Origin: Chloroflexota bacterium
Lineage (GTDB): Bacteria; Chloroflexota; UBA11872; VXOZ01
Direction of reading: 5' to 3'
Length of the DNA: 64,000 nt
Assembly (NCBI GenBank): GCA_963662335.2
Contig: CAXXVD010000001.1
Location: 448,001 to 512,000, forward strand
Position numbers and translations under genes: made by a program. Shown piece after piece: positions 1 to 64,000 of the stretch (its first letter is position 1; every line of letters begins with the position of its first letter). The notes beneath the pieces were generated by a model. It saw nothing but the letters and a program-made list of their open reading frames with translations. It was not told the origin of the DNA and did no database searches.

Positions 1-1139
1 AACTCGCGGTGTCCCAGAATCTCCGTGGCCGTCAGCAGGCCGTTGACGGTGTCGAGCGTCAGGTCGAACAGCCGCTCGCCGAGTTCGCGGATGCTGGCCG
101 TGCCGTCCAGCACTGGCACGCCGGAGAAGTCGATGTTGTCCTGCATTTTGGTAACGGTTTGCGGATTGGCGCAGACCTTGATCACCGGCGCTACCGGATT
201 GCCCAGCGGCGAACCGCGGCCGGTGGTGAAGATGCAGACTTGCGCGCCGCCGGCGATCATGCCGGTCACCGACTCCGAGTCGTAGCCCGGCGTATCCATC
301 ACCACCAGGCCTTTCTTGGCGGGATAGTCGGCGTAGCCGATCACCTCTTCCAGCACCGTGGTCCCGCCCTTGTAGATGCAGCCCAGCGATTTCTCTTCAA
401 TCGTCGTCAACCCGCCTTTGATATTGCCCGGGGCGGGATTGGCGCCGCGAATGTCCACGCCCATGTTCAGCGCGTCCTCTTCCGCCTTGCGTACCACCGC
501 GAGAAGCTGCTCGCCGATTTCCGGTTCGCGGGCGCGTTGGGCAAAGATGTGCTCCGCGCCGATGAATTCCGCCGCCTCGCTGATCATCACCGTGCCGCCG
601 GCTTCCACCAGCATGTCCGAGACCACGCCGACGATGGGATTGCTGGAAAGGCCGCTGGTCGTGTCCGACCCGCCGCACTCGGTAGCCAGCACCAACTCCG
701 AAAGGGGAAACTCTTCCTTCTGCATGGTGGAGAGCTTGGCCTGGAGTTTTTGCGCCATTTGCGCGCCTTCCTGGATGGTGCGAATGGAGCCGCCGGCCTC
801 CTGGATGACGATGAGTTCCACCGGCTTGCCGGTCTTGGCGATGCCCTCGGCGATGAGGGGCGCTTCCGCCGTTTCGCAGCCCAGCCCCACCACGATTGCC
901 GCGCCCACGTTGGGATTGCTGCCGGTGCCCACCATGGTGCGCACGAAGAGGTCCGCGTCCGGCCCCAGTTGGCCGCAGCCGTACTGGTGAATGGTCGTCA
1001 CCGCGCCGGGCACCAGTTCGGTGATGCGCTGGCCGACGGTGGACGAACAGATTACCGACGGCAGGATTGCCAGGTGGTTGCGCGCGCCCACGCGGCCGTC
1101 CGGCCGGCGGTAGCCTTGAAACGTCTCTGCACGTGCCAC
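1..1139 (-). CDS. UxaA-family altronate/galactarate dehydratase large (C-terminal) subunit, runs off window start
   Basis: Not in the ORF track; read manually. GTG at 1139 after a GAGAGGGAG SD gives MARAETFQGYRRPDGRVGARNHLAILPSVICS...HQYGCGQLG...NPNVGAAIVVGLGCE, the UxaA/GarD signature. Lacks the N-terminal SAF domain. Confidence 0.85.
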   Translation of the reverse strand, partial: MARAETFQGYRRPDGRVGARNHLAILPSVICSSTVGQRITELVPGAVTTIHQYGCGQLGPDADLFVRTMVGTGSNPNVGAAIVVGLGCETAEAPLIAEGIAKTGKPVELIVIQEAGGSIRTIQEGAQMAQKLQAKLSTMQKEEFPLSELVLATECGGSDTTSGLSSNPIVGVVSDMLVEAGGTVMISEAAEFIGAEHIFAQRAREPEIGEQLLAVVRKAEEDALNMGVDIRGANPAPGNIKGGLTTIEEKSLGCIYKGGTTVLEEVIGYADYPAKKGLVVMDTPGYDSESVTGMIAGGAQVCIFTTGRGSPLGNPVAPVIKVCANPQTVTKMQDNIDFSGVPVLDGTASIRELGERLFDLTLDTVNGLLTATEILGHRE

Positions 1140-1444
1140 GATCTGAACTCCCTCTCAATGGCCGCGCTTGACGCCGCGGCCGCTCCAGCTCGCGTTGCTC
1201 ACCCTCGTATTGTACTCTTCTTGGCGCAACCGTGTTGCCAGCGCACACAGGTTGCATTGGGGAAATGCGCGCCAAGCCCCGCGGTAGGCGCGGTCGGCGT
1301 CTTTGGGCGGGGTGAACGGCGGCCCGCGATTCGATTGCAGGCTGCGTCGCCCCGCGTGACACTGTGCCACGGTATGCTGCGTCGCACGCGGAAGCTGAAT
1401 TTCTGCAAGAAAAAGCCCGATTCCGTGCAGATTTTTGGCTTAAT

Positions 1445-1473
1445 TTGACAACGCAACGCGTCTCGAGTACCGT
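1445..1473 (+). promoter_or_regulatory. sigma70-type promoter of groL-1
   Basis: TTGACA (1445-1450), 17 bp spacer, TACCGT (1468-1473). Confidence 0.55.
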
Positions 1474-1598
1474 GAATCATTGTGCGCTTGCACGATTGTG
1501 CCCGGCACGGCGCACGACACGCGCCGCAACCCGCCACGCGGGCAACCGACGCGCCGGGCGCTCGAAACTACAGATTGCCGAATGAGGAGACTGCATAC

Positions 1599-3221
<1,623 letters not shown>

Positions 3222-3244
3222 GCAATTTCGCAGCGCTTGAGGCA

Positions 3245-3275
3245 AGAGAACCCCTCCAACGCGGAGGGGTTCTCT
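3245..3275 (+). terminator. Intrinsic terminator hairpin after groL-1
   Basis: AGAGAACCCCTCC-aacgc-GGAGGGGTTCTCT perfect 13-bp stem. Confidence 0.75.
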
Positions 3276-3381
3276 GATTCTCAGGGAGCATTCGCGGGCT
3301 CGCGGCTGCCGCGCCACGTCAAGGTGATAGTATGTAGTCGTGTGAGTTATCGGAAGAGGCCGCAAAGTAGGAGCAATTGCC

Positions 3382-3999
3382 ATGGATAAACGCGGAGTGT
3401 TGATCGTCGTCGTGCTGCTGGTCGCCGGCGTTGGTGTCGCCGCGGCGTGGTGGCTGGGGTCGCCGTTGTTCGTCGATACCGTCGTCGAGGAGGAACTGCC
3501 GTTCACGATACCGAGCGCGGAAGAGATGGAGGCGATGTCGGAGGACGAACTCGCAAAGGTGACCGCGGACGTGCTGGACGCGGCGGCCAAGATGCCGGAC
3601 ACGGAGATGGAAGAAGAGATGCCGGAGATGGCCGACGACGCCCAGCCGATAGTGGTGGCGCAGGGCCAATTTGCCGACGCGGACGACTTCCACAAAGGCA
3701 GCGGCACGGCCACGCTCTACCGCCTGCCGGACGGGACGCACCTCCTGCGGTTCGAGGACTTCCGCGTCACCAACGGCCCGCAACTGCACGTGCTGCTGGC
3801 CACCCACGCCATGCCCGCCAGCCGCGAGGACGTGGATGAAGGGTACGTCGATCTGGGCGGCCTGAAGGGCAACGTGGGCAGCCAGAACTACGAGATTGGC
3901 GCCGATATTGCCGTCGCTGACGTCAAGAGCATCGTAATCTACTGCAAGCCCTTCCAGGTGGTCTTCTCCACGGCAACGCTTAGCAGCGGCGGCAGCTAA
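3382..3999 (+). CDS. Membrane-anchored DM13-domain (electron transfer DM13) protein
   Basis: N-terminal TM helix, acidic linker, then GSGTA...LRFEDFRVTNGPQLHVLL...DLGGLKGNVGSQNYEI...VIYCKPFQVVF. Confidence 0.88.
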   Translation: MDKRGVLIVVVLLVAGVGVAAAWWLGSPLFVDTVVEEELPFTIPSAEEMEAMSEDELAKVTADVLDAAAKMPDTEMEEEMPEMADDAQPIVVAQGQFADADDFHKGSGTATLYRLPDGTHLLRFEDFRVTNGPQLHVLLATHAMPASREDVDEGYVDLGGLKGNVGSQNYEIGADIAVADVKSIVIYCKPFQVVFSTATLSSGGS

Positions 4000-4096
4000 A
4001 CGCCCGGTCCCGGTTGACGCGCTCTCGCACTGCAAGAGCGCGCCTCTCGGCAAACCGCGGTACCGAAGGCTTGCGCCCATGCTGTCGCACCAACGG

Positions 4097-4459
4097 AGCG
4101 CGGGGGCTTGCCCCCAATGGTGTCGCAGCGCGGGGGCTTGCCCCATAGGTAGCGCGGGGGCTTGTCCCCCGCCGGAGCCATTGAAACTGGCACGCACAGG
4201 GTTGACCCATCAGCTTCGCGGGTTGCAAGCCTGCGCTACCGGAGATTTTGGATGCGAGTTCTGCTGTCGCTCAGTCTAATGCGACAGTATTAGGGCTTGC
4301 CCCCGCCCAAGCAGGCACATACGCGCACGCACAAGCTGGATTCCCGCTTTCGCGGGAATGACGGGACATTTCTACACGCCCGGAGTGCTGTTCTTCGCTT
4401 TCTTGTGACCCTCTCGGTCGAATGGACCCTCACCCTCGCCCTCTCCCAGCGGGAGAGGG
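4097..4459. repeat. Cluster of REP-like palindromes (families A, G, half C, E)
   Basis: Three tandem (GT)AGCGCGGGGGCTTG(T)CCCC copies (full copy at 4149); GGTTGCAAGCCTGCGCTAC at about 4221-4239; GGATTCCCGCTTTCGCGGGAATGAC at about 4338; CCCTCACCC..CCCTCTCCC..GGGAGAGGG at 4427-4459. Confidence 0.85.
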
Positions 4460-4519
4460 GACATGAGAGCGCCCAAGGGATTAATGACCCAACGTTTGCT
4501 ATTTTCCGCCTTAGAATAC

Positions 4520-4549
4520 TTGACGAAATGCCAGAGAGAGTTCTATAAT
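4520..4549 (+). promoter_or_regulatory. sigma70-type promoter of the PspC gene
   Basis: TTGACG, 18 bp spacer, TATAAT. Confidence 0.65.
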
Positions 4550-4593
4550 CGTAAAGAGGATGTTTAGACTTGACCGATGAGGAGGAGTGAGCG

Positions 4594-5748
4594 ATGACGG
4601 AGACGGTAGAACCCGCCGTGCGGCGCCTGCTGCGGAGCCGGACGGAACGCACCTGCGCCGGCGTCTGCGGCGGCATTGCGGAGTATATCGAGTGGGACCC
4701 AACGATCGTGCGCCTGCTCTGGATTCTCGCGCTCTTCCTCTCCGGCGGCGCGGCGCTGTTCGCCTACATCGTCTGCTGGATCGTCATGCCGGAAGCGCCC
4801 GAGCACGCGCAGACCGGCGATGTCTTCACGCACGGACAGCGCCTCACCCGCAGCCGCGACGAGCGCATGTTGGCCGGTGTCTGCGGCGGCCTTGCCGCTT
4901 ACCTAGGCATGGACGTCACGCTTATGCGCGTGCTCTGGGTCGCCGCCACCTTCATCAGCGGCGGGCTGACGCTAATCGCCTATCCCATCTTCTGGCTGGT
5001 CATGCCCGAAAGCGGCCGCTTTGCGTCCGCCGCGGACGATACGTTTCGGAACGTGGCGGAGCGCGTAGACCCAATGGTGGACCGGATTGGCGACCGGGTG
5101 CGCGAGACGTTCAACCAAGCGCCGCGCCCATCCGACCCGGCCGCCGCCAAACGCGCCCAGGAACAGGAATTGGAGAACGAGATACTCGGCATCAGCGAGG
5201 ATGACCTGCAAGAAGAGCGGCCGCAGGCGGCGGCCAGCGCCCCGGCCGCCAAACCGGCGCAGCGCTGGCTGCCCGTGCTCGGCATGGCTCTGGTAACCGT
5301 GGGACTCATCGTGCTCGCGAACAGCATTGACTGGCTGTGGTTCTCGCCGGAGTCCCTGGTCATCCTCGTGATTGGCGCGCTCTTGCTCTCCTATCGCAGC
5401 GGCGACGAGCCGCGCCCGGCCTGGCGCACCGTGGCCGGCGGGGTGTTGGTCTTCGTCAGCGTTCTCGCGCTGTTGGATAGCATCAGCATATTCTGGAACT
5501 CCGACGGCGTGATCGGCTCGCTCTTCATCATGGGCATCGGCCTGGCCCTGCTGTTGCACCGCCGGCGCGCGGCGCCGCGGCCGGCGTGGCGCGCGTGGAT
5601 TGGCGGCGGCTTGGTCGCCCTCGGCGCGCTCGTGCTCATCGATACCGTCTTGCCTTCGTTCGTATCCGACTTCACCTGGCCGCTGGCCCTCATCGGCGCC
5701 GGCGCGCTGCTGCTCTGGCAATGGAGCCGCCGCAAGGCAACAGGCTAG
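4594..5748 (+). CDS. Double PspC-domain membrane protein with C-terminal LiaF/LiaI-like TM region (envelope stress)
   Basis: Two copies of LxRSRxxRxxAGVCGGxAxY...D.T..R.LW...AY...W.VMPE; strong GAGGAGGAG SD. Confidence 0.9.
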   Translation: MTETVEPAVRRLLRSRTERTCAGVCGGIAEYIEWDPTIVRLLWILALFLSGGAALFAYIVCWIVMPEAPEHAQTGDVFTHGQRLTRSRDERMLAGVCGGLAAYLGMDVTLMRVLWVAATFISGGLTLIAYPIFWLVMPESGRFASAADDTFRNVAERVDPMVDRIGDRVRETFNQAPRPSDPAAAKRAQEQELENEILGISEDDLQEERPQAAASAPAAKPAQRWLPVLGMALVTVGLIVLANSIDWLWFSPESLVILVIGALLLSYRSGDEPRPAWRTVAGGVLVFVSVLALLDSISIFWNSDGVIGSLFIMGIGLALLLHRRRAAPRPAWRAWIGGGLVALGALVLIDTVLPSFVSDFTWPLALIGAGALLLWQWSRRKATG

Positions 5749-5880
5749 CGCCTGTCGCCCCGCCGTTCACGCCCCGGCAAGAGCCGCTGAGGGCTTATAC
5801 TGCTGGCGCGCCCCTCTTGCCATACGGTCACTCTGAGGAGCCCGACTGTCTGTGCGACGGCATTGGGGCCCACCCCCAAT

Positions 5881-5957
5881 TGTCATTCTGAGGAGCGCAG
5901 CGACGAAGAATCTAGAGCGCGGGAAACCATAGATTCCTCGCTGCGCTCGGAATGACA
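5881..5957. repeat. REPIN-like 77-bp element (family D)
   Basis: TGTCATTCTGAGGAGCGCAGCGACGAAGAATCT...AGATTCCTCGCTGCGCTCGGAATGACA; inverted near-copy at 30316-30392. Confidence 0.85.
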
Positions 5958-6000
5958 GAAGCCGCAGCAAGCTAGTTAGGCTCCAAGGTCTTTCAGTCGC

Positions 6001-6028
6001 TTGACAGTGATGCCCTATTTTGCATAAT
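6001..6028 (+). promoter_or_regulatory. Promoter of the DegT gene, bracketed by inverted repeat CGCTTGAC/GTCAAGCG (5998-6043)
   Basis: TTGACA, 16 bp spacer, CATAAT. Confidence 0.5.
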
Positions 6029-6072
6029 GGTGCTAGTCAAGCGTTCTATCGCACCCGTGAAAGAGGATGTCC

Positions 6073-7365
6073 ATGGCACAAACACTCAGCGCCGCCGCAG
6101 TTCTCGCCATCGATGGCGGGCCGCCGGCGGTGACCGCCCCGCTCGACGACCGCTGGCAGCGCGTCACCGACCTGGAAAAGGAGTACGTGCTGCGGGTGAT
6201 GGACGACTTTGGCGACGCCTACGCCGAATTGGACCGGTTCGAGCAAGAGTGGCGGGAGTTCATCGGCACGAAACACGCCCTGGCCATGTGCAACGGCACC
6301 GCCACCCTGCACTCCGCCATCTTCGCGGCCGGCGCGCACGCGGGCAAAGAGGTGATCGTGCCCTCGGTGACCTGGCACGCGAGCATCAGCCCCATCCTGC
6401 ACTGCGGCGCGACTCCCGTGTTCTGCGACGCCGATCCGCAGACCTTCTGCGCCGACCCTGCGGACGCGCGGCGCAAGATCACCGACCGCACCTGCGCCAT
6501 CGTCGTCACGCACGTCTACGGCAATCCGGCGGACCTCGACGCCTTCCGCGAGATCGTGGACGGCACCGACATCGTCCTCATCGAGGACGCCTCCCACGCC
6601 CACGGCGCGACGTGGGACGGCAAGCCGGTTGGCTCGTTCGGCCATATCGGCTGCTTCAGCCTGCAGAAAGGCAAGGCCATGACCGGCATCGAGGCCGGTG
6701 TGGCCGTGACCGACGACGAAGCGCTCTACGACCGCATGTTGGCGCTGGGCCAGTACGGGCGCTGCGGCAAGCTGTGGGCAACCGCCGAGTTCGCCGACCT
6801 GCGCAACATGGGATTCGGCGTGAAGTACCGCGCCAATCCGCTCGCCATCGCCATGGTGCGGGCGCAGTTTACGCGGCTGCCGGCAATGAACGAGAAGCGC
6901 CGGGCGTGGTTCGACCGGCTCGACTCGCTGCTGAGCGCCATTCCGGGCGTTTATCCGCAGCAGGTGTATCCTCAGGCGGTGCGGGGCGGCCTCGTGCACT
7001 ACGCCGGTACGCTGGATGCTAGGGAAATCGGCGCGCCTGTGAATGCGATTCTGAAAGCCTTGGTCGCCGAAGGCGTACAGACGAAACCGGAGATCACGCC
7101 CTTCGGCTACGGCGTGATGCACCTGGAGCCGCTCTTCAACGACTACGCGCTGGATAACGTGGGCGGCCCCTGGAAAGACCTGCCCGCGGAGTCGCGCGTG
7201 CGCCGGCGGCGCGGCCACCTGCCCGTGAGCGAACGCATCCACGCTTCGGCCTTCTGGATCAAGACGCCAATCGACCCTAATCCTGAATGGGTTGAACAAG
7301 TCGGCGCGGCCTTCCGCAAGGTGGTCGCCAACGCGGATCGCCTGGCCGAGTTTGCGCCGGCTTAA
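6073..7365 (+). CDS. DegT/DnrJ/EryC1/StrS family PLP aminotransferase
   Basis: LAIDGG start, NGTATLH, IEDASHAHGA, GCFSLQKGK (PLP Lys) motifs. Confidence 0.92.
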   Translation: MAQTLSAAAVLAIDGGPPAVTAPLDDRWQRVTDLEKEYVLRVMDDFGDAYAELDRFEQEWREFIGTKHALAMCNGTATLHSAIFAAGAHAGKEVIVPSVTWHASISPILHCGATPVFCDADPQTFCADPADARRKITDRTCAIVVTHVYGNPADLDAFREIVDGTDIVLIEDASHAHGATWDGKPVGSFGHIGCFSLQKGKAMTGIEAGVAVTDDEALYDRMLALGQYGRCGKLWATAEFADLRNMGFGVKYRANPLAIAMVRAQFTRLPAMNEKRRAWFDRLDSLLSAIPGVYPQQVYPQAVRGGLVHYAGTLDAREIGAPVNAILKALVAEGVQTKPEITPFGYGVMHLEPLFNDYALDNVGGPWKDLPAESRVRRRRGHLPVSERIHASAFWIKTPIDPNPEWVEQVGAAFRKVVANADRLAEFAPA

Positions 7366-7462
7366 AGCGCGAAATCTGCCGACAAAGGATTAACGGATCT
7401 ATGCGCCATTTCCCTGCCGCGATTGGTGGATGGGAAGACCTGGCGGCCCCGTGAACGAGAAC

Positions 7463-7488
7463 GCGGCCTGTGCTGCAGCACAGGCCGC
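7463..7488. terminator. Perfect 26-bp palindrome between convergent genes, probable terminator
   Basis: GCGGCCTGTGCTG|CAGCACAGGCCGC. Confidence 0.5.
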
Positions 7489-7534
7489 TCCATTTGTGAC
7501 CTCAGTTCGTCGTCTCAATCCCTCTTCTCCCGAC

Positions 7535-9253
7535 TCAGCCGCTTCCCGCCCGGCAGCGGGCCGTGGCTTCCACGTCCAGTTCGCCAGTGGCCGTTACCAC
7601 GACCCCGTAGACCTCACGGGCGCGTTCACGCGACACCTTCTCGTTGCGCACGTCGTCCTGCACCAACTGCGGGTCGCGCGCACGCGGGTCGCCCCAACCG
7701 CCGGCGCCTGAGACCATGTGGCGGAACAGGTCGTTCTCGTAGATCGTCTCCGTTGCCTTGCTGGTCAGCACGCGCGCCTCGGTATCGGGATTGAGGATGT
7801 TGCGCGAGGGCGCGCCGGGGTGGCCGCCGGCCAGGCCGTAGGCGTGGTTCTTATGTCGATCCGAACGGAGTTGCAGCGTCGCGCGCTTCTCCCGCAGGCG
7901 GTAGTCGCGCACCAGCGCCAAACCGCCGCGGTACGCGCCCGCGCCTTCCGAATCCGGCACGTAGCCGTAGCGTTCAATGCGCAGCGGCAACTCGGCCTCC
8001 ACCACTTCCACCGGATTGTTGGAAAAATTCACCACGATGCTTGCCATGGCGTCCGTGCCGTCGCTCCAGGGCTTGCCGCCCCACGAGCCAAAGAGAAACT
8101 CCAGGTAGACGAAGGGGTTGCCGTCGTCGTCGTAGCCGCCGATGCTCACGCCGGTATCGCCGCCCACCTCGCAGGCCGGAATGCGCTCAGGCGCCAACTT
8201 CGCCAGCGCGCCCATCACGGCATTGGCGGTGCGGTAGCCGGTGAGGCCGCGCGCCGCCACCGGCGCGGGCATACTGGGATTGATGACCGAACTCTCCGGC
8301 GCGATCACGTTTATCGGGCGGAAATATCCCTCGTTGTTCGGAATCTCTTCCCCCATCAGGCTGCGCACGCAGGCGTAGACCGCCGAGCGCGTAAACGGTA
8401 TCGGCGAGTTGATGCCGCCGCGCACCTGGGGCGACGTGCCCGTGAAGTCCACCGTCATGGAATCCCCGTGCACGCGCACGCACACGGCAATCGGAATCGG
8501 CCCCGGGTCGAAGCCGTCGTCGTCGATGTAGTCGGTAAAGGCGTACTCCCCGTCCGGCAGGTCGGCAATGGCCTGCCGCGCCAGCCGCTCGGTGTAGTCG
8601 AGCAGCGCCGTAAACCGCGCCTGCAACTCGGCGTGTCCGTAGCGCGCGAAGAGCGTTTTCACCCGCCGCTCGCCCACGTGGCAGGCGGAGAGTTGGGCGC
8701 GAATGTCGCCCAGCACCAGGCGCGGCACGCGCACGTTGGCGCGCAGGAGTTCGAAGACGGCCTCGTTCGGCTCGCCGGCGGCGTAGAGCTTGAGCGGCGG
8801 GATGCGGATGCCCTCCTGGAAGATTTCCGTGGCGTCGCAGCCGTTGCCGCCGGCCACCATGCCGCCCACGTCGGCGTGATGCGCGATCGAAACTAAGAAA
8901 CACGCCAATTCGTCATTCAAAAATACCGGCTTGAAGATGTAGATGTCCGGCAGGTGCGTGCCGCCGGCGTAGGGATCGTTGAGCATGTAGACATCGCCGG
9001 GCCGCACGTTTTGCCCAAACGTGCCGAAGATGCTTTCCATCGCGTGGGGCACCGAACCCAGGTGCAGCGGCAGGGTCAGGCCCTGGGCGATGAGTTCGCC
9101 GCTGGGCTGGCAGAGCGCCGTCGAAAAATCCATGCTGTTCTTCAGGTTGTTGGAGTACGCGGTGCGCAGCACTGTCATCGCCATCTCGTCCACCAGCGAT
9201 TCCAGCGCGTTCTTGAGGATTTCCGTTTCGACCGGATCGAATTCGCGGCTCAC
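7535..9253 (-). CDS. Hydantoinase B / oxoprolinase family protein
   Basis: EMAMTVLRTAYS, DFSTAL, NDPYAGGTHLPD, HHADVGG, IFQEGIRIPP motifs; GTGA overlap with the upstream gene. Confidence 0.93.
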   Translation of the reverse strand: MSREFDPVETEILKNALESLVDEMAMTVLRTAYSNNLKNSMDFSTALCQPSGELIAQGLTLPLHLGSVPHAMESIFGTFGQNVRPGDVYMLNDPYAGGTHLPDIYIFKPVFLNDELACFLVSIAHHADVGGMVAGGNGCDATEIFQEGIRIPPLKLYAAGEPNEAVFELLRANVRVPRLVLGDIRAQLSACHVGERRVKTLFARYGHAELQARFTALLDYTERLARQAIADLPDGEYAFTDYIDDDGFDPGPIPIAVCVRVHGDSMTVDFTGTSPQVRGGINSPIPFTRSAVYACVRSLMGEEIPNNEGYFRPINVIAPESSVINPSMPAPVAARGLTGYRTANAVMGALAKLAPERIPACEVGGDTGVSIGGYDDDGNPFVYLEFLFGSWGGKPWSDGTDAMASIVVNFSNNPVEVVEAELPLRIERYGYVPDSEGAGAYRGGLALVRDYRLREKRATLQLRSDRHKNHAYGLAGGHPGAPSRNILNPDTEARVLTSKATETIYENDLFRHMVSGAGGWGDPRARDPQLVQDDVRNEKVSRERAREVYGVVVTATGELDVEATARCRAGSG

Positions 9254-11337
9254 GATTGCTCCTCTCCCACGGCGATCACCACGTTGTCCCACTCATCCCG
9301 CCGCACCGCGCAATTGGGGGGCACGAGGATGGTCGTATCGTACTCCTCGACGATGAGCGGGCCGGGCCGCTCGTTCCCGTCAAGTTCATGGCGGCCCAGC
9401 AGCGGCACGGTGCGCTCGCCCAGCGCCGCGCCAAAATAGGCGGTGCGTTCGCGCGGCAGGTGCGCCAGGCGCTTGCCCGCGCCCGCGCTGCCCCAGCGGT
9501 GCGCGCCCTCGCGGGGCAACGTCACTTCCACGCGCAGGTTGACAAGCTCTACCGGGTCGTCCGGGGCCTTGTGCCCGTAGGTGCGCTCGTGCTCGCGCTC
9601 GAAGGCTTCGCGCATCACCGCCGGCGTGGACTCTTGGAAAGGCACGGTCAACTCGAACGACTGTCCCGCGTAGCGCAGGTCCGCGAAGCGCTGCCAAGAG
9701 CCAGCTTCCCCCGCGCCGGTGTCGACGCCAATCTCGGCCGCCAGGCGGGACTCGAGCGCCGCGTACTGCCGGTTGATCTCTTCTTCACTCACGTTATCCA
9801 GCGGCAGCAGTACCGTCTGCGAAACGTGCTGCGCAACGTCCACGCAGAGGAGGCCGAGTGAGCTAAACAGCCCCGGAAACGGCGGCGCCACTACCTGCCG
9901 GATGCCGAGTTCCTGCGCCATTTCCACGGCGTGCAACGGCCCGCTGCCGCCAAAGGCGAAGAGCGCGAAGTCGGCCGGCGAACGACCCCGCTCCACCGTA
10001 ACCGCCCGCACCGCGCGGCTCATGTGAGAGACCGCGATGCGGTGGATGCCGTGGGCGGCGTCAGCCACGCTCAGGCCCAGCGGTTCCGCCAGCCGCTTCT
10101 CCAGCACGGTACGCGCCCGCGCCGCGTCGATCGGCAGTTCGCCGCCGAGGAAATGCGTGGGATTCAGAAAACCCAGTGCCACGTTTGCGTCGGTGAGCGT
10201 CGGCTCTTCCCCGCCCTGGGCGTAACAGACCGGCCCCGGTTCCGCGCCCGCGCTATTGGGGCCCACGCGCAGGCCGCCGGCCGGGTCGAGCCACGCCACG
10301 CTGCCGCCGCCGGCCCCAACCTCCGCAATGTCGATGGCCGGCACCCGCAGCGCGTAGCCCGCGCCCCGCTGCAAGCGCGCGCTCAGGCTGATGCCGCCGC
10401 CCACCTCGTAGTCGTTGGTGCGGGTGATGCGGCCGTCCTCGATCACCGACGCTTTCGCCGTAGTGCCGCCCATGTCGAGGGTGATGGCGTTGGCAACCCC
10501 CATCGCGTTCGCCAGCGAGAGCGCGCCCATCACGCCCGCGGCCGGGCCGGACTCGATCACGTGGATGGGCTGCTCCGCCGCTTTGGCCGCGCCCATCATG
10601 CCGCCGCCGGACTGCATCATGTAGACCGGCGCGGTAATCCGCCGTTCGTCGAACGACTCTTGCAGCCGCTCCAGGTACGAGCGCATCACCGGCGCGATAT
10701 AAGCGTTGATCACCGTCGTGCTGGTGCGCTCGTACTCGCGGATCTCCGGCAGCACGTGGGACGAGAGCGAAACGAAGACGTCCGGCGCGGCGGCCTGGAG
10801 CAGTTCGCCGATGCGTTCTTCGTGCGCCGGATTGCGGTAGGCGTTGATGAGGCAAACCGCGATTGACTGCACGCCCGCGTCCAGCAGGCGCGCGATTGCC
10901 GCGTGGACGCTGTCCTCATCCAATTCCCGCACCACCGCGCCGCCGGTGTCGATGCGTTCGTCAACCTCGCGCCGCAGCGCCCGCGGGACCAGCGGCTTGG
11001 GTGGCTCCCAATGCAGGTCGTAGAGACGCGGCATGCGCAAGCGCCGGATCTCCAGCACGTCGCGAAAGCCGGCCGTGGTGATGAGTCCCGTCGGCGCGCC
11101 CTTGCCCTCCAGAATGGCGTTGGTCGCCACCGTGGTGGCGTGGATGACCTCGTGCACGTCGGCGCTGGCGGCGTGCGTCTCGCGGATAAGCGCGTCCAGA
11201 CCCCGCACGATGCCCTGGGCAAAGTCGTCGGCGGTGGATGAAACCTTGGTCCACGCCTGCAGCCCCTGGGCGTCCATGAAGACGAGGTCGGTGAAGGTGC
11301 CCCCAATATCGACGCCGACGCGCAACGCTGAGTCCAC
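9250..11337 (-). CDS. Hydantoinase A / oxoprolinase family protein (ATP-dependent)
   Basis: GVDIGGTFTD, HATTVATNA, EYERTST, ESGPAAG, DMGGTT, GAGGGS motifs. Confidence 0.95.
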   Translation of the reverse strand: MDSALRVGVDIGGTFTDLVFMDAQGLQAWTKVSSTADDFAQGIVRGLDALIRETHAASADVHEVIHATTVATNAILEGKGAPTGLITTAGFRDVLEIRRLRMPRLYDLHWEPPKPLVPRALRREVDERIDTGGAVVRELDEDSVHAAIARLLDAGVQSIAVCLINAYRNPAHEERIGELLQAAAPDVFVSLSSHVLPEIREYERTSTTVINAYIAPVMRSYLERLQESFDERRITAPVYMMQSGGGMMGAAKAAEQPIHVIESGPAAGVMGALSLANAMGVANAITLDMGGTTAKASVIEDGRITRTNDYEVGGGISLSARLQRGAGYALRVPAIDIAEVGAGGGSVAWLDPAGGLRVGPNSAGAEPGPVCYAQGGEEPTLTDANVALGFLNPTHFLGGELPIDAARARTVLEKRLAEPLGLSVADAAHGIHRIAVSHMSRAVRAVTVERGRSPADFALFAFGGSGPLHAVEMAQELGIRQVVAPPFPGLFSSLGLLCVDVAQHVSQTVLLPLDNVSEEEINRQYAALESRLAAEIGVDTGAGEAGSWQRFADLRYAGQSFELTVPFQESTPAVMREAFEREHERTYGHKAPDDPVELVNLRVEVTLPREGAHRWGSAGAGKRLAHLPRERTAYFGAALGERTVPLLGRHELDGNERPGPLIVEEYDTTILVPPNCAVRRDEWDNVVIAVGEEQS

Positions 11338-11346
11338 AAGCGCCGC

Positions 11347-12099
11347 CTAGACCGAAATCGGCGCGGCGCTTGGAACCGGCGCCCCGGTGGGCAGTTCGAA
11401 CAACCGGCCGTAGCCCGGAATGGCCGCCGTGTGCCCCAGGTCGCGCAGGCACTGCCAATAGGTCGCCTGGTTGCTGGCCACCACCGGCATGCCGAGGTCT
11501 TCTTCCAGAGCCTGGATAACGTCCAGCGTGCGCAGATTGGTGCAGCTAATGAAGAGCGCGTCGGCGTCGGGCGCGGCGTGCTCGCGGGCAAAGCGGTAGG
11601 TCTCCGCCAGCGGCACCACGCCGATGTCGAAGGCCGTGAGAATGCCCATACCGGCCTGGCTCACCACGTCGAAGCCCCAATCGCGCAGGAACGTGACCTC
11701 CAGGTTGTTGAGTTCCGGGATGTAGGGCGTGACCATGGCGACGCGCTGCGCGCCCAGCGCCCGCAGGCCGCCGGCCACCGCGCCGGCCGTGGTCACGGCC
11801 GCGATGTCGCTGCCGCCGCGCAGCCGCTCCCGCAGTTCCTCTTCGCCGTCGGCGCCCTCGAAGAAGCTGCCGGCCGTGCAGGCAAAGGCGATCGCGTCCA
11901 CCCGCGCGCTGAGCAGTTCGTCCACGCCCCGGTCCACGTGGGCGCACATCTGCGCCATGTCGTCCGCGTCCGAGCGCGAGTTGCGCATGCGCGTGGCGAA
12001 TACCGAAAAACCCTCCGGCAGCAGCGCGCAGCCCTCCGGCTCCACCACCGTATTCACCGACGGCACCAGCAAACCGATGCGTCCCCGCCAACCAAACAT
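11347..12099 (-). CDS. Maleate cis-trans isomerase / Asp-Glu-hydantoin racemase family protein
   Basis: RIGLLVPSVNTVVEPE, FACTAGS, TPY, FISCTNL, ASNQA motifs (both catalytic Cys present). Confidence 0.9.
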   Translation of the reverse strand: MFGWRGRIGLLVPSVNTVVEPEGCALLPEGFSVFATRMRNSRSDADDMAQMCAHVDRGVDELLSARVDAIAFACTAGSFFEGADGEEELRERLRGGSDIAAVTTAGAVAGGLRALGAQRVAMVTPYIPELNNLEVTFLRDWGFDVVSQAGMGILTAFDIGVVPLAETYRFAREHAAPDADALFISCTNLRTLDVIQALEEDLGMPVVASNQATYWQCLRDLGHTAAIPGYGRLFELPTGAPVPSAAPISV

Positions 12100-12135
12100 G
12101 CCAGTTCCTCCAATCACCTACACACGGTATACAAA

Positions 12136-12337
12136 GTAGCGCGGGGGCTTGTCCCCCGCCAGAGCAAGACAAGAGCACACACAAATGATTAACCTTCAGC
12201 CTCGCAGGTTGCAAACCTGCGCTACCGGAGATGCGAGGCGCGCTTCTCATCGCCATTATGTCTAATGCGACAGCATTGGGGCTTGTCCCCCGCCGGAGCA
12301 AGAGAAGAGTACGCGCAAAGGATCGATCCCACAGCCA
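12136..12337. repeat. Composite REP element (A + inverted G + second A), homologous to 4149-4310
   Basis: GTAGCGCGGGGGCTTGTCCCCCGC...CGCAGGTTGCAAACCTGCGCTACCGGAGAT...GTCTAATGCGACAG.ATT.GGGCTTG. Confidence 0.8.
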
Positions 12338-12545
12338 TCCCGCCCCGCCCATACCACACCGATAATAGCGCAGCCACCGGGTCAAAACAACCTCGGTTGT
12401 CGCTGGCGCGCCCGCGCCCTACAATACGAGGCGGATGCCGGGCTGCGGACGCGCGCTAACAGGCCGCGCGGCCGCGTAAGAGTACGGCCGCACTCTCCTG
12501 GCGTCTCTCCTGAGCTTCTTGAGTTTCCACAGGGAGCGCGCCCCG

Positions 12546-13610
12546 GTGCAGATCGGCATCATCGGACTGCCATTTTCCGGCAAGACCACCGTCTTCACCG
12601 CCATCGCCGGCGGCGCGGCTGCGGAGCGCCACCAGTCACACGGCCTGGAACCGGCGCTGGCCGCCGTAGCGCTGCATGACCCGCGCCTGGAGGCGCTCTG
12701 CGGCCTCTTCCAGACCGAGCGCTGCATCCCCACCGAGGCGCAGTATCTGGACTTTCCCGGCGCCGGTTTTGGCAGGCAGGAGAAGGAAGCCGCCTGGGTA
12801 GCCACGCTGCGAACGGTAGACGCCCTGCTCATCGTGATTGGCGCATTTAGCGGCGCCCAAGACCCCGCCGACGAACTGGAGAGCATCCACCTCGACCTGC
12901 TGCTGCCCGACCTGCAAATCGTGGAGAGCCGCCTGAAGCGCATCGAGCCGCAGTGGCGCACGGCCCCGGCGGCGGAACGGCAGCAGCTTGACCGCGAGCG
13001 GGGGCTCCTGGAACGCATCCAAAGCGCCCTCGAACAGGGCGTTCCCGTGCGCGCGCTGGAGCTCGCCGCCGAGGAAGAGCAGGCGATCCGCGGCTTCCAA
13101 TTCCTCACCAATAAGCCCACGCTCGTGGCGCTCAACCTGTCCGAGGAACAGTGGCCGGAATCCGGTAAACTGGTTGCGCGGGCGCGCGCCGCCTACCCGC
13201 ACCCGCGGACAACGGTACTGGCCCTCAGCGCCCAACTGGAGATGGAAATCGCGCAACTGCCGCCGGACGAGGCCACGCTCTTTCGCGCCGACCTGGGCAT
13301 CGACGAACCGGGCGCGACGCGGGTCGTGCGCGAATCCCACGCGCTGCTTGGACTTATCCACTTCTTTACCCAGAATGAGAACGAAGTCCGCGCCTGGGCC
13401 ATCCCGCGCGGCACGCGGGCGCAAGACGCCGCCGGCAAGATCCACACGGACATGGCGCGCGGGTTCGCTCGCGCGGAAGTGATCGCCTGGGAGCAACTGG
13501 TCGCCTGCGGCGGTTACGGCGAGGCGCGCAAGCGCGGCCTGGTGCGCCAGGAAGGCCGCGACTACGTGGTGCAGGACGGCGACGTGCTCTATATTCTGTT
13601 CACGCGCTGA
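12546..13610 (+). CDS. ychF: YchF/Obg-like P-loop NTPase with C-terminal TGS (DUF933) domain, divergent
   Basis: GIIGLPFSGKTT P-loop, LTNKP, EVRAW, AAGKIHTDMARGF, EGRDYVVQDGDV. Confidence 0.85.
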   Translation: MQIGIIGLPFSGKTTVFTAIAGGAAAERHQSHGLEPALAAVALHDPRLEALCGLFQTERCIPTEAQYLDFPGAGFGRQEKEAAWVATLRTVDALLIVIGAFSGAQDPADELESIHLDLLLPDLQIVESRLKRIEPQWRTAPAAERQQLDRERGLLERIQSALEQGVPVRALELAAEEEQAIRGFQFLTNKPTLVALNLSEEQWPESGKLVARARAAYPHPRTTVLALSAQLEMEIAQLPPDEATLFRADLGIDEPGATRVVRESHALLGLIHFFTQNENEVRAWAIPRGTRAQDAAGKIHTDMARGFARAEVIAWEQLVACGGYGEARKRGLVRQEGRDYVVQDGDVLYILFTR

Positions 13611-13668
13611 TTGCTTTCAAAGCAGCACGACAGAGGCCGTCTCTAGCATGAAAGTAGCGCGACGGAAT

Positions 13669-13742
13669 CCGTCATTCCCGCTTGCGCGGGAATCCAGCGG
13701 CTGCGTGACCAAGATGGATTCCCGCTTGCGCGGGAATGACGG
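13669..13742. repeat. REPIN-like element (family C, dRS3-like ATTCCC-N-GGGAAT arms)
   Basis: CCGTCATTCCCGCTTGCGCGGGAATCCA...TGGATTCCCGCTTGCGCGGGAATGACGG. Confidence 0.88.
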
Positions 13743-13894
13743 ATTCTCCTGCGCAATCTTGAAACAAGCGGCAGTCAGGCATCCCGCTTCCATTTTCGCT
13801 CAGACCGGTCATCCTTTCCCAAACCCTACCGCATGGTTATATAATTGCCGGTGAACGAATTCCCATATTGAGAACACCTGGAGGCAATCCGCTC

Positions 13895-15058
13895 GTGGCA
13901 TCCTCTCCCAGCGGCCAGGCCGTAGCCGACCGCATTCTGGCGCTTACCCCTTCCCCCACCATGGCCATGGACGCCAAGGCCAAAGCCATGGTGCGCGCCG
14001 GCAGCGACGTCATCAATCTCTCCGTCGGCGAGCCGGACTTCGATACGCCGGCGCACATCAAGGCGGCCGCCATCGGCGCGATTCAGGACGGCTTCAACAA
14101 ATACACCCCGGCCGGCGGCATTCCCGAACTGAAAGAGGCCATTGCGGAGAAACTCGCCCGCGAGAACGGCGTCGCCTACAGTCCCAACGAGGTGGTGGCC
14201 TGCGTCGGCGGCAAGCAGGCGGTCTGCAACGTCTTTCTGGCGATTTGCAACCCGGGCGACGAGGTCATCGTCCACGCCCCCACCTGGCCGACGTTTCTCG
14301 AACAAATCAAACTGGCCCAGGGCACACCCGTTACCGTGCCGCTGGCCGCGCCGTTCGCGATCACGGCGGACCCGTTGCTGGAGCGCATCACCGGCAACAC
14401 CCGCGCCATTCTGCTCAATTCGCCCTGCAATCCCACGGGCGAGGTGGCGCCGCCGGACGAAATCCGCAAACTGGCGCGCGCGTGCGTGGAGCGCGGCATC
14501 TACCTCATCGCCGACGAGACGTACGAACACTTTCTCTACGGCGACACGGAACACCTCTCACCGGCCTCCATGGGGCCGGACGAAAAGGCGCACGTCATCA
14601 CGGTGAACACCGTTTCCAAGACCTACGCCATGACCGGCTGGCGTCTCGGCTACGTGGCCGGGCCGGAGCCGGTGATCGCGGCCATCAACGACCTGATGAC
14701 GCAGATCACCAGCAATCCTACGTCGGCGGCGCAGAAAGCCGCTATTGCCGCGCTCACCGGGCCGCAGGACTGCGTGCGCGAAATGGTGGCGGAGTTCAGC
14801 GAGCGGCGCGCGCTGCTGGTGAACGGACTGCGGGACGCGGGCTATGCCTGCGCGCTGCCCGGCGGCGCGTTCTACGCTTTTCCGCACGTGAAAGGCGGCG
14901 CGCAGGACATGGCCGTGGCCGACCGCCTGCTGGAAGAGGCGCACGTGGCTACCGTGCCGGGGTCGTCCTTCCTGGCCGACGGCCACCTGCGCATGTCCTA
15001 CGCCACCAGCCGCGAGAAATTGCACGAGGCCCTCGACCGCCTGCGCAAGCTAACGTAG
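13895..15058 (+). CDS. Class I/II PLP aminotransferase (aspartate aminotransferase-like)
   Basis: LSVGEPDF, NSPCNPTG, DETY, SKTYAMTGWRLGY motifs; GGAGG SD before GTG 13895. Confidence 0.92.
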   Translation: MASSPSGQAVADRILALTPSPTMAMDAKAKAMVRAGSDVINLSVGEPDFDTPAHIKAAAIGAIQDGFNKYTPAGGIPELKEAIAEKLARENGVAYSPNEVVACVGGKQAVCNVFLAICNPGDEVIVHAPTWPTFLEQIKLAQGTPVTVPLAAPFAITADPLLERITGNTRAILLNSPCNPTGEVAPPDEIRKLARACVERGIYLIADETYEHFLYGDTEHLSPASMGPDEKAHVITVNTVSKTYAMTGWRLGYVAGPEPVIAAINDLMTQITSNPTSAAQKAAIAALTGPQDCVREMVAEFSERRALLVNGLRDAGYACALPGGAFYAFPHVKGGAQDMAVADRLLEEAHVATVPGSSFLADGHLRMSYATSREKLHEALDRLRKLT

Positions 15059-15065
15059 CGTATCT

Positions 15066-15185
15066 GTAGCGCGGGGGCTTGTCCCCCGCCGTCTGGCACA
15101 CATCGTAGCGCGGGGGCTTGTCCCCCGCCTCTTGGCACAGGTCAATAGGGGGCCTGCGTAGGGGCGCTTCGCGAAGCGCCCCTGC
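15066..15185. repeat. Two REP-A copies plus palindrome GTAGGGGCGCTTCGCGAAGCGCCCCT
   Basis: GTAGCGCGGGGGCTTGTCCCCCGC at 15066 and 15105. Confidence 0.85.
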
Positions 15186-15239
15186 CGGGCACAGGCAACC
15201 GCTCGCGAAACTAGAAGCAAGTAGCAGTGGAGGCACACC

Positions 15240-16373
15240 ATGAGAATCAGCGACGTCCAGACCCACATCGTCAACAACGGCTCCCGCAACTACACCTTCG
15301 TCACCGTCACCGAAGAGAACGGCCTGTACGGCATCGGCGAATCCGGCTGTTCCGGCAAGGACAAAGCGGTGGCGGCGGCGGTGGAACACTACCGGCCCAT
15401 GCTCATTGGGCAAGACCCCGCCCGCATCGAGCACATCTGGCAAGACCACTTTCGCGGCAACTTCTGGCGCGCCGGCCCGGTGCTCACCGCCGCGATCTCC
15501 GCCTTGGACATTGCCCTGTGGGACCTCCTCGGCAAGGCGTTGGAAGTCCCTACCTACCAATTGCTCGGCGGCAGGACCCGCGACAAAGTGCGCTGCTACG
15601 CCCACTTCAGCGGCGGCAGCCCGGATGCGTCTGCGCAAGCCGCCAAAGCGCGGATGGATGAAGGCTTCGAGGTGGTGCGGTTCGGCCTGCCCTCCGGCCC
15701 CGGCGACATCCTGGAGCCGGCGCGGGCCGTCTGCGATACGGTGGAAGCGTTTACAGCCGTGCGCGAGACCGTGGGGCATGAAATCGAGATTGCCCTGGAC
15801 GTACACACCCGCCTCAATCCCACGTGGGCGATTCAGTTGTGTAAACGGCTTGAGCCGCTGCGCCCCTTCTTCATCGAAGACCCGATTCGCTCGGAAAACC
15901 CGCAGTCGTTCGCCAACCTGCGCCACCACACCAGCGTCCCTATCGCCACCGGCGAGCAACTGCTCACCAAGTGGCAGTTCCGCGAGCTGATCGAGAACGA
16001 GTGGATCGACTACATGCGCGCGGATCTCGGCCTGGTCGGCGGCATCACCGAAGGCAAGAAGATCGCCGCCATGTGCGAGACGCACTACATCGACACGGCC
16101 CTGCACAATCCGCTGGGGCCCGTGAACACCGCCGCCAGCGTGCAACTGGACCTGTGCATTCCCAACTTCGGCATCCAGGAACTCGCCATGGCGCCGCCGG
16201 CCATGACCGACGTCTTCCCCACCCAGTGCCGGGTGGAGGCCGGACATCTCTATCCCGCCGACGTACCCGGCATCGGCATCGAATTCAACGCCGAGGCGGC
16301 GGCGCAGTATCCGTACCAGGACTGGGAACACGCCCGCCTGCACCGGGACGATGGGTCGTTTACGGACTGGTAG
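15240..16373 (+). CDS. Mandelate racemase/MLE superfamily acid-sugar dehydratase (DgoD/RspA-like)
   Basis: AISALDIALWDLLGK, DVHTR, FIEDP, ATGE, GGITE, HNPLGP, C-terminal DGSFTDW. Confidence 0.92.
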   Translation: MRISDVQTHIVNNGSRNYTFVTVTEENGLYGIGESGCSGKDKAVAAAVEHYRPMLIGQDPARIEHIWQDHFRGNFWRAGPVLTAAISALDIALWDLLGKALEVPTYQLLGGRTRDKVRCYAHFSGGSPDASAQAAKARMDEGFEVVRFGLPSGPGDILEPARAVCDTVEAFTAVRETVGHEIEIALDVHTRLNPTWAIQLCKRLEPLRPFFIEDPIRSENPQSFANLRHHTSVPIATGEQLLTKWQFRELIENEWIDYMRADLGLVGGITEGKKIAAMCETHYIDTALHNPLGPVNTAASVQLDLCIPNFGIQELAMAPPAMTDVFPTQCRVEAGHLYPADVPGIGIEFNAEAAAQYPYQDWEHARLHRDDGSFTDW

Positions 16374-16404
16374 CCATCCTGGCTTGCAGGGCTTTCCGAA
16401 GCGA

Positions 16405-17676
16405 CTATTGCGCCGGGTGGGCAGGTGCTAAGTCGCCGTCGGCATCTAGGGTAATCAGGTCGCGGCGGTCAGCGCCGTCGCGGGCCATTGTGTAGAGTTG
16501 GGGCGGCACGCTACTCTGCGCATCTCCAGGGATATAGAAAGCAATGCGCGTGCCGTCTGGAGAGAGCACGCCATCCGCAGTCCACCATTCTGGGATCTCC
16601 TGCCGCAAGTCCGTGCCATCTGGACGAACCGTATAAATGCCGGTGGGCTTCCCTTCCTCATTGGCCATCACAAAAGCAAGTCGTCCTCCGTCCGGCGACC
16701 ATGCTGGCAATACTAGTGCGGTGTCCCCTGAGTTGTGCGGCGGCTGTAGCTCGCCCGCTATTCCCGCGATTCGCGTCATCTCCGTGCCATCCACTCTCAC
16801 GGTGTAGAGTATCTTGCGATACGGCCAAGATCGCCCTTCATCAACTAGAAACGCAATGCGTTCTCCGTCTGGAGACCATGCTGGCGGGGCAAAGGCCAGC
16901 CCTCCCAACCACGCGCTTTCGGTCTCATTGACTTCCTCGGCGCTCTTTCCTTGTATGCGCGTGGATTCTGCGTTCGTATACCACACTGTGCGGCGATCCT
17001 GAGTGTGCGCTACCTTGAGCGTAGAAGCGACCAATTGAACATCCGAACCATCTGCCGCCATCGTGTACAGTTCGGCGGCGCCAGAGCCGGAGCGACGGGT
17101 AGAAATGAAGGCGATCCGGCTGCCGTCAGGTGACCATTCCGGGTAGTGATCCGTGTACTTGCTTTCTGTGAGCCGCTGCTGAATACTGCTGTCGAGGTCT
17201 ATCAATGCTAACTCATAGTGGAAGTCTGACCGCTCAAAGACTGTTGCGCTCTCCGCGCTTCGACTAGCCGGGAACGCACAGGACGAATAGACAAGCCGTT
17301 GCCCATCTGGAGAGAGGTCAGCGTGGAATCCATACCACATCATGTATCCAGAGCCTGCGTCTACGATCTCACGAACTTGCGTACCAGCGGCATCGACTGC
17401 CAAAATGACCGTTGCCGTGGGAGAATCGGGGTCGGAGCGCGCATATACGTAGTTGAACAGGAGCAGCGAACTGTCTGGCGTCCAGATAACAAATGAATCC
17501 TTGTATCCAGGGCCGTAGGGGCTCCAGTAAGGGCCGCACACGTAACTGTCATGGCTGATTTCGATTGGACCGACAGGCGGCTCATCCTCGTAGGAGCAAC
17601 CTAAGACTCCTAGGGCAACGATTAGAGCCGCTGTCTTTAGGAAAGTAAAGTGGTCTGCTTGATTGGCGCCGATCAT
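16405..17676 (-). CDS. TolB-like (PD40/WD40-like beta-propeller) lipoprotein
   Basis: Lipobox VLGC; repeated P.WSPDG..IAF motifs; atypical AT-richer codon usage. Confidence 0.85.
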   Translation of the reverse strand: MIGANQADHFTFLKTAALIVALGVLGCSYEDEPPVGPIEISHDSYVCGPYWSPYGPGYKDSFVIWTPDSSLLLFNYVYARSDPDSPTATVILAVDAAGTQVREIVDAGSGYMMWYGFHADLSPDGQRLVYSSCAFPASRSAESATVFERSDFHYELALIDLDSSIQQRLTESKYTDHYPEWSPDGSRIAFISTRRSGSGAAELYTMAADGSDVQLVASTLKVAHTQDRRTVWYTNAESTRIQGKSAEEVNETESAWLGGLAFAPPAWSPDGERIAFLVDEGRSWPYRKILYTVRVDGTEMTRIAGIAGELQPPHNSGDTALVLPAWSPDGGRLAFVMANEEGKPTGIYTVRPDGTDLRQEIPEWWTADGVLSPDGTRIAFYIPGDAQSSVPPQLYTMARDGADRRDLITLDADGDLAPAHPAQ

Positions 17677-18106
17677 GTCATGAACTCCAGCAGGTTAGTG
17701 CGACTGATAGATTGCAAAGATGGGCATGCTGTGAATGAGACTTGGCGAACAGTCATGTGCAACTACACCTGTAACGGAGGGATCGTTCTTAATCGAGTCA
17801 GCGATTGATGGAAACCTTAGAGTCTGTGGTCTGCCGCCTTCTCAGATGATCCGCGCATCCCGACGGCATGTCCTGCTCCATGTACCTTCAAAATATACGT
17901 ACTCGCCCGAAAAATCGGGAATGCACTTTGACCACGCGCAGCGGATTGCGCGCCCCTCTCAATAGAGACGACCGTTCGCGGAAGTAGCAGAAGTCCGCAT
18001 CTTGCTCTCTTGGATGTATTGGGCGCGGGTGCCTAAGAATTTGCGCGTGGCTCGCCGGCGCCGTGCCTATCGGCGCACCCCGCTTCGACGGAATCGTATC
18101 GGTCCT

Positions 18107-18661
18107 TTAGGGCTGCGGACACGTCAGCAGGCGCTCGGCAATGCGCAGCACGATGTCCCAGTCCTGTTGCGTGGGCTTGAACTTGCCGCTGATCTGCACC
18201 GTCCAGCCCTGAAACTCGCCGGCGTGGCTCTTGATCTCCACGTCGCCGGTCTTCTTGACGAACGCCTTTACCGCCGGATCGTTGGCGAAGGCGCTGAGCA
18301 ACCGGCTGGCGTGGTCTTCGCCCTGCCACGTCACGTCCACCACCTTGCCAAAGAGCGGTATCGACTTCTTGCGCACCGTCTTGATTTTCACCAATCGTTG
18401 ATCCGAAAACGTCCGCTCGTCCGGGATGCCCAGCACGGCCCACCATTGCGGCGGGCTGTACTGCGACCCGTCATGCTTCAAGCAGTTTATCCAGCGGATC
18501 GGCCCGGACGGCAGGTCGATGATGCCCTGCGAACGATTCGACCACGTATCCTGGATCTTCTCTTCCGGCCGCCCGCGCTCGGCCATGGTGGCGGCGATGC
18601 CCAAATCGTTGAGCGCGCGGGTGATTTCATCCCGCGTCTTGTCGCGTAGGCGTTCTTTCAT
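18107..18661 (-). CDS. Hypothetical protein
   Basis: AGGAGAG SD before ATG 18661; protein-like composition, no motif recognised. Confidence 0.7.
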   Translation of the reverse strand: MKERLRDKTRDEITRALNDLGIAATMAERGRPEEKIQDTWSNRSQGIIDLPSGPIRWINCLKHDGSQYSPPQWWAVLGIPDERTFSDQRLVKIKTVRKKSIPLFGKVVDVTWQGEDHASRLLSAFANDPAVKAFVKKTGDVEIKSHAGEFQGWTVQISGKFKPTQQDWDIVLRIAERLLTCPQP

Positions 18662-18709
18662 GCGCTCTCTCCTCCCTGGCGCCGCTAACTCTCGTCCCGC
18701 AACGAGCAT

Positions 18710-19729
18710 TCACCCTCCGGTGAACGTAATGCGCGCGCCGTTGAACACGCGGCAGGTGAAGCGCACGCGCCGCTCGCCGGCGGGCGCTACCAGCGCCGCG
18801 CCGTCCGGGCCGTGGACGCGCACCGGGCCGGGATCGTCGGCAAAGGAGACGAGAAACGTCAGTTCGCCCTCCACGATCTGCGGCGGCAGATGCGGTAAGT
18901 CCAGCGCAATGGTGGCCTGTGCCTCCGATTCCTGCTCGATAGCGGTCTCGCAGTGGCGGCGCAGGTAGCGATACCGCACCACGTCGTCCGGATTCGCCGC
19001 CCACAGCGCATCGCCAAATGCCGTGCGCATCTGGTCGAAGCGCCCTTCCAGCGCATACGGCGAGATGCACTTGTGCCCCTGCGGCGTCTTGTACATGACC
19101 AGGTGGGTCACGTCCACCAGCCACTTGCCCCGCGCCCGCTCCGGCGCAAATCCCCGCCGCGAGAGCCACTCGGGCAGGTACTCGATTTCGTCATCCTCGC
19201 ACAGGCGGTTGCGCCAGATGCTGAAGGGATCGAAGTCCGGCGCGTTGATGTGCTCGGCGTCATTCGAGGCGTGGGTGAGGCCCAGGTAGCCCGGCGTGCG
19301 CTCCACCCAGGCGCGCACCGTGTCGTAAAGCTCGAAGCTGTTCCACGAGGAGAACACCGGCGCCGGCCGCCCCAGCGCGCGCTCCAGGATGTGGTACGAC
19401 TTCACGATCTCCTGGGCGAAGTCGATGCGGCTGGGGTCCCGCAGCGGCGGATGCGAATAACTGTGGTTGCTCACGCTCCAGCCTTGGGACAAGAGGAACT
19501 TCAGGTGTTCCGGCCCCATATGAAAATAGTCGTTGAGCGAACTGCGCTCCACGTGGCGCTTCTCCCCCAGTTGGCCGGCCACCACCGCCGCGTCGCCGGG
19601 AATGCCGTATTTCTGGTTGAGAGGAAAGGCGTTTGCCAGGCAATCGAGCGTGCCTTCGTCGTAGACCACCGAGTAGACGAACGCGGCGTCATCCTGCCAC
19701 GGCGCAATCTCAACGGACGTAATCCGCAT
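18710..19729 (-). CDS. Polysaccharide deacetylase (NodB-like) family protein
   Basis: YSVVYDEG, GWSVSNHSYSHP, W.VDVTH motifs. Confidence 0.75.
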   Translation of the reverse strand: MRITSVEIAPWQDDAAFVYSVVYDEGTLDCLANAFPLNQKYGIPGDAAVVAGQLGEKRHVERSSLNDYFHMGPEHLKFLLSQGWSVSNHSYSHPPLRDPSRIDFAQEIVKSYHILERALGRPAPVFSSWNSFELYDTVRAWVERTPGYLGLTHASNDAEHINAPDFDPFSIWRNRLCEDDEIEYLPEWLSRRGFAPERARGKWLVDVTHLVMYKTPQGHKCISPYALEGRFDQMRTAFGDALWAANPDDVVRYRYLRRHCETAIEQESEAQATIALDLPHLPPQIVEGELTFLVSFADDPGPVRVHGPDGAALVAPAGERRVRFTCRVFNGARITFTGG

Positions 19730-19813
19730 GGCAACTCACTCCAAACTGGCTATCTTCTACCGGCAACCGGCCGGAGGATGCCCCTTACTTCTACAGAGTC
19801 CGGCGGCAGACTC

Positions 19814-19889
19814 CGTCATTCCCGCGAACGCGGGAATCCATCTTCTCTGCGTGCGACAAGGATGGATTCCCGCGTTCGCGGGAATGACG
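19814..19889. repeat. REPIN-like element (family C)
   Basis: CGTCATTCCCGCGAACGCGGGAATCCATC...GATGGATTCCCGCGTTCGCGGGAATGACG. Confidence 0.88.
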
Positions 19890-19922
19890 ATCGGGACGCC
19901 AGCCCTCCACTCTCATTCAGAA

Positions 19923-21263
19923 TCAAGCAATCCGCGCCGAGTCGTACACGCCCGCCATGCCCGCGTCCAGCGGGTTGACCTGCACCCACACCTCCTCCGG
20001 CATGGCATCCCCTTCCAGTTCAAGGGAAATTGAGACCTGCTCAAAGCCGTGCACCGGCGCGATGCAGTGCCCGATCTGCCGCCGGATGAGGATATTCGAC
20101 TCCTCGCGCGTCGCGGCGGGATCGGCGGCGGTCTTGGGATCGCCGTTGAAGGCCACCGCCAGCAGCCGGTTCACGTCGAACGCGCCGGTGTTTTCTACGA
20201 TGATCTCCGCCAGCAGCCGTCGATCCTGGCGGCGCACCCGCGACGCCTGCGTATCGATGCGCAGTCCCGCGCAGAGTTCCTGCGGGGTGAGCGAAACCGC
20301 CCGATACGCGTCGAAGATGCCGTGTCCCAGCAGCGGGTCCCAGCCGGCGCCCTGCGCCGTATTGCGCAGTATCTGCCGTATTTCGCCATTCGAGAGATGC
20401 GGGTAGCGCGCAAAGGCCAGCGCCGCCACGCCGCCGCCAAAGGCCGACGCCATACAGCCGCCCTCGAACGGAATGTAGTCGCGGTCGCCGCCGGTGCCCC
20501 AAATCGATTCCGTTGGGTCGTCCGTATTGCGTTCGCCGCCGGGGGTGGCCGCCTCCACGTAGTCCGCCGAAGCCGCGATGTTCGCCGCCCGGCCGTGGCG
20601 GTTCGATGAGCCAACGGCAAAAACGCTGTCGATACCGGCGTTCACGGTCGCCACCCGCCGCCCGCGATTGTCGGCGGTGCCCTTGAAGACCAAGCAGCCC
20701 GACTGATAGGCGTAGTCCAAAGCCTCGAGCAGGCCGATGTTGTCGTACGGATAGCTGAAATCGGTGCCCTTGTAGAACAGCGGGACGCCGTCGGTGTGGT
20801 CCAGCGTGATGTAGCCGTGGGGCATCACCAGCACCTTGGCGCCGTGGTCCACCGCGTAGCGCACCGCGCGGGGCCAACTCTTCTGGTGGTGCGGTTCGTA
20901 GCCCACGCGCAGGACCATGATCGGGCACTGCGGCGCGGTGGCCGCGACTTCCCCTACGACGAACGCATGGTGTCCCCGCTGGTAGGTGGCATCTGAGCGC
21001 ATCCCCTCGTATTCGAGGGTAGCGTCTTCCTCGGCAAAGTCCCAGCCGTGCACGTCGCCCCGCGTAGGCCGCGGATTGACCCACAAGTGGCCCTCATGAT
21101 CGGGATGAAAACGATAGCCCAGGTCGATGACCGCCACCACCACGTCCGGGCTGCCCTGGGTGATGGCGTGGGCCTCCGGCACCCGCATCTGCTCCAGCGC
21201 CCAATCATACGGCGCGCGCACGCCCGCCGGCAGCGCGCCAACCTGCTTCTCCGCGATGGCCAT
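19923..21263 (-). CDS. S8 subtilase-fold protein with Cys in place of the catalytic Ser, plus C-terminal beta domain
   Basis: VVVAVIDLG (Asp), GHHAFVVG (His), GTADN (oxyanion Asn), FEGGCMASAFGGGVAAL (nucleophile helix), GWDPLLGHGIFDA; AGGAGG SD; no signal peptide. Confidence 0.85.
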   Translation of the reverse strand: MAIAEKQVGALPAGVRAPYDWALEQMRVPEAHAITQGSPDVVVAVIDLGYRFHPDHEGHLWVNPRPTRGDVHGWDFAEEDATLEYEGMRSDATYQRGHHAFVVGEVAATAPQCPIMVLRVGYEPHHQKSWPRAVRYAVDHGAKVLVMPHGYITLDHTDGVPLFYKGTDFSYPYDNIGLLEALDYAYQSGCLVFKGTADNRGRRVATVNAGIDSVFAVGSSNRHGRAANIAASADYVEAATPGGERNTDDPTESIWGTGGDRDYIPFEGGCMASAFGGGVAALAFARYPHLSNGEIRQILRNTAQGAGWDPLLGHGIFDAYRAVSLTPQELCAGLRIDTQASRVRRQDRRLLAEIIVENTGAFDVNRLLAVAFNGDPKTAADPAATREESNILIRRQIGHCIAPVHGFEQVSISLELEGDAMPEEVWVQVNPLDAGMAGVYDSARIA

Positions 21264-21302
21264 TTCTGTTTCCTCCTGAGAGTTTCCTTACCGCCCACTC
21301 TC

Positions 21303-21408
21303 ACCGTTCGTGCTGAGCCTGTCGAAGCATGAACGGTGAGACGCGCGTTTGGAGTTGCTGCACGCTCAACCCGCCGTTCACCCTTCGACTCCGCTCAGGG
21401 CGAACGGC
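21303..21408. repeat. Two REP-like elements (family F)
   Basis: CCGTTCGTGCTGAGCCTGTCGAAGCATGAACGG and CCGTTCACCCTTCGACTCCGCTCAGGGCGAACGG; relatives at about 22638-22665, 38818-38852 and 52429-52467. Confidence 0.8.
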
Positions 21409-21496
21409 TAGGTTTCGCTGTGCTCAGAGTAATGAAGATCAAGTAACCGGCTGCCCTTTCCATCCCCTCACGCGGCCCACGCACGACCATGGCAAC

Positions 21497-22606
21497 TTAC
21501 ACTATCGCCACCTCTTGCGGTATCGTGCCCAGCCGCTCGAACCCGTCTGCCTTCAGCACGTACATGTCCTCCTCCAACCACGAGGACTCCAGCGAGACCA
21601 CGTTATTCTCCGCGAACGTGATCTCCGGCCGCACGTCAACGGCGGCGGGGAGCAAACTGCCGATCAGCGGCTCCTCGTGCTTGTCCATGCCGACGCCGTG
21701 AATCCACCAGGCGTATGCGTCCGTGTCCGTGAATTCGCGCTGGCACGCCGCAAAGACCTCTCGCTTGGTCTTGCCGGGGCGCACGAACTCTTCCATGAAG
21801 AGTTGCCGCTCGCGGTGCGCGCGCCAGACGGCCAGGCTCGCCGGGCGCGGCTCGCCCACGCAGAAATTGAACTTCTGGTCGGAAAAGTAGCCGCCGGATA
21901 TAGCCGCAAGGTCAACGCGGTAGACCAACCCCGCTTCCACAATGCCGGGACTGCGAATTACCGCCGCGCCGGGTTGCTCCCGCAAGCTCGTGCCGCCGCC
22001 GGGCAGCATCCACGAGACCGGCGAGGTATTGATTGGCAAGGCCCCGTTGTCCAGCACTGCCTTTGCCCACACGGTCACGAGTTCCTGGAATGAGATGCCG
22101 ATGCGCACTTCCCGCAGCATGGCGCGGTACCCGGCTTCGGAAGCGGCAATTGCCTTGCGCAGCCACGCGATTTCCCGCGGCGTCTTGCAGGCCCGCGCTT
22201 GTGCGAGCAGCAGGTCGGCGGAGACGAACGCCGCCTCCGGCAGCAACTCCCGCAGCCGCGCCAGGTCGCTCGCCGAGGCGAAGTCCATGTCCAGGCCGAC
22301 GCGCGCCCGCGCCAAGCCGCGTTTGCCCATCTGCGCCGCCAACTCAGTCAGCCGCGCCGCGCGCGTATGGTCGGGCGCAAGACCCGCCACCGGCATGTCG
22401 GCTTCTTTGGGAAGACCGCCGAATGCAAACGATTGATCTGGCGGAACGAGACACGTCATCCACGGTGCGAGACCCTGCGGCTCGTTCAGCCACGGTCCCT
22501 CGCTCACGGCCCCGGCCAGGTATGCGCAATTGCGCATACCTAAGACAACCAGCGCGTCCAGCCGCTGCTCGGCCATTGATTGCGTTATGCGCGCAAAGTC
22601 AGCCAT
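21497..22606 (-). CDS. M24 (Xaa-Pro peptidase / creatinase) family protein
   Basis: Creatinase-N-like region, ARACKTPREI, metal-ligand-like RVDL, YFSD, HGVG..HE.P, LES, LEED. Confidence 0.85.
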   Translation of the reverse strand: MADFARITQSMAEQRLDALVVLGMRNCAYLAGAVSEGPWLNEPQGLAPWMTCLVPPDQSFAFGGLPKEADMPVAGLAPDHTRAARLTELAAQMGKRGLARARVGLDMDFASASDLARLRELLPEAAFVSADLLLAQARACKTPREIAWLRKAIAASEAGYRAMLREVRIGISFQELVTVWAKAVLDNGALPINTSPVSWMLPGGGTSLREQPGAAVIRSPGIVEAGLVYRVDLAAISGGYFSDQKFNFCVGEPRPASLAVWRAHRERQLFMEEFVRPGKTKREVFAACQREFTDTDAYAWWIHGVGMDKHEEPLIGSLLPAAVDVRPEITFAENNVVSLESSWLEEDMYVLKADGFERLGTIPQEVAIV

Positions 22607-22712
22607 GTTCCGCCTCAGCGCTTCCGCCTGCGCCGTTTGTGCTTCGACAAGCTCAGCACGAACGGGAAACCCATGCAAGAGCCACGAACGGACTTTCCGG
22701 CTGCACCCCCAC

Positions 22713-24527
22713 CTATGAGAGCGGCTCCAGCCAGATTGGACTCGTCCACGCCCGGTTGCCGTCTACCTGCCGTACGCGCAGGTAGCAATAGTGGGCGTCC
22801 ACCGGCGAAAACCGCAGCGGCACGTCGTCATCCAGTTGCGCGTGCTGCCGGTTGGGCGTGTAGGACAAAGCCGTATCGCCGTTCACCACCAGGTCGATCT
22901 GTTCGATGTCCGCCGTCCCAACTACGTCGGCGGTAAAGCTAAAGCGGTCGGCGCGCACCGTATCGCCCACCCACGCGCCGTTCACGCGGAAGTCCACGAT
23001 GATGCGCGCGCCGGTGGTGGCGTAGCAGCGGCGGTTGCGCAGCGCGTCGAAGAGCGCCGGGCGGTCCAGCCGTTCCGCCCACACGCCGGTCAGACCGGCC
23101 GGCCCGGACGGTCCCGGCTCTTTGTAGGGATTGGCGGGCCGGTTGTCGTGGGTATCGCTGCCGCTGACGATGCCGAGTTTCGCGCCCCGCATCAGAAACT
23201 GGTTGATCTTCTCTTCCTCGGTAACGCCGTCGGTCTGCTGCTTCTGGTAGATTTCGGCCAGGTGCTCCTGCACGTAGAAGTGCGTATGGTGGTGGCCGTG
23301 GATGACCGCGCCCCGGCGCTTCATCTCCCGGTAGAACTCCTGATAGTCGCGGCAGTAGACCGTATCGGGATGGTAGCGGGCGTGGAGTTTGGGGTCGTTC
23401 GCGCCGGGGCGGTCTTCGCAGAAAACCGGCGGCTGTCCTTCAGGATTTGGAAAGAAACCGTGGCGGTGGCTGCCGTCCGGGCCGGTGGCGAACTCCGCCG
23501 ACGGCAACGCGACGAACTCGCCCGGCAGGTTGTATTGCGCCCACGCTGCCTGCAATTCATCCCAAATCTCGCTGATGCAGATGCTGTAGGAAAAGAGTTG
23601 CCCGCCGGCAAAGTCGAGCGCGTTCACGTCTTTGCCCCAGGCAAAGTGCTCCACAATCGGGCGCTGGTTGAACAACATGCCGTGCGGGTCGCCCCAGTAG
23701 AGCGTGTACGGCTCGGTATCCGCAGCGATGCGCACCGGATTGCTCACGGCCTGGATGCCCTGGTATGCCGCCGCAATACGAGCCACCGGCCCTTGCACGG
23801 CTACCGCGCCTGCCGCGCTGAACGACTGCAGCGGCGCGGTCGTCTCAGCGCTGCCGGCGCGCAAAGTCACTTCGCCTTCCGCGCCGCGCACGGGATTGCC
23901 GAATCGATCGGTGACCACGACGCGCGTATGCGCCTCCCCGCTCACATAGGAAGGCGCGGTCACTTGCATCGCGGCCGCTTCCGCTTCACGGATGGTGAGC
24001 GCGTTGCTCTCCAGCACTGAGAGCGCCGCCGCGCGCGGCAGAAAATAGTGGTACTTGTCGCGCTCCGGGTGATAGAGCGTCAGTTCGCCCGCTGGGTCTT
24101 CCACCAGCCAGAAGCGGAAAGCGTCGATGGCGTTAGTGGGCAGCACGAAACCCTCGGGGGCGGTGCGCAGTTCCACCTCGATGTGGTCGCCCGCGTGCAG
24201 CGCGCCCGCCGTGCAGGTCACGCGCACCGCGTGCAGAAACTCCGGCGCCGGCGGATGGATGTCGAACGTGCGCACCGTGCCGCCGCCCAGCAGCGCCTCG
24301 GCTTCCCACACCGTGCCCGCCGGCCCGGCCACGCGAATGCCGCCGTCGGACTCATACGCATGTTTGCGCGCGCCAAACTGCCGGATGTCGTAGAAGACCC
24401 ACAAATTGCCGCCGGTCTGGAAGCCGCCGGCCGGCGCGGTATAGCGCAGCGCCAGCGGGACGGTCTCCGCGACCCGCAGCGGCCCCTCGGCAACGACCTG
24501 AAACCGTCCGTTGGCGTTCGCAGACAT
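22713..24527 (-). CDS. DUF3604 / CehA-McbA-like PHP metallohydrolase
   Basis: LYWGDPHG, SHRH, GSDTHD.RP, GLTGVWA, RRCYATTG, YLRVRQ.DG..AWTSPIW. Confidence 0.85.
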   Translation of the reverse strand: MSANANGRFQVVAEGPLRVAETVPLALRYTAPAGGFQTGGNLWVFYDIRQFGARKHAYESDGGIRVAGPAGTVWEAEALLGGGTVRTFDIHPPAPEFLHAVRVTCTAGALHAGDHIEVELRTAPEGFVLPTNAIDAFRFWLVEDPAGELTLYHPERDKYHYFLPRAAALSVLESNALTIREAEAAAMQVTAPSYVSGEAHTRVVVTDRFGNPVRGAEGEVTLRAGSAETTAPLQSFSAAGAVAVQGPVARIAAAYQGIQAVSNPVRIAADTEPYTLYWGDPHGMLFNQRPIVEHFAWGKDVNALDFAGGQLFSYSICISEIWDELQAAWAQYNLPGEFVALPSAEFATGPDGSHRHGFFPNPEGQPPVFCEDRPGANDPKLHARYHPDTVYCRDYQEFYREMKRRGAVIHGHHHTHFYVQEHLAEIYQKQQTDGVTEEEKINQFLMRGAKLGIVSGSDTHDNRPANPYKEPGPSGPAGLTGVWAERLDRPALFDALRNRRCYATTGARIIVDFRVNGAWVGDTVRADRFSFTADVVGTADIEQIDLVVNGDTALSYTPNRQHAQLDDDVPLRFSPVDAHYCYLRVRQVDGNRAWTSPIWLEPLS

Positions 24528-24643
24528 GGCGTGCCGCACCCTTTCGTCTTACCGCTTGCATTGCCGCTTCGTTGACACTCCAACCCTGCGGTATCGTATC
24601 ACAGCATACGGCAAGGCGTTCCGGCTCGCTGCCCGTGTTCGGA

Positions 24644-25948
24644 CTATGCCAGGACCTCGTTGACCAACGTGAGGCCGGCGGCCAGCCGCTGCGGCCAGTC
24701 GGGGGCAAGGTGGCGGATGGGGTTGGTGCACACCCGGAAGATGCACACCGCCTCCCGCAGATCCAGCGCGCGCTCATCCCAGCCAAAGCGCTCCAACGCC
24801 GCGGCGCGAAACTCCTGGTAGCAGACGCCGCTCGCCCGCGCCTCGGTTTCGCCCCCAAAGCGAGCTGACCAATGCGCGTGGGCGAGAAAGTTGCCCACGT
24901 CCAGCATGGGGTCGCCCGGCCCGGCCTCTTCGAAGTCCACCAGCGCGAATCTGCCGTCGGGCGTGCGCACCATCTGGTCGTCGTAGAAGTCGTTGTGCGC
25001 GATGGTTGTGGGTTCCCAGGCCCTGGCAAAGCCGTCCAGCGCGGTGGTTGCGTCCTTCAGCGCCCGGCGGACGTCGTCGTGGCCCTCGCGTACCTGCCGG
25101 AAGATGCGCCGGGCGCGGCGGTACGCGCCATAAAGATCAAACTGATGCGTTTCGCCGGCGGGCATGGGCGTTTCCCAAAGCTGGGACAGGTTCTCCAGGA
25201 TTTGGCCGAGGTCCGGCCGCTCCCCGCCGCGGACAAGCCGGCGCACGTTCTGCCCCGGAATCTCGGAGAGCCATACGACGCCGCCTGCCGGCCAGCGTCC
25301 GGCCAGCCGGGGCAGCACGAAGCCGGTCTGCCCAACAAGCTCTGCCGCCGCCAGCAGCCGGGGCACCCGGCGGGGCCGCATTACCCGCGCGTAGAACCGC
25401 ACCCGCCCGTGCCGGTGACGGAGCACGGCGTGCCCGCCCGGCCGGTAGCGCGCCACGCTCACGCGCACGCGCTGCCCGCCGGCCGCGAGCACGTGCCGGC
25501 TGAGCAAATCGGCAGCGGTTTCCGCGGAAGCGGCGCGCGACAGCCCGGGCAAGTGCGGGTCGTCCGGGTAGCGGTAGAGCCTGACCGGCCGGTCGTGCGC
25601 CAGTTCGATTGCGAACTGCTCTTGCGTGACGAAATCATCCCACGGCCACTCGGCGTAGTAGGACGCGAGCGCCCGGCGGCCGGGATTGTAGCTGAGTTGA
25701 CGGAGGCGCAGGCTGGCGGGAGCCTCCGCCGGCGCGCCCAGCCGGGAGCGGTAGTGGCGCCAGACCCACTCACCGTTGAAAAGCTGGGAAAACTCCGGTA
25801 GGCCCCGGTCCGCCGGCAATGCCGCCGCCGTAATGAGAGAGGGCGCGGCCGGCGCACCAGGGCCGTGTGCAAGCGCTTCCGCCACGCTATCGCCGCTCGC
25901 GAGCGCGGCCGCTTCGCTTTCGCCGCTTGTGAACGCGTCCACCGCCAA
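24644..25948 (-). CDS. Aminoglycoside/choline phosphotransferase (APH-like) kinase
   Basis: Brenner motif HNDFYDDQM and LVDFEEAG.GDP.LDVGNF; start uncertain (TTG 25948 or GTG 25942). Confidence 0.85.
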   Translation of the reverse strand: MAVDAFTSGESEAAALASGDSVAEALAHGPGAPAAPSLITAAALPADRGLPEFSQLFNGEWVWRHYRSRLGAPAEAPASLRLRQLSYNPGRRALASYYAEWPWDDFVTQEQFAIELAHDRPVRLYRYPDDPHLPGLSRAASAETAADLLSRHVLAAGGQRVRVSVARYRPGGHAVLRHRHGRVRFYARVMRPRRVPRLLAAAELVGQTGFVLPRLAGRWPAGGVVWLSEIPGQNVRRLVRGGERPDLGQILENLSQLWETPMPAGETHQFDLYGAYRRARRIFRQVREGHDDVRRALKDATTALDGFARAWEPTTIAHNDFYDDQMVRTPDGRFALVDFEEAGPGDPMLDVGNFLAHAHWSARFGGETEARASGVCYQEFRAAALERFGWDERALDLREAVCIFRVCTNPIRHLAPDWPQRLAAGLTLVNEVLA

Positions 25949-25959
25949 ACGCTCCGCCC

Positions 25960-26871
25960 TTAGCCGCTGCCGTCAGTGTCATCGGTGTCGCTCGCAGTGT
26001 CGGTGTCGGCGGTTGAGTCGGTTGCGGTGTCCGTCACCGAAGTCCCGTCATCCGTCGCCGTGGCCGTGGCGGTCGCCGTCTGCGCGCCGGTAGCGGTGGC
26101 GGTGGCCGTGTCCGTTGCCGTAATCGTCGCCGTGGCCGTACTAACGGTAGCGGTGTCCGTCACCGAAGTCCCGTCATCCGTCGCCGTGGCCGTGGCGGTG
26201 GCTGTCTGCGCGCCGGTAGCGGTAGCGGTGGCCGTTGCCGTGGCGGTATCGGAATCCTCGTCATCGTCGTCATTGTCGTCGCCGTCCAGCGCGCTCAGGA
26301 TGCGCTGCAAGACCGCCTCCCGGGTCAGCGGCAACGATAGGAATGGCGACGGATCCGGACTTGCCGGATTGGCGGCCGATTCAAGGGTGGAGCGCTCCAG
26401 AGCCTCTACCGAGAATCCATAGCGGGATTCCCATGCCGCCCGCTCCCAAACGAGATCACCGTAATTGCTGCCGTCGATCCCAAATAGCTCGACGTCGGCA
26501 ATCGACGGTATGTGCAGCAGCTTGGGCCGGGGCCAGCCGCTTTCCCACTTGACCAGGTAGATGGGATTGCCCTCCTTGAGCAGTCCCGCGGAGAGCCAGG
26601 GGCTGCCGATTTCCAGGACTTTCAATTCCTCGAGACTGACCTCAACCCGCAGGTTCCAGTCGATGGTACGCCCGCCGAGCGCCCGCGTGTCCCCACCCCA
26701 ATGCAAGACACCCTGCGCATCGGCTAGCCAGAGGTGCGGCGTGCCCTGAAGCTGCACGACGGTGCCTTCGGCAAGCCGCGCATCCGATTGGCTGGCCAGC
26801 GCGGGCATGAACGAGGCGCCGGCAAGGATGGCGGCAACTACCACGCAAGACACAAAGCGGAGGCTCTTCAT
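25960..26871 (-). CDS. Secreted protein: signal peptide, unknown globular domain, Asp-rich patch and Thr-Ala repeat tail
   Basis: MKSLRFVSCVVVAAILAGASFMPALA signal; C-terminal (TA)n repeats with a 42-aa internal duplication. Confidence 0.85.
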   Translation of the reverse strand: MKSLRFVSCVVVAAILAGASFMPALASQSDARLAEGTVVQLQGTPHLWLADAQGVLHWGGDTRALGGRTIDWNLRVEVSLEELKVLEIGSPWLSAGLLKEGNPIYLVKWESGWPRPKLLHIPSIADVELFGIDGSNYGDLVWERAAWESRYGFSVEALERSTLESAANPASPDPSPFLSLPLTREAVLQRILSALDGDDNDDDDEDSDTATATATATATGAQTATATATATDDGTSVTDTATVSTATATITATDTATATATGAQTATATATATDDGTSVTDTATDSTADTDTASDTDDTDGSG

Positions 26872-26950
26872 CAAATCCCTTTCTCGATCACTATCGAAGC
26901 GGCATATTCCGTTCGCTCCACGTAGGGGCTGCGTGCCCAACATCCTCGTC

Positions 26951-26990
26951 ATCCTAATTGGGAAAGGGTTTGACTGTCAAATTTCCCAAT
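26951..26990 (-). promoter_or_regulatory. Promoter with overlapping operator-like inverted repeats
   Basis: Minus strand TTGACA (26980-26975), 18 bp spacer, TAGGAT (26956-26951); IR ATTGGGAAA-N16-TTTCCCAAT and palindrome TTTGACTGTCAAA. Confidence 0.6.
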
Positions 26991-27090
26991 GTACGTAAAC
27001 CTTCGTTTAGCGCTGGAAACTGAGCGTAACATCCCTTAAGGCGCAATACGCGCGCTTCAACCGGCGCCGCCGAGGCGGGCCCCGGCCCGC

Positions 27091-28638
27091 TTAGAAGACC
27101 CGCCGGGCGTCTTCGAGCCAAATCGGACTCGACCACGCCATCTCGCCGTCCGTTTGCGTCACCCGCACGTAGTACCAGTCCGTGCGGTCTTGCGGCATCT
27201 CGATTTCATCCAGCGCAAAGGCGCACTCCCAACCGGGCTTTTCCACCACGTGCCAGTCGCGGTTATTCTTCACCACGACCACTTTGGCAATGGGCGCGGC
27301 GCCGTGGACGCGCACGCGCATCTCCTGCGGCGGGGTCTGCACACTGATGATTTCGCCCATGGGCTGATTGTCCACGTCGAAGTCGAGAAGGATGCGCGCG
27401 CCGGTTGTGCCGATGGCGCGGCGGTTCCAGAGCGCGCTGAACATGGCGTCGCGCTCACGGCGGCGCGACCAGAGGCCGGTCATGCCGGCGTGGTGGTTGA
27501 ACGTGGTCACCTTGATGGGCAAGTGGGCTATCTGCACGCTGCTCGTCGCGCGGCCGTCGTGGCTCTCGCTGCCGCCCACGAAGCCAAACCGGAATCCCCG
27601 ACGCAGTCCGTCCTGCAAGAAGTGTCCGGTGGCCTCATAGGGCGGATAGTCCGCCTGTGGCTCGTCCCACTGGGTGCGCTCGTTGCGGGCTTTCAGGGCG
27701 TACGGTTCGCCCGCGTGTTCGCTGCTGCCCCAGTGGCTGTAGACCTCCATGAGCCGCTCGAACTCGGGGTCCATGGTCTCCCAGTTATGCCAGATGCGGT
27801 TCCCCAGGCGCGCCGGATGGTGGGGAATCGAGAGAATATCCCGGCCCGTGCGCGAGATGCTGCGGAAGATGTTGAAGAGGTCCTGGGGCGTATTCGAGCC
27901 TTTCCAATTGCTGGAGATGAGCGGCATGTCGCCGTGACGAAAGATGACGTTGCGGTGGCCGCAGTCGGCGTCCGGCCCCCGGTTCCACGACCACTCGTAG
28001 CCGAGCAGCGTGACAAAACGCTCCGGCTGGTTGTAGTATTCCGCTCCTTCTTGAATCTCCCGCCACTCGTTTGTGCTCAGCGCGTAGTCGTGGTCGGTCA
28101 GCGCCGTAAAATCCAGATTGACCACGTCCCGCGCAAAGCGGTACACCTCATGCACGGTGGCGGGCCCGTAGCTCCATAACAGCGGGTCTTGCCGCTTGCG
28201 GCTGGGGTTTTCCAGGCGGTGGCAGTGCAAATCGCCCCAGTAGAGCTTGTGGTCGCCGCCGTACATGTAGGCCGGCGCCCAACCGGGATTGCTGAGCGCC
28301 TCGACGCCGGTCTCCCGGTCGCGCGCCCGCACGCGAAAGACCTTGTCCGTTTCGTCAATCCGGCCGCGCACGGCATGGTGACTGTCGTACTCCGGCAGCA
28401 TCGGCACGGTCGGCGGGACCTCACCGCCGGCGCCTTCCAGAGTTAACTCCAGGTGGGCGGCCTGCTTGGGCAGATGAAAACCCCACTTGTCCCGCAATTC
28501 CAGGCCGATTCTGAACGTGCCGCCCTCGTCCGGCGGCACGACGCTGGGCACGGTGACGCGAATCTCCGCCAATTCCGGCGTGCCCTGGTAGTCCAGCGGC
28601 AGGCGAATGAGGTTTGGGTCAAACTCCGTGGCGCTCAT
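27091..28638 (-). CDS. DUF3604 / CehA-McbA-like PHP metallohydrolase
   Basis: YWGDLHCH, LDFTALTDHD, LGYEWS, GHRNV, IPHHP, EVYSHWG, GGSESHDG, AWSSPIW. Confidence 0.9.
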   Translation of the reverse strand: MSATEFDPNLIRLPLDYQGTPELAEIRVTVPSVVPPDEGGTFRIGLELRDKWGFHLPKQAAHLELTLEGAGGEVPPTVPMLPEYDSHHAVRGRIDETDKVFRVRARDRETGVEALSNPGWAPAYMYGGDHKLYWGDLHCHRLENPSRKRQDPLLWSYGPATVHEVYRFARDVVNLDFTALTDHDYALSTNEWREIQEGAEYYNQPERFVTLLGYEWSWNRGPDADCGHRNVIFRHGDMPLISSNWKGSNTPQDLFNIFRSISRTGRDILSIPHHPARLGNRIWHNWETMDPEFERLMEVYSHWGSSEHAGEPYALKARNERTQWDEPQADYPPYEATGHFLQDGLRRGFRFGFVGGSESHDGRATSSVQIAHLPIKVTTFNHHAGMTGLWSRRRERDAMFSALWNRRAIGTTGARILLDFDVDNQPMGEIISVQTPPQEMRVRVHGAAPIAKVVVVKNNRDWHVVEKPGWECAFALDEIEMPQDRTDWYYVRVTQTDGEMAWSSPIWLEDARRVF

Positions 28639-28823
28639 GGCGTTTCTCCAGTGTTGCGCAAAATAGAGAGAGGCATCCAGTATGCGCGCGCGACGCAGTA
28701 CTGAATGCCTCACCTACCGACAAACGCGGGGCTAGGCTGCTCTCGCCGGCGGGGCAAACACCGCAATCGCGGTTCGCGCCCCGAGAAGCCTCTCAGCCTC
28801 GTGTTTCGTTGCTTACGCCGACG

Positions 28824-30188
28824 CTATTCGCGCGCCAGCCACTCGTCGAGCACCGCCTGCGCCTGGGCCTCGGTATTGCGCAAGCCTTCCTCGATGGTGG
28901 TCTTGCCGGTGAGCATATCCGGCACGCCGCCGCTCATGATGCCGAGCATCTCGTTAGCGCCGGGCGCGGAAACGACAAAGCGCCGGCCTTCCATCACGTC
29001 AACCTGATGGATGACGAACGGATCGCCGCCGTGGTACGCCTCGCTGTACGAGGTGTCCACGCGGATGGGCAGGCGGTCGAAGTGCTTGGCCCAGCGGATG
29101 TTCACGTCGTCATTGCCGAAGTGCTCCATGAATGTCCAGGCCAGGTCCTTGTGCGTCGCGCCCACGGGCAGCACCCACGTGTGGCAGCCGCCGTAGGTGC
29201 GGTTGAAACCGTCGGCGGGCTTGGGCCAGTGACCCCAGTGATATTCCAGATCCGGCGCTTCCTTGGCGATGCTCTCGAAGCGTATTGAGCCGGTATCGTA
29301 GAGATTCGCGAGACGGCTGGCGTAGAAGTGGGCGCGGGCGTTCTCATCGCCCTTGAACTCTTGCAGCGCGTCGTAGCCGCCCTGCATGTCGTGCACCTTC
29401 TTCAGCCACGCCATGCCCTCACGGCCTTCCTCGGTGTTGAGGGTAATCTTGGTGCGGTCGTCGTTGATGTTCTCGCCGCCGAGTTGCCACATGGGCACCA
29501 TCCACACGTGGCGGTTGGCCCACAACGGCCCCCAGGCCACCTGCTCGATCGTATTGCCGCCCTTGAATGACTTGGAGATCACGTCTTCCAGGTCGGTCCA
29601 CGTCACCGGCGGGTTTTCCGGGTCCAGGCCCGCGTCCAGGTAGAGGTTGTCGTGGATGTAGAAGAAGCGCACGTCGGGGCCGAAGGGCATGCTCCACACC
29701 TGGCCCTTGTGGTCCATGTCGATGCGCAGTGAGGGCCAGATGTCGTCCTTGTTGATCACCGGCGACTGGGCGTAGTAACTCTCCAGGCTATCGACGATGC
29801 CGCCGGCGGCCACTTGCTGGTTCTGCCAGACGCCCACCTGGCCGATGTCGGGCGAGGTGCCCGCCGCCTGGGCTGCAATCAAGATGGTGAAGCGGTTGCC
29901 TTCCGGGATCAGGTCTTTGACGGTGAGGCCTTCCACCAAAGCCTCGATTTCCTGCTTGACCTCCAGGCCCAGACCCTGTGAGAGGTCCCAGCGCCGGGTC
30001 GTCCACACTTCAAGCTCAACCGCTTCCGCGGCTGCGGGCTCCGCTGCCTGTTCTTTAGGCGCTTCTTCCTCTGCCGGCGCATCCGCCGTATCCATGGGCG
30101 CCGCCTGGCCGCACGCTACGAACAACGCGCCGGCCGCGGTCGCGCCAACGCCACCGAGAAACGTCCGTCTCAGAATCCGGTCTCGCAT
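28824..30188 (-). CDS. Tat-exported lipoprotein, ABC family-1 extracellular solute-binding protein
   Basis: RRTFLGG Tat motif plus VACG lipobox; AGLDPENPPVTWTDL, HKDLAWTF. Confidence 0.9.
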   Translation of the reverse strand: MRDRILRRTFLGGVGATAAGALFVACGQAAPMDTADAPAEEEAPKEQAAEPAAAEAVELEVWTTRRWDLSQGLGLEVKQEIEALVEGLTVKDLIPEGNRFTILIAAQAAGTSPDIGQVGVWQNQQVAAGGIVDSLESYYAQSPVINKDDIWPSLRIDMDHKGQVWSMPFGPDVRFFYIHDNLYLDAGLDPENPPVTWTDLEDVISKSFKGGNTIEQVAWGPLWANRHVWMVPMWQLGGENINDDRTKITLNTEEGREGMAWLKKVHDMQGGYDALQEFKGDENARAHFYASRLANLYDTGSIRFESIAKEAPDLEYHWGHWPKPADGFNRTYGGCHTWVLPVGATHKDLAWTFMEHFGNDDVNIRWAKHFDRLPIRVDTSYSEAYHGGDPFVIHQVDVMEGRRFVVSAPGANEMLGIMSGGVPDMLTGKTTIEEGLRNTEAQAQAVLDEWLARE

Positions 30189-30315
30189 CGCGTTCTCCTC
30201 TCACTTCACGCTGAAACTAAACGCACAACGTGTATAACGTACACGCTACTTCTGCATCAAGGCAACCGCGGGGAATTAATAGAACCAGGCTTGTAGTCTT
30301 TGCAGGCAGCGTTCA

Positions 30316-30392
30316 TGTCATTCCGAGCGCAGCGAGGAATCTACGCGGCTCCCGATTCTAGATTCATCGTCGCTGCGCTCCTCAGAATGACA
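30316..30392. repeat. REPIN-like 77-bp element (family D)
   Basis: Inverted near-copy of 5881-5957. Confidence 0.85.
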
Positions 30393-30547
30393 GTTTAGGA
30401 GATTGCAGAGACCTTGCAACGAATATGCGTCTTGCCTTTGACCGACCCAAGCCCCAAAACGCCATTTCCTCAACCGCGTGGGTTCGCGATTCTCTATACT
30501 GAGGTGCAGAAGCGGTCCGATGGGAAGCGCTCATCAAGGGTGAACGC

Positions 30548-31345
30548 ATGACAGAGTGGCGTTACGCAAAACTTACCTGGCCGGAAGTGCGCGCGGCCGC
30601 GCGGGAGCGGAAAGCGATCTTGCTGCCGGTGGCGGCCATCGAGCAGCACGGCCCGCACCTGCCGATCGACACCGACAACGTGGCGGCGATTGCCGTGTGC
30701 GAGCGCGCCGCGCACGCCGCGCCGGACAAGCTGCTCTGCGCGCCGCCGATCCACTACGGCTTCAACGAGCACAATATGGACTTTCCCGGCACGATCTCCG
30801 TCCAGGCGCAGCGCTTCAGCGACTACTGCTACGACGTGGCCGTGAGCTTTGCCCATCACGGTTTTCCCATCGTGCTCTTCGTGAACGGGCACGCTTCCAA
30901 CGACCCGCTGCTGCAAGTCGCCGCGCGCCTCGCCACGCTGCACTCCGATGCCGCCTGCGCCCTGGTTTCTTACTGGGACTTGGCGCAGGAGGAGGTCGAG
31001 CAGTGGCGCGAATCCGAGTATCCCGGCGGCATGGACCACGCCGGCGAGTTCGAGACCTCTATCTACCTCGCATTGGATCCCGCGCGGGTGCAAATGGACA
31101 AAGCCAAGGCCGACTACCGGGTGCGCACAAAGTGGCACTACCGCGATTTGATGGGCGGCTCGCCGGTGAAGTACGTGGACCACTTGAGCAAGATGTCGGC
31201 GGACGGCACGGGCGGCGACCCCACCCTCGGCGCGGCCTGGAAAGGCGAGCGCATCCTGGAGACGGTAAGCGCAGCCATCATCGAGGTGGTGGAGGATCTG
31301 CGCAATCTGCCGTACGGCCCGCGGGTAGACCATCACGAGGCATAG
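30548..31345 (+). CDS. Creatininase family amidohydrolase
   Basis: EQHGPHLPIDTD, EH.DFPGT, NGHASN, DHAGEFETS. Confidence 0.93.
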   Translation: MTEWRYAKLTWPEVRAAARERKAILLPVAAIEQHGPHLPIDTDNVAAIAVCERAAHAAPDKLLCAPPIHYGFNEHNMDFPGTISVQAQRFSDYCYDVAVSFAHHGFPIVLFVNGHASNDPLLQVAARLATLHSDAACALVSYWDLAQEEVEQWRESEYPGGMDHAGEFETSIYLALDPARVQMDKAKADYRVRTKWHYRDLMGGSPVKYVDHLSKMSADGTGGDPTLGAAWKGERILETVSAAIIEVVEDLRNLPYGPRVDHHEA

Positions 31346-31370
31346 CGGCCTCAGTCATTGGCGCCGCAGC

Positions 31371-32648
31371 CTACACCGGGGCCGGGAACGCCTCGCAGAG
31401 GGCGCGCACGTCCTCTTGCACCCGTTGCAGCGCGGCCGCGTCCTTGCGCTTCCGCACCGCTTCCGCAATGTCAATGCCAATGCGTTGCATCTCCGGCACG
31501 CCCATACCCCGCGTGGTGACGGCGGGCGAGCCGAGCCGGATGCCGCTGGTTACGAACGGCGAGCGGGTCTCGCGGGGCACGGTGTTCTTGTTCACCGTGA
31601 TATTCGCCTTTGCCAGCGCCGCCTCCACCACCTTGCCGGAAGGCCCGCCCTTGCCAAAGTCCACCAGCATGAGGTGATTGTCCGTGCCGCCGGAAACCAC
31701 CCGCAGGCCGTTGGCCGTCAGGGTCTCCGCCAAGACGCGCGCGTTCTCGATCACCGCCGCGCTGTAGGCCTTGAAGGCCGGCGTCATCGCCTCGGCGAAC
31801 GCCACCGCCTTGCCGGCCATGATGTGCATGAACGGCCCGCCCTGCAGGCCGGGGAAGACGGCGCTGTCCACCTGCTTGGCGAACTCCGCTTGGCAGAGGA
31901 TAAGCCCACCGCGCGGGCCGCGCAGGGTCTTGTGGGTGGATGAGGTCACGAAGTGCGCGTGGGGCACCGGGCTGGGATGCAAGCCCGCGGCCACCAGTCC
32001 CGCGATGTGCGCCATGTCCACCATGAAGAGCGCGTCCACGCCGTCGGCAATCCGGCGCAGGCGGGCGAAGTCGATGATGCGCGCGTAGGCCGTGGCCCCG
32101 CCGACGATCAGGCGCGGCCGGCACTCCTGCGCGATGCGCTCCACCTCGTCGTAGTCGATGCGTTCCGTATCCAGATTCACCCCGTAGGGCACGAAGTTGT
32201 ACACCAGGCCGGAGAAATTCTTGGGATGCCCGTGGGTCAGGTGCCCGCCCTGGGCCAGCGACATGCCCATCACCGTATCCCCCGGCTCCAGCATGGCCAG
32301 ATAGACCGCCGCGTTGGGGTTGGAGCCGGAGTAGGGCTGCACGTTGGCGTGTTCCGCGCCGAAGAGCGCCGTGGCCCGGTCGATCGCCAACTGCTCGATC
32401 TCGTCAACGTACTCGCAGCCGCCGTAGTAGCGCCGTCCCGGATAGCCCTCGGCGTACTTGTTGGTGAGAATCGAGCCGCACGCCTCCCGCACCGCGGCGC
32501 TGGTGTAGTTCTCGGAAGCGATCATCTCCAGGTGGTCTTCCTGCCGCTGGCGCTCCTTGCTAATCCAGCCGTAGACGGCCGGGTCGTGCCGCCGGAGACT
32601 TTCCAGACCGGTTGCTGCCGCTGCTACGGTGTCTGCCAATTCGGCCAC
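31371..32648 (-). CDS. glyA: Serine hydroxymethyltransferase
   Basis: [46 protein letters not shown]; start taken at GTG 32648 because the longer ORF reads through REPs. Confidence 0.97.
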
Positions 32649-32844
32649 GCTCTTGCGTCCTCTCTCGTCGCGCCATGCTCGACCGTCCCGCCAAGCGCCG
32701 CAAACGGCGGGACTACGGCGCCGGGTGTCTTGGTTCAATGGTAGCACAGGGCCGTGCCCGCATTGAAACCGGGGGACTGGACTGCGCGGCCATGGCCGTG
32801 CGCCGGCCACACGATGGTATGAAAGCCGCGAGACGGTCCCCTGA

Positions 32845-33110
32845 CCGTCATTCCCGCGAACGCGGGAATCCATCTTCGTCTCACACGCAGCCAAGAGCGG
32901 ATGGATTCCCGCGTTCGCGGGAATGACGGATTTTGCGGGGATGACGGAATTCGCAGGAATGACGGACTGTGCGGGAATGACGGAACGTAGCGCGGGGGCT
33001 TGTCCCCCGCCTCTTGCGGCGCGCCGCCCGCCGGTGTAGGGGCACGACATGTCGTGCCCCTACACCGGCGGGAAGACGAAGATGGATTCCGGCTTTCGCC
33101 GGAATGACGG
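32845..33110. repeat. Composite REP cluster: family C element, 4x18-bp tandem, REP-A, REP-B, half C
   Basis: GCGGGAATGACGGA-NNNN x4 at 32917-32988; REP-A at 32987; GTAGGGGCACGACATGTCGTGCCCCTAC at 33036. Confidence 0.88.
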
Positions 33111-33277
33111 ATTTCGCGCCGGCCTTTCACATGAATGGCGGTGTGGTCTAGCGACAATGGCGGTGCGGTTTATCGACATATGTGCACACCACACTGCGTT
33201 CGTTACTGATTTTCGCAATTGCCATGCGACCCGCCGCCACTTTGCGGTATAGTGGGATGAAGGTCGCGCGACGCGGT

Positions 33278-33460
33278 CGCACGCAGCGTGAGGTCAGTCG
33301 CACACAGCGCGAGGTCGGCCGCACGCAGCGCGAGGTCGGCCGCACGCAGCGCGAGGTCGGCCGCACACAGCGCGAGGTCGGCCGCACGCAGCGCGAGGTC
33401 GGCCGCACACAGCGCGAGGTCAGTCGCACATAGCGCGAGGTCGGCCGCACATAGCACGAG
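33278..33460 (+). repeat. 21-bp tandem repeat (about 8.7 units)
   Basis: Unit CGCACRYAGCGYGAGGTCRGY. Confidence 0.95.
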
Positions 33461-33473
33461 AGGCAGGCGGCGG

Positions 33474-34784
33474 ATGCAAGACACGGATCGCCAGGCGGAG
33501 CGCGGCAGCGTGCAGGTCCAACTGGAGCGGCCGTTCATCATCGTGCTCGCCGCCGGCATCTTGCTGCTGGCGCTGATTTCCGGCATCAACGTGCTCTACT
33601 CCTTCCTCTACGCCATGCTGGGGCTCATCGCTATCAGCTACTTCTGGACGACCCGCAACATCCGCAATCTCTCCGTAGAGCGGCATCTGGTCTCCAAGTG
33701 GGCCACCCTGGGTGATGAAATCGTGGAGACCTTCCGCGTGAGCAATGCCGGCGCGCTGCCGGTGCTGTGGGTGGAAGTGAACGACCACTCGGACGTGCCC
33801 GGCTACCAGGCCGGCATGGTCACCGGGCTGGGGCCGCGTGAGCACCGCGAGTGGAAGTCGCGCGCCGTCTGCAAGCGGCGCGGCCTCTACCGCCTCGGCC
33901 CTTTGCGGGTCTACACCGGCGACCCGTTCGGCATCTTTCGCGCCACCAAAGAACTCCCTGACCAGGCCACGTTTCTGGTCTATCCGCCCATCACGGAAGT
34001 GCCGGGGCTGGCCTTGCCCACCGGACGCCAGAGCGGCGAATCGCGCTCCTCGCGGCGGGCCTTGCACCTGACCACCGACGCGGCCAGCGTGCGGGAATTC
34101 GTGCCGGGCGACGCGCTGCACATCATCCACTGGCCCACCACCGCCCGGCGCGGCCGCCTGCAAACCAAAGAGTTCGACATGGAGCCGGGCGGCAGTACCT
34201 GGATCCTGCTGGACCTGGATCAAGCCGCCCAGGCCGGCGAGGAGGAAGAGTCCACCGAGGAATACGGCGTCAAGCTGGCGGCGGCGCTGGTCTACCGCTT
34301 GATCCGTGAGCAGAAGTCCATCGGGCTGATTACGTACGGCGAGGAGCGCCGCCTCTTGCGCGCCAACCGGGGCAGCCAGCACATGTGGCGCATCATGGAG
34401 ATTCTGGCGGTGGTGCGCGCCCAGGGCACGGCGCGCGTAGGTGACGTGTTATCCGAAGTCGCCCCACAGATTCGCGGCAGCATGAGCCTGATCGTCATCA
34501 CGCCGAACACCGACCCGGCGTGGGCGCCGATCCTGGTCAACGTCTCGCGCCGGGGCATCCGGCCCACGGTGCTCCACCTGGCGCCGGAGACGTTCGGCGC
34601 CGACCGCGCCAGCGGCCCCTTGCAGCAAGCCCTCGGCGCCGCCGGCATCTCGTATATCGAAATCGAACGCGGCCAGGAGTTCCGCACTATCCTCCTGGAG
34701 AAGGGCGATGAGGACATCCGGCGGCGCGCGCAGACCGTGGAAACTACCGCTACGAGCCGCATCCATGAAATAGGCGTGGGCTAG
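33474..34784 (+). CDS. DUF58 domain membrane protein
   Basis: RRGLYRLGP..GDPFG, VYP, VREFVPGD..IHW..TAR..L..KEF; ATG 33474 (alternative GTG 33288 lies inside the tandem repeat). Confidence 0.9.
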   Translation: MQDTDRQAERGSVQVQLERPFIIVLAAGILLLALISGINVLYSFLYAMLGLIAISYFWTTRNIRNLSVERHLVSKWATLGDEIVETFRVSNAGALPVLWVEVNDHSDVPGYQAGMVTGLGPREHREWKSRAVCKRRGLYRLGPLRVYTGDPFGIFRATKELPDQATFLVYPPITEVPGLALPTGRQSGESRSSRRALHLTTDAASVREFVPGDALHIIHWPTTARRGRLQTKEFDMEPGGSTWILLDLDQAAQAGEEEESTEEYGVKLAAALVYRLIREQKSIGLITYGEERRLLRANRGSQHMWRIMEILAVVRAQGTARVGDVLSEVAPQIRGSMSLIVITPNTDPAWAPILVNVSRRGIRPTVLHLAPETFGADRASGPLQQALGAAGISYIEIERGQEFRTILLEKGDEDIRRRAQTVETTATSRIHEIGVG

Positions 34785-34788
34785 CGCC

Positions 34789-37251
34789 ATGGCAAACCCT
34801 ATCTACTCCGACACCGCTGCTGAAGAACGGCCGAGCCTGGTCGAAACCCTGCTCCGGCACTGGCTCACGCTGCTGTTGCTGGCCGCCATGGCGTTGGTAA
34901 GCTCGTGGGCCATCCACCAATCGGGCTGGGCCACCGGCACCGAGGCCATCTTCTCCACCGCGCTGCTCGGCATGGCCGCCGGCTTCCTGGCGGCGCACAC
35001 CCGCTGGGGGATACGCAAAGGCTGGCTGTTCGGCGTCGTCATCGGCATCGCCTACTGCTTCCTGCTGGTGAGCGAAGCCCTGCCGCCGATGGACCGCATC
35101 TTCCAGGACGCCCTGGCGCTGGTCTTGAATACGCTCACCTGGATTCTGGCCGTCGTGGGCGGCCTGCTCAGCGGCAGCGGCGTGCCCCAGCCGGTACCGC
35201 CGGCGGAGGCGGTTGCCACCTTCATCACGAATGCCAGTGACTTTGGCGTCCGTTTGGCCGACTGGACGCGCGCCGGCCTGCGCGGCACCTACTCCGAGGA
35301 CAACGGCGTCTTCGTCTACTGGATTACGCTCGTGGGCTGGGCCATTGGGTACGTGGCCACGTGGGGTTTCTTCCGCCACAACGACGTGCTGATCGCGGCG
35401 CTGGTGCCCGGCGTGGCCATGGTCATCAACCTGGCCTACTCCGGCCAAGGGCGCTGGCCGTTCGTGCTCTTCCTGGCGGCGACGCTCCTGCTGATGGTGC
35501 GCCTCAATCTTCACGCGCTGCACAAACGGTGGGAATCGCGCAAGCTGGACTACGCCACGGAAGTCGGCCTGGACGTCTTGATTGCCAGCGTCCTCTTGAC
35601 CACGGCGCTCACGTTCACGGCAACCATGGCCCCGCGCGTGGGCAGCAATCCGATTTCGGAGACGTTCTGGACCGTCTTCGGCGGCGAGTGGGCCGAAGTC
35701 GACAACACCGCGAAACGGCTCTTTTCCGGCGTCCAGAATCCCAGCGGCGTGGGCCTGATTCTCGGCTCCGACAACCGCCTCTTCAGCGGGCCCCGGCGCT
35801 TCAGCCAGCCGTACCGCATGTACGTGACGACGGACGAGCGCAACTTCAACGGCTACTGGCGCGGCGCGACGTTCGACGCCTACACCGGCTATACCTGGTA
35901 CAACACCAGCGGCACGCTGCTGGACCGCCGCGCCGACGAGGAGCCGATTCCCCCGCCGCCGGTGAGCTACCGCCGGCCGGCCACGTTCACCTTCCGCATC
36001 GTGGATAGCCCCAGCGACATCGTCTTCGCGCCGGACTTCCCCACCAGCATCAGCATCCCCTACCGGGTGCAGGTGGCGTCCCCGGACGCGCCGCTCGACT
36101 ACGACCTCCTGCGCGCGCGGCGCGTGGCGGTGCCCGATTTGGAGTATACGCTGGAGAGCCTGGTCACGACCGCTACCGAAGATCAACTGCTCAATGCCCA
36201 GGGCGACGTTCCTGACGAAGTCCGCCGCTATACGCAAGCGCCCAATCTCCCGAATCGTGTGGTGGACCTGACAAAGACCGTGGTGCGGGGCAAAGAGACG
36301 CAGTATGAGAAGGCGTTGGCGATCGAACTCTTCCTGCGGCGCATTCCCTACTCGATTGCCATCCCGCCGCCGCCCGCGGACAAGGACGCGGTGGACTACT
36401 TCCTCTTCGAGGCCAAGCGCGGCTACGCGGACTACTACGCCAGCACCATGGTGGTCATGCTGCGCACGGTGGGCGTGCCCGCGCGCCTGGCGGTGGGCTT
36501 TGCCACGGGCCGCTACGACGTGGCGCAGCGCCGCTTCGTGGTGACCGAGAAGCAGGCGCACACCTGGCCGGAGGTCTACTTTGCGGGCCTGGGCTGGATA
36601 CCTTTCGAGCCCAGCCCCAATCAAACGCCGATAGACCGGGGCATTCTGGCCGCCGAGATTAGCGGTTCCTCAAACCCGGAACTCGACGAGTTCTACGATG
36701 AGCTTGGCGAGGACGAACTCCTGGCCGCCGGCGTGGCGGGCGTGATCGGCGGCAGCGTGCCGGGCACGAACATCCTCGGCGTTGACGTGCCGGACATACC
36801 CGACCTGCGGCCGTTTCTTGCGGCCTTGCTCGTCATAGTCGTTGGCTGGTTCGCGTATAATTTCATCCAGGAGAAGCGCATGGCCCCCCACCAGATGGTG
36901 CGGCACGTCTACCGCAAGCTGGTGCGCGCCGGCAAGATCGCGGGCATTCCGGCCTCCACGGCCAGCACGCCGGACGAGTACGGCGACCGCTTGCTGCACG
37001 GCCTGCACACCACCGGCGACAGGCGCTTTCCCGCGCTTGCGGTGCGGGCGATCTGCGCGACCTACGCGGAGTCGCTCTATAGCGCGGAAGGGATTTCACC
37101 CCAGCAGAAGGACGCGGCGCTCAAGGCGTGGCGCGGCGTGCGCTGGCGGCTCTACCGCCGGGGAATGCGTCTGGGCAGCCGGCGGCTCATTCCCTTCTTG
37201 CGCCGCAAGCGCGCCGCTCCCGCGCCCGCGGTCAGCGCGGCTATCGAATAG
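34789..37251 (+). CDS. TgpA-like membrane protein with transglutaminase-like domain and DUF4129-like tail; catalytic Cys replaced by Ala
   Basis: Multi-TM N-terminus, YWRGATFD.Y.G..W, GYADYYAS...GVPARLAVGF...AHTWPEVYF.G.GW..FEP. Confidence 0.9.
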   Translation: MANPIYSDTAAEERPSLVETLLRHWLTLLLLAAMALVSSWAIHQSGWATGTEAIFSTALLGMAAGFLAAHTRWGIRKGWLFGVVIGIAYCFLLVSEALPPMDRIFQDALALVLNTLTWILAVVGGLLSGSGVPQPVPPAEAVATFITNASDFGVRLADWTRAGLRGTYSEDNGVFVYWITLVGWAIGYVATWGFFRHNDVLIAALVPGVAMVINLAYSGQGRWPFVLFLAATLLLMVRLNLHALHKRWESRKLDYATEVGLDVLIASVLLTTALTFTATMAPRVGSNPISETFWTVFGGEWAEVDNTAKRLFSGVQNPSGVGLILGSDNRLFSGPRRFSQPYRMYVTTDERNFNGYWRGATFDAYTGYTWYNTSGTLLDRRADEEPIPPPPVSYRRPATFTFRIVDSPSDIVFAPDFPTSISIPYRVQVASPDAPLDYDLLRARRVAVPDLEYTLESLVTTATEDQLLNAQGDVPDEVRRYTQAPNLPNRVVDLTKTVVRGKETQYEKALAIELFLRRIPYSIAIPPPPADKDAVDYFLFEAKRGYADYYASTMVVMLRTVGVPARLAVGFATGRYDVAQRRFVVTEKQAHTWPEVYFAGLGWIPFEPSPNQTPIDRGILAAEISGSSNPELDEFYDELGEDELLAAGVAGVIGGSVPGTNILGVDVPDIPDLRPFLAALLVIVVGWFAYNFIQEKRMAPHQMVRHVYRKLVRAGKIAGIPASTASTPDEYGDRLLHGLHTTGDRRFPALAVRAICATYAESLYSAEGISPQQKDAALKAWRGVRWRLYRRGMRLGSRRLIPFLRRKRAAPAPAVSAAIE

Positions 37252-37299
37252 CGTTTCATCATGCACACGCCGGACAACGAATACCCGCCTCTTCTCTTG

Positions 37300-37410
37300 C
37301 CTCGCTCCCGTTGAGAGAGGGCCAGGATGAGGGTTAATTCCCTCTCCCGTTGAGAGCGGGCTAGGACGAAGGTTTAATCCCCTCTCTGAGGGAGAGGGCT
37401 AGGGTGAGGG
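37300..37410. repeat. Three degenerate family-E palindromes
   Basis: CCCTCTCCC..GAGAGGGCTAGGGTGAGGG-like units; relatives at 4427 and 38867. Confidence 0.7.
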
Positions 37411-37506
37411 CAGGAGGATGTTGGCAGCGCGGCGGATACAGGCTGCGCCCCGCTCGCCGCCAACAGACGGCAGCAGTCGGCTCCACAACACGAAAGGAGC
37501 GCCGCT

Positions 37507-37806
37507 TTGGGACTGAGTGAGATACGCGACGTAGCCGTCATCGTGCTGGCTATCGTCTCCCTGCTCATGGGGTTTTCGCTCATCATCCTGGTGCTGGCGG
37601 TGCTACGCCTCGCCGGCACCATCCAGCAGGAGATTCAACCGCTCCTGCGCTCGCTCGTCGAGACGAGCAATACGGTCAAGGGCACCACGCAGTTCGTCAG
37701 CGAGGCCGTGGTGCGCCCCACGGCCAAGGCCGCCGGCAAGACGATCGGCGTCATCCGGTTCGCCCGCGCGCTGGCAAACACGGTCGCGCGCGTACAGAAG
37801 CGCTAG
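37507..37806 (+). CDS. Small membrane protein, YtxG/DUF948-like
   Basis: AAGGAG SD plus TTG start; one TM helix then amphipathic helix. Confidence 0.75.
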   Translation: MGLSEIRDVAVIVLAIVSLLMGFSLIILVLAVLRLAGTIQQEIQPLLRSLVETSNTVKGTTQFVSEAVVRPTAKAAGKTIGVIRFARALANTVARVQKR

Positions 37807-37850
37807 CCGGGCGGGTGTGCGCTTCGGGCCCGATGCGCGCGGCGGCCGGC

Positions 37851-38142
37851 GTAGCGCGGGGGCTTGTCCCCCGCATGGCTTGACAACCGGCGTAGCGCCG
37901 GAGGCTTGTCCCCCGCCGCCTGGGTTGCGCTTGGCCGCGAAGATGGATTCCCGCGTGCGCGGGAATGACGGAAGGTAGCGCGGGGGCTTGTCCCCCGCCT
38001 CTTGGGACGCGGCGCGCATTCGGTGTAGGGGCACGACATGTCGTGCCCCTACACCGGCGCAAAGAAGAGTTGGTTTCCCGCTTGCGCGGGAATCCATCTT
38101 CGCCGCACAACTGGTGGGTTCCCGCTTGCGCGGGAATGACGG
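37851..38142. repeat. Dense REP cluster (A x3, B, C x3)
   Basis: REP-A at 37851, 37892 (variant) and 37975; REP-B at 38025; C arms at about 37942, 38074 and 38118. Confidence 0.88.
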
Positions 38143-38230
38143 AAGGGGAGCGCGGGGCTTTGTGCTCCGCACCGAGACTAGCAACGGCTGCCACAATGGA
38201 CTACACACGTTACGCAAGGAGCATACCCAC

Positions 38231-38428
38231 ATGCTAGGGTTCACCGTCGGCTTTGCCGTAGGGTTGTCGCTGGGCGTGGCGCTTGGTGGCCTGCTCGCGC
38301 CAAGCAGCGGCGAAGCATTCCGGGCGGACATCCGCCGCCAGATCGAAGCCGCCAAACTCGAGGCCGAGCAGGCGGCCCAGGCCACGGAAGAGGAACTTCT
38401 GGCTCGCTACGAGGAAGCCAAGCAGTGA
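38231..38428 (+). CDS. YtxH-like small protein
   Basis: GF.VG..LG..LGGLLAPSSGE..R..I; AAGGAG SD. Confidence 0.8.
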   Translation: MLGFTVGFAVGLSLGVALGGLLAPSSGEAFRADIRRQIEAAKLEAEQAAQATEEELLARYEEAKQ

Positions 38429-38435
38429 GGCTGCC

Positions 38436-38735
38436 ATGACGTTGGCCCACTGGCGTGACATCGCGCTTCTCATTCTCATCGTCGAGGCCCTGCTCGGCAG
38501 CGTGCTCATCCTCATCCTGACGCTGCTGGTCGCAAGCCTGGTGCGCAGAACGAACGGCGCGCTGCGCGCCGCGCTGCGTACCGGCCAGGCCCATGCCGCG
38601 AACATCGCGGCGCAGACCGACGCCATCTCCCGCCAGAGCGTGGTGCAACCCACCGCGCGCGTCCACGCCGCCCTGGCCGGCGCGCGCGCCTTTGGGCGCA
38701 GCCTGGCGCGGAACACTCCGTTTTCTCCCGACTGA
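38436..38735 (+). CDS. Small membrane protein, paralogue of 37507-37806
   Basis: MTLAHWRDIALLILIV resembles MGLSEIRDVAVIVLAI; SVVQPTAR resembles AVVRPTAK. Confidence 0.72.
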   Translation: MTLAHWRDIALLILIVEALLGSVLILILTLLVASLVRRTNGALRAALRTGQAHAANIAAQTDAISRQSVVQPTARVHAALAGARAFGRSLARNTPFSPD

Positions 38736-38918
38736 ATGCATTTAGTGGCGCGGGAGCATGCGCACTCGCTGCGGGCAACGGGGACTGAGGCCGAAGCGGG
38801 CGGGGGGCCGGCCGGTCGCCGTTCATCCTGCGACAGGCTCAGAACGAACGGCTAGCGGGCTTGTATCCCTTCTCCCGCGGGAGAGGGTTAGGGTGAGGGG
38901 AAACTGCGGCAAGACGCC

Positions 38919-40301
38919 CTATGAGAGCTTGTTGTAGGCGTCCAGCGCCGCCACCTTGTAGCACTCGGCCAGGGTCGGATAGTTGAACACGTTATCCACG
39001 AAGAAGTCGAGCGTGCCGCCCAGCGCCATGGCCGTCTGCCCGATGTGCACCAATTCCGACGCGCCGGTGCCGAGCAGGTGCACGCCCAGGATGGTGCGGT
39101 CGTCGGCGTGAATGAGGAGCTTAACCAGGCCGTTTGGATCGCCGATGATCTGGCCGCGCGCGATTTCGCGGTAGCGGGCCACGCCGATTTCGTAGGGGAT
39201 GCCGTCCTCGCTCAGTTCCTTCTCCGTGCGCCCCACCATGGACGTCTCGGGAATCGTATAGATGCCGTAGGGAAAGAGGCGCGAGTTGAACGAGCCGCCG
39301 GCGCCAAAGGCGTGGCGCGCGGCCAGCCGGCCTTGCTCCATAGAAGACGCCGCCAGCGCCGGGAAGCCGATCACGTCGCCGCAGGCGTAGATGTGGGGCA
39401 CGCCGGTCTGGAATTGCTCATTCACCCGCAAGCGCCCGCGCCTATCGGCCTCCAGTCCGGCCGCGGCCAGGTTGAGCATGTCGGTGTTGCCCTGGCGGCC
39501 GCCGGCGTAGAGGAGGTGGTCGGCCATAATCGTCTTGCGGCTGCGGGTGCGGGCGACGATGCGCCCGCCCTCGTCGCTGACCTCGGCCACCTCCTCGCGG
39601 AAGCGGAACGTTATTCCCGCCTCGCGCATGTGGTAGGAGAGCGCTTCCCGGATTTCTTCATCGACGAATTCCAGCATCTCGTCGCGCTGCTCGATGAGCG
39701 TGACGTCTATGCCCAGGGCGGCAAAGATGCAGGCGTATTCCACCCCAATCACGCCGGCGCCGACGATCGCGAGGCGCTTGGGAAGTTCCTGGAGCATGTA
39801 CACGCCGTCGGTGTCGATGATGGTGCGGCCGTTGAACGGCACCGTGGCCGAGCGCGCGGGACGGCTGCCGGTGGCGATGATGACGTAGTCCGCTTCGACC
39901 TCCTCCACCCGCCCCTCTTCCAGCGTGACGGCGACCTGGTGGGGCGCTGTGAATTCGGCGCTGCCATAGAGGGGGGCCACGCCATTGCGGGAGAGTTGCA
40001 CCTCCAGCACGTCGGTCTCATTCTTGATCACTTGCTCGCAGCGGAACATCAAGTCGGCAATGGTGATGTTCTCTTTAACCGAGTACGTAATGCCGTAGAT
40101 ATTGCGCTCGAAGAAGCCGGTGAGGTAGAGCACCGCCTGGCGCAGGGTCTTGCTGGGGATCGAGCCGGCGTTCACCAGGTTGCCGCCCACGAAACGCCGC
40201 CGTTCGACCGCGACCACCGACTTGCCCAACTTGGCCGCCTGGATGGCGGCGCGGTGGCCCGCCGGTCCGGTGCCGATGACTACCAAGTCTACTTTTCGCA
40301 T
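38919..40301 (-). CDS. sthA: Soluble (Si-specific) NAD(P)+ transhydrogenase
   Basis: IGTGPAG, IPSKTLR, GAGVIGVEYA, GDVIGFPALA, GIYTIPE, ELVHIGQ, FNYPTLAE.YK.AALD. Confidence 0.93.
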   Translation of the reverse strand: MRKVDLVVIGTGPAGHRAAIQAAKLGKSVVAVERRRFVGGNLVNAGSIPSKTLRQAVLYLTGFFERNIYGITYSVKENITIADLMFRCEQVIKNETDVLEVQLSRNGVAPLYGSAEFTAPHQVAVTLEEGRVEEVEADYVIIATGSRPARSATVPFNGRTIIDTDGVYMLQELPKRLAIVGAGVIGVEYACIFAALGIDVTLIEQRDEMLEFVDEEIREALSYHMREAGITFRFREEVAEVSDEGGRIVARTRSRKTIMADHLLYAGGRQGNTDMLNLAAAGLEADRRGRLRVNEQFQTGVPHIYACGDVIGFPALAASSMEQGRLAARHAFGAGGSFNSRLFPYGIYTIPETSMVGRTEKELSEDGIPYEIGVARYREIARGQIIGDPNGLVKLLIHADDRTILGVHLLGTGASELVHIGQTAMALGGTLDFFVDNVFNYPTLAECYKVAALDAYNKLS

Positions 40302-40995
40302 ACCGTCCACCCTCGCTGCACACGCGCGCTCACGCCGCCATTGCGGAGCGGCTCGACGCCCCGCGCGCGCTGCGAAAAAGCCGCATCCGCTCCCGGCGGC
40401 CGCTCACGCTCTGCCGGAAGCGCCGCACGGTATATCCGCCGGAAACCCCACGGCACGCCCGGCTCCGCATAAGCCACTCTCAGTATACTCTCTTCGCAAA
40501 GAGGCGCAGTCCCTGGAGCGCGGCCGCCAGAAGTTTAACTCTGTTTGCTAAAGAAACATCAGGCGATCACGGTTGCGCTACTACCGCCACACCCTGAAAG
40601 GCGCTGGGATGCCTTTCAAACATACCCACCGCCGTTCCCGGGCGAGGACGGCGGGATCGGGGAGGCGCGGCGTGCTTCCAGCAGTCGCGCGCCGCGCGCG
40701 ATCTCAGACACAGCCAACGCATTTGCCAGCCGCGCCCGCGCTGTGCTACACTACGTCTAGTTCCACGCTGTCCGCACCTCCCTGAAGCGACTTATCCGGT
40801 AGCGCCCGTTCGCTATTGCCGCCTCTCCAGGCCGCACTGCGCCTCGCGGTCGCGCAGACCCGCGACTTCCTCCCCCGCCGACACCGCCGCCATGGCGACG
40901 CTTGGCGCGCGGAGCGGCGCCGACAGCGCAATTCAGGAACGATACCCGGTAGCCGGGCCAGAGACCCCAGGACGAACGACGAGGAGTAGTGAGCG

Positions 40996-41895
40996 GTGGA
41001 GCCGCCGCTAAGCTGCGCGCCGGGACTGTGGAAAGACGCGCCGCTGGAGCAGATCGCGGAGGCGTGCCGCGCCGCCCAATTCGGCGGGCTCGAGCAACGC
41101 GCCGCCGCCTTGTCATCGTCGCTGGCGGCGGGGCAGGCCTTGCTGGCGCAGCGGGACGCGCTGGCAAACGCGGAACTGGCGCTCTCCGCGCTCACGCTGC
41201 ATGAACCCTGGCACGACCGCGACGCGCTCGCAAGCCACCTGCCGGCCCTGCCGCAATTGCTCGACGGGCTGGCGGCGCTAAATCCTGACTTCTGCATACT
41301 CTCCGTGCCGGGGTCGAACGAACGCCTCTCCACCGCCGGCTGGCCGAACGCCGCGCGCTTCGACACGCTCACCACCAGCGAGCACGCGCTGCTGGTGGAC
41401 ACGGTGCAGAGCGTGGCCGACATGATGCGTTCCGTCGGCGTGCAGGCGGCGTTTCGTCCGCGCCTCGCCTCGTTCGTCGAGACCGAGGACGAGATGGAGC
41501 GCTTTCTCGAAGAGACCGAGCCGGAGCTTGTCGCCCTGGCCCTGGACCTCGGGCACCTGGCGCTGATGCAGATCGATCCCATGTCAATCATCCAGCGGCA
41601 CGGCGGCCGCATCGCCTATTGCTACGTGCGGGATCTCGACGAGGAGTTGACCAACCATGTCCACCGCGGCCTGCGCGGCCTGGCGAGCGCGGCGGCGGCC
41701 GGGCTCTTCGTGCCGCCGGGAGAAGGCGGCGCGCCCCTGCGCCAACCCTTGCGGCGGCTGCTGCGCGCCGGCGCCTGCCGGTGGTACGCGCTCGACCTCC
41801 AGCCGGATACCGGCGATGCGCAAGAGGCGCTGTACGCGACGTATGAATACGTGGCGAATGCCGCCGCGCGAGAAAGCGAGGAGCGGCGAAACTGA
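40996..41895 (+). CDS. Xylose isomerase-like TIM barrel (IolE-like), degenerate
   Basis: VET..E..RFL..T...LV.L.LDLGH...DP...I..HG.RI....RD; GAGGAG SD. Confidence 0.7.
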   Translation: MEPPLSCAPGLWKDAPLEQIAEACRAAQFGGLEQRAAALSSSLAAGQALLAQRDALANAELALSALTLHEPWHDRDALASHLPALPQLLDGLAALNPDFCILSVPGSNERLSTAGWPNAARFDTLTTSEHALLVDTVQSVADMMRSVGVQAAFRPRLASFVETEDEMERFLEETEPELVALALDLGHLALMQIDPMSIIQRHGGRIAYCYVRDLDEELTNHVHRGLRGLASAAAAGLFVPPGEGGAPLRQPLRRLLRAGACRWYALDLQPDTGDAQEALYATYEYVANAAARESEERRN

Positions 41896-43025
41896 TGCGA
41901 CGCAGAGACATACTGGCGGCCTCTGCCGCCGCTCTGGCCGCGGCGGCCTGCGGCCCGCTCAGCAGCGAAGCGGAGCCGGAACCAGAACGCGCGATTGTGG
42001 ATACCCGCGTCAACCCCTGGGGCGCCAACGCCTTCCTGCACAAGGAGGTCGAGTCCTGGAAGAAAGAGAAGACCTTCGAGATGGCGCGGGACGCGGGCAT
42101 CGCGTGGATCAAGCAGCATTTTCCCTGGGAGGAGATCGAAAAATCCCAGAAGGGCGATTTCTACGATCACACATGGCAGAAGCCAACCTGGCAGAAGTTC
42201 GATGAGATTGTCGACCTCGCCGAAAAGTACAACCTCAAGCTGATCGTGCGCGTTGACCGCACTCCCCTCTGGGCGCGGCGAGAGGGCGCGCCGCCGGAAG
42301 CGCCGCCCGCGAACTTCGCGGACTTCGGTGACTTCGTGGCCGTCCTGGCGGAACAGTACAAAGGCCGCATCGCGCACTACCAACTCTGGAACGAGCCAAA
42401 TCTGGCCCACGAGTGGGGTGAACCGCCTAATCCGCAGAGCTACGTTGATCTCTTGCGCACCGGCTATCAGCGCATCAAGGCGGTGGACCCGGAGATCAAG
42501 GTGTTAACAGCGCCGCTGGCCATCACCCTGGAGCACTCGCCGCGCGCCATGGTCGAGCTTGACTTCCTTGAGCAGATGTATCAGCACGGCGCGTACGACG
42601 CGTTCGACATCATGTCGGCGAACGCCTACGGCCTGGAATTCCCGCCCACAGCGCCGCCGGACCCCACTGTTCTCAACTTCCGCCGCGTGGAACTGCTGCG
42701 CGAAATTATGGAACGCTACGGCGACGCCCACAAAGCGGTCTGGTTCAACGAGTACGGCTGGAACGCCTCGCCGCCCGACATGGCCGTGGAGAAGCTGATC
42801 TGGCGGCGGGTGAAAGAGGAAGAACAGGCCGCGTGGACCGTTGAGGGCGTGGAATACGGGCGCGCCAACTGGCCCTGGGCCGGCGTCTTCTGCATCTGGT
42901 ACCTGCGCCAGGTGGGCGACATCCCGCCCACCGCGTCCGAGTACTACTTCCGCATGGTCGACCCCGAATTCACGCCGCGCCTGGTCTACAAAGCGGTGCA
43001 GGAGAACTCCAAGCGGGTCAAGTGA
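41895..43025 (+). CDS. Tat lipoprotein, clan GH-A glycoside hydrolase (GH5/GH39-like)
   Basis: MRRRDIL..AAAC lipobox; WNEPN acid/base and WFNEYGW nucleophile motifs. Confidence 0.85.
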   Translation: MRRRDILAASAAALAAAACGPLSSEAEPEPERAIVDTRVNPWGANAFLHKEVESWKKEKTFEMARDAGIAWIKQHFPWEEIEKSQKGDFYDHTWQKPTWQKFDEIVDLAEKYNLKLIVRVDRTPLWARREGAPPEAPPANFADFGDFVAVLAEQYKGRIAHYQLWNEPNLAHEWGEPPNPQSYVDLLRTGYQRIKAVDPEIKVLTAPLAITLEHSPRAMVELDFLEQMYQHGAYDAFDIMSANAYGLEFPPTAPPDPTVLNFRRVELLREIMERYGDAHKAVWFNEYGWNASPPDMAVEKLIWRRVKEEEQAAWTVEGVEYGRANWPWAGVFCIWYLRQVGDIPPTASEYYFRMVDPEFTPRLVYKAVQENSKRVK

Positions 43026-43061
43026 CGTGCCATGCGCGCTTGAAGACCGTCATGACCGACC

Positions 43062-43086
43062 GTAGCTTGGGGGGCTTGTCCCCCGC
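43062..43086. repeat. REP-A variant
   Basis: GTAGCTTGGGGGGCTTGTCCCCCGC. Confidence 0.7.
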
Positions 43087-43202
43087 CTCTCGCTTCTTGG
43101 CTAATCATCTCCCGCGCCTCTCCGCCCGATTGCGCTATACTAGCCACAAGAGCCGCGCGTACGGCGTGAGCGTAATCTTTGCGAGCCGTAGGAATGAGGC
43201 CG

Positions 43203-44510
43203 ATGGACACCAAGCAAAAGTACGAGAAGTACGTCGTCACCAGTCACGCGCCGCCGCTGCCGCCGTTGGAAGTTTCCCAGGCCGAGGGCGCGACCATCAC
43301 GGCCGCGGACGGGACCACCTATCTGGATGGGTTCGCCGGCTACTCGGTGGTGAACGCCGGCCACAGCAATCCCGAAGTGCTGGCCGCCGCCAAAGACGCC
43401 ATGGACCGCCACGTGCACGTTGGCAGCTACCTCTACTACGCGCCGGCCGTGGCCGATCTGGCCGAAAAGCTGGCGGAGATCACGCCGGGGCGTTTGGAGC
43501 AATCGTTCTTTGGCAACAGCGGCGCGGAAGCCGTGGAGGGCGCGCTACGCATTGCCAAGGCCCACACCGACCGCAATGAGTTCATCTCCTTGCAGTATTC
43601 GTTTCACGGGCGCACCCTGGGCACGCTGAGCCTGGGCGGCAACGCCCGCCGCAAGCGCCGCGCCGGGCCGCTGGCTTCCGGCGTAGCCATTGCGCCCGCG
43701 CCCTACTGCTACCGCTGCCCGCTCCATCTCACCTATCCTTCCTGCGACGTGGCCTGCGCCGACGAGGTGGAGCGCGTGTTCGAGACCCAGACCAGCGGCA
43801 ACGTGGCGGCCATGATTGCCGAGCCGGTGATGGGAGAGGGCGGCATCATCGACCCACCGCCAGAATACTTCCCCAAAGTGAAGCGCATCCTGGACAAGAA
43901 CGACGCCCTCTTCATCGCCGACGAGGTGCAGACCAGCTTTGGGCGCACCGGCACGATGTTCGCCAGCGAAGAAATCGGCGTGGAGCCGGACATCCTCACC
44001 TCGGCCAAGGGCATCGCCAACGGCTTTCCGCTCAGCGCCTTCACCACCCGGCGGGAGATTGGCGAATCCTTCCTGCCCGGCGATCACTTCAGCACCTTTG
44101 GCGGCAACCTCGTCTCCGCCGCCGCCGCGATCGCCACCATCGACTTCCTGGAACGCGAGCAGGTGGCGGAACACGCGCGGCGCATCGGGCAGCACGTCCT
44201 GGACGTGCTGGAGACGTGGCGCAATACGCATCACCTAGTCGGCGACGTGCGCGGCAAGGGACTGATGCTCGGCATCGAACTCGTAACCGACCAAGAAGCC
44301 AAGCAGCCGGCGCCGGAGGCGGCCAAGCAGGTGCAAGAGGCGTGCCGCCAGGCCGGGCTGCTCATCGGCTGCGGCGGCTTCTACGGCAACGTGCTCCGCT
44401 TCCAACCGCCGCTCATCATCACGCTTGCACAAGTCGAGCGGGCATTGGAGATTCTCGATAGCGCCCTGACCGCGGTGGAAGAGTCTGCCGCCGCGCTCGT
44501 CGCCTCGTGA
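43203..44510 (+). CDS. Class III PLP aminotransferase (4-aminobutyrate/alanine-glyoxylate type)
   Basis: NSGAEAVE, SFHGRT, EPVMGEGG, ADEVQT.FGRTG, AKG, STFGGN. Confidence 0.93.
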   Translation: MDTKQKYEKYVVTSHAPPLPPLEVSQAEGATITAADGTTYLDGFAGYSVVNAGHSNPEVLAAAKDAMDRHVHVGSYLYYAPAVADLAEKLAEITPGRLEQSFFGNSGAEAVEGALRIAKAHTDRNEFISLQYSFHGRTLGTLSLGGNARRKRRAGPLASGVAIAPAPYCYRCPLHLTYPSCDVACADEVERVFETQTSGNVAAMIAEPVMGEGGIIDPPPEYFPKVKRILDKNDALFIADEVQTSFGRTGTMFASEEIGVEPDILTSAKGIANGFPLSAFTTRREIGESFLPGDHFSTFGGNLVSAAAAIATIDFLEREQVAEHARRIGQHVLDVLETWRNTHHLVGDVRGKGLMLGIELVTDQEAKQPAPEAAKQVQEACRQAGLLIGCGGFYGNVLRFQPPLIITLAQVERALEILDSALTAVEESAAALVAS

Positions 44511-44536
44511 CGCGAAACGGAATGAGATAGGCAAAG

Positions 44537-45175
44537 ATGAAGAACATCCTGCTTCTCGGCGGCCCGAACCCGGCGCACACGCCCCGGGACGTGGCGGCGT
44601 ACGTTGCCGATCACCTAGAGGCGCACGGCGACCTGCGGGTAGCCATCACTGAGGACACCGGCATTCTCGAAACTGACGCCGTGGCCGCCTACGACGCGTT
44701 TCTGCTCTATCTCAACACCCAGGAGCAACGGTGGCCGCCCAGCCGCGAAGCGGCGTTTCTCGCTGCCGTCACGGGTGGGAAGGGGCTTTTCGTCCTGCAC
44801 GCGGGGGTGCTGAGCTTTCGCGGCTGGGAGGCCTACACGGAGCTTATCGGCGGCGCGCCCGCGGCGGACTTCTTCCACCCGCCCTACGGTCCCTTCAGCG
44901 TGCAAATCGACGATCCCGCGCATCCGATAACAACGCGCATGGTGGACTTTGCCGTGCGCGACGAGCTCTATGCCAACGTGCGCTTGACCCCGCAGGCGCG
45001 GCTGCTCGCCCACGCCACGCTGGACGGCACGGCGCAGCCGTTGCTGTGGACGGTCAAACATCCCCAGACGCGCGTGTGCACGCTGCTGCTGGGCCACGAC
45101 CGGGCCGCGCTCCAGTATCCGGGCGCGTCTACTCTGCTGCGGCGCGGCGTGGCGTGGGCGGCAGGCGCGCTGTGA
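44537..45175 (+). CDS. ThuA-like (glutamine amidotransferase-like) domain protein
   Basis: GKGLFVLH, LIGG...HP, HPIT, DELY, LGHD, RGV.WAAG. Confidence 0.88.
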   Translation: MKNILLLGGPNPAHTPRDVAAYVADHLEAHGDLRVAITEDTGILETDAVAAYDAFLLYLNTQEQRWPPSREAAFLAAVTGGKGLFVLHAGVLSFRGWEAYTELIGGAPAADFFHPPYGPFSVQIDDPAHPITTRMVDFAVRDELYANVRLTPQARLLAHATLDGTAQPLLWTVKHPQTRVCTLLLGHDRAALQYPGASTLLRRGVAWAAGAL

Positions 45176-47577
45176 GTGAAGCAGTAACGGTGACTACCCT
45201 GGGCTACATCCTGCTCTGGTGGCTTGCGGCGCAGGCCGTTACCCTCGTGACGCTGCCGCTCGCCTGGCTGCTCTTCCGCTCCATGCCGCTGGCCGGCTAT
45301 CCCTTCGCCAAGACGTTCGGCCTGCTGCTCTTTGGCTTCCTCGGCTGGTTCCTGATGTCGCTGCGCATCCTGCCGAACACGCTGTGGGCGCTGATCGTCG
45401 TGCTCATCCTCCTCGGCGCCCTTTCGGCGGTCACTGTGCGGCACTTTCGCTGGCGCGTGAAAGACGTACGGGAAGCCGTGGGGCATCAAATCTATGTCGT
45501 GGAAGTCCTCTTCTTGGTTCTTCTAACTGCCTATGCGGTGCTGCGTCAATATGCGCCTGAGCTTATGGGCACCGAGAAGTTCATGGACTTCATGCTGGTG
45601 AACAGCATCCTCCAATCGGCGTCCCTGCCGCCTCACGACGCCTGGGCCGGGGGCCTGACGGTCAACTACTACTATTTTGGCTACCTCATCGTGGCCTTTC
45701 TCACGCGCCTCACCGGCATCCCCTCCGCCATCACCTATAATCTGGCGCTGGCGCTCTTCTTCGCCCTCAGCGGGCTGGGCGCGTACGGCATCGGCTATAG
45801 CCTGGTCAAGCGCTTCCAGGCGGTCGGCGGAGTCGTGGAGCCGCGCCGGGGCACCCTCACCGGCCTCCTGGCCGTCTTCTTGCTCCTCTTCATCGGCAAC
45901 CTCTTCACCATCTGGAAAGCCCTGACCGATCCCGAAATCCTCCGCCAGGGCTTCTGGTTCGGCGTCGGCTGGAACGCCACCCGGGTGGTCAACCGGGTCG
46001 AGGGCGACACGGCCCTCGACTATACGATCAACGAGTTTCCGGCCTTCAGTTTCATCCTGGGCGACCTGCACCCCCACGTCATGGCGCTGCCCTTCGCCCT
46101 GCTGGCGATCTTCACCGCGCTCACGTGGTACGCAAACCCGGACTACGCGCCCCTGCCGCCGTCATTCCCGCGCACGCGGGAAGCCATCCGCACGCTGCTC
46201 ACCCTCCCGCGCGTCAGCCGCATCGTATTGAGCGCCATCATCTTCGGCGGCCTCTACTTCCTGAATTCGTGGGACTTCCCCACCTATTTCCTCCTGCTGG
46301 CCGTAGGCGTGCTGGCGTCGCTGAATGCGCGGGACAACTGGGCGCAGTGGAAAGACGCCCTGATGTGGCTCGGGGCCACCGGCGCGCTGGCGCTGGTGTT
46401 CTTCGCGCCGTTCTACCTCACGTTCGCTCCGCCCACACAGGGCATCGGACTGGTGCCCTACCGGACGGACCTCGGCCAGTTCTTCACGGTGCACGGCATC
46501 TTCCTCGTGCCGCTGGGCGTCCTCCTGGCAATCCTCGGCCTACAGGCCGCGCGGCGGCGTGTCGCGCCTGAGACCGCTAGGCGGCAGACGCAAGGGCGCG
46601 GGCGCAAGTCCCGCCAGCGGCGGCGGGCGGACGGCGGACGCACGGGCCAAGGCGACGCGGAGCCAAAACCCGCGGCCCACTGGGAGTTCCACCGGCCCTT
46701 CGTCCTAGCAATTGTCGCCTGGGTGGCTGTCACGCTCTTGCTGGCGCGGCTCTTGGACACGGCGGCGCTGGCGCTCATTGCCTTTAGCCTTGTGGCCGGC
46801 CTCGCCGTCCTGCTCCGGCGGCGGCAGTTTAGCGAGCCGCTGCCGTTCGTGTGCGGCGTCATCGGCCTCGCCGCCCTCCTGGTCCTGGTGAGCGAAGTCT
46901 TTTATGTAAAGGACTTCTACGGCCCGCCGAACATGCGCATGAACACCGTCTTCAAGCTCTACTTCCAGGTGTGGACGCTGCTCGCGCCGGTGGTCGCTTT
47001 CGTCATCTACTACGTCATAATCTGGCTGCGGCAGCGGCAGCGCCCGTTGAGTTGGGTCTTTCGCGTTGCCGTCGTCCTGCTTGGGTTGAGCGGACTCTAC
47101 TACTCCTTGCTCACCGCGCCCATCTTCGCCTCTTTCCAGCGCGAGCCGCCGACCCTTGACGGCACGAAGTACTACGCGCGCGACCACGCCGACGAAGTGG
47201 CCGCCATCGCGTGGTTGCAGGAACACGCCGCATCGGATAGCGTAGTTGTGGAGGCCTCGGGACAAGAGTACAGCCAGTACAGCCGCGTCTCCACGTTCAC
47301 CGGCTTGCAGACGGTGCTGGGCTGGCGCCAGCACGAGCACCTGTGGCGCAACGACTACCAACTGGTGTTCGAGCGCGAAAACGACCTCCACGCGTTCTAC
47401 GCGACCGCGCCGCGCGAAGGCGCGCTGGCTTTCTTGCGCAAGTACGACGCCGACTATATCTTTGTAGGGGACTGGGAACGCCAACTCTACGGCGAGGACG
47501 TGGAGCGCCTCCTGAACTGGTTCCCGGTCGTGTACCAGAGCGGCAACGTGTACGTCCTCAAAGTCGATGCCACCTAG
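45172..47577 (+). CDS. DUF2298 / Chlor_Arch_YYY (TIGR03662-type) integral membrane protein
   Basis: GTEKFMD, PP.D.W.GG..NYYYFGY, TINEFPAFSF..GDLHPH, NSWDFP, RMNTVFK.Y.Q.W; GTGA overlap with ThuA gene. Confidence 0.92.
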   Translation: MSEAVTVTTLGYILLWWLAAQAVTLVTLPLAWLLFRSMPLAGYPFAKTFGLLLFGFLGWFLMSLRILPNTLWALIVVLILLGALSAVTVRHFRWRVKDVREAVGHQIYVVEVLFLVLLTAYAVLRQYAPELMGTEKFMDFMLVNSILQSASLPPHDAWAGGLTVNYYYFGYLIVAFLTRLTGIPSAITYNLALALFFALSGLGAYGIGYSLVKRFQAVGGVVEPRRGTLTGLLAVFLLLFIGNLFTIWKALTDPEILRQGFWFGVGWNATRVVNRVEGDTALDYTINEFPAFSFILGDLHPHVMALPFALLAIFTALTWYANPDYAPLPPSFPRTREAIRTLLTLPRVSRIVLSAIIFGGLYFLNSWDFPTYFLLLAVGVLASLNARDNWAQWKDALMWLGATGALALVFFAPFYLTFAPPTQGIGLVPYRTDLGQFFTVHGIFLVPLGVLLAILGLQAARRRVAPETARRQTQGRGRKSRQRRRADGGRTGQGDAEPKPAAHWEFHRPFVLAIVAWVAVTLLLARLLDTAALALIAFSLVAGLAVLLRRRQFSEPLPFVCGVIGLAALLVLVSEVFYVKDFYGPPNMRMNTVFKLYFQVWTLLAPVVAFVIYYVIIWLRQRQRPLSWVFRVAVVLLGLSGLYYSLLTAPIFASFQREPPTLDGTKYYARDHADEVAAIAWLQEHAASDSVVVEASGQEYSQYSRVSTFTGLQTVLGWRQHEHLWRNDYQLVFERENDLHAFYATAPREGALAFLRKYDADYIFVGDWERQLYGEDVERLLNWFPVVYQSGNVYVLKVDAT
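46159..46188 (+). repeat. Family-C REP arm embedded in-frame in the DUF2298 CDS
   Basis: CCGTCATTCCCGCGCACGCGGGAAGCCATC, 29/30 identical to the reverse complement of 37942-37971. Confidence 0.85.
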
Positions 47578-49327
47578 GAAGAACACAACGCGCGGCGCAA
47601 AGCCGCAGCCGGGTAGGTCCCGGTCGTCCGGTTCCACGCCGCCGGCCGCGGATGCGGAAGCCACCGAATGGCCGGCGATTGCGGCTTGGCTGCGCGCGGA
47701 GACCCCGTTCGGACTAAACCGCTGGCAGGTTCTCGTCTTCCTGTCAGTGATGGCGTTTGTGGTCTTTACGCGCTTCTGGGACCTGGGCGCGCGCGCCTTG
47801 CACCACGACGAGAGCATGCACGCGCGCTTCGCGTGGGACATCTACCGGTCATTCGACTACCGCTACAACCCGGTGCTGCACGGGCCGTTCCAGTTCTACC
47901 TGACCGCCTTCATGTACTTCCTCTTTGGCGTCAGCGACGCGGTGGCGCGCTTTGGCCCGGCGCTGTTCGGCGTGCTCTCGGTGCTGCTGGTCTATCCGCT
48001 CAAACCCTATCTCGGACGCGGCGGCATGGTGCTGGCGGCCGTGCTGATGGCCATCTCGCCCCCGTTGCTCTACTTTTCGCGCTTCGCCCGCAACGACATC
48101 TACGTGGTGGCCTGGACGATGCTCATCGTGCTGGCCCTCTTTGGCTGGCTGCACACCCGGCAGCGGTGGTACATCTACCTGGGCGCCAGCGCGGCGGCGC
48201 TCTCGCTCGCCACCAAGGAGAACACCTACATCACCCTGGCGATCGTCGTCCTCTTCATCGTCATCCGCTATCTCCAGGAGCTATTCATGCCCGCGCGCGG
48301 GGAGCGGCTGCCCCGCCATGAATCGGTGAAGAGCGCGCTTGCCGACCTGTGGCAGGCGCGCTCGCTGCTCTTAGCGGGCATCGTCACATTCGTCCTCATC
48401 TTCGTCACCTTCTTTACGGCGTTCTACACGCATCCCCAGGACTTTGCCAGCGGCATCATCAAGGCGCTGGAGTACTGGCTGGCGCAGCAAGACGTGGGCC
48501 GGGGCAACCAGCCAATCTGGTACTACTTCATGCAATTGCCGCTCTACGAGTTGATCGTGGCCGCCTTTGTGCTGCCGGCGTTGTGGTGGCTGGCGCGGCG
48601 CGGCAGCCTGACCGACCGCTTCCTCTGCTTCTGGTTCGTGGCCGCGGTGTTGCTCTACTCGCTGGCGGGCGAACGCATGCCCTGGCTCGTGCTGCACCTC
48701 TCGCTGCCCGGCATTCTCTTGGTCGCGCGCTTCTTGGGACAACAGTTTTCGGAGCCGAACGGCCTACGCCGCCATCGGATCGCGCTGATCCTCTGCCTCC
48801 TGATTAGCGTCTACGCGCTGCACACCGGGCTGCCGCTGACGTTCGCCCACGGGGATACGCCGCGCGACCTGCTGGTCTACGTGCAGACCAGTCCGGACGT
48901 GCCCTACGTGACCGCGCAGATCGAGCAGATGTCCCGCCGCCTTACCGGCACCACGGACATCGTCGGCCTGATCGACAATGAAGACTCCTGGCCGTTCGCC
49001 TGGTATCTCCGCGACTACACCAAGGTAGGCTACATTGCGAATATCGGCGATCCCGGCGAGGCGGCGTTCGTCATCGTGACCGCCAGCGAGTTCGAGAACG
49101 CGCGCGAACACCTGGGCAACTACGCGCCCTTCCGCTACAAACTGCGCTGGTGGTTCCCGGAGGCGCTCTACCGCGACCTGCGCCCGACGTTCTGGCTGGA
49201 GTTCATCACCAATTCCCAGACGCGCAGCAACTTCACGGCCTGGCTGGTGAGCCGCAAGATGCCGCAGCCGATCGGCTCGCAGGACTTCTACTTCTTCGTG
49301 CGGAACGACCTGCTGCACCTGCTCTAG
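47567..49327 (+). CDS. TIGR03663 family (PMT/GT-C-like) membrane glycosyltransferase
   Basis: RFWDLG.R..HHDES.H, Y.P..HGP, YFSRFARND, TKEN, YW..Q..V.RG.QP..YY, L.YVQT, WP..WY.R. Confidence 0.9.
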   Translation: MPPRKNTTRGAKPQPGRSRSSGSTPPAADAEATEWPAIAAWLRAETPFGLNRWQVLVFLSVMAFVVFTRFWDLGARALHHDESMHARFAWDIYRSFDYRYNPVLHGPFQFYLTAFMYFLFGVSDAVARFGPALFGVLSVLLVYPLKPYLGRGGMVLAAVLMAISPPLLYFSRFARNDIYVVAWTMLIVLALFGWLHTRQRWYIYLGASAAALSLATKENTYITLAIVVLFIVIRYLQELFMPARGERLPRHESVKSALADLWQARSLLLAGIVTFVLIFVTFFTAFYTHPQDFASGIIKALEYWLAQQDVGRGNQPIWYYFMQLPLYELIVAAFVLPALWWLARRGSLTDRFLCFWFVAAVLLYSLAGERMPWLVLHLSLPGILLVARFLGQQFSEPNGLRRHRIALILCLLISVYALHTGLPLTFAHGDTPRDLLVYVQTSPDVPYVTAQIEQMSRRLTGTTDIVGLIDNEDSWPFAWYLRDYTKVGYIANIGDPGEAAFVIVTASEFENAREHLGNYAPFRYKLRWWFPEALYRDLRPTFWLEFITNSQTRSNFTAWLVSRKMPQPIGSQDFYFFVRNDLLHLL

Positions 49328-49356
49328 CCGCACGAGGACATCCGTGTCCCAACGGC

Positions 49357-49422
49357 GTAGGGGCACGACATGTCGTGCCCCTACGCCTCTGGACTGCCGT
49401 AGCGCGGGGGCTTGTCCCCCGC
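49357..49422. repeat. REP-B plus REP-A
   Basis: GTAGGGGCACGACATGTCGTGCCCCTAC (49357) and GTAGCGCGGGGGCTTGTCCCCCGC (49399). Confidence 0.88.
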
Positions 49423-49449
49423 TTCAGGGTGGAGATTGCGGTTGCGCCG

Positions 49450-50028
49450 CTACGTCCCGCCGGCTGGATCCGCCCCATCGGTCGCGTCCGGCTTGGACCC
49501 CAAGCGCAGGGAAAGCCCCGCCGCGCCGCCGAGCGCGGCCAGGCCCACGGCAGCCCCGGCCACCGGCGCGAGCACGGCCATCAGGCCCGTGAACAAAGCG
49601 GCGCTATCCAGCGTCAAGCTGGCCGGAAAATACCCCATGCCGGACATGCGCGTCGCCAGTTGGCGGCGCAAGCGCACGCGGACGTAATGGCTGCCAAGCG
49701 CGGCGGCGACGGCCGCCGCTGCCCACAGCCACACACCGGCGCCGCCGCTGTCGAGCAGGCTGAGCACGCACACGCCGGCGCAAACCGGCCGCGCGACCGC
49801 GCTGGTCAGCGCCTCCACCCGCCACCAGCGCGGATGCTTGTCGGCGAACACCTGCGCCCCGGCCAGCACGAAGAGCGCGCCAATCACCGCCGGCTGGGTG
49901 AGAAAGGTAAACGGTGATTGCAGCGCCAGCGCCACGTCGTCGGAACGCGCCAGCACGGCCAGCAGAAACAACGCCGCGTACGGGTTTTGTCCGGCGGCGC
50001 ACGTGAGTCCAATCGCGGTCCAGGGCAT
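49450..50028 (-). CDS. DUF4126-like membrane protein
   Basis: GL..AAGQNPYA, FADK.P, RPV.AG; hydrophobic; GGAGG SD. Confidence 0.7.
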   Translation of the reverse strand: MPWTAIGLTCAAGQNPYAALFLLAVLARSDDVALALQSPFTFLTQPAVIGALFVLAGAQVFADKHPRWWRVEALTSAVARPVCAGVCVLSLLDSGGAGVWLWAAAAVAAALGSHYVRVRLRRQLATRMSGMGYFPASLTLDSAALFTGLMAVLAPVAGAAVGLAALGGAAGLSLRLGSKPDATDGADPAGGT

Positions 50029-50032
50029 TCTT

Positions 50033-50710
50033 CTATCGCTCCTCCGCCTTGCTCCAGGCGTCCTGCGTAGACTGCCAGGCGTCCCGCACGCCGCGCCGCA
50101 GTTGCGCCAGCGTACCCGTGTTTTCAATTGTCACCACCGGCAGTGACGCGCCGCGCTTCCGCCGCAGTAGGGCGATCTTCTCCTCAGGCGTCGCCTGCGC
50201 GTCGAGGCGGCGCTGCGCTTCAGCGCGGGGCATCCCCTTGGCCGAAAGACGCGCCAACTGCGCTTCAGCCGGCGCAACCACAATCCACACGGCAGCAAGC
50301 ATCGTCAAAAGATCACTCTCTATCAGTTTAATGGCCTCGACGGCGCACGGCGTCTGCGGGGCAGCCCCGTCCAGCGCCTCCCGCACTGCCGCCACGACTG
50401 CCGGATGCACGATCTTCTCAAGTCTGCTCAGCGCCGCGGCGTCGTGGAAGACTATCTTGCCCAGGGCGGCACGATCAAGCGAACCGTCTTGCGCTACGAT
50501 TCTGTCACCAAATTCAGCAATGACGGCCGCCGCCAGCGCGCTGTCCGGCGCGGCGTAGAGGTCGTGCACGACCCGATCGGCGTCGATTACGCGCACGCCG
50601 CGTTCGCCCAGGATGCGCGCGACCGTGCTCTTGCCGGCGCCGATGTTGCCCGTAATCCCGATAACGGGCGCGCGCCGGGGCCCACCCGCGCCAAGCCGGT
50701 CATTTGCCAT
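50033..50710 (-). CDS. coaE: Dephospho-CoA kinase
   Basis: IGITGNIGAGKSTV, IDAD, LDR..LG..VF, LE.I.HP.V. Confidence 0.95.
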   Translation of the reverse strand: MANDRLGAGGPRRAPVIGITGNIGAGKSTVARILGERGVRVIDADRVVHDLYAAPDSALAAAVIAEFGDRIVAQDGSLDRAALGKIVFHDAAALSRLEKIVHPAVVAAVREALDGAAPQTPCAVEAIKLIESDLLTMLAAVWIVVAPAEAQLARLSAKGMPRAEAQRRLDAQATPEEKIALLRRKRGASLPVVTIENTGTLAQLRRGVRDAWQSTQDAWSKAEER

Positions 50711-50770
50711 GCCGCCGTCCCCTTCATTCACGCATTGCATCCACGATAGCGTCCACACGTTGCATCTCCG

Positions 50771-50822
50771 GTAGCGTAGGTTTGCAACCTGCGCGGCGGC
50801 GGGGGACAAGCCCCCGCGCTCC
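50771..50822. repeat. Heterologous REP doublet (G plus inverted A)
   Basis: GTAGCGTAGGTTTGCAACCTGCGC..GCGGGGGACAAGCCCCCGCGCT. Confidence 0.8.
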
Positions 50823-50857
50823 GTGGACGCGTCACCATCAGCGCCAAGCCTCCGCCC

Positions 50858-52171
50858 TTAGCAGCGGCGGAAGAGCGCCAGGTTCTCGATATGGTACGTC
50901 TGCGGGAAGAAATCGAAGAGCTCCAACCGCTCCACGCCATACCCCTCCTCCCGCAGGAGCGCCGCGTCGCGGGCCAGGGTGGAGGGCTCGCAGGAGAGGT
51001 AGACGATGCGGCTGGGCGCGCTGCCGGCCACGGCGCGCAGCACGCGCGGATCCAGGCCGGTGCGCGGCGGATCGACGACGACCACGTCCGCGGGCGGCAA
51101 GTCTTGCGTGACCTTTTCCGCGGGCACGTCCCAGAATTCCACGTTGCGCAGCCCCCAGTCTGCCGCCGTCTGCCGCGCCGCCGCTATCGCCTGCCTATCT
51201 ACCTCCACGCCGATCACCCGCCCCGCGTCTTCTGCCATGAAGAGACCAAACACACCGACGCCGCAATAGAGATCGAGCACGGTCTCATGGGACTGCACTC
51301 CCGCCAATGCGCGCATGCGGGAAATGGCAAGCGGCAGCATCTCCACACTGGCCTGGAAGAACGCGCCGGGCGGAAAGCGGAGCGACTTGCCCATGATCTC
51401 AATGCCCACCGGAGCCTCACCGGCGAAAGGCTCCACGCGACCGCTCGGCGTGCGGTAGGAAACACTCAGGGCCTCCGGAATGGCGGCAAGAGCGTTAAGT
51501 GCGGTGCGCAACGCCGGTTCCGCTGCCAGGTCAACATTGCGCACGCCCTCCAGAATGAGGGCGAGTCCGGTGTCTTCACCCCGGGGAATGACGCGCGTCT
51601 CCACCCAATTCCTGCCCCACAAATCCGGCATCCTGCCGTCGCGGATCATCGCATTAAGTGTTCCAAGCAGCTTGGAGATGAGCGGATGGCTGATTGCGCA
51701 CCGCTCGACCTCCACCACGCGCCGGCTGCCGCGCTGCCGGAAGCCCGCTTCGCGCGAGAGCGCGATCTCGCAGCCGTAGCGGTACTCCCAGGGCGACGGC
51801 GGCGTATGCACGGCGTCGATGGCAACGGTTTGCTTGCCAATCCGCGCAAAGTGCTCTTCCACGACCTGCCGCTTCAGGCGCACCTGCGCGGCATACGCTA
51901 TGTGCTGCCACTGGCAGCCGCCGCACGCGCCGTAGTAGGGGCATTCTGGCTCGATCCGGTCCGGCGACGGCTCCAGCGCCTCGACCACGCGCCCGTGCAG
52001 GTACTTCTTGCGCCGCCGTTCGAGTTGCACGCGCACCCGCTCGCCCGGTATGCCGTAGAACGCGAAGACCACCTGCCCGTCCACGCGCCCCACCGCCGGC
52101 CCGCGATGCGCCATGCCGGTGAGCGTCATCTCTACCGGTTCCCGTTGCCGGATCTTACGATCGCGAGCCAT
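50858..52171 (-). CDS. rlmD: 23S rRNA m5U1939 methyltransferase RlmD (TrmA family)
   Basis: TRAM domain, CPYYGACGGCQWQH Fe-S motif, FFQ, DLYCGVG, DPPRTG, YLSC.P.TLARD, FPQTYHIE. Confidence 0.9.
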   Translation of the reverse strand: MARDRKIRQREPVEMTLTGMAHRGPAVGRVDGQVVFAFYGIPGERVRVQLERRRKKYLHGRVVEALEPSPDRIEPECPYYGACGGCQWQHIAYAAQVRLKRQVVEEHFARIGKQTVAIDAVHTPPSPWEYRYGCEIALSREAGFRQRGSRRVVEVERCAISHPLISKLLGTLNAMIRDGRMPDLWGRNWVETRVIPRGEDTGLALILEGVRNVDLAAEPALRTALNALAAIPEALSVSYRTPSGRVEPFAGEAPVGIEIMGKSLRFPPGAFFQASVEMLPLAISRMRALAGVQSHETVLDLYCGVGVFGLFMAEDAGRVIGVEVDRQAIAAARQTAADWGLRNVEFWDVPAEKVTQDLPPADVVVVDPPRTGLDPRVLRAVAGSAPSRIVYLSCEPSTLARDAALLREEGYGVERLELFDFFPQTYHIENLALFRRC

Positions 52172-52566
52172 TGCTTTCCATTCTTCATGCGCTCGTTCAA
52201 CCGACCGCATGCGCTCCGTGTCGAAACGCGCCACGCCTATCACCGGGGCTTCTCTACAGGATTAAACCAAATAAACCGGAGTCACCGCAACGAGCAGGTA
52301 CCGTTTCCTTGCGTTCAGCGGCGTCCGGTCCCGAGCCCTTATTACTCCGATAGTAGCCACATCCGAAAGTTGTCAAATCCGAACGTTGCTAAGTCTGAAG
52401 ATAACCATATATGAAAGTAGCCTAACCACGCCGTTCGCCCTGAGCGGGGTCGAAGGGTGAACGGCGGATTAAGCGGGCTGCAATGCCGAACGCGCCTCTC
52501 CGCGTACATCCTGCGGCAAGGGGTGCGCTATACTGAACCCCAAACCAGTAACCCCGGAGGCGCAAA

Positions 52567-52932
52567 ATGGCTTGGAAGCAGAGCGAAGAGGCGGACGTGA
52601 TGGACTCGCCCGCCATCCACGAAGGGGACGGCGTGATCACCCGCCGGCGGTTCTTCCGGGGCGCCACGCGGCTGCCCGTCAGCGTGGAGGTCTGGGAACT
52701 GCCCCCGGGCGCGAGCGAAGGCTCCCACAGCCACGACGATGACGACACGCTGGAGGAGTTCTACTACTTCCTCGCAGGTCAGGGCGTCATGTGGATGGAC
52801 GGAGAAGAACTGCCGGTCGGGCCGGGCGACGCCGTCATGGTTCCCCCCGGGGTTGACCACGGTTTCCGCAATACCGGCGGCGAGACGCTGAAGGTGCTCC
52901 TGCTCTGGGGCGAGCCGGCGGAAGAGGTGTAG
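52567..52932 (+). CDS. Cupin domain protein
   Basis: PPGASEG.HSH...LEE.YY...G.G, PGD....PPG..HG..NTG. Confidence 0.88.
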   Translation: MAWKQSEEADVMDSPAIHEGDGVITRRRFFRGATRLPVSVEVWELPPGASEGSHSHDDDDTLEEFYYFLAGQGVMWMDGEELPVGPGDAVMVPPGVDHGFRNTGGETLKVLLLWGEPAEEV

Positions 52933-52994
52933 CACGCCGTAGGGCGCCATTCCGGTGTGGCGGCGCCCTGCAACAGTACTCAAGGAAGCGACCC

Positions 52995-54182
52995 ATGAAG
53001 ATTACCAACGTACACAGCTACGTGCTGAAGTCGCCGCTGGGCGACCAGGGCTTCTACGCCTCGCAGGAGTCTTTTTCCGAACGCAGCAGTTGCCTGGTGC
53101 GCATCGAGACGGACGCCGGCCTGGTCGGGTGGGGCGAGGCCGGTTTGTGGGGCGCGCCGGAGCCGGTAGCGGCTATGATCGACCACGTGCTCACGCCCCG
53201 CATCACCGGCATGAATCCGCTGCACGTAGACGTCATCTGGGAGAAACTCTACGCCCATATCCGCGACTGGGGACGGCAGGGCACCGCCGTTGAGGCCATC
53301 AGCGGCGTGGACATCGCCTGCTGGGACATCGCGGGACAGGCGCTCCAGCAGCCCATTCACGCGCTGTTGGGCGGCGCGTATCGCGACCGGGTCAAGGCGT
53401 ATGCCACCGGCGGCTACTACAAGGGCGGACCGGAGAAATGGGCGGACACGGGGTTGCTTGCCGCGGAAGTGGAGCGACACGTTGCGACGGGCTTTCGCGC
53501 CCTCAAGATCAAGGTCGGCCTACTCTCAGTCGCTGAAGACCTCGCCCGCGTAAAAGCGGCGCGGCGGGCGTTGGACGGCTGCGCGCCCAGTGGCGAGCGC
53601 TTTCCCTACATGGTGGACGCCAATCACGCCTACCCCCCGCACATAGCCATTACCGTCGGCCGCGGCCTGGAAGAAGAAGACACGCTGTGGTTCGAGGAAC
53701 CGGTAATCCCCGAAGACCGCCGCGGCTACCGCCAGGTGGCCGAGACGCTGGATCTGGCTATAGCGGCCGGCGAGTGCGAGCACACGCGCTACTGCTTCCG
53801 CGACCTGATGCTGGACGGCGGCATCGACATCGCGCAACCGGACATCTGCGGTACCGGCGGCATCTCGGAGGCGGTGAAGATTGCCACCCTGGCGCGCACG
53901 TTTGGCGTGCAGGTGATTCCCCACGTTTGGGGCTCCGGCGTCGCCCTGGCCGCCGCGCTCCACTTCATCGCCTCCTTGCCGCCCAGTCCCCACACCGCCA
54001 ACCCCCTGCCGGCCCTCAACGAACCGATGCTGGAATTCGACCGCAATCCCAACCCCCTGCGCGATACGTTGCTGCGCGAACCCTTCACCCTGGAGGACGA
54101 CGGCACGGTGCTGATACCCCAGCGGCCGGGACTGGGCATCAAGGTGGATGAATCAGTGGTGGCGCAGTACGGGCCGCAATGA
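52995..54182 (+). CDS. Mandelate racemase/MLE superfamily enzyme
   Basis: AISGVDIACWD, KIKVG, VDANHAY, WFEEP, AAGE, QPD, PHVWG. Confidence 0.92.
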   Translation: MKITNVHSYVLKSPLGDQGFYASQESFSERSSCLVRIETDAGLVGWGEAGLWGAPEPVAAMIDHVLTPRITGMNPLHVDVIWEKLYAHIRDWGRQGTAVEAISGVDIACWDIAGQALQQPIHALLGGAYRDRVKAYATGGYYKGGPEKWADTGLLAAEVERHVATGFRALKIKVGLLSVAEDLARVKAARRALDGCAPSGERFPYMVDANHAYPPHIAITVGRGLEEEDTLWFEEPVIPEDRRGYRQVAETLDLAIAAGECEHTRYCFRDLMLDGGIDIAQPDICGTGGISEAVKIATLARTFGVQVIPHVWGSGVALAAALHFIASLPPSPHTANPLPALNEPMLEFDRNPNPLRDTLLREPFTLEDDGTVLIPQRPGLGIKVDESVVAQYGPQ

Positions 54183-54206
54183 CAAGAGGGAACCGGATAT
54201 GGCGCG

Positions 54207-55340
54207 CTAGGCGAAGCGTCCCAGGCCGAACATCCCGATGTCGTGGCGCGAACCGCCGTCAAGCGCCAGTTCGGCCATGATTTCGCCCACCACGCTGCAA
54301 AACTTGAAGCCATGGCCGGAGAAGCCCGCTCCAATCGTCACGTTCTCGTGCTCGGGATGGCGGTCCATGATGAAGTGCCCGTCCGGCGTATTCGTAAACA
54401 TGCACGGTTTCAGCGCCAGCGTCGCGCCCATGCCGCCGGTCATGTACTGGTGCGCGCCAGTGCGGAGCGCCGCTTCATCCTCCGGGTGGCAGGCGCGATC
54501 CACGTCGTCCGGCGCGGTGTCTTGCCGCAGGTGGTGGTAGAGGCCGATCTTGAAGCCCGGTATCCCGTGTATGGGAAAGCCGTAGTAGTGCCCTTCCGGC
54601 ACGAGCATGTTGAAGACCGGGAAGCGCTCGCGCGTGAAGAGTTCCGGCTGCGCCGGCTGGAACCAGCCCATCACCTGGCGTTCCGGCACGGCGTGGCCGT
54701 TCAGGCGCGCCAGCAGGGATTGGCTCCACGCGCCGGCCGTGAAGACCAGCCGCTGGGCGGCATAGGCGGCGCGGCTGGTGCGCACGGTCACGCCGCCGCC
54801 TTCCGCCCGCCACTCCAGCACCGGCTCCCGCGCCCGCACCTCGGCCCCCAGCGCCTGCGCCTGCATCACGTGCTGCACGATGCACCGCTCCGAAAGAAGA
54901 AAGCCGCCGTCGGGCTGCCAGACGGCCATCATCTCCGGCGGCAGCGCGAAGCCCGGGAAGCGCCGCGTCAACTCCGCGCTGGTGAGCACGTCGTGGGGCA
55001 GCGCGTGCTCGGCGCACGAGCGCACAGAACCTTTGAAGACAAACGAATCCGGCGCGCCGGCGTCGATCGAGCCGGTGATGTAGAGCAGTTGCTCGCCGCC
55101 AGCCTGCTCCAATTCGCGCCAGAGCGCGTACGCCCGCGCCAGCAGCGGCACGTACGACGGATGTTCGAAATACGTCAACCGGATCACCCGGTTCACGCCG
55201 TGGGACGAGCCCATTTCGTGGGGCACGTCGAACTGTTCCAAGCCGAGCACGCGCTCGCCCCGCCGCGCCAAGTGGTAGACCGCGGCGCTGCCCATGCCGC
55301 CTACGCCAACCACGATCGTATCGAAATGCTCTGCCTTCAT
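54207..55340 (-). CDS. solA: Monomeric sarcosine oxidase / N-methyltryptophan oxidase
   Basis: G.GGMGSA, GSSHG..R.IR, CMFTNTPD.HF (covalent-FAD Cys), GFSGHGFKF. Confidence 0.9.
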   Translation of the reverse strand: MKAEHFDTIVVGVGGMGSAAVYHLARRGERVLGLEQFDVPHEMGSSHGVNRVIRLTYFEHPSYVPLLARAYALWRELEQAGGEQLLYITGSIDAGAPDSFVFKGSVRSCAEHALPHDVLTSAELTRRFPGFALPPEMMAVWQPDGGFLLSERCIVQHVMQAQALGAEVRAREPVLEWRAEGGGVTVRTSRAAYAAQRLVFTAGAWSQSLLARLNGHAVPERQVMGWFQPAQPELFTRERFPVFNMLVPEGHYYGFPIHGIPGFKIGLYHHLRQDTAPDDVDRACHPEDEAALRTGAHQYMTGGMGATLALKPCMFTNTPDGHFIMDRHPEHENVTIGAGFSGHGFKFCSVVGEIMAELALDGGSRHDIGMFGLGRFA

Positions 55341-55357
55341 CGGCTCATACCTCGCAG

Positions 55358-56248
55358 CTAGAGAATTGGTTCGGGCCGGATTGGCTCCAGCGGTATTTCC
55401 ATCAAGTCCTCACCCAGGATTATAGTACCCGCAAAGACCGCCGCCGCTTCCGCTACCATGCGCTCGCGGATGCCCGGCAGCACGATTTGCTCCGTAAGGT
55501 GGGTCAAGACCAGCTTGTCCACGCCGGCCGCGGCCGCCGTGCGCGCCGCGTCCAGGTGGCCGGAGCAGGACGACGTCAGGCGCGGGTCCGTCTCCACGTC
55601 GTTGAGGAAGTGGCACATGTGCAGGAGCGCGTCCGCGCCTTGCGCCAGTTCCACAAGCTGCGGGTTCGGCGCGGTATCGCCCGTGACCACGATGCTGCCT
55701 TCAGGGCAGTTGAAGCGGTAGGCTACCGAATGAAGATACGGCTGGCAGTGCGCCATCTCCGCCACCGCCACCTGCCAACCGCCGCCGTCGATCGCCGCGC
55801 CGCCGCTCACTTCCCGCACCTGGGGCGCGGGCCGTTGGCGCGGGAGTTTACCGCCGCGATGCTCGTAGATGAGGTGGCTGCCCGGATGCAACGTGCGCCC
55901 GGCCAGGTCGGCCTGATACGCGCCCTCTTCGCCAAACAGCAGTTGCGTCATGCGCGCGGCGCCGGCCGGTCCGTAGACCTGCAAATCGGGTATCTGCCCC
56001 GCCCCCTGGTCCCAGCGCGTGAGCGTCAGGTAGGCGTAGTCCATGCAGTGGTCGTAGTGCAGGTGGGTGAGAAAGAGGTGGCTGACCCGCGTCGGCGGCA
56101 CGCCCGCCGCCAGCAGCCGCCGCACCGCCGCCGGCCCGCAGTCGAACAAGAGCGTCGCGTCCTCGCGCTCGACCAAGAAACTCGCCCCGCCGCGCTCCAA
56201 AGAAGGCGTGGGCGTGCCCGTGCCCAGCAGAGTCAGTCGCAGTGACAT
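55358..56248 (-). CDS. MBL-fold hydrolase (RNase Z / arylsulfatase AtsA-like)
   Basis: LTLLGTGTP.P, FDCG, THLHYDH, TGDT, LVLTH. Confidence 0.88.
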   Translation of the reverse strand: MSLRLTLLGTGTPTPSLERGGASFLVEREDATLLFDCGPAAVRRLLAAGVPPTRVSHLFLTHLHYDHCMDYAYLTLTRWDQGAGQIPDLQVYGPAGAARMTQLLFGEEGAYQADLAGRTLHPGSHLIYEHRGGKLPRQRPAPQVREVSGGAAIDGGGWQVAVAEMAHCQPYLHSVAYRFNCPEGSIVVTGDTAPNPQLVELAQGADALLHMCHFLNDVETDPRLTSSCSGHLDAARTAAAAGVDKLVLTHLTEQIVLPGIRERMVAEAAAVFAGTIILGEDLMEIPLEPIRPEPIL

Positions 56249-56551
56249 AGTGGCTTTGCCTCGCTGCCCCAGCGGCGCGCGACGAACCGGCGGCGCTTGC
56301 CGCCGGCGCCATCTGGTGCGCGCCGTATGTTTCCTTGCGAGCATCATACCCTGTTTCATGTTGCCGCCGCCCGCGCCGCTCGCCGCCGTGCTGCGCGTGT
56401 CCCGCTGTCCGTCCCACCGCCAATGCCGCAAACTACACGCTGGCAAGACACTCCTACACGTTAGCGCAAACGAAATGCACAGAATTGCGGCGCAGCTACG
56501 CGGGACTGCCCGAAAAATACACACTTTGAAGTCCATTGCGCGGGTTCAGAC

Positions 56552-56615
56552 TTGACGCGCACCACCGGAGATTCTATAATGCACTTAACACCGCACTACA
56601 GATTCGCGGTGTAAA
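56552..56615 (+). promoter_or_regulatory. sigma70 promoter of groL-2 followed by an inverted repeat
   Basis: TTGACG (56552), 17 bp spacer, TATAAT (56575); ttaACACCGC-N11-GCGGTGTaaa at 56585-56615. Confidence 0.7.
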
Positions 56616-56650
56616 TTGGTGTATTGCACGAGAAGGAGACATCTACGCCA

Positions 56651-58282
56651 ATGGCAAAGCAGGTTGTATTGGACGAGGAAGCCCGGCGCGCGCTGATGGG
56701 CGGCATCGAGAAGGTGGCCGACGCGGTTGAGTCCACCCTCGGCCCCAAGGGGCGCAACGTAGCCCTGGGCAAGAAGTACGGCGCGCCGGTGGTGACCCAC
56801 GACGGCGTTACCGTGGCCAAGGAGATCGAGCTCGAGGACGGGCTTGAGAACGTCGGCGCCCAACTGATCAAGGAAGCGGCGAGCAAGACCAACGACATCG
56901 CCGGCGACGGCACCACCACCGCCACCGTGCTCGCGCACACGCTCATCAACGAGGGTCACCGCAACGTGGTGGCCGGTGTCAACCCCATGATCATGAAGCG
57001 CGGCCTGGAGCAGGCCACCCGCGTCGTGGTCGACGAACTGCGGTCGATTGCCACGCCGGTTACGGGCAAAGCCCAGGTGGCCGAAGTGGCCTCCATTTCC
57101 GCCGCCGACGGCGAAATCGGCGACCTCATCGGCGACGTGATGGACAAGGTCGGCAAAGACGGCGTCATCACGGTGGAAGAGGGTCGCGGCATCGGCTTCT
57201 CGGTCGAGTTCGTGGAGGGTATGGAGTTCGACCGGGGCTACATCTCGCCCTACTTCGTCACCAACTCCGACCGCATGGAAGCCTCCATCGAGGACCCGTA
57301 CATCTTCATCACCGACAAGAAGCTGAGCGCCGGCAACGACGTGCTGCCGCTGCTCGAGAAGTTCGTGCAGGGCGGCCAGAAGAACCTGGTCGTGATTGCA
57401 GAAGACGTCGAGGGTGAAGCCCTGGCGATGATGGTGGTCAACAAGATGCGCGGCGTGCTGAACTGCGTCGCCATCAAGGCCCCCGGCTACGGCGACCGCC
57501 GCAAGGAAATGCTGCAGGACATCGCGGTGCTCACCGGCGGCCAGGTGATTTCCGAGGAACTGGGACGCCGCCTGGACCAGGTGATGATCGAGGATCTCGG
57601 CCGCGCCCGCCGCGTGGTCTCCGATAAGGACAACACCACGTTCGTCGAGGGCCACGGCGAATCCGAGGAAGTCAAGGGCCGCATCAACCAGATCAAGGCG
57701 CAGGTGGAAGAGACCACCAGCGACTACGACCGCGAGAAGCTGGAAGAGCGCGTGGCCAAGATGTCCGGCGGCGTGGCCGTCATCAACGTCGGCGCCGCTA
57801 CCGAGATCGAGCTGAAAGAGAAGAAGCACCGCGTCGAGGACGCCCTTTCGGCCACCCGCGCCGCGGTCGAGGAAGGCATCGTGCCCGGCGGCGGTATCGC
57901 GCTGCTGAACGCGCTGCCCGCGCTGGACGGCCTGAAGCTGGACGGCGATGAAGGCGTGGCGGTGACCATCATGCGTCGCGCGCTGGAAGCGCCCATCCGC
58001 CGCATCTCCCAGAACGCCGGCCAGGACGGCTCGGTGATCGCCCAGGAAGTGCGCCGCCTTTCCAAGAGCCGCCGCAACAAGAACGTTGGCTTCAACGTCC
58101 TCTCCGGCGAGTACGTTGACATGATCGAGTCGGGCATTATCGACCCGCTGAAGGTCACCCGCTCGGCAGTCGAGAACGCGGCCTCGGTCGCGGCGATGGT
58201 GCTCACCACCGACGCGCTGGTGGTGGACATTCCCGAGCCGCCCGCGCCCGCGCCGGCCGGCGACGAGGGCATGCCCTACTAG
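56651..58282 (+). CDS. groL: Chaperonin GroEL, canonical paralogue 2
   Basis: Conserved GroEL motifs ([29 protein letters not shown]); AAGGAG SD. Confidence 0.98.
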
Positions 58283-58312
58283 GGTAATCGCTTTCTCGCT
58301 TGCGAGAAAGGC

Positions 58313-58342
58313 AAAGAGGCTCCCCGAACGGGGAGCCTCTTT
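58313..58342. terminator. Bidirectional intrinsic terminator
   Basis: AAAGAGGCTCCCC-gaac-GGGGAGCCTCTTT; second hairpin at 58291-58310. Confidence 0.85.
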
Positions 58343-58393
58343 CTAGTTGCATAGGCGTGTTTCTTGCATACGCGCGTGGCTCTCTTGGATCCG

Positions 58394-58531
58394 GTAGCGT
58401 AGGTTTGTAACCTGCGCCAGGCGGGGGACAAGCCCCCGCGCTACGTCACGATGGCATGAGAAGGCGTATTCCGCGTTTCGAGCGCTAGCGCGACGGGGTA
58501 GGGGCACGACATGTCGTGCCCCTACCCCGTC
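58394..58531. repeat. REP doublet (G plus inverted A) and REP-B
   Basis: GTAGCGTAGGTTTGTAACCTGCGC...CCCCGCGCTAC at 58394-58444; REP-B at 58498. Confidence 0.85.
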
Positions 58532-58592
58532 TTGCACGCATTCCCCGTCACCGCAGGGAGATGGAATCTTGATACCCGCAAAGCGCGGGCGC

Positions 58593-61043
58593 TCAGCCGC
58601 GCAGTTTGGCGTGGCCGGGGTCGTACAGGGGTTCTTCCGTAACGGTGGCTGCGTAACGCTCGCCAAAGTACTCGATTTCCACTTTAGCGCCCGCGGTCGC
58701 ATAGGCAGTCGGCAGGTACCCGTACGCGATGCTCTTGCCCACGGAATAGCCGAAATTGGCGCTGGTCACGTAGCCCAACGCGCGCTCGCCGTCGAGAATC
58801 GGCTCCTTGCCCATCACGACGTGGGCAGGATCGTCCAGTGTGAGGCAGCAGAGCCGCCGTTCGATGCCGGCGTCCCGGCTGCGCACCAGCGCCTCGCGGC
58901 CAAGAAAATCGCCTTTGTTGAGTTTAACCGCCCAGCCCAGGCCGGCCTCGTACGGGTTGTACTCCGTGTGAATATCCGCGCCCCAGAGGCGGTAGCCCTT
59001 CTCCAGGCGCAGCGATTCGAACGCGCCGCCGCCGCCCGCGACGATGCCAAACGGCTGCCCCGCTTCCCAGAGCGCGTCCCAGACGCCCAGGCCGTATTCG
59101 GTGGGCACATAGATCTCCCACCCCAGTTCGCCCACGTAGGAGACGCGCAGCGCCCGCGCCGGGGCCGCGCCGATGGTGATGGGCTTGCTGCCAAAGTAGG
59201 GCAAGGCGCGGTTGGATACGTCTTCCGCGCACACCCGTTGCAGAACGTCCCGCGCCCGCGGCCCCCACAGGCCGAGACCGCAGTGCGCGGCCGTGACGTC
59301 GTCGATCCGCACCGAACCGTCAGCGGGCGCGTGGCGGCGCAGCCACGCCAGGTCTCGCAGGCCGCTCGCGCCGCCGGTGAGCACGAGAAAGCGGTCCCGC
59401 GCCAGCCGCGTGAGCGTCAGGTCGCACTGGATGCCGCCGTTCCGGTTCAGCAGCGCCGTGTAGACCACCTTGCCCACCGGCCGGTCGATCCGGTTCGCGG
59501 TAAGGGAGTCCAGAAAGTCCAGCGCGCCCGGCCCGCCGACCTCGATCTTGGTAAAGGCGCTCAGGTCGTAGAGGGCGACGCGCTCGCGGGTGGCGCGGTG
59601 TTCGCCGGCCTGGATGGGACTCCAGAACCGCGCTTCCCAGCCGGAGCGGGCCGGCGCGGAATCTTCCGCAACTAAATCCGCATTGGCTTCGAACCACTGG
59701 GGCCGTTCCCAACCGGCGCTCTCGAAGCAGACCGCGCCCAACGCCTCGAACCGCGGCTGGAAGGGACTCTGCCGCACGCCGCGCGGGTTCTCCAACTGCT
59801 GGAGCGGATGGATGATGTCGTAGACCTCGCGGTACTGCTGCGCGCCCCGCGCCTGCACGTACGCCGGCGTGTGCGCGTGGGCGGGAAAGCGGTGGTAGTC
59901 CGCTTCCCGCAGATCCAGGCGCGTCGTGCCCTCGTCCATCCACTCGGCCACCACGTTGCCCACGCCGCCGCCGTGGGTAATCCACACCGCTTCGGCGATC
60001 CACAGGCCCGCCGCGCCCGGCGCTTCTCCGAGAATTGGCTGGCCGTCCGGCGTGAACGAGAACATGCCGTTGAAGGCGTCGGTAAACTCCACGTCGCGCA
60101 GCGCGGGAAAAAGCTCGCCGGCCGCCTCCCGCGCCACCGCGAAGTGTTCCGGCGTAAAGTCCATCATCGCCGGCGCGCGCGGGGCCGCCGCCGGGCTGAG
60201 AATGTCGTCCGAATCCACCGGCAGCGGCTCGTGTTTGTACGACCCAATGCCGTAGCCGTCGGCCTGCTGCCGGAAATACATGGCGTAGTCCTGGTGCCGC
60301 ACGATTGGGTGCGCAACCTCGCGGGTCTCGCCGCGCAGCGCGGGCAGCGGCGCGGTGCGGGTGTACTGGTGCTGCACCGGCAGCAGCGGGATTGACACGC
60401 CGGCCATGCGACCCACGCGCGGCCCCCAGATGCCGGCGCAGATGAGCACCTGCTCGGCCTCGATGCGGCCCGCCGTGGTCTCCACACCCCGCACGCGCCC
60501 GCCTTTCACCACGATGTCCGTAACGGCGGTGTTGCCATGGAACGCCGCGCCATGTTCTTGGGCGTAGCGGGACATGGCCTCGCCGGCGCGCACCGGCTTG
60601 GCGATGCCGTCGCTGGGCACGTAGTACGCGCCGTGAATGACGCTGGGGTCGAGCAGCGGCACGAGGTCGTGTGTTTCCTGTGGCGAAACCAGGCGCCCTT
60701 CCAGCCCATAAGCCGTGGCAAAACCCCGCTTGCGGTGCAGGTCCTGCCAGCGCGCCTCGGTATATGCCACTTCCAGGCTGCCGACGCCGTACCAACTCGG
60801 CAGGCCGTCCAGTTCCAACCCGCCGTAGAGCGCCACCGTATCTTTGGCCAGGGTGGTCATCAGCTTGGATGAGTTGGTCTGGAAAACCAGGCCGGGCGCG
60901 TGGGAGGTGGAACCGCCGGTGTCGAACAGCGGCCCCTGGTCCACCACCACGATGTCGCGCCAGCCGCGCCGGGTGAGGTGATAGGCCACGCTGCACCCCA
61001 CGATACCGGCGCCAATTATGACAAGCCGCGCGTGAGACTGCAC
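58593..61043 (-). CDS. Dimethylglycine oxidase/dehydrogenase (FAD domain plus GcvT folate domain)
   Basis: GAGIVG, GGSTSHAPG (covalent FAD His), FSFTPDG, AEAVWITH.GG.G, SYVGELGWE, SLRLEKGY..WG. Confidence 0.92.
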   Translation of the reverse strand: MQSHARLVIIGAGIVGCSVAYHLTRRGWRDIVVVDQGPLFDTGGSTSHAPGLVFQTNSSKLMTTLAKDTVALYGGLELDGLPSWYGVGSLEVAYTEARWQDLHRKRGFATAYGLEGRLVSPQETHDLVPLLDPSVIHGAYYVPSDGIAKPVRAGEAMSRYAQEHGAAFHGNTAVTDIVVKGGRVRGVETTAGRIEAEQVLICAGIWGPRVGRMAGVSIPLLPVQHQYTRTAPLPALRGETREVAHPIVRHQDYAMYFRQQADGYGIGSYKHEPLPVDSDDILSPAAAPRAPAMMDFTPEHFAVAREAAGELFPALRDVEFTDAFNGMFSFTPDGQPILGEAPGAAGLWIAEAVWITHGGGVGNVVAEWMDEGTTRLDLREADYHRFPAHAHTPAYVQARGAQQYREVYDIIHPLQQLENPRGVRQSPFQPRFEALGAVCFESAGWERPQWFEANADLVAEDSAPARSGWEARFWSPIQAGEHRATRERVALYDLSAFTKIEVGGPGALDFLDSLTANRIDRPVGKVVYTALLNRNGGIQCDLTLTRLARDRFLVLTGGASGLRDLAWLRRHAPADGSVRIDDVTAAHCGLGLWGPRARDVLQRVCAEDVSNRALPYFGSKPITIGAAPARALRVSYVGELGWEIYVPTEYGLGVWDALWEAGQPFGIVAGGGGAFESLRLEKGYRLWGADIHTEYNPYEAGLGWAVKLNKGDFLGREALVRSRDAGIERRLCCLTLDDPAHVVMGKEPILDGERALGYVTSANFGYSVGKSIAYGYLPTAYATAGAKVEIEYFGERYAATVTEEPLYDPGHAKLRG

Positions 61044-61125
61044 GGTAGAATCTCCTCAGGTATGCCTTTGCAATGGGTACGAAGGGTAAGCAGACGCCAT
61101 CCTGTCGCGTGAGGGCGTCAGGACA

Positions 61126-61259
61126 GAACACGTCGAGCCGCGACACATTGGGGTACAGATTCTGGGCCGCGACGCCCCGGCGCGGGACATGTCCGGGCGC
61201 CGCGCGTGCAGCCGCAACGTGTTGGCGCGCGACGTGTCCGGGCGCAACGTAATCGGACA
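61126..61259. repeat. Degenerate 15-bp tandem repeat (about 9 units)
   Basis: Units such as ggacatgtccgggcg, caacgtgttggcgcg, cgacgtgtccgggcg. Confidence 0.5.
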
Positions 61260-61265
61260 ACCCGT

Positions 61266-61293
61266 GTAGGGGCACGGCATGCCGTGCCCCTAC
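61266..61293. repeat. REP-B variant with compensatory change
   Basis: GTAGGGGCACGGCATGCCGTGCCCCTAC. Confidence 0.85.
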
Positions 61294-61314
61294 ACGTCTA
61301 TCGCACCATGCGCC

Positions 61315-62289
61315 CTAGGATTCCTGCCGCCGTTCCCAGTTGAACTCGGTCTCGCTCATCGGCTTATCCGGGTCCGGCTGCCAGACTTGCTCCTCGTGGA
61401 ACTTGCCCAATTCCTTGGCCATCTCCCGCACGTGGATCGCCACCGCGCCGCAGCAGGCGCCGATGAAGTTCACGCCCATCGCTTTCGCCTTCTTGGCGTA
61501 GTCTCCCATCTCGTAGCGCGTCATCTGCGTCGGCTCCAGCTTGTCCGGAAAGGCCGGCGTGCCGGTGAACCACGGCGTTTCGTCGCTGGTGCGGTGCGCC
61601 ACCGGCTGCGCGGCAATGAACGCGTCGGTCGCGGCGCGCATCTCGTCCAGCAGCGGATAGCTGCGCTCCGGGTCCCTCATGCAGTTCACGCCCACCATTT
61701 CGGCCCCGGCGTCGGCCAGCCGGCGCGCACAGTCGGCGGCGGTGTAACCGTCGTCGGTGACGACCTCGCCGCGGAATGACATGGTAATCATAGCCGGCAC
61801 GCTGGACTTGGCCTTGATGCGCTCCAGGCAGAGCAGCGCCTCGCCCAGATGCCAGAAGGTCTCGCCAATGAAGAAGTCCACGCCATCTTGCGCCTCGATC
61901 TGCTCGTCGAAGATGCCGGCGATTTCGGCGTTGGCGGAGCCGTTGCCCGCTTCCCACTTCCAGGTTGCGCTCAGGTCGCCGGCCACCAGCGCCCGGTCGC
62001 CGGCCACGTCCTTGGCAATCTGGGTAGTCTTCTGGTTGATCTCGAACGTCCGGTCGGCCTGGCCGACGGTTTCCAGCTTGCTGCGGCTGCCGTAGAAGGC
62101 CATGACCTGCAAGACTTCCGAGCCTGCGCGCAGGAACTCAGTGTGCAATTCGCGAATGGCGCCCGGATACTGCAGGGCCAACTCCGGCGTGAACGCGCCG
62201 GCAATCACGTAGCCGCGCTTTTCCAACTCGACGATGTAGCCGCCGTCGCCGAGGACGACGTCTTTCTCCAACATTTCCAGGATGCCCAT
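61315..62289 (-). CDS. Betaine-homocysteine S-methyltransferase-like (Hcy-binding, Zn) enzyme
   Basis: GDGGY..ELEKRGY..AG.FTPE...RELH.EFLRAGS, GVNC, FP..LEP, IGACCG; closely resembles the BHMT subfamily. Confidence 0.85.
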   Translation of the reverse strand: MGILEMLEKDVVLGDGGYIVELEKRGYVIAGAFTPELALQYPGAIRELHTEFLRAGSEVLQVMAFYGSRSKLETVGQADRTFEINQKTTQIAKDVAGDRALVAGDLSATWKWEAGNGSANAEIAGIFDEQIEAQDGVDFFIGETFWHLGEALLCLERIKAKSSVPAMITMSFRGEVVTDDGYTAADCARRLADAGAEMVGVNCMRDPERSYPLLDEMRAATDAFIAAQPVAHRTSDETPWFTGTPAFPDKLEPTQMTRYEMGDYAKKAKAMGVNFIGACCGAVAIHVREMAKELGKFHEEQVWQPDPDKPMSETEFNWERRQES

Positions 62290-62451
62290 TTTGCTGGCTC
62301 TCCCTTCTCGGTAATTTGTACGTACGCCACGCAACGAGTTCGCCGCCGTGCCGCGCCGCAAACGACGCGAGGCGAGGCGCAATCACACCGCTCTTTGCAT
62401 GAAGCTCCTTTCGTCCGATTACCGAGGAGAAACACCGGCGGCGCGTGCTGT

Positions 62452-63726
62452 CTATGCTACGCGCGCCGGCTCCAGCATCTCGCGCGGGGCGGCTCGCATG
62501 ACCTTGCGCAGGCCGGCGGCCACGTCGCGCGCGTCTTGGTCCGTCCAGTCCATGCTCACGTGATACTCGCACACGCGCGGCAGCAGTTCCTCGGCCCGGG
62601 GGCACAGTCCGGGGCCGTAGTCGGCGCTGCCGCCGTAGAAGCGCGGGTCCCAGGGCGAAGGGCCCTGGTGCCACATACGCTTCTGGAGTATCGCATCGTG
62701 CATGTACACCGGTTGACCGCCGTAGGGATGCTTGATGGGCACACCCTCCGCCGCCAGCGCCTGGCGGGCCCACGCGCAGAGCGCCGGCGTGTCGAAGACC
62801 AGCGCCGGGCTGACACCGGTATCGCCCGCCGGATCGGCCAACGGCCGCGCGCGCACGCCCGGCGCGTTGCGGACGCTTTCTCTTATGATACCGCCCATGC
62901 GGCGCGCGTGCGCGCGCAAGCGGTCGATTTTCTTCACTTGTTCTAACAACACCGCCGCCGTGAGTTCGCTCATGCGGTAGTTCTCGCCAAAGAACGGCGG
63001 CGGCGCATCCCCGTCGCTGGCGCGGGCCGTGCCCTGGTCCTGGCAGGCCACGGCGCGCTGGTGGAGCGCGGGGTCGTTGGTAACGACCATGCCGCCCTCG
63101 CCGGCGGAGATCACCTTGTTCATCTGGAAGCTAAAGATGTTGATGTCGCCAAAACCGCCAACGTGGCGGCCGCGGTACGCCGCGCCAAACGACTGGGCGC
63201 AGTCCTCCAGAATCGGGACGCCGCGGCGCCGGCCTACCTCCAGCAGCGGCGCCAGATCGGCGGCCGCGCCGCGCCAGTGCACGACCATTATGGCGCGGGT
63301 GCGCTCCGAAATCACCCGATCCACCGCGCCCGCGTCTAAGCTCACCGTATCGTCCAAATCGCCAAAGATCGGCACCGCCTGGCAGGCGACCACGGCGTTC
63401 ACGCAGCCGTAGAACGTGGCCGCCGGCACGATCACCTCGTCGCCGGGCCCCACGCCCAGCGCGCGCAGCGCCACGATGAGGGCCGCCGTGCCCGAGGTCA
63501 CGCCCACGGCATACTCGACGCCCACGAGCGCCGCCACCGTCCGTTCAAGCTCGTTGACGGTGTACGCCGGATCCGGCCCGTAGTAGCGAAACGGCGAGCG
63601 CCGTTCCAAGACCGCGCGCACCGCCCGCTGCTCTTCTTCACCGATGATCGTCGCGCCCGGATAGGGGCCGGGCAGCGGCGCGGCGCGCACCGGCGCGCCG
63701 CCGTCGATTGCCAGCTTTCCGCTCAT
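62452..63726 (-). CDS. DegT/DnrJ/EryC1/StrS family PLP aminotransferase
   Basis: LAIDGG, SGTAAL, LEDCAQSFGA, FSFQMNKVISAGEGG, GENYRMSE. Confidence 0.93.
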   Translation of the reverse strand: MSGKLAIDGGAPVRAAPLPGPYPGATIIGEEEQRAVRAVLERRSPFRYYGPDPAYTVNELERTVAALVGVEYAVGVTSGTAALIVALRALGVGPGDEVIVPAATFYGCVNAVVACQAVPIFGDLDDTVSLDAGAVDRVISERTRAIMVVHWRGAAADLAPLLEVGRRRGVPILEDCAQSFGAAYRGRHVGGFGDINIFSFQMNKVISAGEGGMVVTNDPALHQRAVACQDQGTARASDGDAPPPFFGENYRMSELTAAVLLEQVKKIDRLRAHARRMGGIIRESVRNAPGVRARPLADPAGDTGVSPALVFDTPALCAWARQALAAEGVPIKHPYGGQPVYMHDAILQKRMWHQGPSPWDPRFYGGSADYGPGLCPRAEELLPRVCEYHVSMDWTDQDARDVAAGLRKVMRAAPREMLEPARVA

Positions 63727-63804
63727 GCCCTCCCTCACTTCTCTAAGAACCGGGCAAGGTCTAGGCTCTCCCGCCTATGCGCGCTCAATTTCCCCTACCG
63801 CACT

Positions 63805-63963
63805 GTAGCGCGGGGGCTTGTCCCCCGCCTCTTCACTCCGTAACGCGAGGGCTCGTCCCCCGCCTCTCCACACCGTAGCGCGGGGGCTTGTCCCCCGCCT
63901 CTCCACTCCGTAACGCGGGGGCTTGTCCCCCGCCTCTTCACACCATTGCGCGGGGCCTCGTCC
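63805..63963. repeat. Tandem array of REP-A in 35-bp units (4 plus one degenerate)
   Basis: Units start at 63805, 63840, 63875, 63910 and 63945. Confidence 0.92.
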
Positions 63964-64000
63964 TCAATCCTGTCAAACAAAACACCATAGCGATAAGAAC

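What the first reader, a model, noticed from the sequence alone, without database searches (positions are those of the whole stretch)
19923..21263. Natural subtiligase-like S8 protein: catalytic Ser to Cys AND the Pro225-equivalent to Ala
Seen: the subtilase Asp (VIDLG), His (GHHAFVVG, cf. GHGTHVAG) and oxyanion Asn (GTADN) are present. The nucleophile helix reads G-G-C-M-A-S-A-F (Cys codon TGT 20454-20456, Ala codon 20442-20444). Established: subtilisin BPN' has G219-T-S221-M-A-S-P225-H, and the engineered peptide ligase subtiligase is exactly S221C/P225A, where the second change makes room for the thiol and the enzyme favours aminolysis over hydrolysis. Seen: no signal peptide or prodomain, an extra C-terminal beta domain, and several other coordinated motif changes, which argue against a single read error. 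Inference: a cytoplasmic thiol-subtilase acting as an acyltransferase, peptide ligase or thioesterase rather than a protease. I know of no characterised natural example.
Basis: partly seen in the sequence, partly recalled or inferred. Interest (0 to 1): 0.88.

Follow-up and report, generated by a model that had tools for sequence, protein, structure and literature searches.

The report
Natural cysteine-nucleophile subtilase family
This gene encodes a subtilisin-like enzyme whose catalytic serine is replaced by cysteine in every relative examined, which points to an apparently undescribed natural lineage of thiol subtilases of unknown substrate.

Summary
Window 19923-21263 (-) encodes a 446-aa S8 subtilase homologue with Asp47, His98 and Asn199 at the subtilisin D32/H64/N155 positions. 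Cys270 (TGT 20456-20454) sits at S221 and Ala274 at P225. It is not an error. Cys is invariant in 117 of 117 aligned family members from many phyla, and strain contigs carry a synonymous TGC. In trees, all 30 Cys rows fall in one 32-row group (support 99) apart from the Ser-type subtilases sampled. That group also holds secreted multidomain forms and a Glu-His-Cys subtype, of which this genome has one.

The subtiligase parallel is only partly right. Position 225 is small (Gly, Ala or Ser) in 116 of 117 members of the core family, but sister Cys subfamilies keep Pro. The clade-wide partner change is Thr220 to Gly. Most members lack a signal peptide, and none has a prodomain.

The gene sits in a neighbourhood conserved across phyla: a CE4 deacetylase, often co-directional and a few bases away, plus a GFO/IDH/MocA oxidoreductase, a DegT aminotransferase, a URO-D-like protein and an AraC regulator. 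I read it as an active cytoplasmic thiol amidase or peptidase in a catabolic amino-sugar or peptide pathway. A ligase role is possible but less supported. My literature searches found no natural example.

The parts
19923..21263 (-). Gene for the 446-aa Cys-nucleophile S8 subtilase homologue (P0001), stop codon included
   Evidence: ORF and translation. Pfam PF00082 at E 9.2e-14. AF2 model with mean pLDDT 94.6.
21272..21277 (-). Shine-Dalgarno-like AGGAGG, 8 nt upstream of the ATG at 21263
   Evidence: Read directly from the sequence.
20289..21221 (-). Subtilase catalytic domain (about residues 15-325)
   Evidence: VIA-align: thermitase 1thm at Z 34.9, rmsd 1.9 A over 255 residues, model range 15..325. 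Foldseek TM 0.82-0.84 normalised to subtilisin chains.
21123..21125 (-). Asp47 codon (GAC), equivalent of subtilisin Asp32
   Evidence: Asp in 117 of 117 rows. Aligned to D32 of 1GNS.
20970..20972 (-). His98 codon (CAC), equivalent of catalytic His64, followed by His99
   Evidence: His98 in 116 of 117 rows and His99 in 112 of 117. Aligned to H64.
20667..20669 (-). Asn199 codon (AAT), equivalent of oxyanion-hole Asn155, followed by the near-invariant R-G-R-R
   Evidence: Asn199 in 117 of 117 rows, R200 in 114, R202 in 117 and R203 in 116. In the alignment N199=N155 and R200=E156.
20454..20456 (-). Cys270 codon (TGT), at the position of the nucleophile Ser221
   Evidence: Cys in 117 of 117 rows. 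Aligned to residue 221. A synonymous TGC variant occurs in contigs of 4 runs.
20442..20444 (-). Ala274 codon (GCC), at the position of Pro225
   Evidence: Gly 104, Ala 9, Ser 3, Glu 1 of 117 rows. Aligned to P225.
19926..20264 (-). C-terminal beta-sandwich domain (about residues 334-446) with invariant Q396, H399 and G406
   Evidence: AF2 strands 334-445. Invariant columns. No Pfam hit for this part.
18710..19729 (-). Downstream co-directional CE4-type polysaccharide deacetylase homologue (339 aa), the most conserved partner gene
   Evidence: PF01522 at E 1.4e-9. Found beside the subtilase in 14 of 14 close Chloroflexota loci and 17 of 32 diverse loci.
19818..19885 (.). Pair of REP-like palindromic repeats in the gap between the subtilase and CE4 genes
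   Evidence: 14 matches in the window against 0.01 expected by chance.
21497..22678 (-). Upstream co-directional M24 / creatinase-prolidase-like gene (393 aa)
   Evidence: PF00557 and PF01321. Adjacent in 14 of 14 close loci and beside the paralogue in 5 of 5 loci.
22713..24539 (-). DUF3604 / CehA-McbA-like metallohydrolase gene (608 aa)
   Evidence: PF12228. NF038032 domain at 65.6 bits, below its cut-off of 80. Present in 14 of 14 close and 7 of 32 diverse loci.

Best explanation
The gene encodes an active thiol-subtilase. It has a subtilisin fold in which Cys270, activated by His98 and Asp47 and helped by the Asn199 oxyanion hole, attacks an amide or ester carbonyl to form a thioester acyl-enzyme. 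The acyl-enzyme is then resolved mainly by water.

The protein belongs to a distinct, well-supported group of Asp/Glu-His-Cys subtilases spread across many phyla. In this core family the protein is mostly cytoplasmic and has no prodomain. It carries Gly at position 220 and a small residue at position 225 around the thiol. An Arg-rich stretch (N199-R-G-R-R) begins at the S1-rim position. The gene is usually co-directional with a CE4 deacetylase gene lying close by, often only a few bases away.

I infer that it is an amidase or peptidase acting on a peptide-like, probably anionic, substrate within an AraC-regulated catabolic pathway for an N-acylated amino-sugar or glycopeptide-type compound.

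Shown here: the sequence features, their conservation, the fold, the clustering of the Cys forms in trees, and the gene neighbourhood. Inferred: that Cys is the nucleophile, that the reaction is hydrolysis, and the substrate class.
For: Triad and oxyanion positions are kept and strictly conserved: D47 in 117, H98 in 116, N199 in 117 and C270 in 117 of 117 rows, with G268, G269 and M271 invariant. The equivalences to D32/H64/N155/S221/P225 come from the family profile aligned to 1GNS.

The fold is confidently subtilisin-like: pLDDT 94.6, and thermitase at Z 34.9 and rmsd 1.9 A over 255 residues.

Backbone-binding elements of the peptide cleft are kept. G150, at the position of G127, is present in 111 of 117 rows (the numbering to BPN' is my mapping of the VINMSLGG stretch, recalled). 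G121 and W130 are spaced as G97 and W106 are (my mapping).

The Cys forms cluster. All 30 Cys rows lie in one 32-row group with support 99 in FastTree (132 rows). The same group has SH-aLRT 99 in IQ-TREE with residues 266-276 removed (81 rows).

Both Cys codons are used across loci: TGC 40 and TGT 11. A strain variant is synonymous.

The small residue at position 225 matches what engineering found to be needed beside Cys221 (PMC7921005, passages read).

Neighbourhood by tblastn: in the 32 diverse loci, CE4 in 17, GFO/IDH/MocA in 19, DegT in 12, URO-D-like in 11 and AraC in 9. CE4 and the subtilase are co-directional in all 17 and less than 50 bp apart in 8 of them (L023, L027, L029, L034, L039, L045, L046 at 4-47 bp, and L045 at 8 bp included).
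Against: There is no biochemical evidence.

Engineered S221C subtilisins lose most activity and favour aminolysis (PMC7921005). A Cys in this scaffold therefore does not by itself predict a good amidase.

The His region is atypical: G-H-H-A-F instead of H-G-T-H. In the model the helix already starts at residue 93, five residues before His98.

The context evidence is guilt by association. CE4 was not found in 15 of the 32 diverse loci (several are short contigs) or in any of the 5 paralogue loci. All NCBIfam hits of the neighbours are below their cut-offs.

The anionic-substrate idea rests only on R200 aligning with E156 and on recalled knowledge of the S1 site.
Confidence: 0.6

Rival explanations
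1. The physiological reaction is acyl transfer to an amine (peptide ligase, transpeptidase or N-acyltransferase) or thioester cleavage. The thioester acyl-enzyme would be resolved by an amine rather than by water, as in subtiligase.
For: Cys at position 221 together with a small residue at position 225 (Gly, Ala or Ser in 116 of 117 rows) is the combination that gives high synthesis-to-hydrolysis ratios in engineered enzymes (PMC7921005 passages). The top Foldseek hits are peptiligase variants, though the margin over ordinary subtilisins is trivial. Neighbouring DegT aminotransferases would produce amino-sugar amines that could act as acceptors.
Against: No activated acyl donor, carrier protein, RiPP precursor or ATP-grasp/NRPS gene was found among the conserved neighbours. 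AraC regulators, deacetylases and M24- or M14-like hydrolases suggest breakdown rather than synthesis. Sister Cys subfamilies keep Pro225. Other protease folds use Cys for hydrolysis; for example the viral 3C proteases have a chymotrypsin fold (recalled).
Confidence: 0.2
2. The protein is not a covalent catalyst. The conserved Cys and the many conserved His residues (H98, H99, H149 and others) would bind a metal or serve a structural or regulatory role, making it a pseudo-protease or a metalloenzyme on a subtilisin scaffold.
For: Near-invariant His residues are unusually abundant: H32, H53, H59, H72, H98, H99, H149 and H399. H149 replaces Leu126 in the cleft (my mapping). The classical H-G-T-H motif is altered.
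Against: The oxyanion Asn199, Asp47 and the G-G-C-M helix cap are all invariant. That pattern is expected for covalent catalysis, not for a metal site. Sister Cys subfamilies keep the classical D-H-G-x-H-V-A-G motif together with Cys. H399 is not conserved in those subfamilies.
Confidence: 0.12
3. The Cys is a sequencing or assembly error, or a private inactivating mutation of an ordinary serine protease.
For: None found.
Against: Cys is present in 117 of 117 homologues. 23 of the 148 newly listed 50%-identity representatives carry Cys, and all of them are among the closest hits. Independent contigs from 4 runs carry a synonymous Cys codon. The core family was found in 7 of 7 sampled genomes of the genus, the window's own included.
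Confidence: 0.01

Closest known systems
Subtilisin BPN' / thermitase (Peptidase S8A, clan SB)
   Same: The fold is the same: Z 34.9 and rmsd 1.9 A to thermitase. The catalytic positions are in the same order (Asp, His, Asn, nucleophile) and Met222 is kept.
   Different: The nucleophile is Cys rather than Ser, and Thr220 is Gly. His-Gly-Thr-His is replaced by His-His-Ala-Phe. An insertion of about 20 residues follows the 125-128 strand (residues 151-175, my reading). There is no signal peptide or I9 prodomain, and there is an extra C-terminal beta domain.
Subtiligase / peptiligase / omniligase (engineered S221C + P225A subtilisin BPN')
   Same: Cys at position 221 and a small residue at position 225. 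The best PDB sequence match of the family profile is an S221C variant, 1GNS. The top Foldseek hits are peptiligase variants.
   Different: This family is natural and about 21-29% identical to those enzymes. Position 225 is mostly Gly, not Ala. It has the additional T220G change. Sister natural Cys subfamilies keep Pro225. Ligase activity is untested here.
Intracellular subtilisin proteases (ISPs) of Bacillus (recalled, not tested here)
   Same: They are cytoplasmic S8 enzymes without a signal peptide or a classical prodomain.
   Different: ISPs use Ser and are regulated by a short N-terminal extension. No such comparison was run here.
Cys-for-Ser swaps in other protease folds, such as picornaviral 3C proteases in the chymotrypsin fold (recalled)
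   Same: A natural lineage replaces the Ser nucleophile by Cys on an otherwise serine-protease scaffold and keeps His plus an acidic residue.
   Different: The fold and clan are different. As far as my searches show, no such lineage has been described for the subtilisin fold.
Mycosin (TIGR03921), the best NCBIfam match
   Same: It shares the S8 fold, and the match covers residues 129-329.
   Different: The score of 100.5 is far below the cut-off of 278.75. This protein has no membrane anchor and no type VII secretion context.

Membership tests
Peptidase S8 (subtilase) homologous superfamily | Sequence match to PF00082 above the gathering score | tested here: met
   51.9 bits against a cut-off of 21.8, E 9.2e-14, residues 40-315.
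Peptidase S8 (subtilase) homologous superfamily | Subtilisin alpha/beta fold | tested here: met
   AF2 pLDDT 94.6. Thermitase at Z 34.9 and rmsd 1.9 A over 255 residues.
Peptidase S8 as a serine peptidase | Catalytic Asp and His in the order D-H-(N)-nucleophile | tested here: met
   D47=D32, H98=H64 and N199=N155. Conserved in 117, 116 and 117 of 117 rows.
Peptidase S8 as a serine peptidase | Serine nucleophile in the G-T-S-M-A motif | tested here: not met
   The motif is G-G-C-M-A, with Cys in 117 of 117 rows. The protein is a homologue of S8 but not a serine peptidase.
Subtiligase-like active site (S221C/P225A) | Cys at position 221 | tested here: met
Subtiligase-like active site (S221C/P225A) | Small residue replacing Pro225 | tested here: met
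   Ala in this protein. In the family: Gly 104, Ala 9, Ser 3, Glu 1 of 117 rows. It is not a feature of the whole Cys clade, where Pro occurs in 8 of 30 rows.
Subtiligase-like active site (S221C/P225A) | Aminolysis favoured over hydrolysis | not testable with these tools
   This needs an enzyme assay.
Mycosin (TIGR03921) | Score above the curated cut-off | tested here: not met
   100.5 bits against 278.75.
Secreted pro-subtilisins | Signal peptide and N-terminal I9 prodomain | tested here: not met
   Only about 17 residues precede the domain. The median N-terminal length in the family is 16 and the maximum 52. 109 of 117 rows have no hydrophobic N-terminal window or long N-terminal extension. 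No I9 hit was found in Pfam.

The most novel reading that the evidence does not exclude
This lineage would be the first natural Cys-nucleophile branch of the subtilisin clan. It comprises the core cytoplasmic family, secreted multidomain forms and a Glu-His-Cys subtype. In the boldest reading, the core family, with Gly220 and a small residue at position 225, is a natural transpeptidase, ligase or N-acyltransferase. It would move a peptide or acyl group onto an amino-sugar amine produced by the neighbouring aminotransferase and deacetylase. That would make it a natural counterpart of subtiligase.
Probability: 0.15. Interest if true: 0.9.

Novelty: new variant of a known kind. Interest (0 to 1): 0.72.

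Why it matters
Thiol-subtilisin is the textbook case of a Ser-to-Cys swap crippling a serine protease, and it is the starting point of engineered peptide ligases. A deep, conserved natural lineage that made this swap shows how evolution tunes the site: Gly220, a small residue or Pro at position 225, and Asp or Glu as the acid. The lineage would add a Cys-nucleophile branch to a clan classified as serine-only. It also offers ready-made scaffolds to test for ligase or thioesterase activity. The conserved operon partners point to an uncharacterised cytoplasmic pathway shared by Chloroflexota, several PVC-group phyla (Planctomycetota, Verrucomicrobiota and relatives), Armatimonadota and others.

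Tried and rejected
Geometry check: the AF2 coordinates are not exposed to scripts, so no Cys-His distance was measured. I used profile and structural alignments instead.

Closed or empty tools and searches:
- The protein-atlas search did not hold the query or homologue P0012.
- A search for longer fused forms found none at E <= 1e-40, which is weak evidence.
- The longer family members P0123, P0075, P0120, P0112 and P0039 show no extra Pfam domain.
- Expression: no RNA holder was listed. All runs that I laid were contigs.
- The promoter and terminator scan of 18500-23000 gave nothing above chance.

Literature: five searches for a natural Cys subtilase and one for DUF3604 gave nothing relevant. 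For those I saw only listings and the starts of abstracts. For PMC7921005 I read passages by 'find'. Supplements were not requested. Subscription-only literature and MEROPS were not searchable, so 'not described' is limited to these searches.

Neighbour naming: all NCBIfam hits were below their cut-offs. PDB sequence matches of the CE4 and URO-D-like partners were weak, at E 5e-4 and 2e-3. No substrate could be assigned.

Method notes:
- Greedy ORF calling in these GC-rich loci picked some antisense ORFs (cluster 12). I therefore recounted the neighbours by tblastn.
- In the MAFFT alignment the Asn155 column is shifted for many Ser rows. The position-199 counts for Ser rows are therefore not meaningful and were not used.
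- The His column is likewise unreliable for distant hits.
- The loci were retrieved partly with a pattern containing the Cys motif. One search is therefore not independent evidence for Cys conservation; searches are.
- Four truncated hits (P0004, P0013, P0076, P0113) of the 120 listed were left out of alignment A1.
- For the tree, 40 I used 16 of the core-family proteins, all P0122-P0269 rows with a near-complete domain, and the own-genome paralogue.
- For one search I kept every second Ser row (49 of 97) plus P0138 and P0147.

Rejected readings: sequencing error or private mutation, a dead enzyme with a variable site, mycosin membership, and a secreted pro-enzyme.

Full report
**What is there.** The window carries a 446-aa ORF at 19923..21263 on the minus strand. 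An AGGAGG lies 8 nt before the ATG. V-I-D-L-G holds Asp47, G-H-H-A-F-V-V-G holds His98, and G-T-A-D-N holds Asn199. G-G-C-M-A-S-A-F has the Cys codon TGT at 20456-20454 and the Ala codon at 20444-20442. Pfam places a Peptidase_S8 domain at residues 40-315 (E 9.2e-14, 51.9 bits, cut-off 21.8). The best NCBIfam model, mycosin, is far below its cut-off (100.5 against 278.75).

**Equivalence to subtilisin.** A profile of the family searched against PDB sequences has as its best hit 1GNS, a subtilisin BPN' variant that itself carries Cys at position 221. The printed alignment gives D47=D32, H98=H64, N199=N155, R200=E156, C270=221 and residue 274=P225. An AlphaFold2 model built on the 117-row alignment is confident (mean pLDDT 94.6, pTM 0.92). 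Its catalytic domain superposes on thermitase at Z 34.9 and rmsd 1.9 A over 255 residues. Foldseek's top hits are peptiligase variants, but ordinary subtilisins score practically the same. Model residues 10-15 align to residues 1-9 of mature enzymes, so there is no prodomain. Strands 334-445 form an extra C-terminal beta domain.

**Not an error, and conserved.** The word-indexed search returned 180 homologues, and the 120 listed are 48-85% identical. I aligned the query with 116 of them, leaving out four truncated ones. Conservation in the 117 rows is as follows:
- Cys270 in 117, Asp47 in 117, His98 in 116 and Asn199 in 117.
- G268, G269 and M271 in all 117.
- Residue 274 is Gly in 104, Ala in 9, Ser in 3 and Glu in 1, and never Pro.
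- R200, R202 and R203 in 114, 117 and 116, and H149 in 115.

Contigs of four public runs (one study) cover the codon and differ only by a synonymous TGT to TGC change at 20454. In 51 of the 52 loci L001-L052 the codon is TGC (40) or TGT (11). These loci were partly retrieved with a Cys-containing pattern, so that count is not independent evidence.

**A wider Cys clade.** The exhaustive HMMER search of 1.84 billion representatives gave 383 proteins at E <= 1e-10. Among the 148 newly listed representatives, 23 have Cys at the nucleophile column. All 23 rank at E <= 3.1e-16, and every more distant hit has Thr-Ser. The Cys-bearing relatives comprise:
- a subfamily with signal peptides and extra lectin- or GH127-like regions, with the motif G-G-C-M-A-T-P-H (P0139, P0140, P0141, P0146);
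- P0137;
- a subtype with Glu in place of Asp32 (P0151, P0155, P0163, P0177).

The window's own genome encodes one protein of the Glu-His-Cys subtype on another contig. In a FastTree of 132 domains, all 30 Cys rows lie in one group of 32 with support 99; the other two rows are the Ser-bearing P0138 and the degenerate P0147. IQ-TREE on 81 rows, with residues 266-276 removed, gives the same group at SH-aLRT 99. Both trees need a minimum of two state changes. A single origin of Cys is therefore compatible with the data but not proven, and the trees are unrooted.

**The subtiligase parallel.** Passages of PMC7921005 state that S221C makes the acyl-enzyme more prone to aminolysis and drastically lowers activity. 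They also state that P225A relieves crowding by the thiol, and that Gly or Ala (and some small polar residues) at position 225 give good synthesis-to-hydrolysis ratios. The core family fits this, with Gly, Ala or Ser in 116 of 117 rows. The pairing is not a property of all natural Cys subtilases, however: 8 of 30 Cys rows keep Pro, and 12 of 98 Ser rows have Ala. The substitution that tracks Cys across the clade is Thr220 to Gly, with Gly in 29 of 30 Cys rows against Thr in 93 of 98 Ser rows.

**Location.** Only about 17 residues precede the domain. Across the family the median N-terminal length is 16 residues and the maximum 52. Eight of 117 members have a hydrophobic or Tat-like N-terminus, so a minority is probably exported.

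**Distribution and context.** Related loci come from MAGs labelled Chloroflexota (85-90% identity, the window's kin), Gemmatimonadota, Verrucomicrobiota, Kiritimatiellota, Planctomycetota, Armatimonadota, Lentisphaerales, Spirochaetales, Clostridia and one Bathyarchaeota bin. In a sample of 201 Chloroflexota genomes, the core family was found in 7 (the window's own included), all in the window's genus, and in 0 of 194 others. This patchy pattern suggests horizontal transfer.

Neighbour families were named by Pfam and counted by tblastn:
- In the 14 close Chloroflexota loci, a CE4 deacetylase, an M24 protein and a DUF3604 protein are present in all 14.
- In the 5 loci of a Chloroflexota paralogue, M24 is present in all 5 and CE4 in none.
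- In the 32 diverse loci, CE4 is present in 17, GFO/IDH/MocA in 19, DegT aminotransferase in 12, URO-D/MtaA-like in 11, AraC in 9 and DUF3604 in 7. M14-like, DAO-type oxidase and BNR proteins are present in 3-4 each.

CE4 and the subtilase gene are co-directional and often only 4-50 bp apart. NCBIfam gave no hits above cut-off for these partners.

**Reading.** Strict conservation of all four catalytic positions, retention of the peptide-binding strands, and the coordinated remodelling around the thiol argue for a working covalent catalyst with a Cys nucleophile. The regulator, deacetylase, oxidoreductase-aminotransferase pair and metallopeptidase-like neighbours look like a cytoplasmic breakdown route for an N-acylated amino-sugar or glycopeptide-like compound. 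The Arg-rich stretch at the S1 rim hints at an anionic group. I therefore favour an amidase or peptidase (confidence 0.6 for the whole statement). I keep the ligase or acyltransferase reading at about 0.2 and a non-covalent or metal-binding role at about 0.1. Error or private mutation is excluded.

**Unexplained.** The invariant Q396, H399 and G406 of the C-terminal domain have no assigned role. In the model the helix already begins at residue 93, before His98. The role of the many conserved His residues is also unknown.

**Novelty.** Five full-text searches found no natural Cys-nucleophile subtilase. Database names for the family are only 'S8 family serine peptidase' or 'hypothetical protein'. 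Within these limits, the finding is a new variant of a known kind.

Noticed in passing
window 19818-19885, 32850-32924, 13674-13737, 4340-4359, 37947-37966, 46164-46183: A REP-like palindrome (ATTCCCGCGAACGCGGGAAT and variants) gives 14 matches with up to 2 mismatches, against 0.01 expected by chance. It often occurs as inverted pairs in intergenic gaps, including the gap between the subtilase and CE4 genes.
   Followed up: partly
L081 1279-2688 (-) = G000 contig C5: The same genome encodes a second Cys-subtilase of 469 aa, from a different subtype. It has Glu in place of Asp32 (A-V-I-E-K-G), a classical D-H-G-T-H-V motif, G-G-C-M-A-I-P-H with Pro225 kept, and no signal peptide.
   Followed up: partly
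window 25960-26952 (-): A 330-aa ORF with no Pfam hit has a hydrophobic N-terminal stretch and a long Thr/Ala/Asp-rich low-complexity tail. The tail is encoded by a 6-nt tandem array at 26052-26139.
   Followed up: partly
window 22713-24539 (-) and related loci L001-L012: DUF3604 / CehA-McbA-like metallohydrolase genes stand in tandem, in 2-4 copies, upstream of the M24-subtilase-CE4 genes in the Chloroflexota loci.
   Followed up: no
L015-L019 (same Chloroflexota genomes as L004, L006, L007, L009 and L012): A 58-59% identical paralogue of the Cys-subtilase sits beside another M24 gene and solute-binding and ABC-transporter genes. No CE4 gene was found there.
   Followed up: partly
L037, L040, L041 (Planctomycetaceae): Here the Cys-subtilase gene directly follows or overlaps a BNR/sialidase-like gene and an unannotated gene of about 500 aa. 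This hints at a glycan-linked role.
   Followed up: no
window 20098-20102: One contig of run X2 shows a compensating +1/-1 indel pair in the C-terminal domain region. It is probably a strain variant or a contig error.
   Followed up: no
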